NCBI GenBank assembly: GCA_963796055.1
Contig: CAWCKH010000003.1
Location: 640,001 to 704,000 of the forward strand
Direction: 5' to 3'
From: an uncultured delta proteobacterium
GTDB taxonomy: Bacteria; Myxococcota; Myxococcia; Myxococcales; Myxococcaceae
Length of the DNA: 64,000 bases
The position numbers were made by a program, and so were the translations under genes. This document shows positions 1 to 64,000 of the stretch, one piece after another; within the stretch, counting starts at the first letter, position 1; every line of letters starts with the position of its first letter. The notes beneath the pieces were generated by a model that saw only the letters and a program-made list of their open reading frames with translations, had not been told where the DNA came from and did no database searches.

Positions 1-824
1 CCGACCGCCCCGAAGACCCCGCCTTTCACCTCGGGGAGGATCGAGTTGTTCAGGAGCAGCTTCCCCGAGATGCGGCCCCAGACCACCGGCGAGCTGACCC
101 AGTTCTTGGAGAAGATCGCTCCGTTCTCGTTGAGGACCGAGACCGAGTATCGAAGCGCGTTCAGCTCGGTATGGCCGTAGACCTCCACCCCCACCTGGTT
201 CTCTCCGGGCTCGAAGGTCACGGCGCTGCCCTGGGGATGGAAGTGGTAGATGTTGTAGCCTTGGGTGAGGCTGATGATGCGGTGCTCATCCACCGGGAGA
301 TCCGGGGCGTGCTTTCCCACCCGGACGTTGAGGAACGGCGTCCCGAACAGGCGGTGGAACCCGACGAAGGCGGATTCGAGGTCTCCGTCCGCCGGCTCGG
401 TCCCGAACGAGGCACTCCCCAGCCCGGGAGTGTAGACCACCAGGAAGCTGATCTGCTTCCCGAGCGTGCCGGCAGTGAGGATGTCCAGGCCGGCGAAACC
501 CAACGTGCCGTTCTTGGTGGTGGTGGTCCCGGGCGGCTGATCGACCGGGACCCCCTCCTGCTCGGCGTACTGGTAGCCCACGGTGGTGCGGAAGGCGATC
601 GGCCAGTACGTGCCGGGCTGCTCCTTGGGTTCGTCCTTCCCACGGAGCATCTGGTAGCCGTTGTCGCGGAACAGCTCGCCGAAGTCGTTCAGCTTGGGCC
701 AGGCCTCGTGGCACGTGCTGCAGGCCACGTTGTACTTCCGGGCGAACGCCGGGATGGCGTTGGCTTTCCCGGGAAGCAGCGCTGCCAGTGCGGCAGCGGC
801 GACGACGAGGACGCGCAGCTTCAT
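1..824 (-). CDS. Cyc2-like fused monoheme cytochrome c / outer-membrane beta-barrel protein (3' end runs off the window)
   Basis: Not in the ORF track because it has no stop in the window. Manual translation from ATG 824 (SD GGAGGAGG upstream) gives MKLRVLVVAAAALAALLPGKANAIPAFARKYNVACSTCHEAWPKLNDFGELFRDNGY. This is a signal peptide, AxPxFARKY, CxxCH (708-722) and PxL, followed by beta-strand-like sequence (LNVRVGKH, VGVEVYGH, LRYSVSVLN). Confidence 0.8.
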   Translation of the reverse strand, partial: MKLRVLVVAAAALAALLPGKANAIPAFARKYNVACSTCHEAWPKLNDFGELFRDNGYQMLRGKDEPKEQPGTYWPIAFRTTVGYQYAEQEGVPVDQPPGTTTTKNGTLGFAGLDILTAGTLGKQISFLVVYTPGLGSASFGTEPADGDLESAFVGFHRLFGTPFLNVRVGKHAPDLPVDEHRIISLTQGYNIYHFHPQGSAVTFEPGENQVGVEVYGHTELNALRYSVSVLNENGAIFSKNWVSSPVVWGRISGKLLLNNSILPEVKGGVFGAV

Positions 825-1032
825 GCCACCCTCCTCCCGCGAGCCACCCAGGGAACCCGGGCGGCAAGATTGCGCGCGCAACTAAAAAGGCAGTCCGCGA
901 GAAATTCCAAACAAGCGATTCTCACGCCACGGTGCGTCGTGTGAAGCAGAAGCGATGGGCGCGGGCCTGGAATCGCCACTTCATTGCTCGGTCAATCTTT
1001 GAACAGAAGTCCCCCCGGAACGCCGCCAAGAG

Positions 1033-1560
1033 TCAGCGACCGTTCACCACCTGGGTGATGGCGGGCAGCAGCTCCCGGCCGGGCGGCTCGGCGAGTGCAG
1101 GCAGCGCGCGGACCCGGCCGCCGGGGTCGATCAGCACGGCACGCTCGCCGCGGCGGAGCTCCCGCTGCTCGGGGCTTCGTCCCAGCAACGCGACCAGGGG
1201 TGCGGCGCGGGCTTCGTCGTCCAGCACCAGCACCGTCGGCGCGAGCGGAGGCGCCGCATCCCCCGACCCCAGTCGAACCCACTCCAGATCGAAGCCCGGC
1301 CGGACGGAGCGGAGATGGCGGGAGAGCGTTCGCAGCGCCTCCGAGCTGCTGGCAACGCAGCCGGGGCAGGTCGTGTCGGCGAACACGACCAGCCGCCCCC
1401 TCCCGGTGGCCGGGACCCGATCGATGACCGGCAGGGGAGTGGGTGGACGGCGGAGCAACCCCGAGAGAAGGGGGCCCCCGGCGAGGAGCGCCATCGCCGT
1501 CCACCAGAATGCCGGGCGCGCCACCCAGCGCTCGAGGAAGCCGGTCGCGGCGGCGCTCAC
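1033..1560 (-). CDS. Membrane-anchored thioredoxin-fold protein, degenerate SCO-like
   Basis: C-terminal part of ORF 1033..2403. The GTG at 1560 overlaps the upstream stop (GTGA). Has an N-terminal TM, then LPVIDRVP, CPGC, and AVLIDPGGRVRA, which resembles the SCO C-terminal strand. Confidence 0.55.
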   Translation of the reverse strand: MSAAATGFLERWVARPAFWWTAMALLAGGPLLSGLLRRPPTPLPVIDRVPATGRGRLVVFADTTCPGCVASSSEALRTLSRHLRSVRPGFDLEWVRLGSGDAAPPLAPTVLVLDDEARAAPLVALLGRSPEQRELRRGERAVLIDPGGRVRALPALAEPPGRELLPAITQVVNGR

Positions 1561-2258
1561 TTCTTGATCTTTGCGTCGTAGGTAGCCTTCCCCCCGGCGG
1601 GGATGGTGACCGTGCCGAGCTTGGTCCCGGCGACCTCCTGGAAGGTGCCGATCTGGTAGGTCCCGGGCGGGACGTCCTTGATCTCGTACTTGCCCTCCGC
1701 ATCGGTCACCGCCGCGTAGGGGTTCTCGGCCACGAAGAGCGCCCCGCGCATGAAGTTGTGGATGTCGCACTTGAGGGACTGGCCGCCCGCCTTGTTCATC
1801 TTCTTCCCCACCACCATCCCCTGCTTGGGCTCGGCGATGTTCAGGATGGTCCGGCCCTCCTGGTAGGAGTGGATGTTGTGGAGGATGGGGTCGCTGTTCT
1901 TCACCTCGAGCTCGGAGTTGCGAGCGATGATCTGCACGTGAGGCTCGTACCGGCAGCCTTTCTGATCGAGCGTCGGCTTCGGGGGGAGGTCCATCTTCTT
2001 TCCGCTCTTGATGTCCACCAGGTAGACCACCGCCTCCTTCACCCCCCCAGTGGGCGAGACCACCAGCTCGTCCAGCTCGCGTGAGGTGCCGCAGGTCCCC
2101 GGGTCCTGGGTGATGGTCACCTTCTCCGGCTTGGGCGGGGTGCCGTCGTAGGTGATGCGCCCGCTGATCGTGCCCCCGTTGGTGACCGGCCCCTCGGTGT
2201 ACTGCGCGCGGGCGAGGGTGGTGACGGTGAGGACGGCGACCAGGAGTGTCTTTCGCAT
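1557..2258 (-). CDS. Exported cupredoxin-like / carboxypeptidase-regulatory-like domain protein
   Basis: Signal peptide MRKTLLVAVLTVTTLARAQ. Motifs DQKGCRYEPHV, HNIH and KCDIHNFM (His, Cys, His, Met, as in a type-1 Cu site). C-terminal VTDAEGKYEIKDVPPGTY. Confidence 0.75.
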   Translation of the reverse strand: MRKTLLVAVLTVTTLARAQYTEGPVTNGGTISGRITYDGTPPKPEKVTITQDPGTCGTSRELDELVVSPTGGVKEAVVYLVDIKSGKKMDLPPKPTLDQKGCRYEPHVQIIARNSELEVKNSDPILHNIHSYQEGRTILNIAEPKQGMVVGKKMNKAGGQSLKCDIHNFMRGALFVAENPYAAVTDAEGKYEIKDVPPGTYQIGTFQEVAGTKLGTVTIPAGGKATYDAKIKK

Positions 2259-2329
2259 GAGCGGCTCCAGTTCCGTTGGTGGAGGACGAGAGAGACGTTC
2301 CGGCCGCCAGCTGGTGGATGTCAACGAAG

Positions 2330-2353
2330 GATTCATTGAATCTGCAATGAATC
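2330..2353. promoter_or_regulatory. AT-rich palindromic operator candidate GATTCATTG-N6-CAATGAATC
   Basis: Perfect 9-bp inverted repeat in an AT-rich patch about 70 bp upstream of the cupredoxin-like start codon. Confidence 0.6.
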
Positions 2354-2503
2354 AAGCAAGCCCCGAGCTCGAGACCCGGCCAGGCCATGACTCCACGCGG
2401 CAATTCTTTGCCCGGCCGCCTGGTTGCAGTGTCCGCGGGTCAGGACTGCTCACGCAAGCGATCAGATTCCGCCCTCGGCGGCGCCCTGAGTCCTCGGGCA
2501 GTG

Positions 2504-2590
2504 TGCTCGGGGAGGGGGTCGAACCCTCACAGCCCTGATCGGGCTCGCGGATTTTAAGTCCGCTGCGTCTACCGGTTCCGCCACCCGAGC
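2504..2590 (-). tRNA. tRNA-Leu (anticodon TAA), CCA end not encoded
   Basis: Reverse complement reads GCTCGGGTGGCGGAACCGGTAGACGCAGCGGACTTAAAATCCGC...GGTTCGACCCCCTCCCCGAGCA. Anticodon stem GCGGA/TCCGC with loop CTTAAAA, long variable arm, TTCGA T-loop. Confidence 0.95.
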
Positions 2591-2766
2591 GCGGGGGATG
2601 CACACTAGGGGGTGTCCCCGGAAGAGGAAACGGCTGATCTGGCGCCGCCGACGGTCGGCGTCGCACCGGGCGGTACCGCCTGCGAGGGACTGCTCCACGC
2701 GGCCCCTCAGCCTAGAGGGCTATGGTGCGGCCCGGGGGAGGCCCGGTCGCACTCCGGAGGAGCGCC

Positions 2767-3354
2767 ATGCCATCAGTTCGTGTCGAGCCACACTCTCTTT
2801 CCACCTCTTTGGCGATCCTCGCCGTCGTCTTCGCGGGCTGCGCGACCACCAGCTCTTCGAAGGTCTCTACGTCCAGTGGTCCCGAGCAGCGCTTCAGCAT
2901 GACCGGCGGCGGAAGGGAGACCACCGCCCTCATCACCAAGGACGGCGCCCAGGGCCCGCAGATCGACCTCGGGCGCTACGACAACGGGAGCACCCTCCGG
3001 GGCAAGGTGCTCAACCAGTCCTTCCAGCTCTCGGTCGACGAGGCGAAGGGGACTGCCACCGGCCAGTGGGGGCCGGGACCGATCAGCGTGAACGTCACGG
3101 ACGAAGGCGACCAGCTGAAGGCCACGGGCCTCATCGCCGGACGGCCGTCGAACTTCACCGTCTCCCACGAGCGGATCACCGGGACCATCGGGCTCTGCGC
3201 ATACGATCTCGCGAGGTCCGGGGATGCCTACGGGGGCTCTCGCTCCTGCGCCGGAGGCGTCAGCCCGGTCACGGTGCGGTTTCCGACCACCATCCTGGAG
3301 TGGAAGCCGATCAACATCGCCATCCTGATGGCGCTGCTGATGTCCACGCCGTAA
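2767..3354 (+). CDS. Putative lipoprotein, hypothetical
   Basis: GGAGG SD before ATG 2767. Lipobox-like VFAGC. Beta-rich mature part with two Cys. Confidence 0.7.
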   Translation: MPSVRVEPHSLSTSLAILAVVFAGCATTSSSKVSTSSGPEQRFSMTGGGRETTALITKDGAQGPQIDLGRYDNGSTLRGKVLNQSFQLSVDEAKGTATGQWGPGPISVNVTDEGDQLKATGLIAGRPSNFTVSHERITGTIGLCAYDLARSGDAYGGSRSCAGGVSPVTVRFPTTILEWKPINIAILMALLMSTP

Positions 3355-3366
3355 TCCGAGGCCGCG

Positions 3367-3760
3367 CTATCCGAAGTGGTAGCCGATCCGGAAGTTGATC
3401 ACCGGCAACGGCACCGAGGCGCCGAAGTGGATGATGTCGCGGGCGTCCTGCTCGGCGTCGGGCGGAACCCCGGGCGGAATCACCAGCGTGTCCTCCACTG
3501 CCAGCCCAGGCGCGGGGTGATGACCCAGCTCTCGACCCGGGCGAGCGCCGTCGCTCCGAAGGGAGTGCCTGCCTGGAGCGCGCTCACGTCGCCATCGATG
3601 ACTTGCTGTCCGAACCCTACCCCGAGGAAGAAGACGCCGCGCATGGGGTAGATCCGGAGGGCCACCTCCCATGCCTCGAACTTGTTGAGGTTGGCGTCGG
3701 TCGCGCATACCCCTCGACGTTGACGAGCCTGGGGATGTCCCACCTCGGCGATCTCACCTG
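3367..3760 (-). pseudogene. Fragmented outer-membrane beta-barrel-like gene remnant
   Basis: Three protein-like segments in three different frames: IPRLVNVEGYAR, then DANLNKFEAWEVALRIYPMRGVFFLGVGFG...ITPRLGWQW, then DTLVIPP...PVINFRIGYHFG. Junctions near 3700 and 3494. No credible start. Confidence 0.55.
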
Positions 3761-3836
3761 GTCGGGCGGGGGGCACACAAGGAAGTCGCACCGGGGTCCC
3801 ACGTGACCAGGGCCGGTGCTAAAGACCTTTCCCCCC

Positions 3837-5468
3837 ATGCTGGAAACCGTCACCAAGGGCTTCCGGGCGGCCAAGAATCGGCTCGCCGGGAAGCAGGAGA
3901 TTTCACCCGAGCTCGTCGACGAGTCGCTGCGCGACATCCGCGTCTCGCTCCTCGAGGCCGACGTCGCCTTCGACGTGGTGAAGTCGTTCGTCGCCCGGGT
4001 GCGCGAGAAGGCGGTGGGCGCCACCGTCCAGACCACCATCACCGACAAGCACGGCCGGAAGCAGAAGGTCTCCGCAGCCGACCACTTCATCAAGGTCTGC
4101 CACGACGAGCTCGAGGCCCTGATGGGCCCGGTGGACACCTCGCTCAAGTTCAAGCCCAAGGGCGGTGTCACCACGATGATGCTGGTCGGGCTGCAGGGCT
4201 CGGGAAAGACCACCACCGTCGGGAAGCTGGCGAGCTACCTCCAGAAGAAGGGCAGGAAGCCGCTGCTGGTCGCCGCCGACATCTACCGGCCGGCGGCGGT
4301 GGACCAGCTCGAGGTCCTCGGAGACCGCCTCGGTGTGCCGGTCTTCTTCCAGCCGGACACCCTCCCCCCGGACCTGGCGGTGAAGGGGGTGGAGGCGGCA
4401 CGGGCGCAGAAGTGCGACGTGGTGCTGGTGGACACCGCCGGCCGGCTGGCCATCGACGAGCAGCTGATGAACGAGCTGAACCTCATCAAGGCCGCGGTCC
4501 AGCCGGACGATATTCTCCTCGTCTGCGACGCGATGATTGGCCAGGACGCGGTGCGGACCGCGGCCGAGTTCGACCGCCGTCTGGCGCTCGACGGGTTCAT
4601 CCTCACCAAGCTGGACGGTGACGCCCGCGGCGGCGCGGCGCTGTCGATCAAGGAGGTCACCGGCAAGCCCATCAAGTTCCTGGGCATGGGCGAGTCGCTG
4701 GACAGGCTCGAGGAGTTCCGGCCCGACGGGCTCGCCAGCCGCATCCTCGGGTTCGGCGACATCGTGGGCCTGATGCAGGACTTCGAGCAGGTGGTCGACG
4801 AGAAGAAGGCCGAGGAGGACGCCAAGAAGCTCCTCTCGGGCAACTTCTCGATGAAGGACTTCGTGGAGCAGATCCGCACCGTGCGGAAGATGGGCCCGCT
4901 GAAGGACCTGCTGGAGAAGTTCCCCATCTTCGGGGAGATGACCGAGCAGCTGAACCCGGACGAGAAGGAGCTGACCAAGATCGAGGCGATGTACGACTCG
5001 ATGACCGAGAAGGAGCGCCTCCGCCCCACGCTCATCGACGACAGCCGGATGGGGCGCATCGCCCGCGGCTCCGGCCGGAAGAAGCAGGAGGTCCACGAGC
5101 TGCTCGGGAAGTACCAGATGATGCAGCAGGTGATGGGAGCGGTAGGCCAGAACCCCGGGCTCCTCGGCCGCATCCCCGGCTTCAAGCAGCTGGGCCAGCT
5201 GTCGAAGATGAAGAACATGGACCTGTCCCAGGTCTTCGGCAAGGACGCGAAGATGATGGAACAGGCGCTCGGCGGCGGCCCGATGCCGATGCAGATGCCT
5301 CAGATCTCGCCGGGCTACACCCCGCCGATGGGCTCGGGGGCGATGGCCCGGGCGCGGTTGATGGGCTACTCGGACGCGCCGATGGGCAAGCAGGTGGACC
5401 GCGACGCGCTCAAGGACAAGCGGAAACGCGAGCGCCAGGCGCGGAAGAAGAACCGCAAGCGGCGCTGA
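3837..5468 (+). CDS. ffh: Signal recognition particle protein Ffh
   Basis: ADV N-domain motif, GLQGSGKTTT, DTAGR, TKLDGDARGG, and M-domain YDSMT...RIARGSG. Confidence 0.95.
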   Translation: MLETVTKGFRAAKNRLAGKQEISPELVDESLRDIRVSLLEADVAFDVVKSFVARVREKAVGATVQTTITDKHGRKQKVSAADHFIKVCHDELEALMGPVDTSLKFKPKGGVTTMMLVGLQGSGKTTTVGKLASYLQKKGRKPLLVAADIYRPAAVDQLEVLGDRLGVPVFFQPDTLPPDLAVKGVEAARAQKCDVVLVDTAGRLAIDEQLMNELNLIKAAVQPDDILLVCDAMIGQDAVRTAAEFDRRLALDGFILTKLDGDARGGAALSIKEVTGKPIKFLGMGESLDRLEEFRPDGLASRILGFGDIVGLMQDFEQVVDEKKAEEDAKKLLSGNFSMKDFVEQIRTVRKMGPLKDLLEKFPIFGEMTEQLNPDEKELTKIEAMYDSMTEKERLRPTLIDDSRMGRIARGSGRKKQEVHELLGKYQMMQQVMGAVGQNPGLLGRIPGFKQLGQLSKMKNMDLSQVFGKDAKMMEQALGGGPMPMQMPQISPGYTPPMGSGAMARARLMGYSDAPMGKQVDRDALKDKRKRERQARKKNRKRR

Positions 5469-5478
5469 CCCGGGGTCG

Positions 5479-5886
5479 TCACGGCCTGACCGATGCCGCG
5501 TACCGCAGGTCGAGGGCCGGTGCGGCCTGGACCGGGCCGAGCGTCCCCAGGTGCGCCTCTCGGCAGCGGGCGACCTTGACGCCGCCGTAGACCGCCGCCG
5601 CGGTCTCCACCGCCGCCAGCGCGATCAGCGCCGCGCCCGCCCCCTGCGCCGCGCCCGAGTAATCCAGGCAGCCCCACGAGGCCGAGGAACAGCCGGGCTT
5701 CCCCTCGGCCAGTGCCGCGACGCCAAGGCCGGCCAGCCCGGCCGCGAGGACCCCGTCGATCACCGGCACGGCGACCGAGGTGGTGCACTCGCCTCCGCCG
5801 GGCAGGTCGGGTGCAGGCCCGCGAACCGCCCACAACGAGCAGCCAGGACAGAGGAGCAACAGCGAGAGCACGAGAGAGCGACGCAT
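5479..5886 (-). CDS. Putative lipoprotein / membrane protein
   Basis: MRRSLVLSLLLLCPGCS signal peptide with Cys, two hydrophobic helices, SD-like AGGAG upstream. Confidence 0.65.
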   Translation of the reverse strand: MRRSLVLSLLLLCPGCSLWAVRGPAPDLPGGGECTTSVAVPVIDGVLAAGLAGLGVAALAEGKPGCSSASWGCLDYSGAAQGAGAALIALAAVETAAAVYGGVKVARCREAHLGTLGPVQAAPALDLRYAASVRP

Positions 5887-6026
5887 GGGAGCGCTCCTTT
5901 CGGCTCGCCCCATGAAGCACCGGACGTGCCGTGCTCTCTTCCTGGGGAGGGCAACGAGACCTCCGGCTTCGCTGTGCAGGAGCCTGCACGCCGGCGTGCA
6001 GCCGCGGCGCCGATCCCGGCCCGGTG

Positions 6027-7142
6027 CTACTCGGCCTCGCCGGGCGGATCCTCGCCCCGCGGGACGACCAGGCCGCGCGACAGACGCCGCAGCACCCGGA
6101 GCTTCTGCCGCTGCTTGTACCGGGCGTGAGCGTTCTCGCCCTGCTCGTTCAGCTCGGCGGTCCGTACGTCGAGCATCTGGAACTCGACCAGGGTGAAACC
6201 GATGCGCCCCTTCCGCTCGCGGCGGTCCAGCTCCGGGGGCGGCAGCCACTCGTCGAGCCGGAGCGGAACGTCCACCACGAAGTTCAGCACCCGGTAGCCG
6301 CTGCCGCTGAACTCGTTGCCGCCCGCTCCCTCGCGGTCCTCGAAGTCCGGGTCGAGGTGCAGCTCGTGGGCGTGGTTGCGGAAGTGCGGGAACTCGTGCA
6401 GCAGCGACTTGAACGGCAGCAGCGTGTTCTCGGTCTGCCCGGGGACGAGGAAGTTGAAGGGGAACAGCCGCTGGGTCAGGAAGTAGAGGACCGGAAGGAT
6501 GTCCGCCCGGGTGGGAGTGACGATGCGGAAGCGGGTCTTGTCGTAGACCTGCGCCGCCACGTTCTCCTTCTTCGCCAGCAGCTTGGTGATGAGCGACTCA
6601 CGGCTCTTCACCGACGGGCTGTAGTCGAGGATGGGCAGCCCCTTCTCCCGTGCCTCGGCCAGCACCCCGTTCACCTTCGCGGTCGCCATCCGCGACAGGT
6701 CGGCCTCGGACACCGCGAGGCGGAACAGGAGATCGCGCCCCTCGATGTGCTGCACCACGTGCATGCACTTGAGGACGATGCAGGCGATCCGCCGGAACCG
6801 GTGCGGCTCCTTCACCCCGGAGGCGAAGAGGAAGAGGTCGTGGATCTCCGCCGGGCGCGCCACCACGTCCGCCACCCGGTAGGAGAAGGTGCGGCGCAGG
6901 TACTCGACGGCGTCGGACAGCACCAGCCGCGCCCAGGCCTCGTCCTCGGGGTGCGTCAGGTCCAGCCCGCACAGCCGCAGGAAGCGGTCCACCTCGTCCC
7001 GGTTCCGGAAGTGCAGCCGGCGCCAGTCGATGACCGACCCGCCCCGGAGGATGAGGCGCACCCGCTCCAGCTCCTTGAGGCCCATCTCGGCCACGGAGCG
7101 GACGGGGAGGTCGGGGAGCTTCGGCTCGATGGGGAGGCGCAT
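6027..7142 (-). CDS. TIGR04552-family protein with a RelA/SpoT-like nucleotidyltransferase domain
   Basis: N-terminal LRGGSVIDWRRL. Synthetase-like motifs VKSRESLITKL, YDKTRFRIV, SGYRVLNFVVD, VEFQM. Confidence 0.8.
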   Translation of the reverse strand: MRLPIEPKLPDLPVRSVAEMGLKELERVRLILRGGSVIDWRRLHFRNRDEVDRFLRLCGLDLTHPEDEAWARLVLSDAVEYLRRTFSYRVADVVARPAEIHDLFLFASGVKEPHRFRRIACIVLKCMHVVQHIEGRDLLFRLAVSEADLSRMATAKVNGVLAEAREKGLPILDYSPSVKSRESLITKLLAKKENVAAQVYDKTRFRIVTPTRADILPVLYFLTQRLFPFNFLVPGQTENTLLPFKSLLHEFPHFRNHAHELHLDPDFEDREGAGGNEFSGSGYRVLNFVVDVPLRLDEWLPPPELDRRERKGRIGFTLVEFQMLDVRTAELNEQGENAHARYKQRQKLRVLRRLSRGLVVPRGEDPPGEAE

Positions 7143-7165
7143 GGGGAGCGCGGCGCCTTAACAGC

Positions 7166-8945
7166 CTAGAACGTGAAGGGGAAGTCCACCGGCTCGCCCG
7201 GCTGGTACTTGTGCTTGGGGAAGTTCCAGGACTTCACCAAACCGGTGAGACAGGTGGCCATGTAGGAGGACCGGAACTGGTCGGTGACCGCGTTGACCGA
7301 GGTGGTCTTGCCAGAAGTCTGGATGACCCAGTGCATCACCAGCGTGCCGTGCAGGTTCGGGTCTCGCGCCTTCTGCTCGTTCACGCAGCGCACGATGGAT
7401 GGCTTGTTCGCCAGCACCACCGACATGATGTCGCCCTTGGGCAGCCGGTCGGGGACCTCGGTGCTGCTCGAGGCGCCAGGCGCGGGGGGAACGTAGGCGG
7501 TCTTCCTGCCGTTGCTGTGGCTCTCGGTCGGGCTTCGAGCCGCCGCCCGTGCCGAACACCTCGTCGAACAGGTCGTCGGCCTTGCTCTTGCCGTTGCCCG
7601 AGCTCTTCGGAGGCGGGTCGGCCGAGGCGACCTGCTCCTCACCGCCGCCGGACCCCTTGCTTCCGCCCGTGTGGCGGGTGCCCCGGGTTCCTCGCCGGGT
7701 CCCGCTGCCCTCGCTCGGCGGGACGGCCGGTGTGACCTTCGCCACTGGCGGCGTCACCGACGGCGTGACGGTCGGCGTGGTGGTCGCTCCCGCGGGCGCC
7801 TGTGCCTGGGCTGCCTTCGGCGCTTCTGGCGGCGGTGTCACCTTGGCCGGCTCGGGCGGCGCTGGCGGGACCTGACGGACGGCAAGCTCCGCGGCCTTCT
7901 GACGCTGCAGGAGGTACCAGCCGCCTCCACCCACCGCGGCCAGCACCACCGCCACCGCCACCCCGATTCCGATCAGGAGGCTCTTGTTGCCCTGGGACTT
8001 CATCGGCCGCGTGGCGTACGGGTACGCGGGGGTGAAGGTCGGCGGCCGCTCGACGGCGGTGACCGGCGTGGGCGCCTCGGTACGCGCCGGGCGACCGTTC
8101 ACGCTGGCCGCGGGCACCTCGCCGGTCGGCGGCGGCAGCTCGAGCAGCCCGCGCGGCGCGGCCATCGGCTCGGGAGCCGGCGGCGGGGCGTCGGACTTGC
8201 TCAGCGCCTCGATCTCGTCCTTCACCAGGCTGGCCAGGGCGGCCGACGCCGACGGCTTCCACCCACCGGCGTCCGGGACCGGGGTGGGCACCTCGGCCCG
8301 CACCGTGCGCATCACCCCGCCGGCGCTGAACGCCGACTCGACCGGGACCGGAACGACCGGCATCGGCCCGGACGGCGAGGAGGCCGGCGAGAACACCGGG
8401 CGCTGTGGATGGGGGGCGAGCCACGCTGCCAGCTCGGAGACCTCGGAGAGCGCCACCCAGTCCTCGAAGCCCTGGCGCCAGGTGAGGCTGTCGGGGCCGA
8501 TCTCCCCGCGCTCCCAGTGATCCTTGATCGCCTCGGGGGTCAGCGGCCCGGTCTGCTTCTCGTCGATGGCGACGTACCAGTCGTGCGCGCGGGGCGGACC
8601 GTCGCTGACCGGCGGCAGGTTCGCCTCCACCGGCGGTGGCTCCTCTTCCTGGGCCGCAGGCGGCTCGTCCTTGCGCTCCCCGAGCGCGCTCTCGAACGCG
8701 GCGCCAATCTCCTCGTCGTCCACGTCGCTGAAGATCGAGTTCTCGCCGGTGGGCGCCTCGGGTCCAGGGGGCGGGGGCCCGGACTCCTCGAGACCCCGGA
8801 GCGCGGCGTCGGTCTCGGCGTCCTGGGGGCGGCGGACCACGATGACGTTGCTGCACTTCTTGCAACGGACCTTCACCCCGTTCACCCCGACCTTGTCGTC
8901 GGAGATCATGTACTGGGCGCGGCAGCTGTCGCAGACGAAGCGCAT
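7166..8945 (-). CDS. gltJ: Adventurous gliding protein GltJ/AgmX (zinc ribbon, GYF_2, TM, TonB-C-like domain); frameshifted near 7530
   Basis: MRFVCDSCRAQY...VRCKKC zinc ribbon, WYVAIDEKQTGP GYF_2 domain, TM. The C-terminal IVRCVNEQKARDP...VDFPFTF is in another frame. Removing one G from ggg 7530-7532 restores a ~592-aa ORF. Confidence 0.85.
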
Positions 8946-9029
8946 GGAACTCCGGGGGGTTGCCCAGCCAACGAGCGTAGAGGTCGCCCCCCGGCCGGGT
9001 CAAGGAACGCCCGAGGAGACGGAGCAGAT

Positions 9030-12000
9030 CTACTTCCGCGTGGGCACCTCGACGTTGGTCCCCACCGCCAGTCGCAGCGCGGCGAGGTCCTCCGACACCG
9101 CGAAGGTCATCAGCTCGCGGATCTTCACCTTGCCCGCGACGCGGTAGCTCGAGCCGGTTTCACCCTGGACGAGCTTCTTCACCGCCTCGAGGTCTCCCGC
9201 GGTGAATAGCGCACAGCGGACCCCGGTCAGCTCTGCCCCCTCCAGGTATTCCCGGACCGGGTCCGATTCATTCCGCCGGAGCACCTCCGGGACCAGCCGG
9301 GCCAGCGCCGCGCGGAAGGGCTCGGTCATCACCGACTCGAGCGCATTCCGCTCGGCCTCGATGGCCGGAGCCGGAGCGGTCCAGCGCATCTGGAACCCGG
9401 CGAGCAGCACCGCGCCCTGGAACACCGCCGCCAGCCGCTCGGGGGCGAAGCGCGAGGCGAAGATGAGCTCGGGCCGGAGCAGCGCCAGCATGCGCCCGAG
9501 CTGGGCGTGGGTGTCCTTCGCCTGGGGATCGCCGAAGAACTTTCCGCCGACCTTCAGGCACACCGGCTGGGAGTGGATGATCTCCACCCCGAGGAGCGGG
9601 TCGGGGGCGGGCTCCATCGAGCGCTTGGCGAGCTTGTCGCGGGTGGCCACCAGGAACGGCGAGAAGAGCTCCACCGCCTCCAGCCCCAGCAGCCGCGCCA
9701 CCGCGCGGTAGTGGTGGATCTGGTACTCCTGGGCGGTCGCCACGTCGATCCGGTGCTTCTTGGGGATCAGCTGCGCCTGGGCGAGGGGGACCGCGGAGAG
9801 CTGACCCGCGCCCTGGAAGAGCAGGCCCATCAGCTCGGCGAACGGGGTCCGCGCCTTCGGGTGGAGCAGGTGCTGGGCCCAGAGCCGATCGTTGAGCGTG
9901 GCCCGCGGGGTCTCGCGCTTCTTCGCGTACGGCCCGAGCTTGCCGATGATCTCCTTCTCCGCCGGACCGGGGTCCCCGAGCAACCCCGCGACCACCTGGG
10001 CAGCGAGCCACGCACCGTCGTAGTCCTTCCGGCGCGCGGCGAGCTCGGCGAGCTGGCTCGCGATCTTCTTCGGATTCTGGGTGTGGGCCAGCGCCCGCCG
10101 CAGCGCCTGCACCGCGGGCTCCTCGTTCCCGGACGACTGGAGGAGGAGGTCGGCGTAGGTCTCCTGGACAGTGGCGTCGTCGGGGAGTCCCGCCGCGGCC
10201 ACCTTGTATGCCATCAGCGCGCTCTCCGGCTGCTTCAAGACTTGAAGGTAGAGGTCTCCCAGGGTCCGCCACAGCGCCATCCGCGCCGACTCGGTCTCGT
10301 CGGTCTTCGGCAGCCGCTGGATCATCCGGGCGTAGTTCTCCTCCAGCTGCTTCCACTCCTTCGCCGCCCCGAGCATCGCCTCGATGCTGCTGAAGGCCTC
10401 GATGAACAGCGGATCCAGGTCGAGGGCCGCGTTGAAGGCCTCCACCGCCCGGCCCGTGTCACGCAGCTCGTCGCGGAGGCTCTCGCCCAGCGCGAACCAC
10501 ACCCGCTTGGCGCGCTGCGCGTCGGCCTGCAGCTCGGGTTGCCCGAGCATGACTTCCAGTATTTCGGCGGCCTTCCCCGGCTGGCGGGTTTCCCGGAAGA
10601 GCACGTAGAGCGCGTCCATCACCTCCAGCGACTGCGGGCGGATCCGAAGGGCCTGGCCGTAGGCGTCGATGGCGGTGTGCAGGTCCTTGAGCCGGTCGCG
10701 GGCGATCTGCCCCAGCTCCAGCGCGGCCTCGGCCTTCGGGTCGCCGTCGAGGATGTTGACCAGCGCCTGCCGGTACTCGGCCGAGCGGTCCCAGCGCCCT
10801 GCCCCGTCCGCGAGCTGGATCAGCGAGCGGAGGCTCGGCTCGTGGCCGGGATCGATGGCCAGCGCCTTCTCGAAGTGGTTCTGCGCCCGGTCGTACTGCT
10901 TGAGCGCGATGTGCACCTCGCCGATCTGCCAGTACAGCTCGACGATCTCCAGATCGGTCAGGTCCTCGCGGTGGTGGATGAGGATGGTCTGGAAGACTTT
11001 CAGCGCCAGGTCGTGCCGGCCGGACTGGACCAGGAGGTTCCCGTAGCCCTCGAGCGCGGGGAGGTAGGTGGCGTCGAGCTGGTAGGCCTCCTCGTACGCG
11101 GCCAGCGCCCGGTCTCGGCGTCCCAGCTTCTCCTGCACGTACCCCATCCGGTAGACCTGCCGGCACAGGTCCCTCTCCAGGGCCTCGTCCTGCTCGCTGG
11201 CGAGCCGGCCCTTGAGGTTGCGGATGACCACGTCGAGCATCTTCTCCGCCGGCTCCCAGCGCTCGCGGGCGAGGTAGAGGTCGGACAGCGGCAGCGCGGC
11301 CTCGGCCTGCTCGGGGTCGAGCTTGATCGCCTCCTCGTACCACTGCATCGCCGAGTCGGCGTCCTCGCGGCGCTCGCTGTGGTAGCGCCCCACGGCGAGG
11401 TAGGCCAGGGACTTGGCCGAGGCCTCGCTGGTGGCCTGGGCCTCGGCGACCAGGATCTGCTCGTAGCTTTCCCAGTCCTGCTCGTTCTCGGCGATGCCGC
11501 GGAGCGCTTGCAGCGAGGGCAGGTACTCGGGATCGATGCGCAGGGCCTCGGAGTAGCAGGCCTTGGCCGAGGACACGTCCTGCAGCATGTCCTCGTTGAT
11601 CTTCCCCATCCGGTGCAGCACCTCGACCGCGCGGGGGTCGCGCCCCAGCGCCTCGGCTTCCTGGTGCAGCATCTCCAGGGCGAAGGGCCAGTTGCCGCTC
11701 CGCTCGTAGACCATGCCCAGGGCGTGGAGCGCCGGGGTGTGGCCGGGGTGGACGCCCAGCGCGGCCTGGAACGCGTCCGCGGCCTTGTCGGTCTGGTGCA
11801 GGTGGGAGCGAAGCACCTCTCCGGCCTCCACCATGATGTCGGCCTGCTCCTGGGAGTCGATGGCGAGCTGGATGTGCCGCTCCAGCACTCCCACCAGGTC
11901 CTCCCAGCGGCCCTGCGCCCGCCGCAGCCGCTCCAGCGCCTTGATCGCCTGGAGATTGGTGGGATCGAGCGCGAGCACACCCTCGATGCAGGCGTCGGCG

Positions 12001-15000
12001 TTGGCCGCGTTCTGGTAGCGGTCCTCCCAGATGGCCGCGGAGTGGAAGAGGATCTTCACCTTCTCCCGGTAGTCCTCGGTCAGCTCCAGCTGCCGCTCGT
12101 AGATGGTCAGCATGTCCGCCGGCCGGTCCAGCCGGGTGTAGAGGCGCTCCAGCGCCGAGAGAGCCTCTGCGTTCCTCGGGTCGAGCCCCAGGGCCTCGCG
12201 GTACGCCTCGACCGCGGCCTCCTCGTCTCCGATCTCCCGTTCCTGGACGCCGGCCATTTCCACCTGCATCCGCGCCCGCTCCTCGGAGCTGGGCAGCAGA
12301 TCCCGGGTCCGGGCGAGCGTGGCGGCGAGGTCGCCCCACATGTGCTGGTCGCGGTAGAGCCTGGCCAGCTCGCCGAGCGTCTCCACGTCGGGCTCGAGCT
12401 CCAGCGCGCGGATGAGGGCGTTGGCCGCCTCTTCCGGATCCTTCAGCCGCTCGAGCTGGATGCGGGAGATCTCCCGGAAGAGGGTCTTCCGGGCCTCGAG
12501 CGACGGGGCGGCCTCAATCTTCTGCTCCAGCGAGACGATGAGCTCGCGGTCCCGTCCGCGGCGCCCGAACATCTGGGCCATCGCGTCGAGCGCGGAGGAG
12601 TTGGTGGGATCGAACTCGAGGATCTTCCGGAGCGCGGCCTCGGCCTCGCCGGGGTCGTCCAGGTTCCGGTCCTGCACCCGGGCCAGGACCAGGTAGAGCC
12701 GCTCCGCGAGCGGGCCACGGGGAAGATCGTCCGCCACCTGCTCGTAGACCGCGGCCAGCTCCTCGTACGAGCCGGTCTCCTGCGCCAGCCGCTCCACGTC
12801 CTCACGGAGCGAGTCGTCCGAGGCGGCGAGCTGCAGCGCCCGACAGAGGGCGAGGAAGGCGCCGTCCTTCTGCCCCAGCTTGTGCTCCCGGATACGGCCC
12901 AGCTCGCGCAGCGCCTTGATCTTGTCCTCGTCGGTGACGAGGTTCGGCAGGTAGCGGTCCACCGCCTGGGCGTAGGCGCGCCAGTCGCCGGCGTCGGAGT
13001 AGAGCGACAGCACCCGCTCGTGGGCACCCCGGTTCGCCGGGTCGAACTCCAGCACCCGCTCCAGGATGGGCGCCGCCAGCTCGGCCTTGCCGGCCTGGCC
13101 AATCCACAGCTCGGCGATCTCGAACAGCGCGGCGATGACCCCCTCCTTCTCCTCCAGCCGTTGCCAGACCTCGGCCTTCAGCTCCAGGGTGCGGACCGCG
13201 TCGCCGAAGGCGCGGAGCCCGAGGAAGAGCTTCCCCACCGCCTCGAGGTCCTGGACGATGTGCGGCTCGATCTCCAGCGAGCGCCGGGCAGCATCCAGCG
13301 CTTCCTCGCGCCGGCCCATCTCGCCCAGCACCTCTGCCAGCCGGATGCGGAGCCCCTTGACCCCCTCGGGGCTCTCTTGCAGCGGGATGAGCCGCCGCAG
13401 CACCGCGACCAGCTCCTCGCGCCGCCCGAGCTGCTCGTCGATGTCGCGCAGCGTCTCCAGCGCGTTCCGGTTGCGCGCATCCCGCTCCAGCGCCGTGCGC
13501 AGCGGGGCGATGGCCTCCTCGGCCCGTCCGAGCTGCCGGTAGAGCACCACGCCCAGCTTCTCGTTCAGGCGCACCAGCTCCCGGGGCTCGGCGACCTGGG
13601 GAATCTTCCCCGCCATCAGCGCCCTGAGATCTTCCCACCGGCCAGCCTTCTCCAGCGCCTGCTCCAGCGCGCCGAACGCCTGGTCCGACCTGGGGTTCTT
13701 CTTGAACAGCTCGCTGTACAGCTCGATGGAGGCCTCGAGGTCGGCCAGCCCCTCCGCGGAGACCTTCACCATCTTGGCCAGGATGCGCTCGCGTTCCGGG
13801 CCGGAGGTCAGGTCACGCTGGATGCGCAGAACGTTGAACAGCCGGTCCGGTGTCCCGCTGCGCTCGTAGATGGACTCCAGCAGCCGGGCGGCGGGGAGGT
13901 GCGTCCGGTCGATGGCCAGTAGCCGCTCGAAGGCGTCGGCGGCGCGGGGCTCGTCCTCCAGCTCGTCCTGGGCCACCTGGCCGAGGCGGAAGAGGATCTG
14001 CACCCGCTCGTTGCCGTCGGGGGTGAGCGTCTCCAGCTCGTCCAGGCTCTGGACCAGCCGGTCGCTCCGGCCCGCCTGACCATAGAGCCGGGCCAGCGCG
14101 GTGAGCGCGGGGAGGGCGGTGGCGGCGTCGAGCTCCCTGGCACGCTCCAGGACCTCGATCGCCCGGGCCGGGTTGGAGAGGTGCTGCTCGTAGAGGCCGC
14201 CCAGCTCCAGCAGCACCGCCGCGGCGTCCTTGGTCTCGGCGATGCGGGGAAGCTCCTCCTCGTAGAGCTGGGCCAGCGCCTCGTGGGTCCTCCCCGCATC
14301 GGCGGCCTTGCCCACCCGGCTCCGGAGAGTGGGGTCGTTGGGATCCTCCTGGAAGGCGCGGGAGAGCGCACCGAAGAGCCCGGCCGGGTCGTGGGCCGCC
14401 TCGCTCAGGCCCGCCAGCTCCACCAGGAGCTGCTTGCGCTCGAACGGGTCGGCCGAGGCGCCGACGCGAAGCTCGAGGAGCTGCGCCAGCTTCCCCTGCT
14501 CTGCCGTGGTCCGGTAGGCGCCGAGCAGCACGTCGACCAGCGGCTTGTTCTGGGGCTCGCGCTGCGCCCAGGCCTCGAGCTGCGCCAGCGCGCCGGCGTG
14601 CTTCGGCTGGGCGGCGAGGACCTGCCCGTACAGCTCGAGGGCGCCGTACTTATCGAGGAGCCGCGTCTCGCGGACGATGGCCAGACGGGTCCGGAGGTCG
14701 AGGTCGAGGTCCCCGCCGGGCAGCGCGAGCCGCCGGCCGATGACGTCCGCCAGCTCGGGCCAGCGCTCCTGCTTCTCGCAGAGCGCGTCGAGCTTCTCCA
14801 GCGCCTGGGCGTCGTCGGGCTTCAGCTCCAGCAGCCGCCGGAGCGTGGCCATGGCACCGACCGTGTCGTGGAGGGCGCCGTCTTGCAGCCCGGCGATCTG
14901 GAAGAGCAGCGCGGCGCGGACCGCCGGCTCCTCGGTGATCGACAGCTGGCGCCGGTAGATCTCCAGCAGCTCGGGGGCGCGGCCGGCGGACTGGTAGAGC

Positions 15001-18000
15001 CGCACCAGGCTCTCCATCGCCTCGACCTCGGAGGGCACCACCTCCAGCACCCGGCGCCAGGCGTCGATCGCCTCGGCGCGATGCCCCAGCTTCTCCTGGG
15101 CCCTGCCCAGCGCGCGGAGGATGGCCACCTGCGCGGTGTCCTCCGAGGCGCGGGGGAGGATCTCCTCCAGGAGCGAGGCCAGCTCCTCGCCGCCGTGGGT
15201 GGCCCGCTCGGAGAGGGTGACCGTCAGGGTCAGCGAGGCCTCCTCGTCGGGCAGCTCGCGCAGCGCCCGGCTGGCCGAGACGAAGGCCAGGTCGGCGTTC
15301 TGCATCGGTCCGGCGTAGAGCTTGGCGACCTTGCGCAGCAGCGCGGCGCGCTCCTCGGCCACCGGCTCGGTCGAGGCACGGGACTCGAGCATCTGCACCA
15401 GCCGCAGGTGGTCGCCGCCGGAGGTGAAGATGGGCTCCAGGGCTTCGGCGGCCTCGCCGCGGAGCGGGCTGTCCGAGCGGGCCATCTCCTCCAGCGCCCC
15501 GATGGCCCCGGCGTGACCCTGCTTCCTCCGGAGCACGTCCTCGAAGATGTCCAGGCCGCCCCGCGGGTCCCGGAGCCGCGCCAGGCGTAGCCGTCCGAGG
15601 CGGACCATGAGGTCGTACATCTCCTCGTGGCGACCACTGGAGTCGGCGAGCTGGATCTCCCGCACGATGAGCGAGGCCAGCTCGGGCCAGCGCTCGCTCT
15701 CGGTGAGCACCTTGCCCAGGAACTTGATCGCGTCCTCGTCGTCCGACTTGCGGGCGAGGACCTCTCCGTAGCACTGGGCCGCCAGCTGCTTGTCGGACAA
15801 GGTCTCCTCGGCCAGCGTGCCCAGCCGGAAGAGCAGATCGATCTGCTTCGGCGGCGACGGTTCGGCCATCACCATCCGCTTCATCACCGAGGCCAGCTCG
15901 CGCGCTTCGCCGGACCGAGTGTGGATTCGGGCCAGCGCCTCGAGCACCGACATGTTCCTCGGCTCGCGCCGGGCCAGCTCCTCGTAGGCGCGGATGGCCA
16001 GATCCACCCGGTCGAGCCGCTCGGACCAGAGCACCGCCAGCCGCCGCCAGAGCTCGGTGGAGGTGGCGTTGGTGACGCCGCGCTCCAGCTGGTCCTGGTA
16101 AGCCGCGGCCAGCTCCTCGAAGGAGCCGGTCTCGGCGGCGAGCCGCTCCAGCTGCTCGCGGGCCTCCGGGCTCTCGGGCATCTCGCCGAAGGCGCGCACC
16201 CGGGCGGCGAAGGCCAGGTCCTTCTGTCCCAGCGTCTCGCGGAGATTGGAGATCTCCTCCAGCAGCGGGAGCCGGTCCTGGGGCGAGGCCCCGGCGAGGC
16301 GGATCTCCAGGACCTCCACCAGGTGGCGGACGTCGTTCAGGCTCCGGTAGACGGGCTCCAGCAGGCGGGCGGCGTCGGGACGGACCTCGGGGAGCTCCAT
16401 CAGACGCTCCAGCCCGGCGACGGCGCTGGAGTCGGTGGAGGCGACCGCGAGGAGCCGGGCATAGCCCTCGACCGCGGCGGGGAGGGCCTTCTCCCGCTCC
16501 AGGAGCTGGGCGCGCGACAACAGATAAGCCTTCTGCGCCTCGCCGGTGGTCCAGGCGGCGAGCTGGGCCAGGACATCCGCCTGCTCCTCGAAGCGCTTGC
16601 CGCGGGCGTAGAGGCGATCCAGTGCCTCCAGCCCGTCGGCTCCCCGGCGCAGCGCCAGGGCCTCCTTGTAGGCGTCGATGGCCCGGGCGTCGTCGGAAGC
16701 AGCCTCCAGCGCCTCACCGGCCTTGAGCAGCAGCGCCCTTCGCTCGTGGGGGTCGGAGGCGAGCTGGGCCTTGCGCAGGGTGACGTCCGAGAGCTGCTTG
16801 GCATTCTTGGTCTGCTCGAAGAGCTTCCCCAGCGCGTCGAGCGCCTGGCGGTCCTGCGGCGCCTCGACCAGCAGCGCCTGCCAGTCCTTGATCGACTCCT
16901 CGCTCTGGGCCAGGTGCTCGCGCAGCTCGGCGGCGCGGCGTAGCCAGGACACCTTGTCCGGGTCCGGCCCGCGGGTCTCGGCGGCCACCTTCTCGTAGAC
17001 GGCAGCCAGCTCCTCGTAGCTGCCGCTCACCCTGGCCAGGCGCTCGAGATCGGCCCTGGCTGCGGCGCGATCCACATTCTGGGCGAACGCCTGGCCCGCG
17101 GAGACGAAGGCCCGCTGCGGCTGGCCCATGTCCCTTTCCTGGATCGAGCGGACCTCCTGGGTCAGGCGGATCTTCTCGTCGCTGAGCGCGTCGCCCATCC
17201 GCGCTTCCCGGATGGCGACGCGGCGCGCGTGCTGCCCCGAGCGGGCGAGAATCGGGTCCAGCGTGTCGAGGGCGCTCCGGCTGTCCGGCTCGTGCGAGCG
17301 GGCCCACGCCTCGAGGAGGTCGAGGGTGGGGGTGTGCCCCGGGTCCTCGGAGAGCACCTGCCCCAGGAGCTGCAGCGCGCCGCCGAAGTCCTGGAGCTTC
17401 TCCCGCCGGAGCTGGGCGAGGCGGAAGGTGGCCTCACGCCCCTGCGGGCTCTGCCCCTCCTGAGCACGACGGAGCTCGAGCGCGAAGGCCAGGTTCTCGA
17501 ACTTCCCGAGCGCGGTGTACAGCCGGTCGAGCGCAGAGACGGCCTCGCGGTTCAGCGGGTCGGCCTCGGAGACCCGGCGCCAGGCAGCGGCGGCACCTTC
17601 GCGGTCCTCCAGCTTCCCTTCCCGCAGCAGCGCCATCTCGCGCCAGAGCGCTAGCCGCTCGGCAGGGTCCGGCACCACCGTGGCCAGGGTGTCCAGCACC
17701 GAGACCAGCCGACGCCAGTCGTCGGTGGCGCGGAGCAGCCGTTGCAGTGCCCGGAGCGCATCGACGTTGCCGGCCTCGATCACCAGCACCGACTCGAGCT
17801 GGGCGATGGCCCCCCGGCGATCGTCGAGCTTCTTCTCCTGCACGTCGGCCAGCTCGCGGTGGAGCGCAACCCGCGCCGGCGAGTCGAGGTCCACGCGGCC
17901 CACCAGCTCCTTGAGCACGTTGGCGAAGCCGTCCATCGCGTCGGCGTCCTCGGCGGCCCGGCGCGCAGCGGTGCGGAGGTTGGGGTCGGCAGGGGACAGG

Positions 18001-18314
18001 CGCAGGGCGCGGGAGAGCGCAGCGAAGGCCAGCTCGGGCTGACGCAGGTGGTGGAGGTGGACGTGCGCGGCCTGCTGCAGCGCGAGCACCCGCTCCAGCT
18101 GGTCCTGGGTCATCTCGGCGACGAGGTCGAGCGCGGCGACGAGCTTGCGGTGCTCCTTCACCGCCTCGTAGGCGGGGATGAGGGCACGCGCGGCCTCGGC
18201 GCGCACCGAGTCGTCCTTCAGCAGCGCTTCCAGCGCCGCGAGCGCCTCGGCGTCATTCGGCTTCTTGTGCAGGACGGCGGAGTACGCCTTGACGGAATCG
18301 GCACCGGTCCCCAA
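9030..18314 (-). CDS. gltI: Giant TPR-repeat gliding protein GltI/AgmK
   Basis: 3094-aa TPR-rich ORF directly upstream of gltJ, C-terminus LRLAVGTNVEVP. TTG start with GGAGG 9 nt upstream. Confidence 0.85.
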   Translation of the reverse strand: MGTGADSVKAYSAVLHKKPNDAEALAALEALLKDDSVRAEAARALIPAYEAVKEHRKLVAALDLVAEMTQDQLERVLALQQAAHVHLHHLRQPELAFAALSRALRLSPADPNLRTAARRAAEDADAMDGFANVLKELVGRVDLDSPARVALHRELADVQEKKLDDRRGAIAQLESVLVIEAGNVDALRALQRLLRATDDWRRLVSVLDTLATVVPDPAERLALWREMALLREGKLEDREGAAAAWRRVSEADPLNREAVSALDRLYTALGKFENLAFALELRRAQEGQSPQGREATFRLAQLRREKLQDFGGALQLLGQVLSEDPGHTPTLDLLEAWARSHEPDSRSALDTLDPILARSGQHARRVAIREARMGDALSDEKIRLTQEVRSIQERDMGQPQRAFVSAGQAFAQNVDRAAARADLERLARVSGSYEELAAVYEKVAAETRGPDPDKVSWLRRAAELREHLAQSEESIKDWQALLVEAPQDRQALDALGKLFEQTKNAKQLSDVTLRKAQLASDPHERRALLLKAGEALEAASDDARAIDAYKEALALRRGADGLEALDRLYARGKRFEEQADVLAQLAAWTTGEAQKAYLLSRAQLLEREKALPAAVEGYARLLAVASTDSSAVAGLERLMELPEVRPDAARLLEPVYRSLNDVRHLVEVLEIRLAGASPQDRLPLLEEISNLRETLGQKDLAFAARVRAFGEMPESPEAREQLERLAAETGSFEELAAAYQDQLERGVTNATSTELWRRLAVLWSERLDRVDLAIRAYEELARREPRNMSVLEALARIHTRSGEARELASVMKRMVMAEPSPPKQIDLLFRLGTLAEETLSDKQLAAQCYGEVLARKSDDEDAIKFLGKVLTESERWPELASLIVREIQLADSSGRHEEMYDLMVRLGRLRLARLRDPRGGLDIFEDVLRRKQGHAGAIGALEEMARSDSPLRGEAAEALEPIFTSGGDHLRLVQMLESRASTEPVAEERAALLRKVAKLYAGPMQNADLAFVSASRALRELPDEEASLTLTVTLSERATHGGEELASLLEEILPRASEDTAQVAILRALGRAQEKLGHRAEAIDAWRRVLEVVPSEVEAMESLVRLYQSAGRAPELLEIYRRQLSITEEPAVRAALLFQIAGLQDGALHDTVGAMATLRRLLELKPDDAQALEKLDALCEKQERWPELADVIGRRLALPGGDLDLDLRTRLAIVRETRLLDKYGALELYGQVLAAQPKHAGALAQLEAWAQREPQNKPLVDVLLGAYRTTAEQGKLAQLLELRVGASADPFERKQLLVELAGLSEAAHDPAGLFGALSRAFQEDPNDPTLRSRVGKAADAGRTHEALAQLYEEELPRIAETKDAAAVLLELGGLYEQHLSNPARAIEVLERARELDAATALPALTALARLYGQAGRSDRLVQSLDELETLTPDGNERVQILFRLGQVAQDELEDEPRAADAFERLLAIDRTHLPAARLLESIYERSGTPDRLFNVLRIQRDLTSGPERERILAKMVKVSAEGLADLEASIELYSELFKKNPRSDQAFGALEQALEKAGRWEDLRALMAGKIPQVAEPRELVRLNEKLGVVLYRQLGRAEEAIAPLRTALERDARNRNALETLRDIDEQLGRREELVAVLRRLIPLQESPEGVKGLRIRLAEVLGEMGRREEALDAARRSLEIEPHIVQDLEAVGKLFLGLRAFGDAVRTLELKAEVWQRLEEKEGVIAALFEIAELWIGQAGKAELAAPILERVLEFDPANRGAHERVLSLYSDAGDWRAYAQAVDRYLPNLVTDEDKIKALRELGRIREHKLGQKDGAFLALCRALQLAASDDSLREDVERLAQETGSYEELAAVYEQVADDLPRGPLAERLYLVLARVQDRNLDDPGEAEAALRKILEFDPTNSSALDAMAQMFGRRGRDRELIVSLEQKIEAAPSLEARKTLFREISRIQLERLKDPEEAANALIRALELEPDVETLGELARLYRDQHMWGDLAATLARTRDLLPSSEERARMQVEMAGVQEREIGDEEAAVEAYREALGLDPRNAEALSALERLYTRLDRPADMLTIYERQLELTEDYREKVKILFHSAAIWEDRYQNAANADACIEGVLALDPTNLQAIKALERLRRAQGRWEDLVGVLERHIQLAIDSQEQADIMVEAGEVLRSHLHQTDKAADAFQAALGVHPGHTPALHALGMVYERSGNWPFALEMLHQEAEALGRDPRAVEVLHRMGKINEDMLQDVSSAKACYSEALRIDPEYLPSLQALRGIAENEQDWESYEQILVAEAQATSEASAKSLAYLAVGRYHSERREDADSAMQWYEEAIKLDPEQAEAALPLSDLYLARERWEPAEKMLDVVIRNLKGRLASEQDEALERDLCRQVYRMGYVQEKLGRRDRALAAYEEAYQLDATYLPALEGYGNLLVQSGRHDLALKVFQTILIHHREDLTDLEIVELYWQIGEVHIALKQYDRAQNHFEKALAIDPGHEPSLRSLIQLADGAGRWDRSAEYRQALVNILDGDPKAEAALELGQIARDRLKDLHTAIDAYGQALRIRPQSLEVMDALYVLFRETRQPGKAAEILEVMLGQPELQADAQRAKRVWFALGESLRDELRDTGRAVEAFNAALDLDPLFIEAFSSIEAMLGAAKEWKQLEENYARMIQRLPKTDETESARMALWRTLGDLYLQVLKQPESALMAYKVAAAGLPDDATVQETYADLLLQSSGNEEPAVQALRRALAHTQNPKKIASQLAELAARRKDYDGAWLAAQVVAGLLGDPGPAEKEIIGKLGPYAKKRETPRATLNDRLWAQHLLHPKARTPFAELMGLLFQGAGQLSAVPLAQAQLIPKKHRIDVATAQEYQIHHYRAVARLLGLEAVELFSPFLVATRDKLAKRSMEPAPDPLLGVEIIHSQPVCLKVGGKFFGDPQAKDTHAQLGRMLALLRPELIFASRFAPERLAAVFQGAVLLAGFQMRWTAPAPAIEAERNALESVMTEPFRAALARLVPEVLRRNESDPVREYLEGAELTGVRCALFTAGDLEAVKKLVQGETGSSYRVAGKVKIRELMTFAVSEDLAALRLAVGTNVEVPTRK

Positions 18315-18401
18315 AACGCGCGGCCTCCCAGCCAGGTCTTTCTCGGACGGTTACCGGAGGGATGCCACAGGACCCCGCGCCCGCTCCGGCCCAGCCGCGG
18401 A

Positions 18402-18410
18402 AGCGTACCA
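18402..18410 (-). promoter_or_regulatory. Putative extended -10 element (TGGTACGCT) upstream of gltI
   Basis: Minus strand reads gattttGGTACGCTtcc about 90 bp upstream of the TTG. The same GGTACGCT occurs at 62651-62658. Confidence 0.35.
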
Positions 18411-18480
18411 AAATCGCAGGGTTCCGGGCCCTTCTGGAGAGGTGGGGCGGTGTGCGCCCGTGGTTCCGCGGGTGCGTGGC

Positions 18481-19161
18481 TCAGCGGCGATCGGCGAGCC
18501 CGGCCAGAACGCCGGCGACGACGCGGTCGCAGCGGGGCGCCTCGAACGGGTACAGCTCGGTGAGCGTCGCCCCGGTTCGCTCCTCGAGGGTGGCGCGGAG
18601 CACTGCCTTGGCACGGGAGAGGCGCTGCTTGACGTTGTCGGTGGTGAGGTCGAGCGCCTCGGCGACCTCGGACGTCGAGAGCTGCTGGACCTCCCGGAGG
18701 ACGAACACCGACCGGTGCGACTCCGGCAGACCGTCGACCAGCTGCTCGAGCAGGTGGTTCAGCTGGGCGCGGGCGAGGCGCTCCTCCGGAGTGGCGTCGG
18801 GTGCGTGCATGGAGGCCTCCCCGTCGATCGCCTCGGGGGCAGCCCGGGGCCAGCGCCGGTCCCGACGGAGCTGCTGGAGCGCCTCGTTGATGCCGATCCG
18901 GAGCAGCCAGGTGGAAAAGCGAGCGCCGCCGGCGAATTGCTGCAACCGGGTGAAGGCCAAGAGATAGGCCTGCTGCATCAGCTCCTCGACCTCGTCCTCG
19001 TCGCGGACCAGGGAGCGGATGGCGCGGTAGAGACGGGCATTGTTGCGCCGCATCAACAGCTCGAACCCGTGGAGGTCGCCCGCGAGAGCCTTTTCGACCA
19101 GCACCTCGTCGGAGGTGCCCGGGTCCAGGGTCGGGGGTGGGAGCGGTACGGTGGTGGACAT
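18481..19161 (-). CDS. ECF RNA polymerase sigma-70 factor with C-terminal RCDRxV extension
   Basis: Region 2 (EELMQQAYLLAF, FSTWLLRIGINEAL) and region 4 (LPESHRSVFVLRE, VKQRLSRAK). C-terminal FEAPRCDRVVAGVL. Confidence 0.9.
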   Translation of the reverse strand: MSTTVPLPPPTLDPGTSDEVLVEKALAGDLHGFELLMRRNNARLYRAIRSLVRDEDEVEELMQQAYLLAFTRLQQFAGGARFSTWLLRIGINEALQQLRRDRRWPRAAPEAIDGEASMHAPDATPEERLARAQLNHLLEQLVDGLPESHRSVFVLREVQQLSTSEVAEALDLTTDNVKQRLSRAKAVLRATLEERTGATLTELYPFEAPRCDRVVAGVLAGLADRR

Positions 19162-19176
19162 CGCGTCGACCCAAGA

Positions 19177-19203
19177 GATGCACGGGACGTCACCGGGTGA
19201 CAA
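19177..19203 (-). promoter_or_regulatory. Putative ECF promoter TTGTCAC-N16-CATC for the sigma gene (autoregulatory)
   Basis: Minus strand TTGTCAC ccggtgacgtcccgtg CATC, ending 15 bp before ATG 19161. Mirrored by an identical motif on the + strand. Confidence 0.7.
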
Positions 19204-19230
19204 CGCACACCGGGTGAGGGCGGCCCCCGC

Positions 19231-19257
19231 TTGTCACCTCCGTCCCGCTCCACCATC
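19231..19257 (+). promoter_or_regulatory. Putative ECF promoter TTGTCAC-N16-CATC for the divergent membrane-protein operon
   Basis: TTGTCAC ctccgtcccgctccac CATC, with the same motif and spacing as the minus-strand copy. Confidence 0.7.
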
Positions 19258-19303
19258 CATGTGCCGGCGGCAAACGTCCCGCCCCTGACAGGAGAGACAT
19301 GGC

Positions 19304-19651
19304 ATGACCATCGCTCTGGTGCTGTTCGCCCTCGCTGCGCTGGGCGGGATCTACATGGCGATGGTGCGCTTCAGGGGCGCCGAGCGACCTCCCACCGCCA
19401 TCGCGCTGGTGCACGGGGCCGCCGCCGCCGCCGGCCTGATCGCGTTGATCGTGGCGGTGATGAACGTGCCGAATCCGGGACCGCCGCGGACCGCCTTGGT
19501 GGTGTTCATCGTCGCGGCCCTGGGCGGCTTCTTCCTCTTCGCCCAGCACATGCAAAAGAAGGCCCTGCCGATCCCGGTGGTGGTGATCCACGCCCTCGTC
19601 GCGGTGACGGGGTTCGTGATCCTGCTGGTCGCGGCGATGCAGGCGGCATGA
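19304..19651 (+). CDS. Small 4-TM membrane protein with intramembrane His residues
   Basis: SD AGGAGA, four hydrophobic helices, ALVHGAAA and VVIHALVA. Confidence 0.8.
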   Translation: MTIALVLFALAALGGIYMAMVRFRGAERPPTAIALVHGAAAAAGLIALIVAVMNVPNPGPPRTALVVFIVAALGGFFLFAQHMQKKALPIPVVVIHALVAVTGFVILLVAAMQAA

Positions 19652-20097
19652 ACCGGGGGCTGCGCATTGGTGGACATCCCCTGCATGCGGCGCTGAGCGA
19701 CTTTCCGATGGTTCTGCTCCTCCTCTGGGTGGCAATGGACGGGATGGCGCTGGTGCTCGGCTCTCCAGTTCTCTGGATGCTCGGGCGCTGGGCGCTGATC
19801 GGCGGCACGGCGGCGGCAGTGCTCGCCGCGTCCGTCGGGTTCATGGACTACCTGGCGCTCGGAGAGTCGGTCCCCCGCGTGCTCCGGACGGCCACGGCGC
19901 ATCTGGCGGTGATGCTCTCGGTGACCTGCGTCGCGGCGGTGGATCTCGTCTATCGCGGTCCCGTGCTGCCGACGGGCGTGGGGCGGGTCCTCCACGTCGC
20001 GGCGCTGGTCCTCGTCGCCGGCGGGCTCGGGGCTGGCGGGTGGCTCGGGGGGCATCTGGTGTTCCACCACGGCGTGGGCGTCGAGGACCGGGGGTGA
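19648..20097 (+). CDS. DUF2231-family membrane protein
   Basis: ATGA overlap with the upstream gene. GHPLHAALSDFP, GFMDY, TATAHLAVM, GGWLGGHLVFHHGVGV. Confidence 0.85.
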   Translation: MNRGLRIGGHPLHAALSDFPMVLLLLWVAMDGMALVLGSPVLWMLGRWALIGGTAAAVLAASVGFMDYLALGESVPRVLRTATAHLAVMLSVTCVAAVDLVYRGPVLPTGVGRVLHVAALVLVAGGLGAGGWLGGHLVFHHGVGVEDRG

Positions 20098-20334
20098 GTC
20101 CCCGAGCCGAGAGGGGCGTGCTCGTGACGGTTCACGTCGACCGCTCGACGACCACCGACGCACCGGCGAGGCCCACTTCCGGGTTGCCCATGGCGGAGTC
20201 GGGGGCTCTGGACGTCGCCGCACCGGGCGAGAGGGGCCTGACCTCGACCACGGGCCGTGGCAGGTTGTCGCGGTGCCGCCAAGGATCTCGTCTCGTGGAC
20301 TGGCGCAAACCCGCAAGGACTGGAAAGCCCGCTC

Positions 20335-20597
20335 GAGGGTCCGTTCCAGAACGTGACGTGGAACCTCACGTCCCGAAACAATCTGTGGACCGCCGAAGGG
20401 GGTCGGGCGTGCTCGGGTCATCTCGCACGTGGAAGCGTCCGTTCGGGGATGTCAAACGGCATTCAACATCCCCGAAACGCATCTGACGTTCCCTGGGCGG
20501 AAGAACGCGGAGCACGGGGGGGCTCGCGCCCCCCCCACCCGACTGACAGATCGTTTCGGGATGCTATGTGCAACTCCACGTTCCGATCCGGACCCGC
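20335..20597. repeat. Cluster of three ~52-bp imperfect palindromic units (REP/BIME-like or MITE-like)
   Basis: 20335-20386 and the reverse complement of 20546-20597 align ungapped at 38/52. A third, direct copy at 20433-20486 has a perfect 11-bp stem TTCGGGGATGT/ACATCCCCGAA. Confidence 0.65.
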
Positions 20598-20695
20598 TGC
20601 GCATAGCCAGAGCACGCGGACCGCGCAGGCCGGTCGAGGAGAGTCCGCCCGCCCGGACCCTGGTGGGATCCGCGTTTCCTCAGGGCAGTCAGGCC

Positions 20696-22125
20696 TCAAC
20701 GGAGCACGAGCACACCCTCGACGAGCTCCCAGGTCGTCCGGGTGCACCGGGCCGCGAGCCCATCGTCGTGTGTCACGAGGATCAGCGCACCCGGGTACGC
20801 AGCCAGGGCCGCGCCGAGGCGCTCCACGGTCGGAAGATCCAGGTGGTTCGTCGGCTCGTCGAGCACCACCGCCCGCGGACGTCGGGCCAGCCCCTCGGCG
20901 AGCAACAGCTTCCGGACCTCTCCGGCCGACGGCGCCGCAGAGGCGAGGAGCCGATCCGGATCCGTCCCCAGAGCAGCGACCAGCGAGAGGGTCCGCCCCC
21001 GGGCATCGGCCGGGAGCGCGCGCACCCGGTCCAGGATCGACGCTCCATCGCTGGCATCCACCTCCTGGTCGTCTTTCCTGCCCCGTTCGGCCCGGCGAGC
21101 CGGATCCGGTCCTCGCGTCGGAGGACGACGTGCAGATCCCGAGCTAGACCGCGTCCGCCTGCGCCAAGCTCCGGCGCGTCCAGCGGGAGCACGATCGGAC
21201 GCGGGGAAAGGCTGTGACCGAGGAAGACCGAGCGACCCAGCTCCACGGCGACGGGCGCATCGGGCACGACCCCCGCGGCACGCTCCGCCGCCGTCCGCAG
21301 CCGCCGGACGTCCCTTCCGAGCCGCGCCTCGGTCCACGAGCGCAATGTCTGTGCACCCATGCTCCGGGCGTCTCGATCCTTCGGATCTCGCCCGCGACCG
21401 CTGAGCGCACGCTCGGCCGCCGCTCGGCTGGAGCGCGCCTCGGCCAGCGCCCGCCTGGCCTGGCGTTCCCGGGACCGTGCCGCCTCGCGGACGACGCTCG
21501 CCCGCACCTGCTCGGCGTCCCAGATCTCCCTCGCTTCCCCGTAGTGCCCGGGGATCAACGTGAGCTGCCCATGATGGAGCCGCGCCGTGCAGGTGGTGAG
21601 CGCCTCGAGGAGTGCCCGGTCGTGCGAGACCAGGAGGCCAGCGCCGCGGAAGCGCTCCAGCGCGACGAGCACCAGCGCGCGGCCGGCCGCGTCGAGATGG
21701 TTGGTCGGCTCGTCGAGCAGCAGCACCCGTGGCTCCCGGGCCAGCGCCGCGGCGACCTGCCATCGCCGTCGCTCGCCCGGTGAAAGGCTGCTCCACCGCT
21801 CGAGGTCCGCCGCCTCCAGCGCCAGCTCGCCCAGGAGCTGCCAGGCCGGACCATCGTCCCGCGCTGCCAGCGTGCGCCCGTCCTCGCCGGGGACCTCCAC
21901 GTCTTGCCGGCACAGGACGACCTCCGCTCCGTCAGGCTCGGTGCGGATCCGCCCCTGCCGTGGCCGGAGCTCGCCGGCGACGAGCCGGAGCAAGGTGGTC
22001 TTCCCTGCCCCGTTCTCACCGACCAGCCCGGTCCATCCCTGGGGGAACACCGCGCTCACCCCGTCCAGCAAGGGGAAGGCGTCATGGTGGGCGAACGTCA
22101 CCCGTTCGAGTCGAATGCTGGGCAC
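20696..22125 (-). pseudogene. ABC-F family ATPase (ribosome-associated), disrupted by an internal deletion plus frameshift near 21067
   Basis: Two NBDs (GENGAGKTT, LSPGE, LLLDEPTNHLD; GPNGAGKTT, SAGE, VLDEPTNHLD) and no TM. The second Walker A is fused out of frame directly to QEVD. Confidence 0.8.
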
Positions 22126-22195
22126 AGCGCGCTCCTGGATCGAGGACACCACCTGCCCCGGGCACGTTCGCGCTCGGCAGGGCGTGGGTTCGGAC

Positions 22196-22213
22196 TCAGG
22201 AGCGCGTGATCAT
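22196..22213 (-). promoter_or_regulatory. Putative leader peptide (uORF MITRS) upstream of the ABC-F gene
   Basis: ATG ATC ACG CGC TCC TGA, ending 70 bp before the ABC-F GTG, followed by a CCTGCC...GGCAGG stem. Confidence 0.4.
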
Positions 22214-22279
22214 CGGACGCCGCGGGGACGGCGCGGGCAGCGCTTGCCAAGGCCGGGCCCGGACCTGAGCATCCGAGCG

Positions 22280-24481
22280 ATGCCCAGCGCAAGGACGCGC
22301 CTCGCTCTGTCGATCCTCGTCACCGCCGCCGCGGCGCACGCCGCCGAGCCTCCACTCGCGCTCACCCTGGAGCGGATCGTCTCCCGGCGCCCTGCCCTCT
22401 CCGGCACCGCGCCGGCGGCGCCCACCTGGTCGCCCGACGGGAAGCTCCTCGCCTTCCTCTGGAACGACAAGGCCATGCCCGAGCGGCAGGTCTGGGTCGT
22501 GGAACGGGACGGCACCCGGCCGCGCCGGCTGACCGAGGAACGCACCCGGGGCGGCGTCTCCGAGCTGGCCTGGCTTCCCGGTGGGCGGCTGCTCTACCTC
22601 GAGGGCGGTGAGCTGCGGCGCATCCCCGCCACCGGCGGCACGCCCGAGCTGCTCGCTCCCGCCGCGGGTGAGCGGAGCAGCCTCTCGGTCTCTCCCGATG
22701 GGCGGACCGCCGCCTGGCTCGAGGACGGAGACCTCTGGCTGCTCACCCTGGCCGGCGGCAAGCCCATCCGGGCGACGCAGGTGGCGGTGAAGCCCATCGG
22801 CAAGGGCGGCGGGGTCTACCACCGGCCCGACGTCGAGCTCGGCCGTGCCGCATGGGACGAGGCGCTCGCGCCGGCCTGGTCGCAGGACGGGAGATTCCTC
22901 GCGGTGCAGCTCGTCGACCGCCGCGGAGTCCACGCCTTCCCCATCCCCGACTACCTCGCTGGCGAGGCGACGCTGGACCACGTCCGCCGGGGCGCACCCG
23001 GCGAGGTGAACGACAGCCGGTCCGTGGCGCTGGTCGAGGTTCCGACCGGTCGGCTCCGTCTGCTGTCGCTCCCCGAGCCGACCCGCTGGCATCTCGTCAC
23101 CCTGGCCTTCTCTCCCCGGGGACAGCTGCTGGTGGACCGCGAGACGGACGACGCGATCGACCGCGCGCTGCACCTGGTGGACCCGGCCACCGGCGGGCTC
23201 ACCGAGGTGTGGACCGACCAACGGCCGTCGCGCATCTACAACCGTGTCGCCTCGGCCTGGCACCCGGACGGACGGCGCATCCTCCTCACCGGCGACCTGG
23301 ACGACTGGTACCGGCTGTACCTCCTCACCCCTGGCTCGAGAGAGCTGCGGCCACTCACCACCGGACCGCACGACGTGCTGGGCCCGGCCATCGCACCGGC
23401 CGGGGCGAGCGTCATCTACTACCCATCGAATGATCCGGGCCCTGAGCAGCGGCAGGTGTGGCGCATCCCCGCAGGCGGCGGGACGCCGATCCGGGTCAGT
23501 CCCCTGCCGGGCAGAAACGTCGCCTTCGTCTCACCGGACGGCGGCGCGGTGGCATTCCTGCACAGCGACGATGGCGCGCCCACCGAGCTGTACATCGGCC
23601 CGCGTCGCATCACCCGCTCGCCGCCGCCGGAGTTCGACCGCGTGCGCTGGGGCCGCGTCCAGTACCGCACCTTCCCGGGCACCACCGCCGGCGTCCCGCT
23701 GCACGTGCGCATCGTCACCCCGGCGGACCTGGACCCGAAGCGCAGGTACCCGGTGCTCTTCGGCCCGGTCTATAGCAACACCGTCCGCAACCAGTGGGAT
23801 GCGCACTTCGGAGGCCTGATGCAGCTGCTGGTCGAGCACGGCTACGTGCTGGTTCAGGTCGACTCACGGGGGAGCACCGGGTACGGCCGCGCCTTCCGCG
23901 AGAAGTTCCTCTTCGAGTGGGGACGCTCCGACCTCGACGACTACCAGGACGCGGTGGCCGGGATGAAGACGCTGCCGTTCGTCGATCCGGGGCGCATCGG
24001 CATCTTCGGGAGCAGCTACGGAGGGCTCTTGACCATCTTCGCGCTCTTGAAGAAGCCGGGGCTGTTCCAGGCCGGGGTGGCGGGCGCACCGGCGACCGAC
24101 CCGCGCTACTTCGGGAGCGACGACGTGGCCATCACCCGGACCCCGGCCACCCACCCCGAGGTGTTCGAACGGGGGCGCGCCATGGCCTACGCGGCCAGCC
24201 TCCAGGACCCGCTGCTCATCATCCACGGCATGGCGGACGACGTGGTCCCGTTCCAGACCTCGGTGATGCTCGCCGAGGCGATGGTGAAGGCGCACAAGCG
24301 CTTCGAGTTCGCCTTCACCCCCACCGCGACGCACGCCTGGGCCGCCCGCGAGGACGACGCGCTCTACCTCTACGGACGGCTGGTGGACTTCTTCGAGCGG
24401 TGGATTCCGCCCGGCCCGCGCGACGCCGTGACGCCCCGGACGGACGGAGGCAGTCCGCCGGCGGCACCCGGCGCGCGTTGA
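22280..24481 (+). CDS. S9 family (dipeptidyl-peptidase IV-like) exported peptidase
   Basis: Signal peptide, WSPDG propeller repeats, DSRGSTGYG, nucleophile GSSYGG, IHGMADDVV, and ATHAW His. Confidence 0.9.
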   Translation: MPSARTRLALSILVTAAAAHAAEPPLALTLERIVSRRPALSGTAPAAPTWSPDGKLLAFLWNDKAMPERQVWVVERDGTRPRRLTEERTRGGVSELAWLPGGRLLYLEGGELRRIPATGGTPELLAPAAGERSSLSVSPDGRTAAWLEDGDLWLLTLAGGKPIRATQVAVKPIGKGGGVYHRPDVELGRAAWDEALAPAWSQDGRFLAVQLVDRRGVHAFPIPDYLAGEATLDHVRRGAPGEVNDSRSVALVEVPTGRLRLLSLPEPTRWHLVTLAFSPRGQLLVDRETDDAIDRALHLVDPATGGLTEVWTDQRPSRIYNRVASAWHPDGRRILLTGDLDDWYRLYLLTPGSRELRPLTTGPHDVLGPAIAPAGASVIYYPSNDPGPEQRQVWRIPAGGGTPIRVSPLPGRNVAFVSPDGGAVAFLHSDDGAPTELYIGPRRITRSPPPEFDRVRWGRVQYRTFPGTTAGVPLHVRIVTPADLDPKRRYPVLFGPVYSNTVRNQWDAHFGGLMQLLVEHGYVLVQVDSRGSTGYGRAFREKFLFEWGRSDLDDYQDAVAGMKTLPFVDPGRIGIFGSSYGGLLTIFALLKKPGLFQAGVAGAPATDPRYFGSDDVAITRTPATHPEVFERGRAMAYAASLQDPLLIIHGMADDVVPFQTSVMLAEAMVKAHKRFEFAFTPTATHAWAAREDDALYLYGRLVDFFERWIPPGPRDAVTPRTDGGSPPAAPGAR

Positions 24482-24526
24482 GCGAGCTCCATCACCAGGG
24501 GTGATGCCGCCTGAGTTGACCGGCGC

Positions 24527-24724
24527 TCAGCGCTTCCGGAGCCGCTTCCTCTTCGCCGCCGTCCGGCGCGAGGCGCGGAGGTGCGCGGCGACCCGCGGCA
24601 CGCAGGCGATGACCGCGGTGCAGATCATCGCGGTGATCGCGGCGAGGGCGGCCGAGCGCTGCAGGTGGAGGATGCGCGACACCGAGAGCGTCGCCAGGAC
24701 CAGGGTCGAGGTGAATGCGAGCAA
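24527..24724 (-). CDS. Possible small 2-TM membrane protein
   Basis: Hydrophobic stretch followed by a basic tail (RRTAAKRKRLRKR). TTG start is uncertain. Confidence 0.3.
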   Translation of the reverse strand: MLAFTSTLVLATLSVSRILHLQRSAALAAITAMICTAVIACVPRVAAHLRASRRTAAKRKRLRKR

Positions 24725-24803
24725 GGGGGCCCGGAATCTACCAGGGGCCGCCCGACCCCGCGCTCGTCCCGCGGGACAAGGGGCAGGCGACCCCGGGACA
24801 ACG

Positions 24804-26753
24804 TCAGACGTGTTCCGACGCCGTGGTTCCCTCGCCCGCCGAGTCGCCCGCGGGCTGCAGGTGCTCGGTCGCGCTCCCCACACCCTCGTGGTCAGGTGGC
24901 TCGGGCATCGGCTCCGGCGGCGGTGCGGGTGGGAGCGCCTCGAGCCGGTCCGCCTCGGCATCCTCCCCGGCACGTCGGAACAGCCGGATGGCCTCGTTCC
25001 GGTTGCCGAGCTCCTCCGCCAGCCGCGCGCCCTTCCCGAACTGACCGGCCTTCTCCAGCAGCGGGAACGCCTTGTCCTTCCTGCCCGCGGCCTCCCAGGC
25101 CTCGGCAGCGTCGGCCGGACGCTCGAGCAGCTCGAGCCAGCGCGCCCGGGCCATCGACTTGGACTCCTCGGTCGCCCGCTGCAGCTCGCGCTCGCCCAGC
25201 GCCTTGGCCTCGGCGTTCAGCCCCAGCTGCTGCATGAAGCGGAAGCCCTTCGGCGGGGGCAAGGGCTCGAGCAGCTTCGCCGCCTGCTCGCGCCGGCGCG
25301 CCTGCACCAGAAGCAGCGCCGCGCCGAGGCGGTCGCCCCGCTCTACCAGCCGGTCCACCTCCAGCGTCCGCACCCGGTCCACCGACGCCACGTCCCGCGC
25401 GCGCTCGTAGGCCTTCCGGGCGGCGCTCAGCTTCCCGGACCGTTCCCAGGCGAGGCCCGCCTGGTCGAACTGCCGGGCCCGCTCGTAGAGCTTTGCCACC
25501 TCGTCGAAGTGGCCGGACTTCACGTGCAACTCCATCAGCAGCTCCCAGCCCTCTGCCTTCTCGAGGATCGTCTGGGCCTCGCCGGGCGGAAGCTGAGTCG
25601 CCAGCCGCCGGCCGGCGTCCATGTCCTTGGCGGCGAGCGCCGCCCGGAGCGCCGAGCGCAGGTCCCCCCCGGACTCGAAGAGCCGGGCCGCGTCGGCGAA
25701 GGAGCCGTGCTTGTCGTGCAGGCGCGCCGCGTCGCGGGTCCGCCCGCGCGACTCGAGGAAGTCCGCCTGCCCCTTCCAGTCCCCGGCCAGCTCGGGCGGG
25801 ATCTCCAGGGGCGCCCCGCGAGCCGTCCCTGGCACCCGCTCCACGCGGGGCGCCCGCTCGGGCCGTCCGGGCCGCTCTCGCCGCTCGCCGCGCTCGGGCC
25901 GCTCGCGGCCACCCCGGCGTCCGGCGCCGCCACGCTCGGCCGGCGCCGTCTCGGAGGCCGCCGGTCCCGGAGGGGCGCGCAGCTCGTCCGCGCTGGGCCG
26001 TCGGCCTGCCGCGGCGAAAGCGGTGTCCGCCCGCTCCTGCTCGCCGACCGCCGCCCAGGCCAGCCCCACCCGGAACAGCACCTCGCCATGGGCCCGCGCC
26101 GGGGTCATCGTCGCCGGTGCCGAAGGGCGCGGAGTGGCCTCGGCGGTGCCGCTGGCCTCTGCCGGTGGCACCGGAATCGCCTCCGCGCCGGTGTCCGGAG
26201 AGGCGGACGTGGCCACCGAGGCCGCCTCCGCCGTCGCGGCCTCGGTGGGCGGGGAGCCCTCGCTGCCGCCGGGAGACTCGGCCAGTTGCTCCGGAGGAAC
26301 GTCCGGCGGCGCCGCCTGCTCGCTCTCGCCCGGAACGTCCGCCGGGCCGGCGCTCGCGTCCGGCGCCGCGAGCGACTCCGGACCGGGCGCCGCGGGCCCG
26401 GGCTGGCGTGCCACCCGGGAGAGGGTGGTGATGAGCCGCCCCCGGGTGTCCATGTCCAGATCTTGAAGCGAGCGGGCACGCGCCTGCCGGAGCGCCTTCA
26501 CCACCGCATCGAGCGGCTGGAGCTCGGCTGCGAAGTCGCCCCTGGCCAGCGCCTTCTCCAGCGCCGAGAGCTCGGGCACGACGCGCCCGCCCGTGCCCCC
26601 GAGGCCGCCCTCGCGACGCCGATCGCCCCGGTCGCGGCCGCCACGGCCGCCGGGTCCACCGCGGTCACCCCGACCGCCGCCCCGTCCTGCCGGTCCCTCG
26701 CCGCGGCGCCCCTGCCCCGGGCGCCCAGGTCCCTGTCCACTGTCCACTGCCAC
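24804..26753 (-). CDS. TPR-like repeat protein of the glt cluster (AgmV-position homolog)
   Basis: GTG 11 bp after the gltH stop, with a GAGGG SD. RG-rich N-terminus, acidic/Pro linker and TPR-like helices. Identity inferred from position in the cluster. Confidence 0.65.
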   Translation of the reverse strand: MAVDSGQGPGRPGQGRRGEGPAGRGGGRGDRGGPGGRGGRDRGDRRREGGLGGTGGRVVPELSALEKALARGDFAAELQPLDAVVKALRQARARSLQDLDMDTRGRLITTLSRVARQPGPAAPGPESLAAPDASAGPADVPGESEQAAPPDVPPEQLAESPGGSEGSPPTEAATAEAASVATSASPDTGAEAIPVPPAEASGTAEATPRPSAPATMTPARAHGEVLFRVGLAWAAVGEQERADTAFAAAGRRPSADELRAPPGPAASETAPAERGGAGRRGGRERPERGERRERPGRPERAPRVERVPGTARGAPLEIPPELAGDWKGQADFLESRGRTRDAARLHDKHGSFADAARLFESGGDLRSALRAALAAKDMDAGRRLATQLPPGEAQTILEKAEGWELLMELHVKSGHFDEVAKLYERARQFDQAGLAWERSGKLSAARKAYERARDVASVDRVRTLEVDRLVERGDRLGAALLLVQARRREQAAKLLEPLPPPKGFRFMQQLGLNAEAKALGERELQRATEESKSMARARWLELLERPADAAEAWEAAGRKDKAFPLLEKAGQFGKGARLAEELGNRNEAIRLFRRAGEDAEADRLEALPPAPPPEPMPEPPDHEGVGSATEHLQPAGDSAGEGTTASEHV

Positions 26754-26764
26754 GGCTGCCCTCG

Positions 26765-27412
26765 CTAGAAGGCGTAGCGCAGGTTCGGCGTGATGGCGAA
26801 GCCGAACGTCTTGGGCTTCAACAGGTACGAACCCACGATTTCCACGCCCACCGAAAAGTGTCGAAGGCGCGTGTAGTACTGCAACCCGGGTCCGCCGAAC
26901 ACAAGAATGCTTCCGTAGCTGTCGGTTGGGTCGGAGGCGAACAGGGCGTTGGGCTTGAGCAGCGCGAGGCCCCCTCCTGCCTTGAGGTACAGCCAGGTTC
27001 GCTGGACGGCCTGGCTGTCGGCGAACCCGAGGAAGTTCCACTGCACCGCCAGCCCGGTGGCGATGCTCGAGAAGTCACCGGAGGCGGTCCCGCCGGAGCT
27101 CCCGACGTAGTCCGAGTTGGCGGAGTAGGTGTTCCCGGCGAAGAACACGCCCAGCGACACGACCTTGCCGATGTCGTAGCCAATCTCCAGCCGCAGGGTG
27201 GCCCCGGAGCTGAAGGGCTTGTTTCCACCGCTCGGCGCCGGCGCGGCGGTGAGGAACGCCGGGCCGATGTCGAGACCGAAGTAGACCCCGCGGGTGATCT
27301 CGTCCACCGGCGGCTCGGTCGAGGCGAGGATCGGCGCCGCGGCCTGTGCCCGGAGCGGGCCGGCCCACAGCGAGGTGAGGACCACCACCATCCCCAGGAG
27401 GGAGCGGTTCAT
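26765..27412 (-). CDS. gltH: Gliding outer-membrane beta-barrel protein GltH/CglE
   Basis: Signal peptide, amphipathic strands, YYTRLRHFSVGVE, C-terminal PNLRYAF. Directly downstream of gltG. Confidence 0.85.
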   Translation of the reverse strand: MNRSLLGMVVVLTSLWAGPLRAQAAAPILASTEPPVDEITRGVYFGLDIGPAFLTAAPAPSGGNKPFSSGATLRLEIGYDIGKVVSLGVFFAGNTYSANSDYVGSSGGTASGDFSSIATGLAVQWNFLGFADSQAVQRTWLYLKAGGGLALLKPNALFASDPTDSYGSILVFGGPGLQYYTRLRHFSVGVEIVGSYLLKPKTFGFAITPNLRYAF

Positions 27413-27419
27413 GTAGGCG

Positions 27420-29403
27420 TCATTCCCCTGCTTGCTTGAACACGAACGGGTAGGTCACCACCGCCACGCCGCCGCCCTTGGGCTTGGGGAAGATCCAGGT
27501 CAACACGCGGCCGGCGATGCACCGGTCGAGCTCGGGCGTGTTGGTGGTGGAGCTCATCACGTTGGACGAGGCCACCGTCCCCGCCTCGGTGATGATCCAC
27601 CGGACCGACACCTTGCCGGTGAGCTTCGGATTCTTGGTGAGCGCGTTGTCGTAGCAGTACTTGAGCTGGTCGTGGTGGCTCCGCACGACGCGCCGGATGA
27701 GCTCCGGGTCCATCGAGCCGGTCACTTCGGGGTCGGACTGGGTGATGGAGATGTCCGCGCTGGACTTCTTCCCCATCCCGATCCCGGTCCCGTACTTGCC
27801 CTCGCCCCCTGCCACACCGCGCGTGCCCACCGCGCCGATGCCGATGGTGTTGCCCGTGCCGCCGCCGCCCCCGCCGCTGCCCTTCAGGCCCATGCCCAGC
27901 ACGCCGCCGGCGTCACCGACGGTCGAGCCGGTCATGTGGCCCATCGCCGCCTGGAGGCTGCCGCCGAGTCCCGCCCGGCCGAACAAGGTGGCGATGCCCG
28001 CGTTACCCTTCCCGCCGAAGATCCGCTGGGCGATGAGCCGCGCCTGGTCCTTGCTGTTGGGGTCGATGGCCTTCGGGGAGGCCTTGGCATCGCGGTTGGG
28101 CGCGTTCTTCCTGCCCATCTGCCCTTCGGTGCCCTGGAAGGCCGCCGGCGCCTCGCCCTTCTCCTTGGCCTTGTTCAGCTGCTCGATGAAGGGGTTCTTC
28201 TGCATCTCCGGCGGCTTCACCAGCAGCTTGGTGAGCACCGCGGTGTTGCCCGAGAGCTCGTCGGTGAACTCATCGCCCGAGGCCGCCCGGGTGATGGCCG
28301 CCACCACCAGGAGCCCGGCGAAGAAGAACACCAGGAGAAAGATGTTGAGCGCGGTCCAGTCGAGGCTCTCGGTGAGAGGCACCGCCACCCGCTGCGGGAC
28401 CGGCTGGAAGCAGAGATCCACCACCACCCCGCCCACGTCCACCAGCGCGACGTCGTCCGGCTCCAGGGCGATGGTGTAGGCGTCGTCCTCGCGCGTGGCC
28501 ATCCCCGACTCGATGGCCTGCAGCAAGGTGACGATCCGACCCTTGCGCTCCAGCTCGCCGGTCATCTGGCCGGTGATGCGGAGGGTGAAGCCACCGGCGC
28601 CGTCGGCGCTCACCAGCACGAACGATGGCGCGCCCAGCCGCTGGTCGCCGAGGGTGAAGTCCACTCCCGCGGCGCTGCCGATCTTGAACTCACCCTTGTG
28701 CTTCGGGCCCAGCAGCTGCTCGGCGAGGATTCTGATCGCCCCAGCGGAAGCGGAGCTCGAGTCCCAGCGGGCCCGCGCCCTTGCGGCGCAGCGGGCGCTC
28801 CCGGCCATCGAGGCGCGGCCAGGTCTCCTCGGGCGCGGTGGGACGCGGAGCGACCGGGGCCCGCGCGACGACCGGCGCGGGAGCGGGAGCAGCCGGAACG
28901 GGAGGGCGGACGGCAGGGGCCGCCGCGGGCACGGGCGTTGCCGCCGGAGTCACGATGGCCCGCGCGACGCTCGCCACGGGGACGGAGCGGGCCGCCTCCG
29001 AGAGCACGACAGCCGGCGACAGGCCGTTCCCGTTGGTGTGCACCGGAGCCGGGGCCGGAAGCTGGGCGGCAGCGGAGGCAAGCGCGGCCGCGGCCTTCGC
29101 CGTGGCCCCGTCCTCCACCTTGATCAGCGTGTTCCCGACCCGGATCTCGTCGCCGAAAGAAAGGACGCCCTTGTTCACCCGGCGGCCGTTGACCCAGGTG
29201 CCCTCCACGCTGCCCATGTCGATGATCGACAGCTTGCCGTCGGGGGCGACCTCGATGACCGAGTGGATGCGGCTGACCTTGTCGTCGTCGAGGCAGAGGT
29301 GCGCGGAGGCGAGCCGACCGATCTTGATGATGTCTCGGTCGTAGTCCTTCGCCGCGACCATCGCGTCGCCCTTGAAGACCTTGAGTGTGAGGGGCACGGC
29401 CAC
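27420..29403 (-). CDS. gltG: Gliding protein GltG/PglI (FHA, TM, TonB-C-like); frameshifted near 28730
   Basis: MAVPLTLKVFKG...IIKIGRLASAHLCLDDDKVSRIH FHA domain and C-terminal IRRVVRSH...VTYPFVF. Sequence GAT CAG A ATC CTC has one extra A; removing it gives GDQILAEQ and a ~660-aa ORF. Confidence 0.88.
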
Positions 29404-29431
29404 GGTTGTCGTCGCTCTCTCTCTCGAAACG

Positions 29432-29695
29432 CTACAACTCGTCCACCGACTGCATCACCTTGTCGCGGTACTCCTCGCGGATCCGGATGAGGTTGGAGTG
29501 CGGCACCTTCTTCAGTGCCTCGACGTACTCGCCGTCGGGCCGGCTGAGGTCACCCTCGATGGTGTCCTCCTCGAAGCTGAACTCGCTGCGCTTCTGCGCC
29601 TTCGCCGCAGCGGCCTCTGCCGAGCTGGCCGCCGACTTGTCCTGCGCGGCCGCGATCCACGGCACGAGAGCCACGATCAACATCCACACTCGCAT
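29432..29695 (-). CDS. gltF: Gliding protein GltF/CglF
   Basis: Signal peptide followed by FEEDTIEGDLSRPDGEY...HSNLIRIRE...VMQSVDEL. Confidence 0.9.
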   Translation of the reverse strand: MRVWMLIVALVPWIAAAQDKSAASSAEAAAAKAQKRSEFSFEEDTIEGDLSRPDGEYVEALKKVPHSNLIRIREEYRDKVMQSVDEL

Positions 29696-29820
29696 GACGC
29701 GTCCAACCCCCGAAGTTCTCCCCGACCCGGGAGATCCGCCTGGTTTCAATCTACATCGAATGGCGGAGGCCACACCAAACCCCGACTTCCCTGCGTCCCC
29801 CTCCGACGGACCACACACGC

Positions 29821-31137
29821 CTACAGCTTCTCCGGTACGTCCTTTCCGGTGTCCCCTGCCGTGCCTTTCGCCGGCGTCCCCTTCGCCGCCCGGTCCTCGG
29901 CGTCCTTGAGCCGTTGCTGCTGGAGCTTCTGCGCCTGGTCCAGGGTCTTGGCCTGCTGATCCTGCGCGCGGGCCTGCGACTTCGCCGCCACCAGGGCCTC
30001 GGCCTCGCGCCGCAGCGCGAGCACCGAAGCGTCGTTGGGGAGCGCCGACTCGCCCCCGGAGAGCGCGACATACTGCTTGTAGAGCTCGAGCGATTTCTCG
30101 GGCGCGTCCTTGTAGCGCTGCATCACGATGCCCCGGTTCAGGTAGATGGCAGCCAGCCGGGGCTGCAGCCTCTCCGCCGCCTCGTACTCGGCAAGCGCCT
30201 TGTCTGGCTGCCCGAGCCCCCGGTACGCCACACCCAGGTCGAGGTGGACCTCGGCGGTCCCGCCCCCGTCGGCCACTGCCCGGGAGAGGTGCTTCTCGGC
30301 CGCGGCGAAGTCCTCGTCCCGCAGCGCGAGCCGGGCCAGCGCCAATCGCGCCGGGACGAACCCCGGGCTCCCCTCCAGCGCCTTCTGGTACTGGGCCGCC
30401 GCCTTGTCCGCCGAGCCCTTGGCCAGCTGGGTGTCGCCGATGGCCAGGTACAGGTCCGGGTCGGTGGTGGAGATCTTCAGCGCCCGCACCCCGACCAGCT
30501 CGGCCATGGCGAACTGCTTCCGGTCGAGGTTGCTCCTGAGCAGAGTCTTGTAGGCGTCGAGGTTCTTGGGATCGCGGATGAGCGCCTGGCGGGACAGCTC
30601 CTGCGCCCGGTCGTGGTCGCTGGACAGCCGGTAGAGCTCGGCCAGCTGGGCGCGGCTCTCGGAGTCGTCGGGGAAGGCCCGGGCGACGTCGTTCCACTGG
30701 GCGATGGCCGAGGCCAGGTCGCCCTGGGCGCGGGTGAGCCGAGCCAGCCCCTCGGCAGCGGGCTTGAGCGAGGACTTCTTCTGCAGCGCCGAGCGGTAGA
30801 GCGCGTACGCCTGCTCACGCTTGCCCTGGCGCTCGGCGAGGACCCCCAGGTTGTAGTCGGCCTCGGCGAAGGTCGGGTCGGCCTGGCGGACCGCCTCGAA
30901 CCGCCGCTCTAGCGCCGCGTCGTCACGGGACCCGGACTTGGCCTGCGCCTCGGCGGCCTTGGTGGCGTCCTCGAAGAGCAGCAGCGCCCGGGAGTTCGGG
31001 GCGCCGGCGGCGGGCGCGCTGACCGGAGCGGCAGCCGCCTTCTCCGCCGGAGCCGAGGTGGCGCAGGCGGTGGCGAGGAGCGCGGCAGTGGTGGTGGCGA
31101 GGAGTCGGCGTGCGGACATGACGGGCGTGGAGATCAC
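29821..31137 (-). CDS. gltE: Gliding TPR lipoprotein GltE/AglT
   Basis: Lipobox LATAC, TPR repeats (AEADYNLGVLAERQGK), GTGA overlap with gltD. An alternative ATG is at 31119. Confidence 0.88.
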   Translation of the reverse strand: MISTPVMSARRLLATTTAALLATACATSAPAEKAAAAPVSAPAAGAPNSRALLLFEDATKAAEAQAKSGSRDDAALERRFEAVRQADPTFAEADYNLGVLAERQGKREQAYALYRSALQKKSSLKPAAEGLARLTRAQGDLASAIAQWNDVARAFPDDSESRAQLAELYRLSSDHDRAQELSRQALIRDPKNLDAYKTLLRSNLDRKQFAMAELVGVRALKISTTDPDLYLAIGDTQLAKGSADKAAAQYQKALEGSPGFVPARLALARLALRDEDFAAAEKHLSRAVADGGGTAEVHLDLGVAYRGLGQPDKALAEYEAAERLQPRLAAIYLNRGIVMQRYKDAPEKSLELYKQYVALSGGESALPNDASVLALRREAEALVAAKSQARAQDQQAKTLDQAQKLQQQRLKDAEDRAAKGTPAKGTAGDTGKDVPEKL

Positions 31138-34100
31138 TGGCGAAGGTCCTCCGGCTCGGCGTCGGCGGCCGGCTTCTTCGGCTGGCTGGCGCTCGCCGGC
31201 ACGACCTCGGGCGCGCGGGCGTCCGCCGGCCGGTGGCCGGGGCGGAGGTCGCTCGCGTCGTCCTGTCGGCCGCTGCCCGAGGCCGCCTGCGGCTCACGGG
31301 TCACCACCGGACGGCCAGGCGGCAGCCCGGCGCTGGTTCCCTTGAGCACCACCCCGGGCATGGGCGGCTGCACCTGGGTGAGGAGCTGGGGTGGAGGCGG
31401 CTGCACGCCGCGATCCTGCCGCGGGTTGGACACCTCCTCGAGGAGCGGCGGGTACTGCGCCGGGCGGTAGGTGGTGCGCAGGACTTGCAGACTCTTGGTG
31501 GCGCAATCGCTGCGGATGCCGAGCTCGCGGCTCTTGGCCACCGCGGCGGCGAAGTGGTCCGCGGCCTTCTCCCGGATGGGCTGGGCCTGCTGCTCGAGCT
31601 GGTTCTTCAGCTCCTCCTGGGCCTCGGGGGGCAGCGAGCGGAGCATCGGGGCGTTGGCCACCGCGTCCGCCATGTTCTCGTAGGCCAGACCGATCTTCCG
31701 CAGCGAGCAGATGGCGGGCTCGGGAGCACCCAAGGCGACGGTGTTGGTGTACAGCCGGTTGATCTCGTCCAGCGACTTGCCCTTCTCCTTGATGCTGTCG
31801 CGGAAGCCCTTCACCGGGTCGCCGCCCTTGCCCCAGTGGAGCTTCTGCCGGGCGTAGTACTGGAACTGCTCCTCGTTCTTGGCGTAGGTCGCCCGGGCCA
31901 CCGCCTCCTTGGCCGCCGGCTCCAGGGCGTCCTTCTGACGCCGGTAGAGCTTGTCGTAGTAGTCGAGGATCGTCTTCTGCCGCCGGGCGACCGCGCGGGG
32001 GTTCTTCAGCTTCTGCTCCTCGATGAGGAGCATGCGGGCCTGGGCGGCGAGGAACTTGTTGTGGTCGCGCTCCTGGTCCCGGGCCCGCTGCTCGAGGAAG
32101 GCCACCGCCTTGCCGTTCTGGTTCATGCGCTCGTGCAGGTCGGCGATCGAGCGCGCGACCGTCTCCGAGTCCTTGGCCGCCGGCCAGATCTCGAGGTAGC
32201 GCTCGCGGTCCTTGAGGGCCTGGCGGAGCTGACCGAGCCCCTCACGGTAGACGCCGGCGTTGAACAGGGCGATCTGCGCCTTGGACTCCTCCCAGACCGG
32301 CCCCTCCTTCTTCGGCTCCTCCACCGGCGCCTTGGCCTGCCTGCCCTTCTTCTTGCTCCCCCTCTTCGACTTGTCGGCGGGAACCAGCTGCTTCTCGAAG
32401 CCACGGACGTACAGCTCGTAGGCGTCGGCGGCGTGCTCGAAGTCGCCGATCGCCTCGTAGCCCTCGGCGTTGGCCCACTGGCATACGGGGACCAGCGGGC
32501 TGTGCGGGTAGTTGCGGAAGAGCAGCTCGCGGGTGGCGAGCGCCTTCTCCAGCATGTGCGCCCGGTAGAAATCGGTCGAGGCGTTGTAGAGCGCCTTGTC
32601 CGCGATCTGGGTCCGGGGGAAGTCCTTCACGAAGTCCAGGTAGGCCTGGGCCGCGGCGGCGTACTCGTGCTTCTCCTCCAGCTGACTCACCAGCTTGAAG
32701 CTCGACTGCTCGATGACCTTCGCCAGCTCTTCCTTGAACTTGCCGGTGGCGAGCTTGTCGTTGGCGTAGAAGCGCCGGGCCCACTCGTTGACCTTCTTGT
32801 AGTCGCCGAGCGCGTTGTACGAGTCGAGGACCAGGTTGGCGGCGATCTCGCCGGCGCGGTCTCCGTTGTCGAACTTGTGGTCCGGCGCGTTGAGGGCGAT
32901 CTCGCTGAACCGGAACACCGCCTCGTCGTAGCGGTGATGGTCGTAGTAGAGCTTCGCCGCCTTGTAGGCGACCTCCACCCGCTTCTCGCCCCGGGGCAGG
33001 TACTTGAGGTAGCGCTCGCAGGCGTCGATCAGGACTTTCCGCTGCGGGGCGAAGGGCACCACCGTCTTGAGGTCGGTCCCGCTGGGCGGCTTCAGCTCGC
33101 CCTTCTGCTCGGCGCGGCGCACCACCTCGTCACCGGCGTAGACCGCGTTGAACGCCGCGTTGGGTAGCCACTTGCCCGGCTTCTGCTTGCCGTCGATGGC
33201 CTTGCCATCCTGCGTGACCACCCAGGTGTACTGCTGCTCGGCCTCGGGGTACTTCCGGAGGTAATCATTGAGAAGCTCGCCCCAGTAGAAGTGCAGGTCG
33301 TAGGACTTCTTGTTGTCGGGGAAGAGCGTCAGGTAGTCGGCGTAGACCTCGTTGGCGTACTCGAAGGTGTCGTCGTCCCGGGTCTTCCGCCCCTCGATGT
33401 GCCAGTTGACGGCGATGTTGGAGAGGGTGCGCTCGGACAGGTCCTTGGCCGAGGCCATGGCCTTCTTGTCCGCATCGGTCTTGACGTTGCCCGACTTCTC
33501 GACGTCGCCGATGACCTTCACCAGCTTGCGGATCTGGGCCACCGTCTGCTTCTTGTCGCCGGCGCGGAGCACGCAGTCGACGATGCGGCTCTGCCAGCCC
33601 GGCGTCTTGGCGATGAGTGGCTTCTCCTTGATCAGGAAGCTGTAGGCCAGCGCCGCATCGCGGTCCTTGCCCGCGTCGTAGTAGAGGCTGGCCAGCAGCT
33701 CCATCATCCCGAAGCGATCGTCCGGGTTGCTGGCCACGGTGCTGAAGTTCTCCTTCGCCTGCTGTGGGAGCAACCCGGCGCGCTCGTAGGCCCGGACGTA
33801 GTCGTTTCGCGCCTCGCGGATCAGGGTGGCCTTGCCCTTGGCGCCACCCTGCTTCTCCAGCGCCGAGGCGCCGGTGAACTCGCCGTAGAGGACGGTGGCC
33901 TTGAAGAGGTCCATCGCCCGCGGGTAGTCGGTGAGGTTGAAATGGCACCACCCCTGCTTGTAGAGCGCGAATCCGTAGATCGAGCTCTCGGGGTAGTTGG
34001 CCGCCGACTTGTACGCCTCCAGCGCCTTGAGCAGCCAGTCACGGCGGCCCTTGCTGTTGTTGAAGTAGTACTCGCCGAAGGCCAGGTAGGCGTCGGGCAC

Positions 34101-34727
34101 GAAGCGCGACTTGGGGTAGTCCTTGACCAGCTTGCCGTAGGCGATGAGGGCCTTCTTCTCCTCGTTGAGGTCCATCAGGTTGTGGGCCAGGAAGAAGAGC
34201 ACCTCGTCGGTGCGCGGGTAGTCGCGGTACTTCTGGACGATCTGGGTGTACTGGTTGACCGCCAGCTTGGCGTTGGCGTCGCGCTGGACCATCAGCGTCG
34301 CCTTCTCCTTCTTGGCCTTCTCTTGAAGGGCGACGTCCTTGGTCGCCAGCCCGCGGATGAGATCGTCGTCCTTGCGGTTCGCCTGGAAGAAGTAGTCGCG
34401 CGATTCCTCGAAGTAGAGCTCGCCGAGGCGGAAGAGGAGGTCCGGGGTCTCCTTCGAGTCGCCGGACAGCTCGATGATCCGCTGGAGCGAGTCGATCTGG
34501 CTCCGGCGCTTGTCCGAGATCTGCCGCTCCACGCCGAGCTGGAAATGGTCGTACTCGAGCGGGGCGCCGCCGGTGTCCTCCTTCTTCCGCGTGATGTCGC
34601 CGGCGAGCGACGAGTCCAGCGTCGTCTGCTCCTTCTTTCCGAGCGTTTGCTCCTTCGGTGCGCGGGCCGTGTCGGCCGCATGCGCGAACATGGGAACCGT
34701 CAGGAGAAGAACGAGGGAGCGTCGCAT
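31134..34727 (-). CDS. gltD: Gliding TPR protein GltD/AgmU
   Basis: Signal peptide MRRSLVLLLTVPMFAHA, about 1197 aa of TPRs (PDLLFRLGELYFEES, YKQGWCHFN). First gene of the G1 cluster. Confidence 0.88.
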   Translation of the reverse strand: MRRSLVLLLTVPMFAHAADTARAPKEQTLGKKEQTTLDSSLAGDITRKKEDTGGAPLEYDHFQLGVERQISDKRRSQIDSLQRIIELSGDSKETPDLLFRLGELYFEESRDYFFQANRKDDDLIRGLATKDVALQEKAKKEKATLMVQRDANAKLAVNQYTQIVQKYRDYPRTDEVLFFLAHNLMDLNEEKKALIAYGKLVKDYPKSRFVPDAYLAFGEYYFNNSKGRRDWLLKALEAYKSAANYPESSIYGFALYKQGWCHFNLTDYPRAMDLFKATVLYGEFTGASALEKQGGAKGKATLIREARNDYVRAYERAGLLPQQAKENFSTVASNPDDRFGMMELLASLYYDAGKDRDAALAYSFLIKEKPLIAKTPGWQSRIVDCVLRAGDKKQTVAQIRKLVKVIGDVEKSGNVKTDADKKAMASAKDLSERTLSNIAVNWHIEGRKTRDDDTFEYANEVYADYLTLFPDNKKSYDLHFYWGELLNDYLRKYPEAEQQYTWVVTQDGKAIDGKQKPGKWLPNAAFNAVYAGDEVVRRAEQKGELKPPSGTDLKTVVPFAPQRKVLIDACERYLKYLPRGEKRVEVAYKAAKLYYDHHRYDEAVFRFSEIALNAPDHKFDNGDRAGEIAANLVLDSYNALGDYKKVNEWARRFYANDKLATGKFKEELAKVIEQSSFKLVSQLEEKHEYAAAAQAYLDFVKDFPRTQIADKALYNASTDFYRAHMLEKALATRELLFRNYPHSPLVPVCQWANAEGYEAIGDFEHAADAYELYVRGFEKQLVPADKSKRGSKKKGRQAKAPVEEPKKEGPVWEESKAQIALFNAGVYREGLGQLRQALKDRERYLEIWPAAKDSETVARSIADLHERMNQNGKAVAFLEQRARDQERDHNKFLAAQARMLLIEEQKLKNPRAVARRQKTILDYYDKLYRRQKDALEPAAKEAVARATYAKNEEQFQYYARQKLHWGKGGDPVKGFRDSIKEKGKSLDEINRLYTNTVALGAPEPAICSLRKIGLAYENMADAVANAPMLRSLPPEAQEELKNQLEQQAQPIREKAADHFAAAVAKSRELGIRSDCATKSLQVLRTTYRPAQYPPLLEEVSNPRQDRGVQPPPPQLLTQVQPPMPGVVLKGTSAGLPPGRPVVTREPQAASGSGRQDDASDLRPGHRPADARAPEVVPASASQPKKPAADAEPEDLRQ

Positions 34728-34907
34728 GTGGATGTGGACTCCGGACCCGTGTACCCAGGCGCCTTGGCCGGTGTTCGTACGAGCGGGCAAGCCATTGATC
34801 GTCTTGGGAATTTCTTCGGAGTTGCAGCGGCATCATCCTCAACCTCCTGACGGGAGGTCAACCGGGCCCACCCCTCGACCGGCCGCCTGCTCAGGTGGAG
34901 GTGTGGA

Positions 34908-35219
34908 ATGAGTCTTCTTCCGCCCACCTCGACCTTCGCCGAGCGTGTGGAAGTGCTCTTCGCCGTGGTGCGAGGGCGCGGGCTGGCGCTCGGCGCCCTG
35001 GACCGGGAGCTGCTCGGGCGGTGGTCGGAGTCTGGAGTCCCGCTGGAGGTGGTCGCACGTGGGCTACTTCGCGCGGCCGAGCGGGCGCGGTGGAACGGCC
35101 CGGTGGGCGCCGCCCCGCGCTCGCTCCGTGCCTGCCGTCCGGAAGTGGAGGAGGAAATCGAGGCGTGGAAGCTCCGCAGCGTGGGCGCCGGCAGCAGCCG
35201 AAAGGGCGACGGTGTCTGA
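34908..35219 (+). CDS. Hypothetical protein upstream of the DnaC-like ATPase
   Basis: SD GGAGG. Compact helical ORF (FAVVRGRGLALGALDRELLGRW...GVPLEVVARG...PRSLRAC). Confidence 0.7.
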   Translation: MSLLPPTSTFAERVEVLFAVVRGRGLALGALDRELLGRWSESGVPLEVVARGLLRAAERARWNGPVGAAPRSLRACRPEVEEEIEAWKLRSVGAGSSRKGDGV

Positions 35220-35486
35220 AACCGGTGGGTTTCCTGTGGACGTCATGTGCGCGACCGGCGATCATCCTGGGGATCGCGGGTCCGCGCGCGCCGGCATCAT
35301 TCGGCCGCGGACGATTCCGCTCGCAGCGTCGATCGCGCGCACGATCGATCGCGCGAGCCCGGAACGCATGTCCACCTTGCGCGTGCAGCGCCCGGAGATG
35401 GTACACGACGCGGTTCCTCGGTCCCGAGCGCTGCGCGGCATGACGCCACGCACCTGGGGACGTCGCGACTGAGGCCACACGACGAC

Positions 35487-36458
35487 ATGGAAGCCCTTGC
35501 CACCACCTCCAGCTGCCCCGAGTGCCGGGGTGACGGCTACCGGGTCGAGGCCGAGGTCCAGCCCGGCCCAGGCGACGGCGAGGGACGACGCGCACGGGCG
35601 GTGGCCCGGGTGTGCATCTGCCGCGAGCGCTGCCCGCACTGCGAGGGGCGCGGCTTCGTCTACACCGCGCGCCAGGTCGAGTTCAGCAGGAAGGTCGGTC
35701 CGAGGACCTACGAGGCGCTGGTTCCGTGCGTGTGCCGGCTCCTGGCGCAGCGGGTGGCCAACTTCGCCCAGGTGGGCATCCCCGCCCACCACGCGACCAG
35801 CAGCTTCACCACCTTCCGCGCCAAGGGGGACGACCAGGAGAAGACCGCCGCGCTGGAGCAGGCGCTCGGCGTCGCCCGCGCCGTGGCGCAGGAGTGGCGG
35901 CGCGATCGGCCGGCGCGTGGCTTCGTCCTCTCCGGCCGGGTGGGCTCGGGGAAGACGCATCTGCTCTCGGCCACCTTGCGGCATCTGGTGCTGGAGCGCG
36001 GCGCCTCGGCGCAGTACCGGGAGATTTCCCTGCTCTTCGCCGACATCCGCCGCGGGTTCAACGCCGGGAAGAGTGGCGGGGAGATCATCGCCCGGCTGGT
36101 GGACGCCGACGTGCTGGCCATCGACGAGCTCGGCCGCGGGCGGGGCAGCCCCTTCGAGATGGAGACGCTCGACGAGCTGATCGCCCGCCGCTACAACTCC
36201 GGGCTCACCACCATCGTCGCCACCAACTTCTCGCTCGAGCGCGAGCGGCCGCCGTCCACGGGGCCCCGGGGCTTTCAGGCGCCGGCGCAGGCCCTGGAGG
36301 AACGTGAGGAGCTGCTGGTGGAGCGGATCGGCGAGCGCATCTACAGCCGGCTCTGCGAGATGTGCGACTTCGTCTCGCTTCCGGCCCGCACCGACGACTT
36401 CCGGCGCACCAAGCAGGACGGACGCCCCACGCGGCGGCTGGTGCGCCCGGCGTCGTAG
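35487..36458 (+). CDS. DnaC/IstB-like AAA+ ATPase with N-terminal zinc-binding Cys clusters
   Basis: CPECRGDG, CIC, CPHCEGRG and CVC. Walker A GRVGSGKTHL, Walker B LAIDELG, VATNF, IGERIYSRLCEMC. Confidence 0.9.
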   Translation: MEALATTSSCPECRGDGYRVEAEVQPGPGDGEGRRARAVARVCICRERCPHCEGRGFVYTARQVEFSRKVGPRTYEALVPCVCRLLAQRVANFAQVGIPAHHATSSFTTFRAKGDDQEKTAALEQALGVARAVAQEWRRDRPARGFVLSGRVGSGKTHLLSATLRHLVLERGASAQYREISLLFADIRRGFNAGKSGGEIIARLVDADVLAIDELGRGRGSPFEMETLDELIARRYNSGLTTIVATNFSLERERPPSTGPRGFQAPAQALEEREELLVERIGERIYSRLCEMCDFVSLPARTDDFRRTKQDGRPTRRLVRPAS

Positions 36459-37678
36459 TGCGGAGGCCCCGCCGCAGCCTTCACTCGGGCCGGGCCGTCG
36501 TCCGAGCGCTGCGCGTCGCAGCCTGGGCCGCCGTCCCCAGCCTGCTGGGGGGATGGGCGGTCGGGGAACCAGACCTGTGTGTCATCTCCCGCCACTCCGG
36601 AGAGATCCTCGCCGGAGACGATTTCGAGCTGCTCGACTCGATTCCACGCCGCGCGCTGCAGCTCGCCGAGTCCGTTCGCGTCGCGGCAGAGGCGGGAAGA
36701 GGCGCGTGGCAGGTGGGAGGCGGCTACGAGGTCCAACTGGAGCGCGATCGCATCGTGGTGCGCGCTGGCCACGCCCGGGAGCTGCCTGCCACCACCCGCG
36801 GGGATGATCCGGTCGAGGTCCAGGTATTCGGGCTGGTCGGGTCGGAGCGGGTGAACGTCCTCTGCCGCGGGCGCGCTGTCCGGGTCAGCTCCAGCGAGAC
36901 CGAGGACCTCCCTCCGGGGTGGCAGTCGCTCCGGAGCGTGCTCGGCAGGGGCGCCATCCTGTGCACCTCCGGGCCGTGGCTGGTCCGGGTGGCGGGGAGC
37001 AAACCGCGTCCGTACGCAGGCGTCCTTTCCTTCCGTCCGTTGCCCGACCGGCCCCCGGAGCCTGGGAGCACCCGGCGAGAGGCGCGGGCCCGGCGGGGCT
37101 CGGAGGTCATCTTCCGCACGACGCTCTCCGCGTACGTCGCGGGCGTCCTGGCGGCGGAGCAGGCGGGGCTGACCGGCGAGGCGGCGATCGCGCTGGCGCA
37201 GGTCATCGCCCACGATGCCCGCGTCGAGCGCCATCCCGGGCGGCCTCTGTGTGACACCACCCATTGCCAGGTGTTCCTCGGGACGGCGCCGGCGACCGCC
37301 GCAGTGACCGAAGCGCTCGCCTTGTCCGAGCTGCCCACGACGCGGTGGCTCCCCTACTTCCAGGGTGGGGACGAGCCGTGGGAGACCCGGCGCCCGGCGG
37401 CGGACGTGCGGGCATTGCTGGGCGAGGCGAAGCGCTTCGGCGGAGACGGACGCACCCTCGAGGTGACGAGGCTCGGTGGCGTCGAGCGTGTTCCCTGTGA
37501 GCCGGTCCGGGCCGCGCTGCGCCTGCCGAGCTGTCCCACCGACGGCCGCTTCGACGGCGAGAGCGTCCGGATACGCGGACGCGGGCGCGGACACGGTCTA
37601 GGGCTCGACGTGGAGGCCGCGCGGAGGTCGGGGCTGAGCGCGGCCGAGCTGCTCCGACGCGCCTACGGGCTCCCGTAG
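36458..37678 (+). CDS. SpoIID/LytB-domain protein (YfaQ-like)
   Basis: YVAGVLAAE, LCDTTHCQVF, GRGRGHGLGLDV, AELLRRAY. Confidence 0.75.
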   Translation: MRRPRRSLHSGRAVVRALRVAAWAAVPSLLGGWAVGEPDLCVISRHSGEILAGDDFELLDSIPRRALQLAESVRVAAEAGRGAWQVGGGYEVQLERDRIVVRAGHARELPATTRGDDPVEVQVFGLVGSERVNVLCRGRAVRVSSSETEDLPPGWQSLRSVLGRGAILCTSGPWLVRVAGSKPRPYAGVLSFRPLPDRPPEPGSTRREARARRGSEVIFRTTLSAYVAGVLAAEQAGLTGEAAIALAQVIAHDARVERHPGRPLCDTTHCQVFLGTAPATAAVTEALALSELPTTRWLPYFQGGDEPWETRRPAADVRALLGEAKRFGGDGRTLEVTRLGGVERVPCEPVRAALRLPSCPTDGRFDGESVRIRGRGRGHGLGLDVEAARRSGLSAAELLRRAYGLP

Positions 37679-37786
37679 TCCGAGAAGGTCCCAGTTCGAG
37701 GCGAGCGGCACCTGAGCGTGGAACGAGCTCACCGGCCCGCATTTCTTGGCGGCGTGGCGGCCAGGCAGCCGCTAAGTCGCCACGTC

Positions 37787-38341
37787 ATGAGCCACCCCAC
37801 TCGCGGGTTTCACGTTCGCCAGGCCCGTCCGGAGGAACTCGCCGCACTCGGCCGGCTCGTCGCGGACAGCTATGCCGCGCTCCCGGGGATGCCGGGACCC
37901 GAAGAGCAAACGGCGTACTACGCAATGGTGCGTGACGCGGCAGCGCGCGCGCGCAACCCGGCCATCCGCATCCTCGCCGCGGTCACGCTCGACGGCGAGT
38001 TGCTCGGAAGCGCCGACCTGATCGAGGACATGGCCCACTACGGCTCGGGAGGGACGGCCAGCATGCGGGTCGATGCGGCAGGCATCCGCCTGCTCGCAGT
38101 CGCGCCCGCGGCGCGCGGTCGCGGCGTCGGCAAAGCGCTCACGCGCCACTGCATCGAGCACGCTCAAGCCCTGGGCAGGTCCAGCGTCGTCCTGCACACC
38201 ACCCGGGCGATGGAGACAGCGTGGGGGCTGTACGAGCAACTCGGGTTCCAGCGCGCCCCGGACCTCGACTTCCGGCAGGGAGCCCTGGAGGTCTTCGGGT
38301 TCGAGCTCAAGCTCCCGGCCCGAGCGACGGCCCTGCGATAG
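37787..38341 (+). CDS. GNAT family N-acetyltransferase
   Basis: IRLLAVAPAARGRGVGKAL, LHTTRAM, LYEQLGF. Confidence 0.9.
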   Translation: MSHPTRGFHVRQARPEELAALGRLVADSYAALPGMPGPEEQTAYYAMVRDAAARARNPAIRILAAVTLDGELLGSADLIEDMAHYGSGGTASMRVDAAGIRLLAVAPAARGRGVGKALTRHCIEHAQALGRSSVVLHTTRAMETAWGLYEQLGFQRAPDLDFRQGALEVFGFELKLPARATALR

Positions 38342-38344
38342 GTT

Positions 38345-39502
38345 CTAGCGGGTCACCCGGTGGAGCTCGCGGGCGAGCCCCCCCACCTGTGGCCCGTCCA
38401 CCACGAAGGTCAGCTGGAGCGGGGAGCCGTGCAGCGCGCAGACCTCCACGCCGAGCGCGGCCGCCGTCCCGAGACACCCGGCCAGCAGCGCGCTGTCGGT
38501 CCCCACTCCCGGGCCGGCCAGGGTGACCGTCCCCAGCCCCGGCCGCGGCTCGGCCCCGAGCGCCCGGGCGCGCGCGTCGAAGGCCTGGACCCCGTGAACG
38601 TCCTGCAGCGGCACCACCAGGAGGAGCCGCCCTGCCCCGCCCCGCGTCCCGGCCACCAGACGCAGGCGAATCTCGTGCTCGGCCAAGCTCCGGAGCACGG
38701 CCTCGAGCTGCGCCTCCGGGACCTCGAGCACCCGTACCTCGGTGTCGCTGGCCACGGCGCGCACCGGGGCCGGGTCCGGGCCGATGCGCGATCCGGTGCC
38801 CTCGCCATGGGTGCTGCGAGCGTCGATGACGATGCCGGCGCTGCGGGCGAACTCCACCGCCTGGGCGTTGAGCACCCGGGCGCCCGCCGCAGCGAGCTCC
38901 TGCATCGTCCCGTAGTCCAGGGTCTGCATCTTCCGCGCCTCGGGCACCACCCGGGGATCGGCCGAGAACACCCCGTCCACGTCGGAGTAGATCTCGCACG
39001 CCTCTGCGCCGAGCGCCGCTGCCAGCGCCACCGCGGTGGTGTCGCTCCCGCCACGGCCCAGGGTGGTCACCTCCCGGTTCCGGGAGACGCCCTGGTACCC
39101 GGCGACGATGACCACCTTCCCCTTGCTCAGCTCCTCGCGAATCCGCACCGGGCGCACCTCGACGATGCGCGCCTGGGCGTGGGTGTCGTCGGTGATGATG
39201 CCGCTCTGGCTCCCAGTGAAGCTGATCGCCGGGACCCCCTGCTCGTGGAGGGCCATCGAGAGCAGGGCCATGCTGATGCGCTCCCCGCACGTGAGCAGCA
39301 TGTCCAGCTCCCGGCGGGGAGGGTCGGCCGACATCCTCCTGGCCAGCGAGAGGAGCTCGTCGGTGGTGTCGCCCATGGCCGAGACCACCACCACCAGCTG
39401 GTGTCCCTCGGCCCGCCTGGCCGCCACCCGTGCGGCCACCTTGCGAATTCGCTCCACGTCTGCGACGGAGGAGCCCCCGAACTTCTGGACGATGACGCTC
39501 AT
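38345..39502 (-). CDS. lysC: Aspartate kinase
   Basis: [47 protein letters not shown]. Confidence 0.92.
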
Positions 39503-39560
39503 GTCAGGTCGTTGCCACTGCACCGGGCGGGCCACGGAAAGAACCGGGCCTCCCCGTGTG

Positions 39561-39588
39561 TTGACAGACCGGTGCCCATCCATAGTAT
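39561..39588 (+). promoter_or_regulatory. Sigma70-type promoter TTGACA-N16-TAGTAT for the ABC operon
   Basis: Perfect -35 and a good -10, 31 bp upstream of ATG 39620. Confidence 0.6.
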
Positions 39589-39619
39589 CGCGCGCCCGCT
39601 CGCGAGGAACGACACTCAG

Positions 39620-40354
39620 ATGACGGCGATGATCGAGGTCACCGGGCTCAGCAAGCGCTACCGCGACCGGATTGCGGTGGAGGAGCTGACGTTCAGCGTC
39701 CCGGAGGGGGAGATCCTGGGCTTTCTCGGGCCGAACGGGGCCGGGAAGTCCACCACCATGCGGATCCTCACCGGTTACCTCCCCGCCTCGAGCGGGACGG
39801 TGAAGGTCGCGGGGTTCGACGTCTTCGAAGAGCCCTACGAGGTCAAGCGGAGGATCGGCTACCTGCCGGAGACGCCCCCGCTCTACCCGGAGATGACGGT
39901 GCGCGGATATTTGAAGTTCGTCGCCTCCATCAAGGGCGTCCGGCGCGGTCAGATGGCCGCGGAGCTGGAGCGCGTCGCCCACGCCACCGGGGTCTCCGAG
40001 GTGACGGAGCGGCTGATCCAGAACCTGTCCAAGGGGTACCGGCAGCGGGTGGGCATCGCCCAGGCCCTGCTGGGGAATCCGCCCGTGCTGATCCTCGACG
40101 AGCCCACCGAGGGCCTCGACCCGAGCCAGCGCGCCGAGATGCGCCAGCTCATCAAGGGGCTGGCCGGACAGCACACCGTCATCCTCAGCACCCACATTCT
40201 CTCGGAGGTCACCATGACCTGCGAGCGGGTGCTCATTCTCAACCAGGGACGGATGGTGGCCTTCGACGAGATCCGCAAGCTCGCCCACGCGCTGGGCGGA
40301 GGCGACCAGACCTCCCTGGAGGACATCTTCCTCAAGCTCACCGCCGCTGCCTGA
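39620..40354 (+). CDS. ABC transporter ATP-binding protein (GldA-like)
   Basis: [43 protein letters not shown]. Confidence 0.92.
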
Positions 40355-40369
40355 CGGAGCACGATCCGC

Positions 40370-41173
40370 ATGCGAAACGCGCTGGCCATCGCCCGCAAGG
40401 AGCTGGGCATCTACTTCAGCACGCCGTGGGCCTACGTGGTCTTCACCGCGATGCTCGGAATCAGCTCCTTCTTCTTCGTCAACCTCCTGGCCACCTTCAA
40501 GGAGGTGCAGGGCCTCGCCCGGGTGTACGGCTGGGCGCGCCTGCCGCCCGAGTACGGGCAGTTCAAGAACCTGACCGACGGCATCGTGGTCCAGCTCTGG
40601 GACGTGATCGGGGTGATCACCCTCTTCGTCGCCCCGTTCCTCTCCATGCGGCTGTTCGCCGAGGAGAAGAGGAACAAGACCTTCGAGCTGCTGATGACCG
40701 CCCCGGTGCGCCCCTGGGAGATCGTCCTCGGCAAGTACCTCGGGGGGGTGGGCGTCATCTGGGCCACCCTGGGCCTCACCATCATCTTCCCCATCACCCT
40801 CTCGCTCTTCGGCTCCAGCGAGTCCGGGACGGCGCTGGAGTGGAGCACGGTGGCGCTCGGGTTCGGCGGGCTCCTCCTCTGGGGGGCCACCTGCCTCGGG
40901 GTGGGGATGTTCGTCTCGGCGCTCACCGAGAGCCAGATGCTGGCCGCGTTCCTCACCTTCGCCATCCTGCTCCCCTGGATGCTGCTCCGCGGCCTGGCCC
41001 AGAGCGCCGAGGAGCCGTGGCGGAGCATCGCCAACCACCTCTCGTTCAGCTCGCAGCTCTCCACGCTCTCTCGCGGAGTGCTGGACCTCAAGGCGCTGGT
41101 CTTCTTCGCCTCGGTGATCCTCTTCTCGCTGCTGCTCACCCACCGCACGGTGGAAGCACAGCGCTGGGCCTGA
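40370..41173 (+). CDS. ABC-2 permease (GldF-like)
   Basis: [33 protein letters not shown], 6 TM. Confidence 0.9.
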
Positions 41174-41176
41174 CCG

Positions 41177-42748
41177 ATGAACCTCCGCACCCTGGGAAAG
41201 ATCCTCGGAGCGCTGGGGCTGGTGGCCCTGCTCTCCGCCCCCTACACCTACTTCGTGACCACCGGCTCGCCGTGGATGGCCGCGACGAAGGCGATCCTCG
41301 GCGTGCTCCTGCTGGGCGCGTACTTCGGGACCAACCTCGGTGAGTTCGGGCAGTTCGCCTCGCGCCGGAGCACCTTCTACCTCGGGTCGACCATCGCCAC
41401 GGTGCTGGTCGTCCTGGTGGGGCTGGTGGCGGTCAACTACGTGGTGGTCAAGAAGGGCAAGAGCTGGGACCTGACCACCAAGAAGATCTTCACCCTCGCT
41501 CCGCAGACCAGGAGCGCACTCGCGGGGCTCAAGGAGAAGGTGCGGGCCTACGCCTTCCTCGCCCCCAGCGACCCGGACTACGAGCAGGTGGACCGGCTCC
41601 TCCAGCGCTACCGGGAGCAGGCGCCCGACAGGTTCGAGGTGTTGTTCAAGGACCCGCGCAAGGCCCCCGACCTCGCCCAGAAGTACCAGCTGCGCGAAGG
41701 GCAGACGACCCTGGTCCTCACCCGCGGAACGGGCGACAAGGAGAACCACACCACCGTCTCGGTCTCCAACGGGGTCACCGAGCAGGACCTCACCAACGCG
41801 CTGATCAAGCTGAACGCGGTGGGTGAGCAGAAGGTGTACTTCACCACCGGCCACGGCGAGTGGCCGCTCGAACCACGCGAGGCCCGCGACCCGGCGTCGC
41901 TGAGCGAGCTGAAGAAGACGCTGATCCAGGAAGGCTACGTCCCGGGCACCCTCAACCTCGCCGATGGCAAGGAGATCCCCAAGGACGCCTCGGTGGTGGT
42001 GGTGGCCGGGGCCAAGAGCAAGTTCGGCAAGGCAGAGGCCGAGCAGCTCCGCAAGTACCTCGCCCAGGGCGGACGGATGCTGTACTTCGCCGAGGCCGAC
42101 GCCGAGCCCGGGCTCGACCCGCTCCTGGCGAAATACGGCATCCAGGTCGACCCGGGGCTGGTGGCCGACGACGTCTACGCCATCGACAGCCCGTACCTGG
42201 TGGTCTCGCACTTCTTCGGTGACACCGAGCTGGCCCGCGACCTCAAGCGAGCCCAATACAACCTCCAGTTCCCTACCGCCCGCGGCCTGACCGTGCTGCG
42301 CGAGGGACTGGAGGAAGGCACCCAGGTCGCGCCGGTGCTCACCACCTCCCCCAACGGTTTCGAGGTGAAGACGCCCACCGAGAACCCCCAGCGTCAGAGC
42401 GGTGACAAGGCGGGCAGCATCCCGCTCATCGTCCAGTCGACCCGCAACGTCGGCAACGCCGAGGGCAAGCGCAACGACGAGATGCGGCTGGTTGCCTTCG
42501 GCGACTCGGAGATCCTCGTGGACCCCAACTGGGGCGACGAGCCCAACCGGAACATGGTGATGAACGCCTTCGCCTGGGCGACCAGCCAGGTGCAGAAGAT
42601 CACCATCCGCCCGCCGGACCGGGACATCTCCACCCTCGACCTGGACGCGCCGCGGCTGGCCCGCATCCGCTTTCTGGCCACCGACCTGGTGCCCTTCGGG
42701 CTCCTGGGGGTCGGCCTGGCGATCTGGCTCAACCGCCGAAACAAGTGA
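41177..42748 (+). CDS. GldG-like ABC transporter auxiliary protein
   Basis: [27 protein letters not shown]-terminal TM. Confidence 0.88.
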
Positions 42749-42749
42749 C

Positions 42750-44210
42750 ATGAGCGCCCGGAGCAAGAACCTCTGGACCCTCCTGGGGGCGGCGGTGGTG
42801 GCGCTGGGCCTGGGGCTCTACGCCTACTTCGGCGTCATGAAGGGCGAGGAGAAGGAGGCCGAGCAGAAGCGCACCGCCGAACGCCTGGTCCAGCCGGTCT
42901 CCCGGCCCGACGGCGGCACGGAGACGGTCCGCTACGACAAGCTGGTGGTGAAGGCGAAGGGCCAGACCACCGAGCTCGCCCGGCTTCCGGATCAGTCCTG
43001 GGTCCTCACCCGGCCCTTGAAGACTGCGGCCGACGTACAGACCGCGGAGGGAATCGTGAGCGCTCTGCAGTTCGCGCGGATCCGCGCCACGGTGGAGGAG
43101 AAGCCCACCCCGGAGGATCTGCACCGCTTCGGCCTGGATAGGCCCGCCGTCGAGGTCACCGCCTCGGCCGATGGGGTCCCCCCGCTGACCGTTCGCCTCG
43201 GCGTCGAGAATCCCTACGACGCCAGCGCCTATCTCCAGCGCGAAGGTGACCCCAAGGTGTACGCGGTCGACGGATCGACCCGCTCCAGCCTGGACAAGGG
43301 CACGTTCGATCTCCGCGACCGCGACGTGCTCGCGGTGCGGGACCTCGGCGTCACGCGAATCGAGCTCCGCGGCAAGAAGCACGACTGGGCGGTGGGCCGG
43401 GACCCGGGACAGCCCTATGCCTTCGTTCGCCCGGTGAAGGAGGAGGCGGACACCGCCGCGATCTCCGGATGGCTCGGTTCCCTGCACGGCACGAAGGCCA
43501 CGAAGTACCTCGAGGACACGCCGGCCGAGCGGAAGCGCACCGGGGTGGAGAAGCCGGCGGTCGAGGCGACCTTCCAGCGCGGCACCACCGAGACCGTCCG
43601 GGTGCGGCTCGCCGCCGGGAAGGCGGAGATCGACCCGGTGTACGTGCTGCGCGAGGACCAGTACGGGTCCGCGCTGGCCGAGGTGCCGCGGGCGGCGCTC
43701 GCGGCGCTGGACAAGAGCCCGGCCGAGCTGCGCGACCGCTCCGTCCTCCGAGCGAAGCCCGAGGACGTGAGCCGGATCCGGATCGGCAGCAGCGACGGCG
43801 CCCTCGTGCTGGAGCGCCAGCGTCCGGCGGACGGCGGGCCGGAGAGCTGGCACGTCGGCGGTCCCTCGGGAGCCGTCGCGGACTCCTTCAAGGCCAGCTC
43901 GCTGCTCTACACCCTCACCTCGCTCCGCTCCGAGGCGACCGAGGAGAAGCTTCCGACCGATCCGAAGTCGACCGGGCTCGGGCCAGCCGCGCGCACGATC
44001 GCCTTCGAGGGGCAGGGCGGAAAGACGCTCGGAGGCGTCACCCTCGGCGGCCCGTCGAAGAAGCCGGTGGGGACGTTCGTGCGCGACGACCGAGGCCGGG
44101 TGGTGGTCGTCGACAGCGCGCGGCTCAAGGACATTCCCTCGAAGCCCTCAGATGTGCTGCCGCCTCCGCCTCCGCCCGCGGCTCCCGCGGGAGCGGACGC
44201 CGGGAGCTGA
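42750..44210 (+). CDS. DUF4340-domain membrane-anchored protein
   Basis: N-terminal TM, repeated FGLDRP / DLRDRDVL / ELRDRSVL units. Typical fourth gene of GldAFG-like operons. Confidence 0.8.
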
Positions 44211-44422
44211 GAGGCCAGCGACCCGCCGCGCTTCCTCAGTCCTCGCTCGTCGCGTACGCCTCGTAGTGAGAGTCTTCGCGCCATGGCCTCGAAGTCGGCC
44301 TGGCGACCGGGCTGGACCTCACCTCCCCGCCACCCGGGCGACGGCGGGTCGTCACGCCGCCCGACCGCCTCCGGCCCGCTCGCCGCGGAGACCTTGCGCA
44401 GCCGCTTGATCCCGCTCCGCCT

Positions 44423-45544
44423 TCATACGGTGAGCCCTCGCGCCTCCAGCTGGGCCCACATCTCGGAGACCCGGTCATCGGCGCGCTGCCCGGCCAGCCA
44501 CTCCGCCAGCTCGAGCAGCCCCTCGGTGAACGACACCCGGGCCTCGTACCCGAGCGCCTTCGCAGCAAGCGTGGTGTCGGCGTAGCAGTGCCGCACGTCC
44601 CCCATCCGATAGCGACCGGTCAGCTCCGGCCGGAGGTGCCGCCGACCGAGCGCCTCGGCCATCTGGGCCGCCACGTTGCGGATACTCATGCTCGTGCCGC
44701 TGCCAACGTTGAACACCCGGCCCGCGGCGACAGTCGACTCGAGGGCAAGGCGACACGCTCGCGCCACGTCGTGGACGCTGACGAAGTCCCGCTGCTGGAG
44801 CCCATCCTCGAAGATGAGGGGCGCGTTCCCGTTCAGAAGCCGCGAGGCGAAGGTGGCCAGCACCCCGGTGTACGGATTGCTCAGGGCCTGGCGGGGCCCG
44901 TACACGTTGAAGAAGCGAAGGGCGACCGTGGGGACGCCGTAGACCCTGCCCAGCATGAGGCAGAGCTGCTCCTGTTCATACTTCCCCAGCGCGTAGACCG
45001 AGCTCAGCGTGGGTGCCTTGGTCTCCGGGGTGGGAAACGGCTCGAGCGGCTCGTCGTTCGGCCCGGTCGGCTCCCAGCGACCGGCCTGCAGCTGCCGGAA
45101 GCTCCGGTCCTGCGCCTCGACGACCCTCCCGTCGGCAGTCCGGTAGAGCCCCTCGCCATAGATGCTCATCGAGCTGGCGACGACCAGCTTCTCCACCGGT
45201 CTCTGGGTGAGCGCCTCGAGCAGCACCGCGGTCCCGAAGTTGTTGACGCTGGTGTAGTGGGCCATCTGGTACATGCTCTGGCCCACGCCCTCGGCGGCCG
45301 CGAAGTGGAAGACGGCGTCGACGTTCTTCAGCGCCCGGTCGACCGCCCGCCGATCACGGACGTCCCCCCGGACCAGCTCCACGTCGGCGGCGAGGTACTC
45401 GGGCCGGCGGCGGTCCTCGCCGTGAACCTGCCGCACCAGCGAGTCCAGCGCGCGCACCCGGTACCCACGCGCGAGCAGCTCGTCGGCAAGGTGCGAGCCG
45501 ATGAAGCCCGCTCCCCCGGTGATCAGCACCCGCTTCTTCGCCAT
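44423..45544 (-). CDS. NAD-dependent epimerase/dehydratase
   Basis: TGGAGFIGSH, ASSMSIYGEG, YALGK, LRFFNVYGP. Confidence 0.92.
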   Translation of the reverse strand: MAKKRVLITGGAGFIGSHLADELLARGYRVRALDSLVRQVHGEDRRRPEYLAADVELVRGDVRDRRAVDRALKNVDAVFHFAAAEGVGQSMYQMAHYTSVNNFGTAVLLEALTQRPVEKLVVASSMSIYGEGLYRTADGRVVEAQDRSFRQLQAGRWEPTGPNDEPLEPFPTPETKAPTLSSVYALGKYEQEQLCLMLGRVYGVPTVALRFFNVYGPRQALSNPYTGVLATFASRLLNGNAPLIFEDGLQQRDFVSVHDVARACRLALESTVAAGRVFNVGSGTSMSIRNVAAQMAEALGRRHLRPELTGRYRMGDVRHCYADTTLAAKALGYEARVSFTEGLLELAEWLAGQRADDRVSEMWAQLEARGLTV

Positions 45545-45816
45545 CCTCGCTCTCTCCCGTCCTGGATTCGGCCAGCAGTGCCAGGAGAGCTATGCACGCC
45601 TCGACCGGCCGGCTGAGGAGCAGGGACCACTCAGTTCGAAAGCCCGGACGATGGACCCCCTGGGGTGTTCGGTCCAAGACGGGCCGGAATCGCGGGAATT
45701 TCATCGCGCATCCGGGGCTCTCCGGGTGGGTGTGGGTAGGACCTCGCGAGGCGTTTGCCCTAAACGGGTGTCTCGCGGTCCAGGGGGCTGTGCGAAGAGC
45801 CTCCCCGGAGATCCGA

Positions 45817-47868
45817 ATGACCCGTTCAGCCCTCGCTGCTCTGCTGCTCTGCATCCTGGCCAGCTGCTCCAGCAGCCCATCGAGCAACACCGTCCCCACC
45901 CCGGTCGGCGTCGATCGCACGCCGCTGCTCACCCAGGTGACCAGCTGCGGCCAGCTCGAGACCGCCATCGAGGACGCCCTGGTGCTGCAGATGAAGAGCA
46001 GCCTCGAGCAGATCCGGAAGGGCGACTACTACATCGGCGTGGGCGGCGCTCCGGTGGGCCCGGGGGCGCCACCGGGGCCGGTGACCGCGTCACCGGGCGG
46101 GGCCGGCGCGGGCCCCACCAGCGTCAGCACCACCAACACCCAGGTCGCCGGCGTGGACGAGGCGGACTTCGTCCAGAACGACGGCACCCGCATCGCGGTG
46201 CTGGCCGGCGGGATGCTGCACCTCCTCTCCTCCTGGCCCCCGCAGGCGATGGCCGAGACCGCCAGCCTGAAGATCGACGGCTGGCCGCGGGACATGTTCC
46301 TCGCCGGAAACCAGGTGGTGGTCTTCAGCAACGTCTACGTCCCGCGGGCGATCGAGGGGACGCACCCGATCTGCGCTCCGGCCCCGGGCCCCGCCGTCGA
46401 CGCCTTCTGCGGCTACTGGGCGAATGACGTCACGCAGATCACCACCATCGACGTGAGCGACCTCTCGCATCCGAAGGTCACCGCGGAGATCCTCCTCCCG
46501 GGCTCGTACCTGTCGGCGCGGAGGATCGACCAGCGCGTGCGCCTGGTGATGTCCGACACCCTGCCCTACCCCGACGGGTTGAAGTACTGGCCGGATCTCC
46601 CCCCGGGGACGAGCAAGGAAGATCGCGACAAGGCGTTCGATGCGCTGGAGGCGGCCAACGAGGCCCTCATCCGCGGCCGCTCGCTGGACGACTGGCTCCG
46701 GAAGGGCGAGGTGCGCATCCCTGGCGGCGCGACCACCCCCATCGCCTACAACTGCAGCGACTTCGCGCTCAGTCGCGCGCCGACGCGGCCCGGGCTGCTC
46801 ACGGTGGCCACCGTGGACCTGGGGACCGATTCGCTCAAGAGCCGCACCACGGTGTTCGCCGAGCCAGGAACGGTCTACGCCTCGAAGGATACCCTCTACG
46901 TCGCCACCGCCCACTGGTGGTGGTGGCCCGAGATCGGCCAGTCCGACGCCACGTACATCCACGCCTTCGATCTGAAGGACCCGGACAAGGCTCCCTACGT
47001 CGGGTCGGGGACCGTCGATGGGTGGGTGCGCGACCAGTACGCGATGGACGAGTTCAGCGGCGCCCTCCGCGTCGCCACCCACCTGAGCACCCGGGTGGCG
47101 GATGGGACTCCCTGGGGCACGCTCAAGGGCTCGAACCGCATCTCGGTGCTGAAGCCCAGCGGCGGGGCGCTCCAGCTCGCCGGCAAGACCGACGACTACG
47201 GCGCGGACGAGCAGACCTTCGGGACCCGCTTCGTGGGCACGCGGGGGTTCGTCATCACCGCCCGGCAGGTCGACCCGCTGTTCACCTTCGACCTGACCGA
47301 CCCGGCCCACCCCACCAATGTGGGCGAGCTGCAGATGCCCGGGTTCATCTCCTACCTGCACCCGATCGACGACACGCATCTGCTGGGGGTCGGCCGGGAG
47401 CCTGGATCGGCCGGGATGATGCAGCTCAAGGTCGCGCTCCTCGACGTGGCTGACCTCGCAGACCCCACGGTCCTCGCCACCCAGCTGGTGGGTCAGGGCT
47501 GGTCGTACTCCGACGCGCTGTGGGACCCGAAGGCCTTCACCTGGCTGCCGGCGCAGAAGATGCTGGCCATCCCCTTCGTCGACTACGGGAGCCAGACCTT
47601 CGTCTCCGACCTGCGGCTGTTCAAGGTCGATCCGGCGAGCGGCATCCAGGCGCTGGGGAGCCTGTCGATGGCGGACGTCTACCTGAGCTGGTCCTACGAG
47701 AACTGGAGCTACAGCTGGTCGCCGTGGATCCGCCGCGGCATCCTCGCCGACGCGCAGGACGGACAGTACGTGTATGCAATCAGCGACGCGGGCGTGCGCT
47801 CGGCCAAGGTGGCAAGCTTGCCGGCGTGGCTGCAGACCGTGAAGTTCCCGCCGCTCGTCTACCCGTGA
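45817..47868 (+). CDS. Beta-propeller domain lipoprotein (Beta_propel-like)
   Basis: Lipobox LASC. TNTQVAGVDEADFV, QYAMDEFSGALRVAT, RQVDPLFTFDL, GELQMPGFISYLHP. Confidence 0.85.
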   Translation: MTRSALAALLLCILASCSSSPSSNTVPTPVGVDRTPLLTQVTSCGQLETAIEDALVLQMKSSLEQIRKGDYYIGVGGAPVGPGAPPGPVTASPGGAGAGPTSVSTTNTQVAGVDEADFVQNDGTRIAVLAGGMLHLLSSWPPQAMAETASLKIDGWPRDMFLAGNQVVVFSNVYVPRAIEGTHPICAPAPGPAVDAFCGYWANDVTQITTIDVSDLSHPKVTAEILLPGSYLSARRIDQRVRLVMSDTLPYPDGLKYWPDLPPGTSKEDRDKAFDALEAANEALIRGRSLDDWLRKGEVRIPGGATTPIAYNCSDFALSRAPTRPGLLTVATVDLGTDSLKSRTTVFAEPGTVYASKDTLYVATAHWWWWPEIGQSDATYIHAFDLKDPDKAPYVGSGTVDGWVRDQYAMDEFSGALRVATHLSTRVADGTPWGTLKGSNRISVLKPSGGALQLAGKTDDYGADEQTFGTRFVGTRGFVITARQVDPLFTFDLTDPAHPTNVGELQMPGFISYLHPIDDTHLLGVGREPGSAGMMQLKVALLDVADLADPTVLATQLVGQGWSYSDALWDPKAFTWLPAQKMLAIPFVDYGSQTFVSDLRLFKVDPASGIQALGSLSMADVYLSWSYENWSYSWSPWIRRGILADAQDGQYVYAISDAGVRSAKVASLPAWLQTVKFPPLVYP

Positions 47869-48584
47869 GACGCGTGGGGGCGCCGATCGGCGTCGTGCTC
47901 ACGGCCCTGATGGCCTGCGATGCCCAGACCGATCCCGGCTACCAGGGCGAGCCCCTGGTGACCCTCCGGGGCCGCGTGGAGAGCAGCGGCGAGCTGCCGC
48001 CGCTCGAGGCGGCGATGCTCTGGCAACGGGGTCCGCCCCCGGGGACGGAGGACCAGCAGCTGGCGACGCGGGCGCCGGTCACCTCCGGGTTCCCGGCGAG
48101 CTTCACCCTGCGGCTCTACACCCCGCCGCCGGATGCCGCGTTCCGGACGCTCACCACCGGCGCGCCGCGCTGGGCGCGGGCCAACGCCGCCGCCGTGCCC
48201 TATGGGCTCGACCCCGCACAGGTGCCCAACCTGCCCACCGCGCACAACCCCAGCTACACCTACGACCCCGAGCACTGGGTGATGTACCTCGAGTCGGACG
48301 TGCCCCCGAACTCGCTGACCGAGTGGTGGCTCGGCGAGGCGCTCGGCGCGGGCTATCACCTGGTCCGGGTGCTCCCGGTGCCGGGCTGCCTTTCCGCCGC
48401 GCAGCTCGAGAGCTGTGTCGCCGAGCTGGTCCGGCGCGGGGTGCCCGACGATGGAACCGACGCTTCGGGCACCGCCCGGGCGTACTGCAAGGCACCCTAC
48501 CGCCTGCACCCCACGAGTCTCGACGAGGCCATCGTCCTCCGGCTCGGCTCCCCGGACGCCGGGGCGGCCCCGGCCTGCCCATGA
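47865..48584 (+). CDS. Putative lipoprotein
   Basis: GTGA overlap, LMAC lipobox, DPGYQGEPL, FPASFTLRLYTPPP. Confidence 0.75.
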   Translation: MRRVGAPIGVVLTALMACDAQTDPGYQGEPLVTLRGRVESSGELPPLEAAMLWQRGPPPGTEDQQLATRAPVTSGFPASFTLRLYTPPPDAAFRTLTTGAPRWARANAAAVPYGLDPAQVPNLPTAHNPSYTYDPEHWVMYLESDVPPNSLTEWWLGEALGAGYHLVRVLPVPGCLSAAQLESCVAELVRRGVPDDGTDASGTARAYCKAPYRLHPTSLDEAIVLRLGSPDAGAAPACP

Positions 48585-49069
48585 TCCTCGACGCCCCGGC
48601 CATCGCCAGCTTGTATCGCTCGCACGGCCACGTGGTGCTCCGGCGCGCACGCACGCTCCTGGGCAGCGAGGCGGATGCGCGGGAGGCGCTGCAAGACATC
48701 TTCACCGCGCTGGTGCGCAACCCCGACGCGGTCCGCTCGGCTGGCTCCGTCGTGGGCTGGCTCTACCAGGCCACCACCCACCACTGCCTGAACCACCTGC
48801 GCAAGGCGCGCACCGGCGCCCGGGTGCTGGAGCTGCACGTCCGCCCCGGAATGGCCGAGACCGGAGGTCCCCGCGGCGAGGCTGCCGCGGAGGTGCGTCG
48901 GCTTCTGGCGCTGCTGCCCGAGGACGTGGCGGCCGCCGTCGTCTACCACCACCTGGACGGGATGACCCACGCCGAGGTCGCGGAGCTGCTCGGCTGCTCG
49001 CGGCGCCAGGTGGGCTACCTCCTCGAACGCGCCCAGGGACTCTGGGATCGCGCGGAGCAGACCGCATGA
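48581..49069 (+). CDS. ECF sigma-70 factor
   Basis: ATGA overlap. EADAREALQDIF, WLYQATTHHCLN, LDGMTHAEVAELLGCSRRQV. Confidence 0.88.
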   Translation: MILDAPAIASLYRSHGHVVLRRARTLLGSEADAREALQDIFTALVRNPDAVRSAGSVVGWLYQATTHHCLNHLRKARTGARVLELHVRPGMAETGGPRGEAAAEVRRLLALLPEDVAAAVVYHHLDGMTHAEVAELLGCSRRQVGYLLERAQGLWDRAEQTA

Positions 49070-49782
49070 ATCTCGCAACCACCCCACTCAGCTGGAATGC
49101 CTGCGTCTCCGCCCTCCGCCTCGACCGGTGGATGATGGGCGAGCTCGGCTCCGCCGACGCCGAGACCGTCGGCACCCACGTCTCCGCCTGCGCGGCCTGC
49201 AGCGCTGCCGTTGCCGGGATGCGCGGGGTGCGCGAGGAGGTGCGGGCGCTGCCGTTGCCGCCGGCGCTCGGCCGTCCCTCCCCGCGGCGCCGGGTTCCGG
49301 CAGGCGCCGCCATCGGGATCGGGCTCGCCCTGGCCGCCTCGCTGCTCCTCGTGCTCCGCTCTCCGCCCACGGGGGAGCGCAGCAAGGGGGCCGGGTTCGC
49401 GCTCACCATGTACGTCCAGCACGGGGACGAGGTCCGCCGCGCGGCCCCGGGCGAGCGCGTCTCGCCCGGCGACGCGGTGCGCTTCGCGGTGAGCACCCCG
49501 GCGCCCGCCTACGTTGCCGTTCTCAGCCTCGACCCCACCGGAAGAGCCTCGGTGTACTTCCCGCAGGGCCCCCGGGCCGCCCCGGTCCCGGCAGGAACGG
49601 AGGTGCTCTTGCCGCTCGGCACACGGCTGGACCCGACCACCGGGGAGGAGCGGCTCCTCGGCATCTTCTGCGCCTCGGCGGTGGAGCTCGAGCCCATCCG
49701 TCAGGCGCTGGAGCAGGGCCAGGATGCCTCCCCGCTGCCCAGCGACTGTCAGGGTCTCCGGTGGAGCTTCGTCAAGCGCTGA
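49066..49782 (+). CDS. Zinc-binding anti-sigma factor (HxxxCxxC) with TM and DUF4384-like periplasmic domain
   Basis: HVSACAAC, a TM, RSKG, then PGDAVRFAV...AYVAVLSLDPTGRASVYFP. Confidence 0.8.
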   Translation: MNLATTPLSWNACVSALRLDRWMMGELGSADAETVGTHVSACAACSAAVAGMRGVREEVRALPLPPALGRPSPRRRVPAGAAIGIGLALAASLLLVLRSPPTGERSKGAGFALTMYVQHGDEVRRAAPGERVSPGDAVRFAVSTPAPAYVAVLSLDPTGRASVYFPQGPRAAPVPAGTEVLLPLGTRLDPTTGEERLLGIFCASAVELEPIRQALEQGQDASPLPSDCQGLRWSFVKR

Positions 49783-51320
49783 CCGCGCTCGCCCTGGTGC
49801 TGCTCCCGACCGCCGCCCTGGCGGAGGTGGAGCGGTACGCGGTGGTGGTGGGCAACAACCTCGGCCAGCCGCCGGACCTGCCCCTGCGCTACGCCGAGAT
49901 GGACGCGGCGCGGGTGGCCTCGGTGCTCCAGGAGGTGGGTGGGGTGCGGCCGGAGAACACCGTCCTCCTCCAGGGCAAGGACGCGGGCACCGTGCGCCGC
50001 GCGCTCATCGCGGTCAACGAGCGGGTGCGGACGGCAGGGCGGTCCACCGTGCTGCTGGTCTACTACTCGGGCCACGCCGACGCCGGGGCGCTGCACCTCG
50101 GGGACTCGCGCCTCGAGCTGGGCGAGCTGGAGCAGCTGGTGCGCGGCTCGGCCGCGGCGTTCCGGCTGCTGGTGCTGGACGCCTGCCGCTCCGGCGCGCT
50201 CACCCGGGTCAAGGGAGGCACGCCTATTCCCCCGTTCGAGATCCGTCTCGGCGAGCGCGTGGCCGGTGAGGGCGCGGTGTTCCTCACCTCCAGCTCGGCG
50301 TCCGAGGACAGCCAGGAGTCGGACGAGCTGAAGGGGAGCTTCTTCACCCACGCCCTCGTCTCCGGGCTGCTGGGTGCAGCGGACGAGAACCGCGATGGGC
50401 GGGTGACGCTGGACGAGGCATACCGCTATGCCTACGAGTCCACGCTTCGCCAGTCGAGCCGCACCCTGGCCGGCACGCAGCACCCCACCTTCCAGTACGA
50501 CCTGCGCGGCTCGGGCGACCTGGTGCTGGCCACGCTCGACGCCCGCTCGCCGACCCGGGCCTGGCTGGAGCTGCCGGCGGGGAAGAGCTGGCTGCTCTTC
50601 CAGGAGAACGCCGACGGGGCGGTGGTGGGCGAGGTGGCGAGCGCGGACCGGGTGCGCCGGCTGTCGCTGCGATCCGGTCGCTACTTCCTGCGCGGGCGCG
50701 GCCCGGAGGTGCTGCTGGAGGGCACGGTGGCCCTCGCTCCCGGCTCGACCGCGACGGTGGACGAGTCGAAGCTGCAGCGCACCGCCTACGCGCGTCTGGT
50801 GCGCAAGGGTGAGGGAACCCGGAACTCGGTCGTTTCGCTGGAGGCCGAAGCGCGGATGCGGACCTCCCTGGTGAGCGACGCCGGCCTCTGCCCGGGGGTG
50901 GCGGTGGGACTGGCCATCGCGCTCCAGCCCATCACGCTCGTCCCGCGGGTCGCCTGGTGCCGGACCGGCTACACCAGCGATGGCCTCGCGGCGACCACCG
51001 ACCAGTTCGACGTCGAGCTCCAGGCCTCCCACGTCTGGGACCTGGCGCCGGTGTCGATCGAGGTGGGGCTGACGGTGGGTGCGGCGCTGCTCAACCAGAA
51101 GTTCCAGACGGCGGGAACGGCGCCACCGCGGACCACCGCTGCGCTGCAGCTCACCCCCGCGGTGGCGGTGAGCCGCGATCTCGGCGGCCGCACGTACCTC
51201 TACCTGGCGGTGGCCGGGGCGACGTACCTCTTCAAGAACGAGTCCAGCGCCACCGAGACCACGAGCTTCGGGCCGTCGTTCGCGATCCGTTTGTCGCTGG
51301 GATTCGGCTACCGCTTCTGA
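49761..51320 (+). CDS. Exported caspase-family (C14-like) protein with C-terminal beta-barrel-like domain
   Basis: Signal-like LTALALVLLPTAALA. RYAVVVGNN, LRYAEMDA, YYSGHAD, LDACRSG, SFFTHALVSGLLGAAD. Amphipathic C-terminus ending LGFGYRF. Confidence 0.85.
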   Translation: MELRQALTALALVLLPTAALAEVERYAVVVGNNLGQPPDLPLRYAEMDAARVASVLQEVGGVRPENTVLLQGKDAGTVRRALIAVNERVRTAGRSTVLLVYYSGHADAGALHLGDSRLELGELEQLVRGSAAAFRLLVLDACRSGALTRVKGGTPIPPFEIRLGERVAGEGAVFLTSSSASEDSQESDELKGSFFTHALVSGLLGAADENRDGRVTLDEAYRYAYESTLRQSSRTLAGTQHPTFQYDLRGSGDLVLATLDARSPTRAWLELPAGKSWLLFQENADGAVVGEVASADRVRRLSLRSGRYFLRGRGPEVLLEGTVALAPGSTATVDESKLQRTAYARLVRKGEGTRNSVVSLEAEARMRTSLVSDAGLCPGVAVGLAIALQPITLVPRVAWCRTGYTSDGLAATTDQFDVELQASHVWDLAPVSIEVGLTVGAALLNQKFQTAGTAPPRTTAALQLTPAVAVSRDLGGRTYLYLAVAGATYLFKNESSATETTSFGPSFAIRLSLGFGYRF

Positions 51321-51599
51321 ACGGCGGCCTCGGTCCTTCCCTCCGTCGCCTGCCTGACGCGCGTTCGCCGCAGAGCCTGCGGGGCTGAACCTCTCCGGGG
51401 CCGGTCAGCGAGCGGATCCAAGTTCGGCGCGAACACGTTGCACGCGCCGGATCGCGGAGCGACTCTGGATCTGCTTCGAGGGGAGCCGAGTCCACCCGGG
51501 CTCCTCGGAGGGGCCAGACCCTGCCCTGGCCTCGGCTCGTAGCGTGGCAGGTTGTCGCAGAGGAGCGGCGGGGGGGAGGCAGCCCAAAATCGAATATGT

Positions 51600-51660
51600 G
51601 CTTGCTGCAAGCAAATGCTTTCGGAAACTACTTGCTTGCAGGAAGCAAATTGTTTTTTTG
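51600..51660. repeat. AT-rich inverted repeat (14/15 bp arms) followed by a T-tract
   Basis: GCTTGCTGCAAGCAA (51600-51614) and TTGCTTGCAGGAAGC (51632-51646), then TGTTTTTTTG, between convergent operons. Confidence 0.55.
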
Positions 51661-51875
51661 GGGAGCGCGCCCCGCCCGGGCTCCTCTCGTCGACGGTTCG
51701 GGACAGTCCCGCGGCGTGGATGGCACGGCCGCAGTCGGGCCCCGCCTCCCTGAGCGCCCGGGATCGCGCATGCCGCTCGGAACGTCCCGAGCGCTGAACC
51801 CGGATGTTGCCGCGTTCCGTACGGGCAGAACCCGCCTCTGGCCGTCGAAGGCCTCGTCGCGATCTCCGTCGACGT

Positions 51876-52406
51876 TCATCCGGTCGTGCGCGGGTGGGCG
51901 TAGGCGACCCAGGCCAGGGCCTCGAGGCTCGGCACCTCGATGCGCGCGCCGGTGCGGTGCCGGTAGCGTCCGACCCACATCCGGAAGGCCTCGAGCTGCT
52001 CCGCCGAAGGCGAGACCACCGGCCGGCCAGCCTTGAGCCGGTTCATCGCATCGAGCGGCTCGGTTCCGCCCGCCACCAGCGTGCACAGCGTCAGCAGCGC
52101 GCTTCGCCCGATCCCGTGCTCGCAGTGGATGAGCACCCGCGTTCCGCCGTCGAGTCGCACCCGCACCCACTCCACCCCGTCGTCGATCATCCGCGGGGCG
52201 ATCGCGCAGCAGTCCACAGTCGGCAGATGCAGAAACTCGAGGCCGTGCACCCGCAGCGTCGCCTCGTCGTCACGCGCCTCGACCCGCAGGTCCACGATGG
52301 CCCGGATTCCCTCGCCCTGCGCGAGCTGCTCCGCCGCCTCCATCGGGAACCGTCCGCCCACCGCCAGCCGCTGGTCGATCCAGTCGAAATTGAAAGGCGA
52401 ACGCAT
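51876..52406 (-). CDS. Dual-specificity protein phosphatase family protein
   Basis: P-loop HCEHGIGRS (CX5R), IVDLR, HLPTVD. Confidence 0.9.
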   Translation of the reverse strand: MRSPFNFDWIDQRLAVGGRFPMEAAEQLAQGEGIRAIVDLRVEARDDEATLRVHGLEFLHLPTVDCCAIAPRMIDDGVEWVRVRLDGGTRVLIHCEHGIGRSALLTLCTLVAGGTEPLDAMNRLKAGRPVVSPSAEQLEAFRMWVGRYRHRTGARIEVPSLEALAWVAYAHPRTTG

Positions 52407-52480
52407 CGTCGAGGCCCAACCTACACACCGCGACGCCCGTCGTCATGGACCAGTGGGCCGCCCTCCGAGGCGATTCTTGC

Positions 52481-54157
52481 TCAATCCTCGAGCTCAGCGG
52501 CCGTCCGCGCCTCGTCGCTCGCCAGGATCGCCACGAGGTCCGGCACCGGGCTCAGCGCCACCAGCTGGCGGGCGATGGCGATGCCCCTCCGGTCGCCGCG
52601 CCCCGCCAGCCACTGGGCGTGCTCGGCGGCGAGGGCGAGCTGAAGCGCCCGCCCCACCGCGAGCGCGAAGCGCCGCGCTCCACCTTCCAGCTGGGCCGGC
52701 CCTCCCTGGTGGGCGACGCCGAACCAGCCACCCGCGGCGTCCATCAGCGCACGCGCGCGGGTCCGCACGGGCGCGAGCGCCGCGTCGGTCGCCGCGCCCA
52801 GCGCCCGGGACAGCTCGGCGTCCACGTCGCGCAATCCCGCCTCGCCGGTGAGCGCGCGCAGCAGATCCAGCGAGAGGACGTTGGTCGTCCCTTCCCAGAT
52901 CGGAAGCACCTGCGCATCGCGCAGAAGCACCGGAAGTCCCGTGTCCTCGACATACCCCGCCCCGCCGAATGACTCGAGCACCTCGCTCGCGTGCGCCACC
53001 GCCTGCTTTCCGGTGACCAGCTTGGCCACGGGCTGGAGCGCACGGACCAGTCGTCGCTCCCAATCGGTTGCCTCCTGGACCTCGACCCGGCCGAGCAGCT
53101 CGAGCAGGCGGAAGGTCAAGAGGAAGGCCGCCTGGTACTCTGCCTCGAGCTCGGCCAGGGTCTGCACGTGGAGCGGCTTGTCCGCGAGCCGTGCGCCGAA
53201 GGCCGAGCGCCGGCCCGCGTAGTCGCGGGCCAGGGCGATACCCCGCCGCATCGAGCACACCGCACAGAGCGCGTTCCAGGTCCGGGTGATCTGCAGCATC
53301 GGGGCGATGGCCCGGACTCCCTCGGACAGGCCGCTGACCGCGGTGGCGAGCGCGCCGTCCAGCTCGACCTCCGCGGTGGGGAGCATCCGCGTCCCGAGCT
53401 TCTCCTTCAGCCGGAGCACCTTCACCCCGTTGGGGGTCCCGTCCGGTCGACGGAGCTCGAGGTAGAAGAGTGCCAGCCCCTTGCCGCCGCCCGGGTTGCC
53501 CTCGGGCCGGGCGAGGGTCAGGGTCATCTCGCTGGTGGTGGCCGAGGTGAACCACTTGGTCCCGTGGAGCCGCCAGGCGTCGCCATCGCGCACCGCCCGG
53601 GTCAGGCTCTGCCCCACGTCGGAGCCCCCGGTGCGCTCGGTCATCCACTGCCCGCTGGTCCAAGCGCGCGCGGGGTCGCGGCTGGTGAGGCGGGGGACCG
53701 CCCGCTCGACCAGGGCCGCGTTGCCGTGGGCGAGAAGGGTGGTCGCCGCGCCGTCGGTCATCGCCAGGGGACAGGTGTAGATGGAGCTCGACGGGCCGAA
53801 GAGGTGCACCAGGGCCCCCTGGTGGATCCGGGAGAAGGCCCCCTGGGCGCGCTGGTGGGGAATCGCCACCAGGCCCCACTCCGCCGCGAGGCGGGCGAAG
53901 GTGCGCCACGCTTCCGGTACCCGGATCTCGTCGATGCGGCGGCCCCATGCATCGTAGGGAACCAGTTCCGGCTCCTCCCGGCGCGACCGGGTGGACAGCT
54001 CGAGGAGCGTCGTCGCCGCCAGCTCGCCCATCTCGCGCAGCTCGGGCTCGATGGACCGGCGCACGGGCTCCGGCAAGGTCCGCTCCAGCCAGCTGCGGAG
54101 GAGGAGGTCGGAGTCGTACTGGTTCCCGAGCCGGGGCGGTTCCTGGAAGAAGTCCAT
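52481..54157 (-). CDS. Acyl-CoA dehydrogenase family protein (AidB/ACD-11-like)
   Basis: CPLAMTDGA, SGQWMTERTGGSDV, GTKWFTSA, LKEKLGT, GGAGYVED, IWEGTTNV. Confidence 0.9.
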   Translation of the reverse strand: MDFFQEPPRLGNQYDSDLLLRSWLERTLPEPVRRSIEPELREMGELAATTLLELSTRSRREEPELVPYDAWGRRIDEIRVPEAWRTFARLAAEWGLVAIPHQRAQGAFSRIHQGALVHLFGPSSSIYTCPLAMTDGAATTLLAHGNAALVERAVPRLTSRDPARAWTSGQWMTERTGGSDVGQSLTRAVRDGDAWRLHGTKWFTSATTSEMTLTLARPEGNPGGGKGLALFYLELRRPDGTPNGVKVLRLKEKLGTRMLPTAEVELDGALATAVSGLSEGVRAIAPMLQITRTWNALCAVCSMRRGIALARDYAGRRSAFGARLADKPLHVQTLAELEAEYQAAFLLTFRLLELLGRVEVQEATDWERRLVRALQPVAKLVTGKQAVAHASEVLESFGGAGYVEDTGLPVLLRDAQVLPIWEGTTNVLSLDLLRALTGEAGLRDVDAELSRALGAATDAALAPVRTRARALMDAAGGWFGVAHQGGPAQLEGGARRFALAVGRALQLALAAEHAQWLAGRGDRRGIAIARQLVALSPVPDLVAILASDEARTAAELED

Positions 54158-54167
54158 CGCCTCCGGG

Positions 54168-54214
54168 AGCTTACTCCGGCCGCCCTGACCAAGCTGACTG
54201 CGGCCGCCCTGACC
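54168..54214. repeat. Two-copy tandem repeat with a 24-bp period
   Basis: AGCTTACTCCGGCCGCCCTGACC and AGCTGACTGCGGCCGCCCTGACC (21/23 identical), filling the intergenic gap. Confidence 0.6.
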
Positions 54215-54948
54215 TAGACCTCGACCAGCGCGAACCGCTGCTCGGGCGTGGTCTTCGCCAGCAGCGGCATCGCCACGTTCAGCACCCGGATTCCGCCCGG
54301 CGTCTTGCCCTCGCGCGAGCCGAAGTGGGAGTGGCCGTGGAACACCACCGCCGCGCCGTAGTGATCGATGGGGTAGACGAGCCGGCTGGTGCCCAGAAAG
54401 GGCATGAGCTCCGGCTGCTCCCCGGCACAGGTGTCGGGAATCGGGCTGTAGTGGAGCATCACCACCTTCTTCGGGGTGTCGAGCTGGCCCAGCGCTGCCT
54501 CCAGCTTCAACGACTCGCTCACGCCCTCCTGGACGAAGGCCTTGACCGGACCCTCGCCGAAGGCCTGGAGCGTGGCCCGCCCGAACCCGCCGCCGAACCC
54601 CTTGATGCCCGCCACCCCGAGCACCTTCTCGAAGACGTAGTGGTCCCCGTCCAGGACGTGCACGCTGGCCTTGTTCAGCTCGGCGCAGATCTGCTTGCTG
54701 CACCCGCCCTCGTAGTCGTGGTTGCCAAAGACCGCGACGCAGGGGATGCGCAGCGCTGAGAGATCCTCGGCCAGGGTCCGCGCCTCCTCCGGTGTGCCGC
54801 GGTCGGTGAGGTCCCCGCAGAGGAGCAGGACGTCGGCCACCTCGTTGACGTGCTTGATGAAGTTCCGGAACCGGCCGTGCTGATCCTCCCGGCAGTGGAG
54901 GTCACCTGATGCCGCTACCCGGACCTTGGAGTTCGGATCCCGTGCCAC
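54214..54948 (-). CDS. Calcineurin-like metallophosphoesterase
   Basis: GDLH, GDLTD, GNHD, LHYSP, HGHSH. Confidence 0.92.
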   Translation of the reverse strand: MARDPNSKVRVAASGDLHCREDQHGRFRNFIKHVNEVADVLLLCGDLTDRGTPEEARTLAEDLSALRIPCVAVFGNHDYEGGCSKQICAELNKASVHVLDGDHYVFEKVLGVAGIKGFGGGFGRATLQAFGEGPVKAFVQEGVSESLKLEAALGQLDTPKKVVMLHYSPIPDTCAGEQPELMPFLGTSRLVYPIDHYGAAVVFHGHSHFGSREGKTPGGIRVLNVAMPLLAKTTPEQRFALVEV

Positions 54949-55756
54949 TGGACGCTCCTCGCTTTCGCTCGTCCCGCTCCCGGCCGCTGGCGTACCCCCA
55001 GGAGTCGATGTCGAGCCGGAAGTTCACCCGCGACAGCAGATCGCCGCGGCAGATCCTCTCCTCCTCCGGCCCCGACTTGAGCGTCTCTACCGCTCGGGAG
55101 AGGAGATCGGTCATCACCCGGTCGGGGACCACGTCGCGATCGCTGGGGTACGCGAAGCGGAAGAACATGAGGTGCCCGAGCAGGACCTCCCAGTAGCGCT
55201 CGAAGCGCCGCAGCACGCGGTCCCAGTCGAGCTTGGCCCCGAGAGCCCGGAGCAGGTGGTAGACGTCGGCACCGTCGAAGCGCTCGCGCTCCATCACGAA
55301 CGCCTTGCTCCAGATCATCTCCTCGGCGGCAACCAGCGGGACGTCCTGGCCGAACACCCGGCCCGGGACCGCGTGCTCGAACCAGCCGGGGTCCACCACC
55401 GCCACGCCGTTCCCGGAGCTGAAGATGAGGTCCACGAAGTACTCGCCCTTGAAGCCCTTCGCCAGCCACCCGTCCGGGTGGTGCTCGGTGCGCCAGCCGT
55501 CCCCGGCCAGCACCGCCAGGGCACGCTCCACGTCCTCGGGCATCAGGAAGAGGTCGAGGTCCTTGGTGTCCCGGTAGATGCCGGTGTAGTGGGCGAAGGC
55601 GTAGGCCCCGCCCACCAGGAAGGGCACTCCGGCCGCCCGTACCACCTGGATGGCCCGCGCCCGGGCCTCGAGCTCGTCCCCCTCGCGCATCCGCTCCGCC
55701 GCCGAGGCCTCGGTGGAGAGCTCGCCGGGATGGTTCGGGTGCCGCGCCTCGCCCAT
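54902..55756 (-). CDS. Pol-beta-superfamily nucleotidyltransferase
   Basis: VGGAYAF...RDTKDLDLFL (GG/DxD), VDLIFSSGNG, SKAFVMERERFDGAD. Confidence 0.88.
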   Translation of the reverse strand: MGEARHPNHPGELSTEASAAERMREGDELEARARAIQVVRAAGVPFLVGGAYAFAHYTGIYRDTKDLDLFLMPEDVERALAVLAGDGWRTEHHPDGWLAKGFKGEYFVDLIFSSGNGVAVVDPGWFEHAVPGRVFGQDVPLVAAEEMIWSKAFVMERERFDGADVYHLLRALGAKLDWDRVLRRFERYWEVLLGHLMFFRFAYPSDRDVVPDRVMTDLLSRAVETLKSGPEEERICRGDLLSRVNFRLDIDSWGYASGRERDERKRGASSGTGSELQGPGSGIR

Positions 55757-55868
55757 GCCCGGGCGAAGGTAGGGAGGGCCTCCCGTCTTGACACCCCCCG
55801 GGGGTGCCGTTACGTCCACCCCCTTTCCGCTCCCCCCGGGGGGGCTGGCTCCAGAGGAATTCCCGAAG

Positions 55869-56132
55869 ATGGCCCGCGTCACCGTCGAAGACTGCCTCCC
55901 CCTCGTCGACAACCGGTTCGCCCTGGTGCTGCTGGCGGCGAAGCGGGCCCGTCAGCTGATGGCAGGGGCCCGGCCGCTGATCGAGACCTCGAAGAACAAG
56001 CCGCCGGTGCTGTCCCTGCGCGAGGTGGCCACCGGGCGGGTGAAGTTCGATCGCGACGTGCGCGAGACCCTGTCCGGGAAGTACGACGCCGAGTCGGCGG
56101 CGTCGACGTCCAAGCCTGCAGCCGCCCTGTAG
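55869..56132 (+). CDS. rpoZ: RNA polymerase omega subunit
   Basis: [10 protein letters not shown]...[16 protein letters not shown]...[14 protein letters not shown] at 55788 upstream. Confidence 0.95.
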
Positions 56133-56149
56133 GCAGCCGGTTTCCGCCG

Positions 56150-57937
56150 TCAGGACGGAGGGGCGCTCAGGGACACCACGCCGCGCCGGATGAGGTCCCG
56201 CAGCACCTCCTCCAGCTCGATCGGGGACTCGTCCAGCCGCGCCAGGACCTCACGCGGGGGCAGCCCCTGCTCGCAGAGGAGCCGCGCCGCGGGGAGCCAC
56301 TGCTCGGGTCCGTTCCGGACGTAGACCTCGTACAGCTCGGGGTTCACGTGGATCTCGATGGGGTTGACCATCAACCCGTCGCGGAGCCGCCGGGCGTTGT
56401 CGTTGAGGAGCTGGGTGGCCCGGACCAGCAGCTCGGGCACCGGGAGCATCAGCGTCTGCCGGGGCCCGGGCTCGGCCGGGTTCCAGGTCGCCTCGGTGCA
56501 GCGGCTGGCGACGAAGGCGTTGAGCGCCCGCTCGCCCACTGCCTGGTGGGAGCCGGTCTGGGCCGAAGCGTGGATGGCACGCCCCTGCCGGAACGCGACC
56601 TCGTAGGTGGCCCAGCTGTCGCGCGCCCGGAGCGTCCCGGTGATGCCGGCGGCGGCCAGCTCGCGGAGCGTCCACTGCACCCCGAGCTGCCCCACCGGGA
56701 TGGTCCGCAGCGAGCCGGAGCCGATGTCCGCCCGGGCCTGCTGCCGCGGCTGGAGGAGCGACTGGACCTGGCTCACCAGCGCCTCGAGCCGGAGCGTCTT
56801 CGGGAAGTAGGCCTGGGCTCCGGCGTCGAGCGCCTTCAGCGACTCGCGGTAGTGGTCCTGGCAGCTCAGCATCGCGAAGGGCAGCTCGCGGGTCCGGTAG
56901 TCGTCGCGGATGAGGCGCAGCAGGCCCCAGCCGTCCATCTTCGGCATGTTGAGGTCGGCGATGAGCAGCTCGTACTCCCCGGAGGTCGCCGCCTCGTAGC
57001 CGGCCAGCCCGTCCGAGGCCGAGGTGACGTCGAAGCCCTTGCGGCGGAACAGCGCGCCGAACATCCGGCACAGCTCCTCGTCGTCGTCCACCAGGAGGAT
57101 GGGGACGTGCGGGGGCGCGGGCGTGGGGGTGTTGCCCTCCAGGACCAGCAGCTGCTCGCCCTCCGCCTCGGCGTCGACCGCGATGGGACCGCTCCCCTCG
57201 GCGAGGAGCACCTCGGGACCGCCGTCCGGGACGATGTCGTACCCGCTCTCCTCCATGGAGGGGGGAGGCACCGCGGGCTTCCGGTCGAGGTGGATGGCGA
57301 CCTCGGTTCCCTCCCCCTCCTGCCCGCTCAGCTGGAAGAATGCCCACGGCGTGCGAGGCAGCGCCAGCATCGCTGCCAGCGCGACCTCGCCCCGCGCGTC
57401 GCGGTGCCGCGCCCCACGCAGCACCCCATGGGTGAAGAGGGCCTGGCTCTCGCCCGGCGTGCCGGGGTTCAGCTTCAGCGCGCCGGACCGAAACGTGCGC
57501 TGGATGTGCTCCACCATCCGGAGGGCCTCGAAGCCGACCACCCGCCCCGAGCGCTCCGGAAGCTCGGCCAGGACCTGTCGCACCCGGTCGGGGTGCTCGA
57601 ACGGCTGGAAGGGGCGGAGGAGCAGCTCCACCACCCCGCTCCGCATCTGCGAGACGAAGGGAGCCTCGAGGGCCTGGTCCCCGAGCAACACCACCGGGAG
57701 GCGGGAGAGGGTCGCGTCGTGGGCCAGCGTGCCCAGCAGCTGGGAGACGAGGGGTGTGTCCAGATTCCCCACCGCCAGCACGGCATCCACCGACGTCGAG
57801 CGGAGCAAGTTGAGGGCGCGCCGCAGGTCGGGCACCGCCCGGAAACCGAACTCGGCGCGGGTGAAGGCCTCGGAAAGCGCGCGGGCCGACGCCAGGTCGG
57901 GGTCCACCGCGAGGATGGAGAGCTTCGTCACGGTCAA
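56150..57937 (-). CDS. Response regulator with two receiver(-like) domains and DUF4388-like domains
   Basis: Degenerate N-terminal REC (ILAVDPD). Canonical second REC (ILLVDDDE, ADLNMPKMDGW, AYFPK). Each REC is followed by a GxLx strand module. Confidence 0.85.
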   Translation of the reverse strand: MTVTKLSILAVDPDLASARALSEAFTRAEFGFRAVPDLRRALNLLRSTSVDAVLAVGNLDTPLVSQLLGTLAHDATLSRLPVVLLGDQALEAPFVSQMRSGVVELLLRPFQPFEHPDRVRQVLAELPERSGRVVGFEALRMVEHIQRTFRSGALKLNPGTPGESQALFTHGVLRGARHRDARGEVALAAMLALPRTPWAFFQLSGQEGEGTEVAIHLDRKPAVPPPSMEESGYDIVPDGGPEVLLAEGSGPIAVDAEAEGEQLLVLEGNTPTPAPPHVPILLVDDDEELCRMFGALFRRKGFDVTSASDGLAGYEAATSGEYELLIADLNMPKMDGWGLLRLIRDDYRTRELPFAMLSCQDHYRESLKALDAGAQAYFPKTLRLEALVSQVQSLLQPRQQARADIGSGSLRTIPVGQLGVQWTLRELAAAGITGTLRARDSWATYEVAFRQGRAIHASAQTGSHQAVGERALNAFVASRCTEATWNPAEPGPRQTLMLPVPELLVRATQLLNDNARRLRDGLMVNPIEIHVNPELYEVYVRNGPEQWLPAARLLCEQGLPPREVLARLDESPIELEEVLRDLIRRGVVSLSAPPS

Positions 57938-57961
57938 CGAGAGAGGACTGTACCAGGACCC

Positions 57962-58600
57962 TCAGGCCGCGCGCGCCAGATGCCGCAGCTTGGCCTCCGC
58001 CCCGAGCCTGTAGGCGTACCTCAGCGCAGCGAGGAGCCGATCCAGCCGGCGCGCCACGACGTGGGCCAGCAGCCAGCGGGTGAAGAGCGCCGCCAGCCGG
58101 TTGGCCTCGACGTACCGTGCCTGCTCCTCGGGGGTCAGCCCGGGCCGATAGGAGACGTCGTGGAAGAGCCGGGCGTGGAGCTGCCAGGCCGAGGCGGCCT
58201 GCAGCGCGGGCCAGTGGTGGAGCACCAGGCTCGCGAACTTGTCCACCTCGGCCTGGACCTCCAGCTCGAGGATCGACAGCCGCCGCCCGAGCTGCGCCGA
58301 GCGGGTCAGGTAGAGGAAGTGGCTCACCCCCTCGGCCAGCCGGCAGTACGCGTCGAGCCCGGGGACGAGCCAGCCCGGATCGCGGAGCGAGCGCGCCTCG
58401 AGGTGGGTCCGCAGCGCGGCCGAGTAGTACAGCCCGATCTCCAGACCGTCCGCGGCCTCGTGGACCCAGAGCTCCTCGTCCGAGCGGGGAGAGCGGAGGA
58501 GCTCGGCGTGCTCGGGATGGAGGAGGAAGTCCGAGGCCCGGGGACACTCGATGTCGTAGATGGCCTGCAGCTGGTCCTGGACCTCGTCGACGAGCTTCAG
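57962..58600 (-). CDS. Conserved hypothetical protein (possible zincin-like; start uncertain)
   Basis: QLQAIYDI...EGVSHFLYL...LELEVQAEVDKF...RYVEANRLA. The only start at the junction is a CTG overlapping the upstream TGA. Confidence 0.75.
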   Translation of the reverse strand: MKLVDEVQDQLQAIYDIECPRASDFLLHPEHAELLRSPRSDEELWVHEAADGLEIGLYYSAALRTHLEARSLRDPGWLVPGLDAYCRLAEGVSHFLYLTRSAQLGRRLSILELEVQAEVDKFASLVLHHWPALQAASAWQLHARLFHDVSYRPGLTPEEQARYVEANRLAALFTRWLLAHVVARRLDRLLAALRYAYRLGAEAKLRHLARAA

Positions 58601-59184
58601 TTGGGCAGCCCTCCGCGGGGCGGAAGCAGCCCGGCGTCGATGAGCACGCTCTCCAGCGTGTCGCTCCCGGTGCGACGCCACGACTCGTAGACCCGCAGCG
58701 CGCCGGCCGGAGAGCTCCTCGCCGAGGAGCGGGCGGCGATGCCCTCCAGCACCTCGACCAGCGGGCGGAACTTGCGGCCCAGCTCGTCGTAGACGTGGGC
58801 GAAGCCGCCACGGGCGAGCGCCGCGACCTGGGTATAGGCGGCACGGCCCATGTCGATGGTGTAGCCCCTTCCCACCACGCTGTGGCGGAGCGCCCCGGCG
58901 AAGAACCCCGCCTTGTAGAGCGACACATCACCCAGCCGGCGGAGGATGCGGATCCGCTCCTCCCGCTCGGCGGCCTGGGCGCGGTGGTACAGCAGCGCGA
59001 GTGGCTCCTCCGCTCCCCCCAGCTCCTCGGGGGCGAACAGCCGATCGGCAGCGGCGAACTCGGCCAAGAGGTTCGCCAGGTAGAACTCGGTCACCTCCGC
59101 CACGTCCAGCCCGGTCTGCCCCAGCGCCTCGTCCAGGAGTGACTTGAAGAATTGCTTCAGCGAGGTGACAGCGACGAGATCCAT
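58597..59184 (-). CDS. Conserved hypothetical protein divergent from groES
   Basis: EFYLANLLAEF, LRRLGDVSLYKAGFF, MGRAAY, LRVYESWRRTGS. Codon usage matches the host. Confidence 0.8.
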   Translation of the reverse strand: MDLVAVTSLKQFFKSLLDEALGQTGLDVAEVTEFYLANLLAEFAAADRLFAPEELGGAEEPLALLYHRAQAAEREERIRILRRLGDVSLYKAGFFAGALRHSVVGRGYTIDMGRAAYTQVAALARGGFAHVYDELGRKFRPLVEVLEGIAARSSARSSPAGALRVYESWRRTGSDTLESVLIDAGLLPPRGGLPN

Positions 59185-59257
59185 CGATGCTCACACAAGA
59201 CTAGCAATGGCTGGGCCACCCGTGCACTCCGGTCGCCTGGAATTTCGCGGGGTTGGG

Positions 59258-59319
59258 CTGGCACTCGCGTCCAGCCGCTGCCAGAACGGACCTTGGCACT
59301 CGTCGCCGGACAGTGCTCA
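59258..59319. promoter_or_regulatory. Two degenerate CIRCE (HrcA) operators
   Basis: CTGGCACTC-N9-CGCTGCCAG (59258-59284) and TTGGCACTC-N9-CAGTGCTCA (59293-59319), compared with consensus TTAGCACTC-N9-GAGTGCTAA. Confidence 0.65.
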
Positions 59320-59384
59320 TCCGACGGGCCAGGCCAGACGAAAAAGTCAAGTGCAACGCGCGCTTGCGCTCGCGCCCGGGCGCC

Positions 59385-59455
59385 TTGACACGTCGATCTC
59401 CGCGGTTATTGTCCGCCGCGCCAAGGGCCTGGCAGTCGAGCAGTCCGAGTGCCAA
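59385..59455 (+). promoter_or_regulatory. groESL sigma70 promoter (TTGACA-N16-TATTGT) plus CIRCE operator
   Basis: TTGACA 59385-59390, TATTGT 59407-59412, CTGGCAGTC-N9-GAGTGCCAA 59429-59455. Confidence 0.8.
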
Positions 59456-59496
59456 CCCGCGCAACGCAAACCCACATCGATGCACGAGGAACGAAC

Positions 59497-61456
<1,960 letters not shown>

Positions 61457-61528
61457 GGCCCCCGCTCCGGTCTCTCCGGAGTGCCGTGGCCCTCGTTCCG
61501 GTCCCCTCGGGGACTCGGGACGGGGGCC
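61457..61528. terminator. GC-rich nested hairpins after groEL (possible terminator/stabiliser)
   Basis: CTCCGG/CCGGAG stem at 61465-61481 inside GGCCCCCG...CGGGGGCC. No clear U-tract. Confidence 0.35.
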
Positions 61529-61543
61529 GCCTCGTTTCGAGAC

Positions 61544-61891
61544 TCAGCCCCGTCCGTGGGGGAACGGGCCAGGGGCGGGAAGTGGTGTCCCGGTGGGACC
61601 GATGCCGAAGAGGCGCCGCAGCTCCTCGGGCGCGTCGGTGAACGTCACGCCCATCCGCCCGCGCATGTTGAGCCGGAAGTCGCCCTGCTTGGCCCAGGCG
61701 ACCCGGCCGGAGAACTCGTGCTCCTGACCATCGACCAGGAGCGTGCCCTTGACCGCGGTCCCCTTGGGGAAGACCCGCATCAGCTCGGCACAGAAACCGC
61801 CCGCCGACACGTCCACGGTGAAGCCCGACGCGGCCCCCATCTGCACCTTGAACCGGCGACGTTGCCGGCCGAGGACCCGCGTGTTCTGCAC
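61544..61891 (-). CDS. PilZ domain protein
   Basis: RQRRR and DVSAGG c-di-GMP-binding motifs, GRVAW, GVTF. Confidence 0.8.
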   Translation of the reverse strand: MQNTRVLGRQRRRFKVQMGAASGFTVDVSAGGFCAELMRVFPKGTAVKGTLLVDGQEHEFSGRVAWAKQGDFRLNMRGRMGVTFTDAPEELRRLFGIGPTGTPLPAPGPFPHGRG

Positions 61892-62015
61892 GGCCGCTTG
61901 ACCCCCACGGATGGCCACTTCCACTGGCATCCGGCATCCCCCCGCCGCATGTCTGGGGGAACCCCGGAGTTTCAGTTGAGCATGCCGGGACCGGGACGTC
62001 CAACGAAGGAAAGCC

Positions 62016-62276
62016 ATGGCCGCCGTCGTCATCTACAGCACCGAGTCCTGTGTCTTCTGTTTACGGGCCAAGGAGTATCTGCGCTCGAAAGGCGTTCCGT
62101 ACCAGGAGGTGGACGTGACCGGAGACGATGACGCCCGGGCCCTGCTGGTGGAGCGCTCGAACGGCCAGCTCACCGTGCCGCAGATCTTCGTCGGCGACGT
62201 CCACATCGGCGGCTACACCGACCTGGTCCGCCTGGACGGCGAGGGGAAGCTCCAGCCCTTGCTCGCGCGATCCTGA
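62016..62276 (+). CDS. grxC: Glutaredoxin (Grx3-like, CVFC active site)
   Basis: IYSTESCVFC, TVPQIFV, IGGYTDL. Confidence 0.85.
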   Translation: MAAVVIYSTESCVFCLRAKEYLRSKGVPYQEVDVTGDDDARALLVERSNGQLTVPQIFVGDVHIGGYTDLVRLDGEGKLQPLLARS

Positions 62277-62341
62277 GCGGGCGCCCGGGGTTTCCGCGCG
62301 GCCGGGGGTGCCTACCTTCGATCCCTGGCCGGAGGACTCCC

Positions 62342-62638
62342 ATGGCAGAGATTCAGGCGAACACCTCAGATCCCCTGTACGACCTGGTGGGCACGCTGTA
62401 CCACGCGCTGAAGCAGGCGGCGGCGGCGGAGCGCCACGCCGCCGACGCTCAGCGGGGCCGCGACACCGAGCTCGCCGCGCTCTTCCACGATGTGCGCGAG
62501 CAGTCACTCGACCTCGCCGCCCGCTGCAAGACGCTGCTCGCCCGCCGCCTGGGGACTGCCGCCGGAGACCGGACACAGACCCGGGTGGAGGAGGCCTCGG
62601 AGGAGAGCTTCCCCGCGAGCGACGCCCCCGGGTACTAG
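62342..62638 (+). CDS. Small hypothetical protein with C-terminal ESFPASD motif
   Basis: GGAGG SD. YDLVGTLYHALKQA helix, VEEASEESFPASDAP. Confidence 0.8.
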   Translation: MAEIQANTSDPLYDLVGTLYHALKQAAAAERHAADAQRGRDTELAALFHDVREQSLDLAARCKTLLARRLGTAAGDRTQTRVEEASEESFPASDAPGY

Positions 62639-62665
62639 CCGGCGCGGTGCGGTACGCTCCCGGAC

Positions 62666-63595
62666 ATTCGCGCCCCCCGCCTCCCACTCCTCCTCGCCGC
62701 CGTCCTCGCCCTGGGCTGCGCCGGAACGCCGTCCCGGCGCAGCGAGGCCGTCCCCGGGCTGAGGGTCTCGGCGCTGGTGGTCGAGCAGCTCCGCACCTCC
62801 GGAGGCGTGACCGACGACGAGGTGCTCGCGCTCTCCGCCCGGCTCGGGTTGCGTGGGGTCTCCGCCACCTCGGGACGGGCGCTGGTCTGGGGACCCGGCG
62901 AGGTCCGACCGCTTCATCCGGAGCGCACCGACTGGACGGCGACCGACGCGCTCACCGCCATCAAGGCCGCCGGGGTCAACCCGGGTGAGGTGCTGCTGGT
63001 TCGCGCCCGTCTCGACCGGACCACGGCCGAGGGGCGGCAGGAGGTGGCTGGCCGGCAGGGCGGAGCCGGCGTCGGCACGAGCGCGGAGTGGATCGACCGG
63101 GTGCGCATCGAGCTCATCCACCCCAGCACCGGCCACACCGTGGTGGAGAGCACTGCGGACGTGCGGGTGGACCCGTTCCGGACCGACGGCGAGGGCCCAG
63201 GTCCCCTGCTCGACCGGGTCCTCGACGACGCGCTGGCCGGACTCGAGGGAAAGTGGGCCCGTCCTCCCCGCCCGGCCGTCGACGCCTGGCGACTGTTCGG
63301 GCCCACCCCCGGAACCACGGGCCTGGAGGGCGAGGTGCGCCGGCTGGCGCAGCTCCGGCTGGCCAACCCCGGCCTGGGTGAGGACGAGGCCGCGCGGCTG
63401 ATGCGCCGTCCGCCGGGGGTCTTCGTCCGCGCCGCGGAGGTGACCACCCGGCTGCATGCCGGCGACATGGTGACCGCAATCGACGGCGTGCCGGCCACGC
63501 CCGAGTCGCTGGACCGCGCGCGCCAGGGCACCCGGGACGTCCGGCTGGAGGTGGAGACGGCCACCGGCGCCGCGCACCGCGTCCGCTGGCCCTGA
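62666..63595 (+). CDS. Putative lipoprotein with C-terminal PDZ-like domain (apparent ATT start)
   Basis: The frame of ORF 62777..63595 extends upstream through IRAPRLPLLLAAVLALGC (lipobox). LHAGDMVTAIDG is a PDZ-like motif. Confidence 0.7.
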   Translation: MRAPRLPLLLAAVLALGCAGTPSRRSEAVPGLRVSALVVEQLRTSGGVTDDEVLALSARLGLRGVSATSGRALVWGPGEVRPLHPERTDWTATDALTAIKAAGVNPGEVLLVRARLDRTTAEGRQEVAGRQGGAGVGTSAEWIDRVRIELIHPSTGHTVVESTADVRVDPFRTDGEGPGPLLDRVLDDALAGLEGKWARPPRPAVDAWRLFGPTPGTTGLEGEVRRLAQLRLANPGLGEDEAARLMRRPPGVFVRAAEVTTRLHAGDMVTAIDGVPATPESLDRARQGTRDVRLEVETATGAAHRVRWP

Positions 63596-63655
63596 CGCCC
63601 CCCGTACCCAGGGGGACGCCTGCGGAAGCGCGCCGCCGCGCGCCGGCGACCAGGC

Positions 63656-64000
63656 TCAGGGTCCGAGCGCCACCACCAGCCGCTCGAAGAGGCGGGCCAC
63701 CGTCCCCGGGGCGAGCAGCACCGGCATCCCCAGCGCAAGGGCGACCACCACCGACCAGAGCGTGGACCGCGGCCCGGACTCGAGCCGCATCTGCGACATG
63801 GAGAGGAGCAGCACCAGGGTGCCGGCCACGCACACCACCAGGGGCCCGCGAAAGCCGTAGATCCACAACCCCGAGCTCACCGAGCCGAGGGCCACCGCGT
63901 TCAGGACGTCGCGCCCGTTGGAGGCCCACCAGGCGCGCCCCTCGTCGGCGCGGAGGCGGTACTGCACCCGCTCCAGCAGCCCGGCGACGCCCACCGAGGC
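63656..64000 (-). CDS. Hypothetical membrane protein (5' end probably outside the window)
   Basis: WWASNGRDVLN followed by several hydrophobic helices. The frame is open to the window edge. Confidence 0.7.
   Translation of the reverse strand, partial: ASVGVAGLLERVQYRLRADEGRAWWASNGRDVLNAVALGSVSSGLWIYGFRGPLVVCVAGTLVLLLSMSQMRLESGPRSTLWSVVVALALGMPVLLAPGTVARLFERLVVALGP

Follow-up and report, generated by a model that had tools for sequence, protein, structure and literature searches.

The cytochrome-porin Cyc2 is defined, in passages of Keffer et al. (PMC8406198), by an AXPXFAR[Q/K][T/Y] motif, a single CXXCH, PXL and a 16-strand OprO/OprP-like porin, OprO and OprP being the templates given there. 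The Cyc2-family proteins with biochemical data that are described in passages of three sources oxidize Fe(II) (PMC8406198, PMC13741234, PMC13692758). A known gene arrangement is that of Acidithiobacillus ferrooxidans, called the rus operon (cyc2-cyc1-cup-coxBACD-rus). The acidophilic iron oxidizer Leptospirillum uses Cyt572, whose N-terminus and haem motif are printed in a review that also reports Fe(II) oxidation for it (PMC13741234, in the passages available), in a chain with Cyt579 and a cbb3 oxidase, the genes of which are not clustered according to parts of Li et al. (PMC10654088). Among the Cyc2 clusters, cluster 3 has the most uncertain function, and Cyt572, a long branch, may not represent it (PMC8406198, in part). 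Here we describe a Cyc2-type locus in a myxobacterial genome and compare it with these systems.

The cyc2 gene and its product

The stretch of DNA analyzed (the window, 64,000 nucleotides) corresponds to G000:C3:640001-704000, part of a 5.53 Mb genome, G000, that is 98.5% complete and carries one copy of cyc2. The initial annotation had noticed an exported CSTCH-EAWPKL protein that was hidden from the ORF track. The peptide was confirmed: read from position 824 on the minus strand down to position 1, the window encodes MKLRVLVVAAAALAALLPGKANA followed directly by IPAFARKYNVACSTCHEAWPKLNDFGELFRDNGY, in a frame that is open up to the window edge with no stop. The only reason for its absence from the track is that the gene runs past this edge, and extension of the contig to the left, as had been proposed, gave the complete gene (Table 1).

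Table 1. Coordinates of the features at and around cyc2.
Feature	Position	Strand	Remarks
5' part of Cyc2-type monohaem cytochrome-porin gene	window 1..824	-	last 510 bases left of window
Whole cyc2 gene	G000:C3:639490-640824	-	444 aa
Predicted signal peptide, residues 1-23, ending ANA	window 756..824	-	read directly from sequence
Cyc2 signature AIPAFARKY, CSTCH (722-708), PKL	window 690..758	-	motif reading and alignment
12-bp palindrome TTGCGCGCGCAA	window 870..881	.	conserved non-coding stretch before cyc2
SCO/thioredoxin-like protein, 175 aa, CPGC	window 1033..1560	-	upstream of cyc2
Exported type-1 (blue) cupredoxin inserted in carboxypeptidase-regulatory-like domain, 233 aa	window 1557..2258	-	
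Dihaem cytochrome c, cytA	C3:638705-639478	same as cyc2	directly downstream of cyc2
Oxidase subunit III	C3:638053-638691	same as cyc2	
Oxidase subunit IV	C3:637745-638056	same as cyc2	
54-aa ORF	C3:637584-637748	same as cyc2	
Oxidase subunit II with CuA ligands	C3:636802-637587	same as cyc2	
Oxidase subunit I, A1 type	C3:635009-636805	same as cyc2	
Second oxidase subunit III	C3:634399-635001	same as cyc2	
Second dihaem cytochrome, cytB	C3:633454-634395	same as cyc2	

The protein has a single CxxCH (C35) and ends in IDFAF, with a C-terminal Phe. The GC3 of the gene is 0.90, and its ribosome site GGAGGAGG is kept in all four aligned genomes. The N-terminus consists of MK, a hydrophobic stretch and ANA, in a cleavage context like that of Cyt572, and a signal peptide and export are predicted. 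The AXPXFAR[Q/K][T/Y] motif lies five residues ahead of the CXXCH (AIPAFAR-KYNVA-CSTCH) and PXL follows four residues on (CSTCH-EAW-PKL), a spacing that agrees with the definition in the passages of Keffer et al. (PMC8406198). P-x-F-x-R-K, CxxCH and W-P-x-L are invariant across 104 aligned rows, and CxxCH is kept in 90 of the 90 rows of a wide alignment. Of 8000 candidates that were scored, 341 proved to be homologues (E ≤ 0.001), and together with the invariant motifs they demonstrate that the ORF is not a chance frame.

None of the 120 homologues listed bears a functional name; their organism labels, where given, are Myxococcaceae, Myxococcales or Deltaproteobacteria. Neither Pfam nor NCBIfam assigned the protein to a family, and the 104 aligned members had no hit there with a meaningful E-value; a PDB sequence search gave no match. 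Clusters found in the ESM Atlas were mostly unnamed, one of them having PF07396 on 20% of its members. Five plasmid records match the haem domain only, and no RNA run was among the matches listed in a search of sequencing runs.

To examine the fold, the mature protein was modeled with AlphaFold2 from the 104-row alignment. The model has a mean pLDDT of 90.5 and 16 long strands, forming the C-terminal barrel that the initial annotation had anticipated; the haem domain is its least confident part (pLDDT 59–65 over residues 1–20). Its top structural matches were tied, namely chitoporin (Z 24.2, rmsd 3.5, 312 aligned residues), PorB (Z 23.9) and OprP (Z 23.8, rmsd 3.3, 313 aligned), followed by maltoporin (Z 15.7), with no solved Cyc2 among the matches listed. 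The C-terminal domain is thus predicted to be a 16-strand outer-membrane porin. The motif, the predicted fold and the full-length homology to Cyt572-type proteins support the assignment of the protein as a Cyc2-family monohaem cytochrome fused to such a porin, as originally proposed.

To place the protein within the family, we scanned with the Cyt572 N-terminus and haem motif and obtained five metagenome loci, identified as Cyt572-type by motif only, one of which carries the exact AANA/YPGF context. A barrel-only profile, built with the haem domain left out, was then scored on 18 proteins. Five family members reached E ≤ 1e-58 and three Cyt572-type proteins 1e-13 to 1e-12, while ten other Cyc2-like proteins scored no better than 0.0056 and the reversed controls no better than 29. 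The strong match to Cyt572 is confined to the first ~135 profile positions; a full profile-profile comparison (hhalign) gave a probability of 99.7 over 370 columns. The acidic and His residues E127, E191, H195 and E390, conserved in the G000 family, differ in the Cyt572-type row.

As the barrel profile matches Leptospirillum-type Cyt572 without the haem domain, the G000 protein appears to lie on the cluster-3 side. In a quick tree of 48 rows (L021 left out, Cyt572 rows identified by motif only) it falls in a 13-row Myxococcota clade with support 100, inside a branch (SH-aLRT 96) shared with Acidobacteriota, Nitrospira and three Cyt572-type rows, the Cyt572 branch being long (1.58). This fits parts of Li et al. 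(PMC10654088), where Cyc572 is reported to derive from densely clustered homologues of Acidobacteria and Nitrospira. Membership in cluster 3 is therefore likely, in a tree that holds no verified cluster-1 or cluster-2 sequence. The initial annotation had named the Cyc2 of Acidithiobacillus, Zetaproteobacteria and Gallionellaceae; the protein sits on the Cyt572 side and not demonstrably with the named groups. Close homologues also occur in Nitrospira, a group not known as iron oxidizers.

The host had been described as a gliding myxobacterium, and this description is supported: relatives at 73–82% identity are labeled Myxococcaceae, and a GltJ model scored 411.7 bits, below its cut-off of 450. 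The GltJ-like gene (window 7158-8945, minus strand) seems to shift frame near the C-terminus and is followed in the window by a gene for a 3094-aa TPR protein (9030-18314, minus strand).

The gene string and its oxidase

The string comprises nine genes on one strand, with cyc2 as the first and cytB as the last; neighbours are −4 to 13 nt apart, and the genes are presumably co-transcribed. The idea of an outer-membrane electron conduit, already put forward from the first 824 nucleotides, is strengthened by the genes for a dihaem cytochrome and an oxidase that lie downstream. The best solved match of cytA is PDB 6h5l_B (E 2.4e-51), which we take to be Kuenenia Kustc0457. Complex prediction gave Cyc2 with cytA a score of 0.50, against 0.00 for the best control; 116 among 157 solved complexes attain this mark, as do 2 among 215 mismatches, but only 18 of the solved complexes and both mismatches do so at 0.60 or under. 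Contacts agreed between runs by at least 33%, with a partner pLDDT of at least 85. The models thus hint, weakly, at a contact between the two proteins.

Upstream, the cupredoxin/SCO pair is set off from cyc2 by a gap of 208 nt, and in another genome (G008) the pair has the opposite orientation. The His…Cys-x2-His-x2-Met set of the cupredoxin (H109, C146, H149, M152) is invariant in 76 rows. Its model (pLDDT 96.2) has an amicyanin/plastocyanin-like fold, with amicyanin at Z 10.3 (rmsd 2.0, 84 aligned) and AcoP at only Z 8.0. The SCO/thioredoxin-like protein has no Pfam or NCBIfam match; its rank 4 cluster in the ESM Atlas has PF02630 on 31% of members, a lead to a possible copper-assembly factor. 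The palindrome TTGCGCGCGCAA before cyc2 is exact in three of four aligned genomes, has one mismatch in the fourth and occurs once in G000. It may be an operator or promoter element. An FNR-type box was also considered and rejected, since none of the six one-mismatch matches in L001 lies before cyc2.

A tRNA-Leu(TAA) gene (window 2503-2590, minus strand) stands directly upstream of the cupredoxin gene and adjoins the pair in all four congeners checked. Recent horizontal transfer at this tRNA is unsupported, given its retention in these congeners, the genome-like GC3 and the Myxococcota clades in which both Cyc2 and the oxidase of G000 fall. Genes for the large and small subunits of a [NiFe]-hydrogenase and for hyp maturation were found some 20 kb away (L002:1810-10700; G000:C3, about 605–615 kb; distance measured to the oxidase genes), possibly a second inorganic electron source.

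Subunit I of the oxidase has GHPEVY and all metal ligands, the six His included (H98, H282/E284/Y286, H331, H332, H417 and H419). The D-channel residues D128, N135 and N201 are present and CuA lies in subunit II, as in A1-type enzymes. The K-channel departs from the A1 pattern PTGxK, with PAELL instead of PTGIK and thus Leu for Lys. At cyc2 loci, none of the 58 helix VIII segments that could be read has this Lys, some rows being near-duplicates and two frameshifted halves having no such segment. Two other oxidases are encoded in G000, a B-family-like one and an A2 enzyme that has the K-channel Lys and seems to belong to an alternative complex III operon, so the A1 enzyme of the string is the third oxidase of this genome. 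Haem A synthase genes and cytochrome c assembly genes (three PF01578 matches) are present.

The clade of this oxidase is myxobacterial and occurs without any Cyc2 match in four genomes (G014, G015, G018 and G024), while further oxidases lacking the Lys were seen in four others without a Cyc2 match (G013, G017, G021 and G023). The type of oxidase is therefore uninformative on iron, and the missing Lys was rejected as a sign that iron is oxidized. Another clade of Lys-less GHPEVY oxidases (PVAEM; L140, L141, L143, L144) occurs in members of the family that have large genomes, and its hosts may include cultivable ones for enzyme tests.

A scan of species genomes confirmed at least 551 relatives of the cyc2 locus, of which the best 80 were counted; the loci are kin and not independent. 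These 80 are mostly from Acidobacteriota, and also from Myxococcota, Nitrospirota, Gemmatimonadota and others. Within them, a dihaem gene lies directly downstream of cyc2 in 75, a cupredoxin is present in 70 and oxidase subunit I in 58. Where at least 6 kb of downstream sequence was available (69 of the 80), 56 loci have an oxidase, 49 of the A family and 7 of the cbb3 type, and 13 have none nearby. The A-family partners form three separate clades, so that with cbb3 the cyc2 module meets four oxidase lineages. The joining of a cyc2-dihaem(-cupredoxin) module to a cbb3-type oxidase was seen in Acidobacteriota (L035, L039, L044, L047, L049, L080 and L095).

Of the 12 other genomes in the genus, five carry a cyc2 orthologue, four with the whole string and the fifth on short contigs. 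The other seven, several of them fragmented or 66–89% complete, yielded no cyc2, cytA or CoxA orthologue. Across the phylum, the barrel-only query matched 27 of 401 genomes, all of one order and 3.8–7.7 Mb in size, and gave no match in several well-sampled genera (0/32, 0/21, 0/19). A second, distant Cyc2-like subfamily with a cupredoxin-like neighbour was noticed at L111:8287-9630 (minus strand) and L112:6678, in the congeners G007 and G004, the G004 copy appearing frameshifted.

Proposed direction and donor of the electron flow

The myxobacterial string is a complete set of porin, carrier, cupredoxin and oxidase, as observed in motifs, gene order, homology and conservation. Our best reading, which we hold tentatively and at slightly less than even confidence, is that the Cyc2 protein is the entry of an electron-uptake chain from Fe(II) to O2. 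Dissolved external Fe(II) would reduce the haem of Cyc2, putatively covalent; from there the electrons would presumably cross the periplasm on the dihaem cytochrome and the blue-copper protein; and the A1-type oxidase encoded next to them would deliver them via CuA to O2. Uptake would be auxiliary, giving a heterotroph extra proton-motive force. The gain is put there, and autotrophy rejected, because RuBisCO, PRK and CdhC, the enzymes that the search covered, were not found in the 98.5% complete genome. An inward flow to O2 is probable, chiefly because of the repeated pairing with different O2 reductases, while Fe(II) as the main donor is about as plausible as not, leaning to the doubtful side.

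Gene order and linkage would suit any donor, and the same inward wiring might be fed mainly by humic quinones in reduced form, by Mn(II) or by a different soluble reductant small enough to enter the pore, which we consider somewhat unlikely. Cyc2 has been proposed for Mn(II) in Manganitrophaceae (PMC9040806, in part), passages of a preprint consider organic matter in reduced form as an electron source of Cyc2 carriers (bioRxiv 10.1101/2022.03.26.485925), and pore residues of the G000 family differ from those of Cyt572. However, the biochemically tested Cyc2-family proteins, as far as the sources describe them, oxidize Fe(II), and the narrow OprP-like pore of about 3.5 Å given in passages of Keffer et al. 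(PMC8406198) is a better fit for an ion than for a polymer such as humic matter. The adjacent SCO-like gene and cupredoxin, as well as a chemoreceptor downstream at one related locus (L040), would also agree with a redox or metal sensor, or a Cu/Fe importer for oxidase assembly, that lies beside the oxidase for co-regulation and not for energy uptake. This is improbable, as the gene that almost always adjoins cyc2 encodes a redox carrier (at 75 of the best 80 of at least 551 loci), also beside cbb3 oxidases, and the G000 string contains no receptor gene.

As OmcA/MtrC-family decahaem genes occur elsewhere in G000, the organism probably exports electrons, and one Cyc2 has a low potential of −130 mV (PMC13692758, in part). 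Nevertheless, we regard it as quite improbable that Cyc2 itself conducts periplasmic electrons outward to external Fe(III) or humics under O2 shortage, since the string has no quinol dehydrogenase or bc complex, its partner is an O2 reductase, and one haem would not reach across the membrane according to parts of Keffer et al. (PMC8406198). A plain porin whose haem motif is a relic and which neighbours the oxidase by chance would be in line with the patchy spread across the phylum, yet it is very improbable in view of the CxxCH kept throughout the wide alignment and the linkage that recurs with four oxidase lineages.

Two further loci of G000 deserve mention. A second extracellular electron-transfer cluster (L120:5152-18444; G000:C1, about 307–320 kb) holds the two OmcA/MtrC-like decahaem genes, one of them above the TIGR03507 cut-off, together with 13- and 9-haem proteins, a Rieske protein and cytochrome b, three small cytochromes c and a 477-aa ORF without family, possibly a porin; an MtrB/PioB porin was not found in the genome. 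At L123:7435-8655 (minus strand; G000:C4, about 1.741 Mb), an exported monohaem protein with beta-barrel-like sequence has YPWMIRHGY and then CSACH, no Pfam or NCBIfam family and a cupredoxin-like gene nearby. Judged by these features, it possibly belongs to a separate cytochrome-porin family.

Returning to uptake from Fe(II), a wider picture can be drawn, which is doubtful at present. A group of small-genome Myxococcales would be lithoheterotrophic iron oxidizers; Cyc2, a Kustc0457-like dihaem cytochrome and a cupredoxin would form a portable uptake front end that several phyla have put on available oxidases (three Lys-less A-family clades and cbb3); and, with the OmcA/MtrC cluster, iron might be cycled both ways. 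Should Fe(II) be the donor, the iron oxidizers would include, as heterotrophs, the myxobacteria, a group known for predation and decomposition. The function of cluster-3 Cyc2 is a question named in the literature, many carriers not being known iron oxidizers. As the locus is a complete and compact set that can be expressed and reconstituted, the donor is directly testable. The oxidase would at the same time allow a test of turnover and of putative pumping in an A1 enzyme without the K-channel lysine.

Comparison with known systems

The initial annotation regarded such a conduit as a trait not established in myxobacteria. Passages of Olmsted et al. (bioRxiv 10.1101/2022.03.26.485925) already name Cyc2 in MAGs of Myxococcota, and that part is therefore less new. 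The myxobacterial operon itself was not found described in a literature search covering titles, abstract starts and passages, with subscription papers mostly outside. The string 'Myxococc' is absent from the ten supplement files of McAllister 2020 and from the main text of the preprint of Degli Esposti et al.; passages and five supplements of the journal version (PMC8239418) contain neither 'Myxococc' nor 'Cyc2'. New is the myxobacterial variant on a native oxidase without the K-channel lysine, while rus-like soil clusters and Myxococcota Cyc2 had already been mentioned in print.

Leptospirillum Cyt572 shares with the G000 protein ANA followed by xPxFARKYN, CSxCH and WPxL, a predicted 16-strand barrel and homology over 370 profile columns, and both lie on the same side of the 96-supported branch. 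They differ in that identity is about 28% and the mature protein has about 520 residues in Cyt572 and 421 in G000. In Kuenenia, a dihaem cytochrome stands beside a type-1 cupredoxin (Kustc0457/Kustc0456; PMC12053348, in part), and both classes are also found at the G000 locus. The Kuenenia pair serves an HAO-like enzyme (Kustc0458), whereas that of G000 is associated with an outer-membrane porin and an oxidase.

The rus variants of soil bacteria, which are MAG-derived, have other cytochromes c and a duplicated COX3, as in the G000 string. For these variants, passages of Degli Esposti et al. propose transfer from acidophile ancestors, whereas Cyc2 and the oxidase of G000 form Myxococcota clades. 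The rus operon of A. ferrooxidans brings together the same classes of parts, a cytochrome-porin, a dihaem cytochrome, a cupredoxin and a CuA/haem-copper oxidase, and its subunit I also lacks the K-channel Lys according to parts of PMC10654088. Beyond protein class, the combination of rusticyanin, a c4-type Cyc1 and the coxBACD order does not recur, the order in G000 being coxC-D-(orf)-B-A-C. The A. ferrooxidans Cyc2 belongs to cluster 2 and its dihaem cytochrome is a c4, whereas the G000 Cyc2 lies on the Cyt572 side and its dihaem cytochrome matches PDB 6h5l_B. G000 has one cupredoxin, amicyanin-like and with an extra domain, and its oxidase is of the A1 type, has subunit III encoded twice and is accompanied by a further dihaem cytochrome, while the rus oxidase is classed as A2 in the passages available. 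The G000 string is thus a rus-like but distinct operon.
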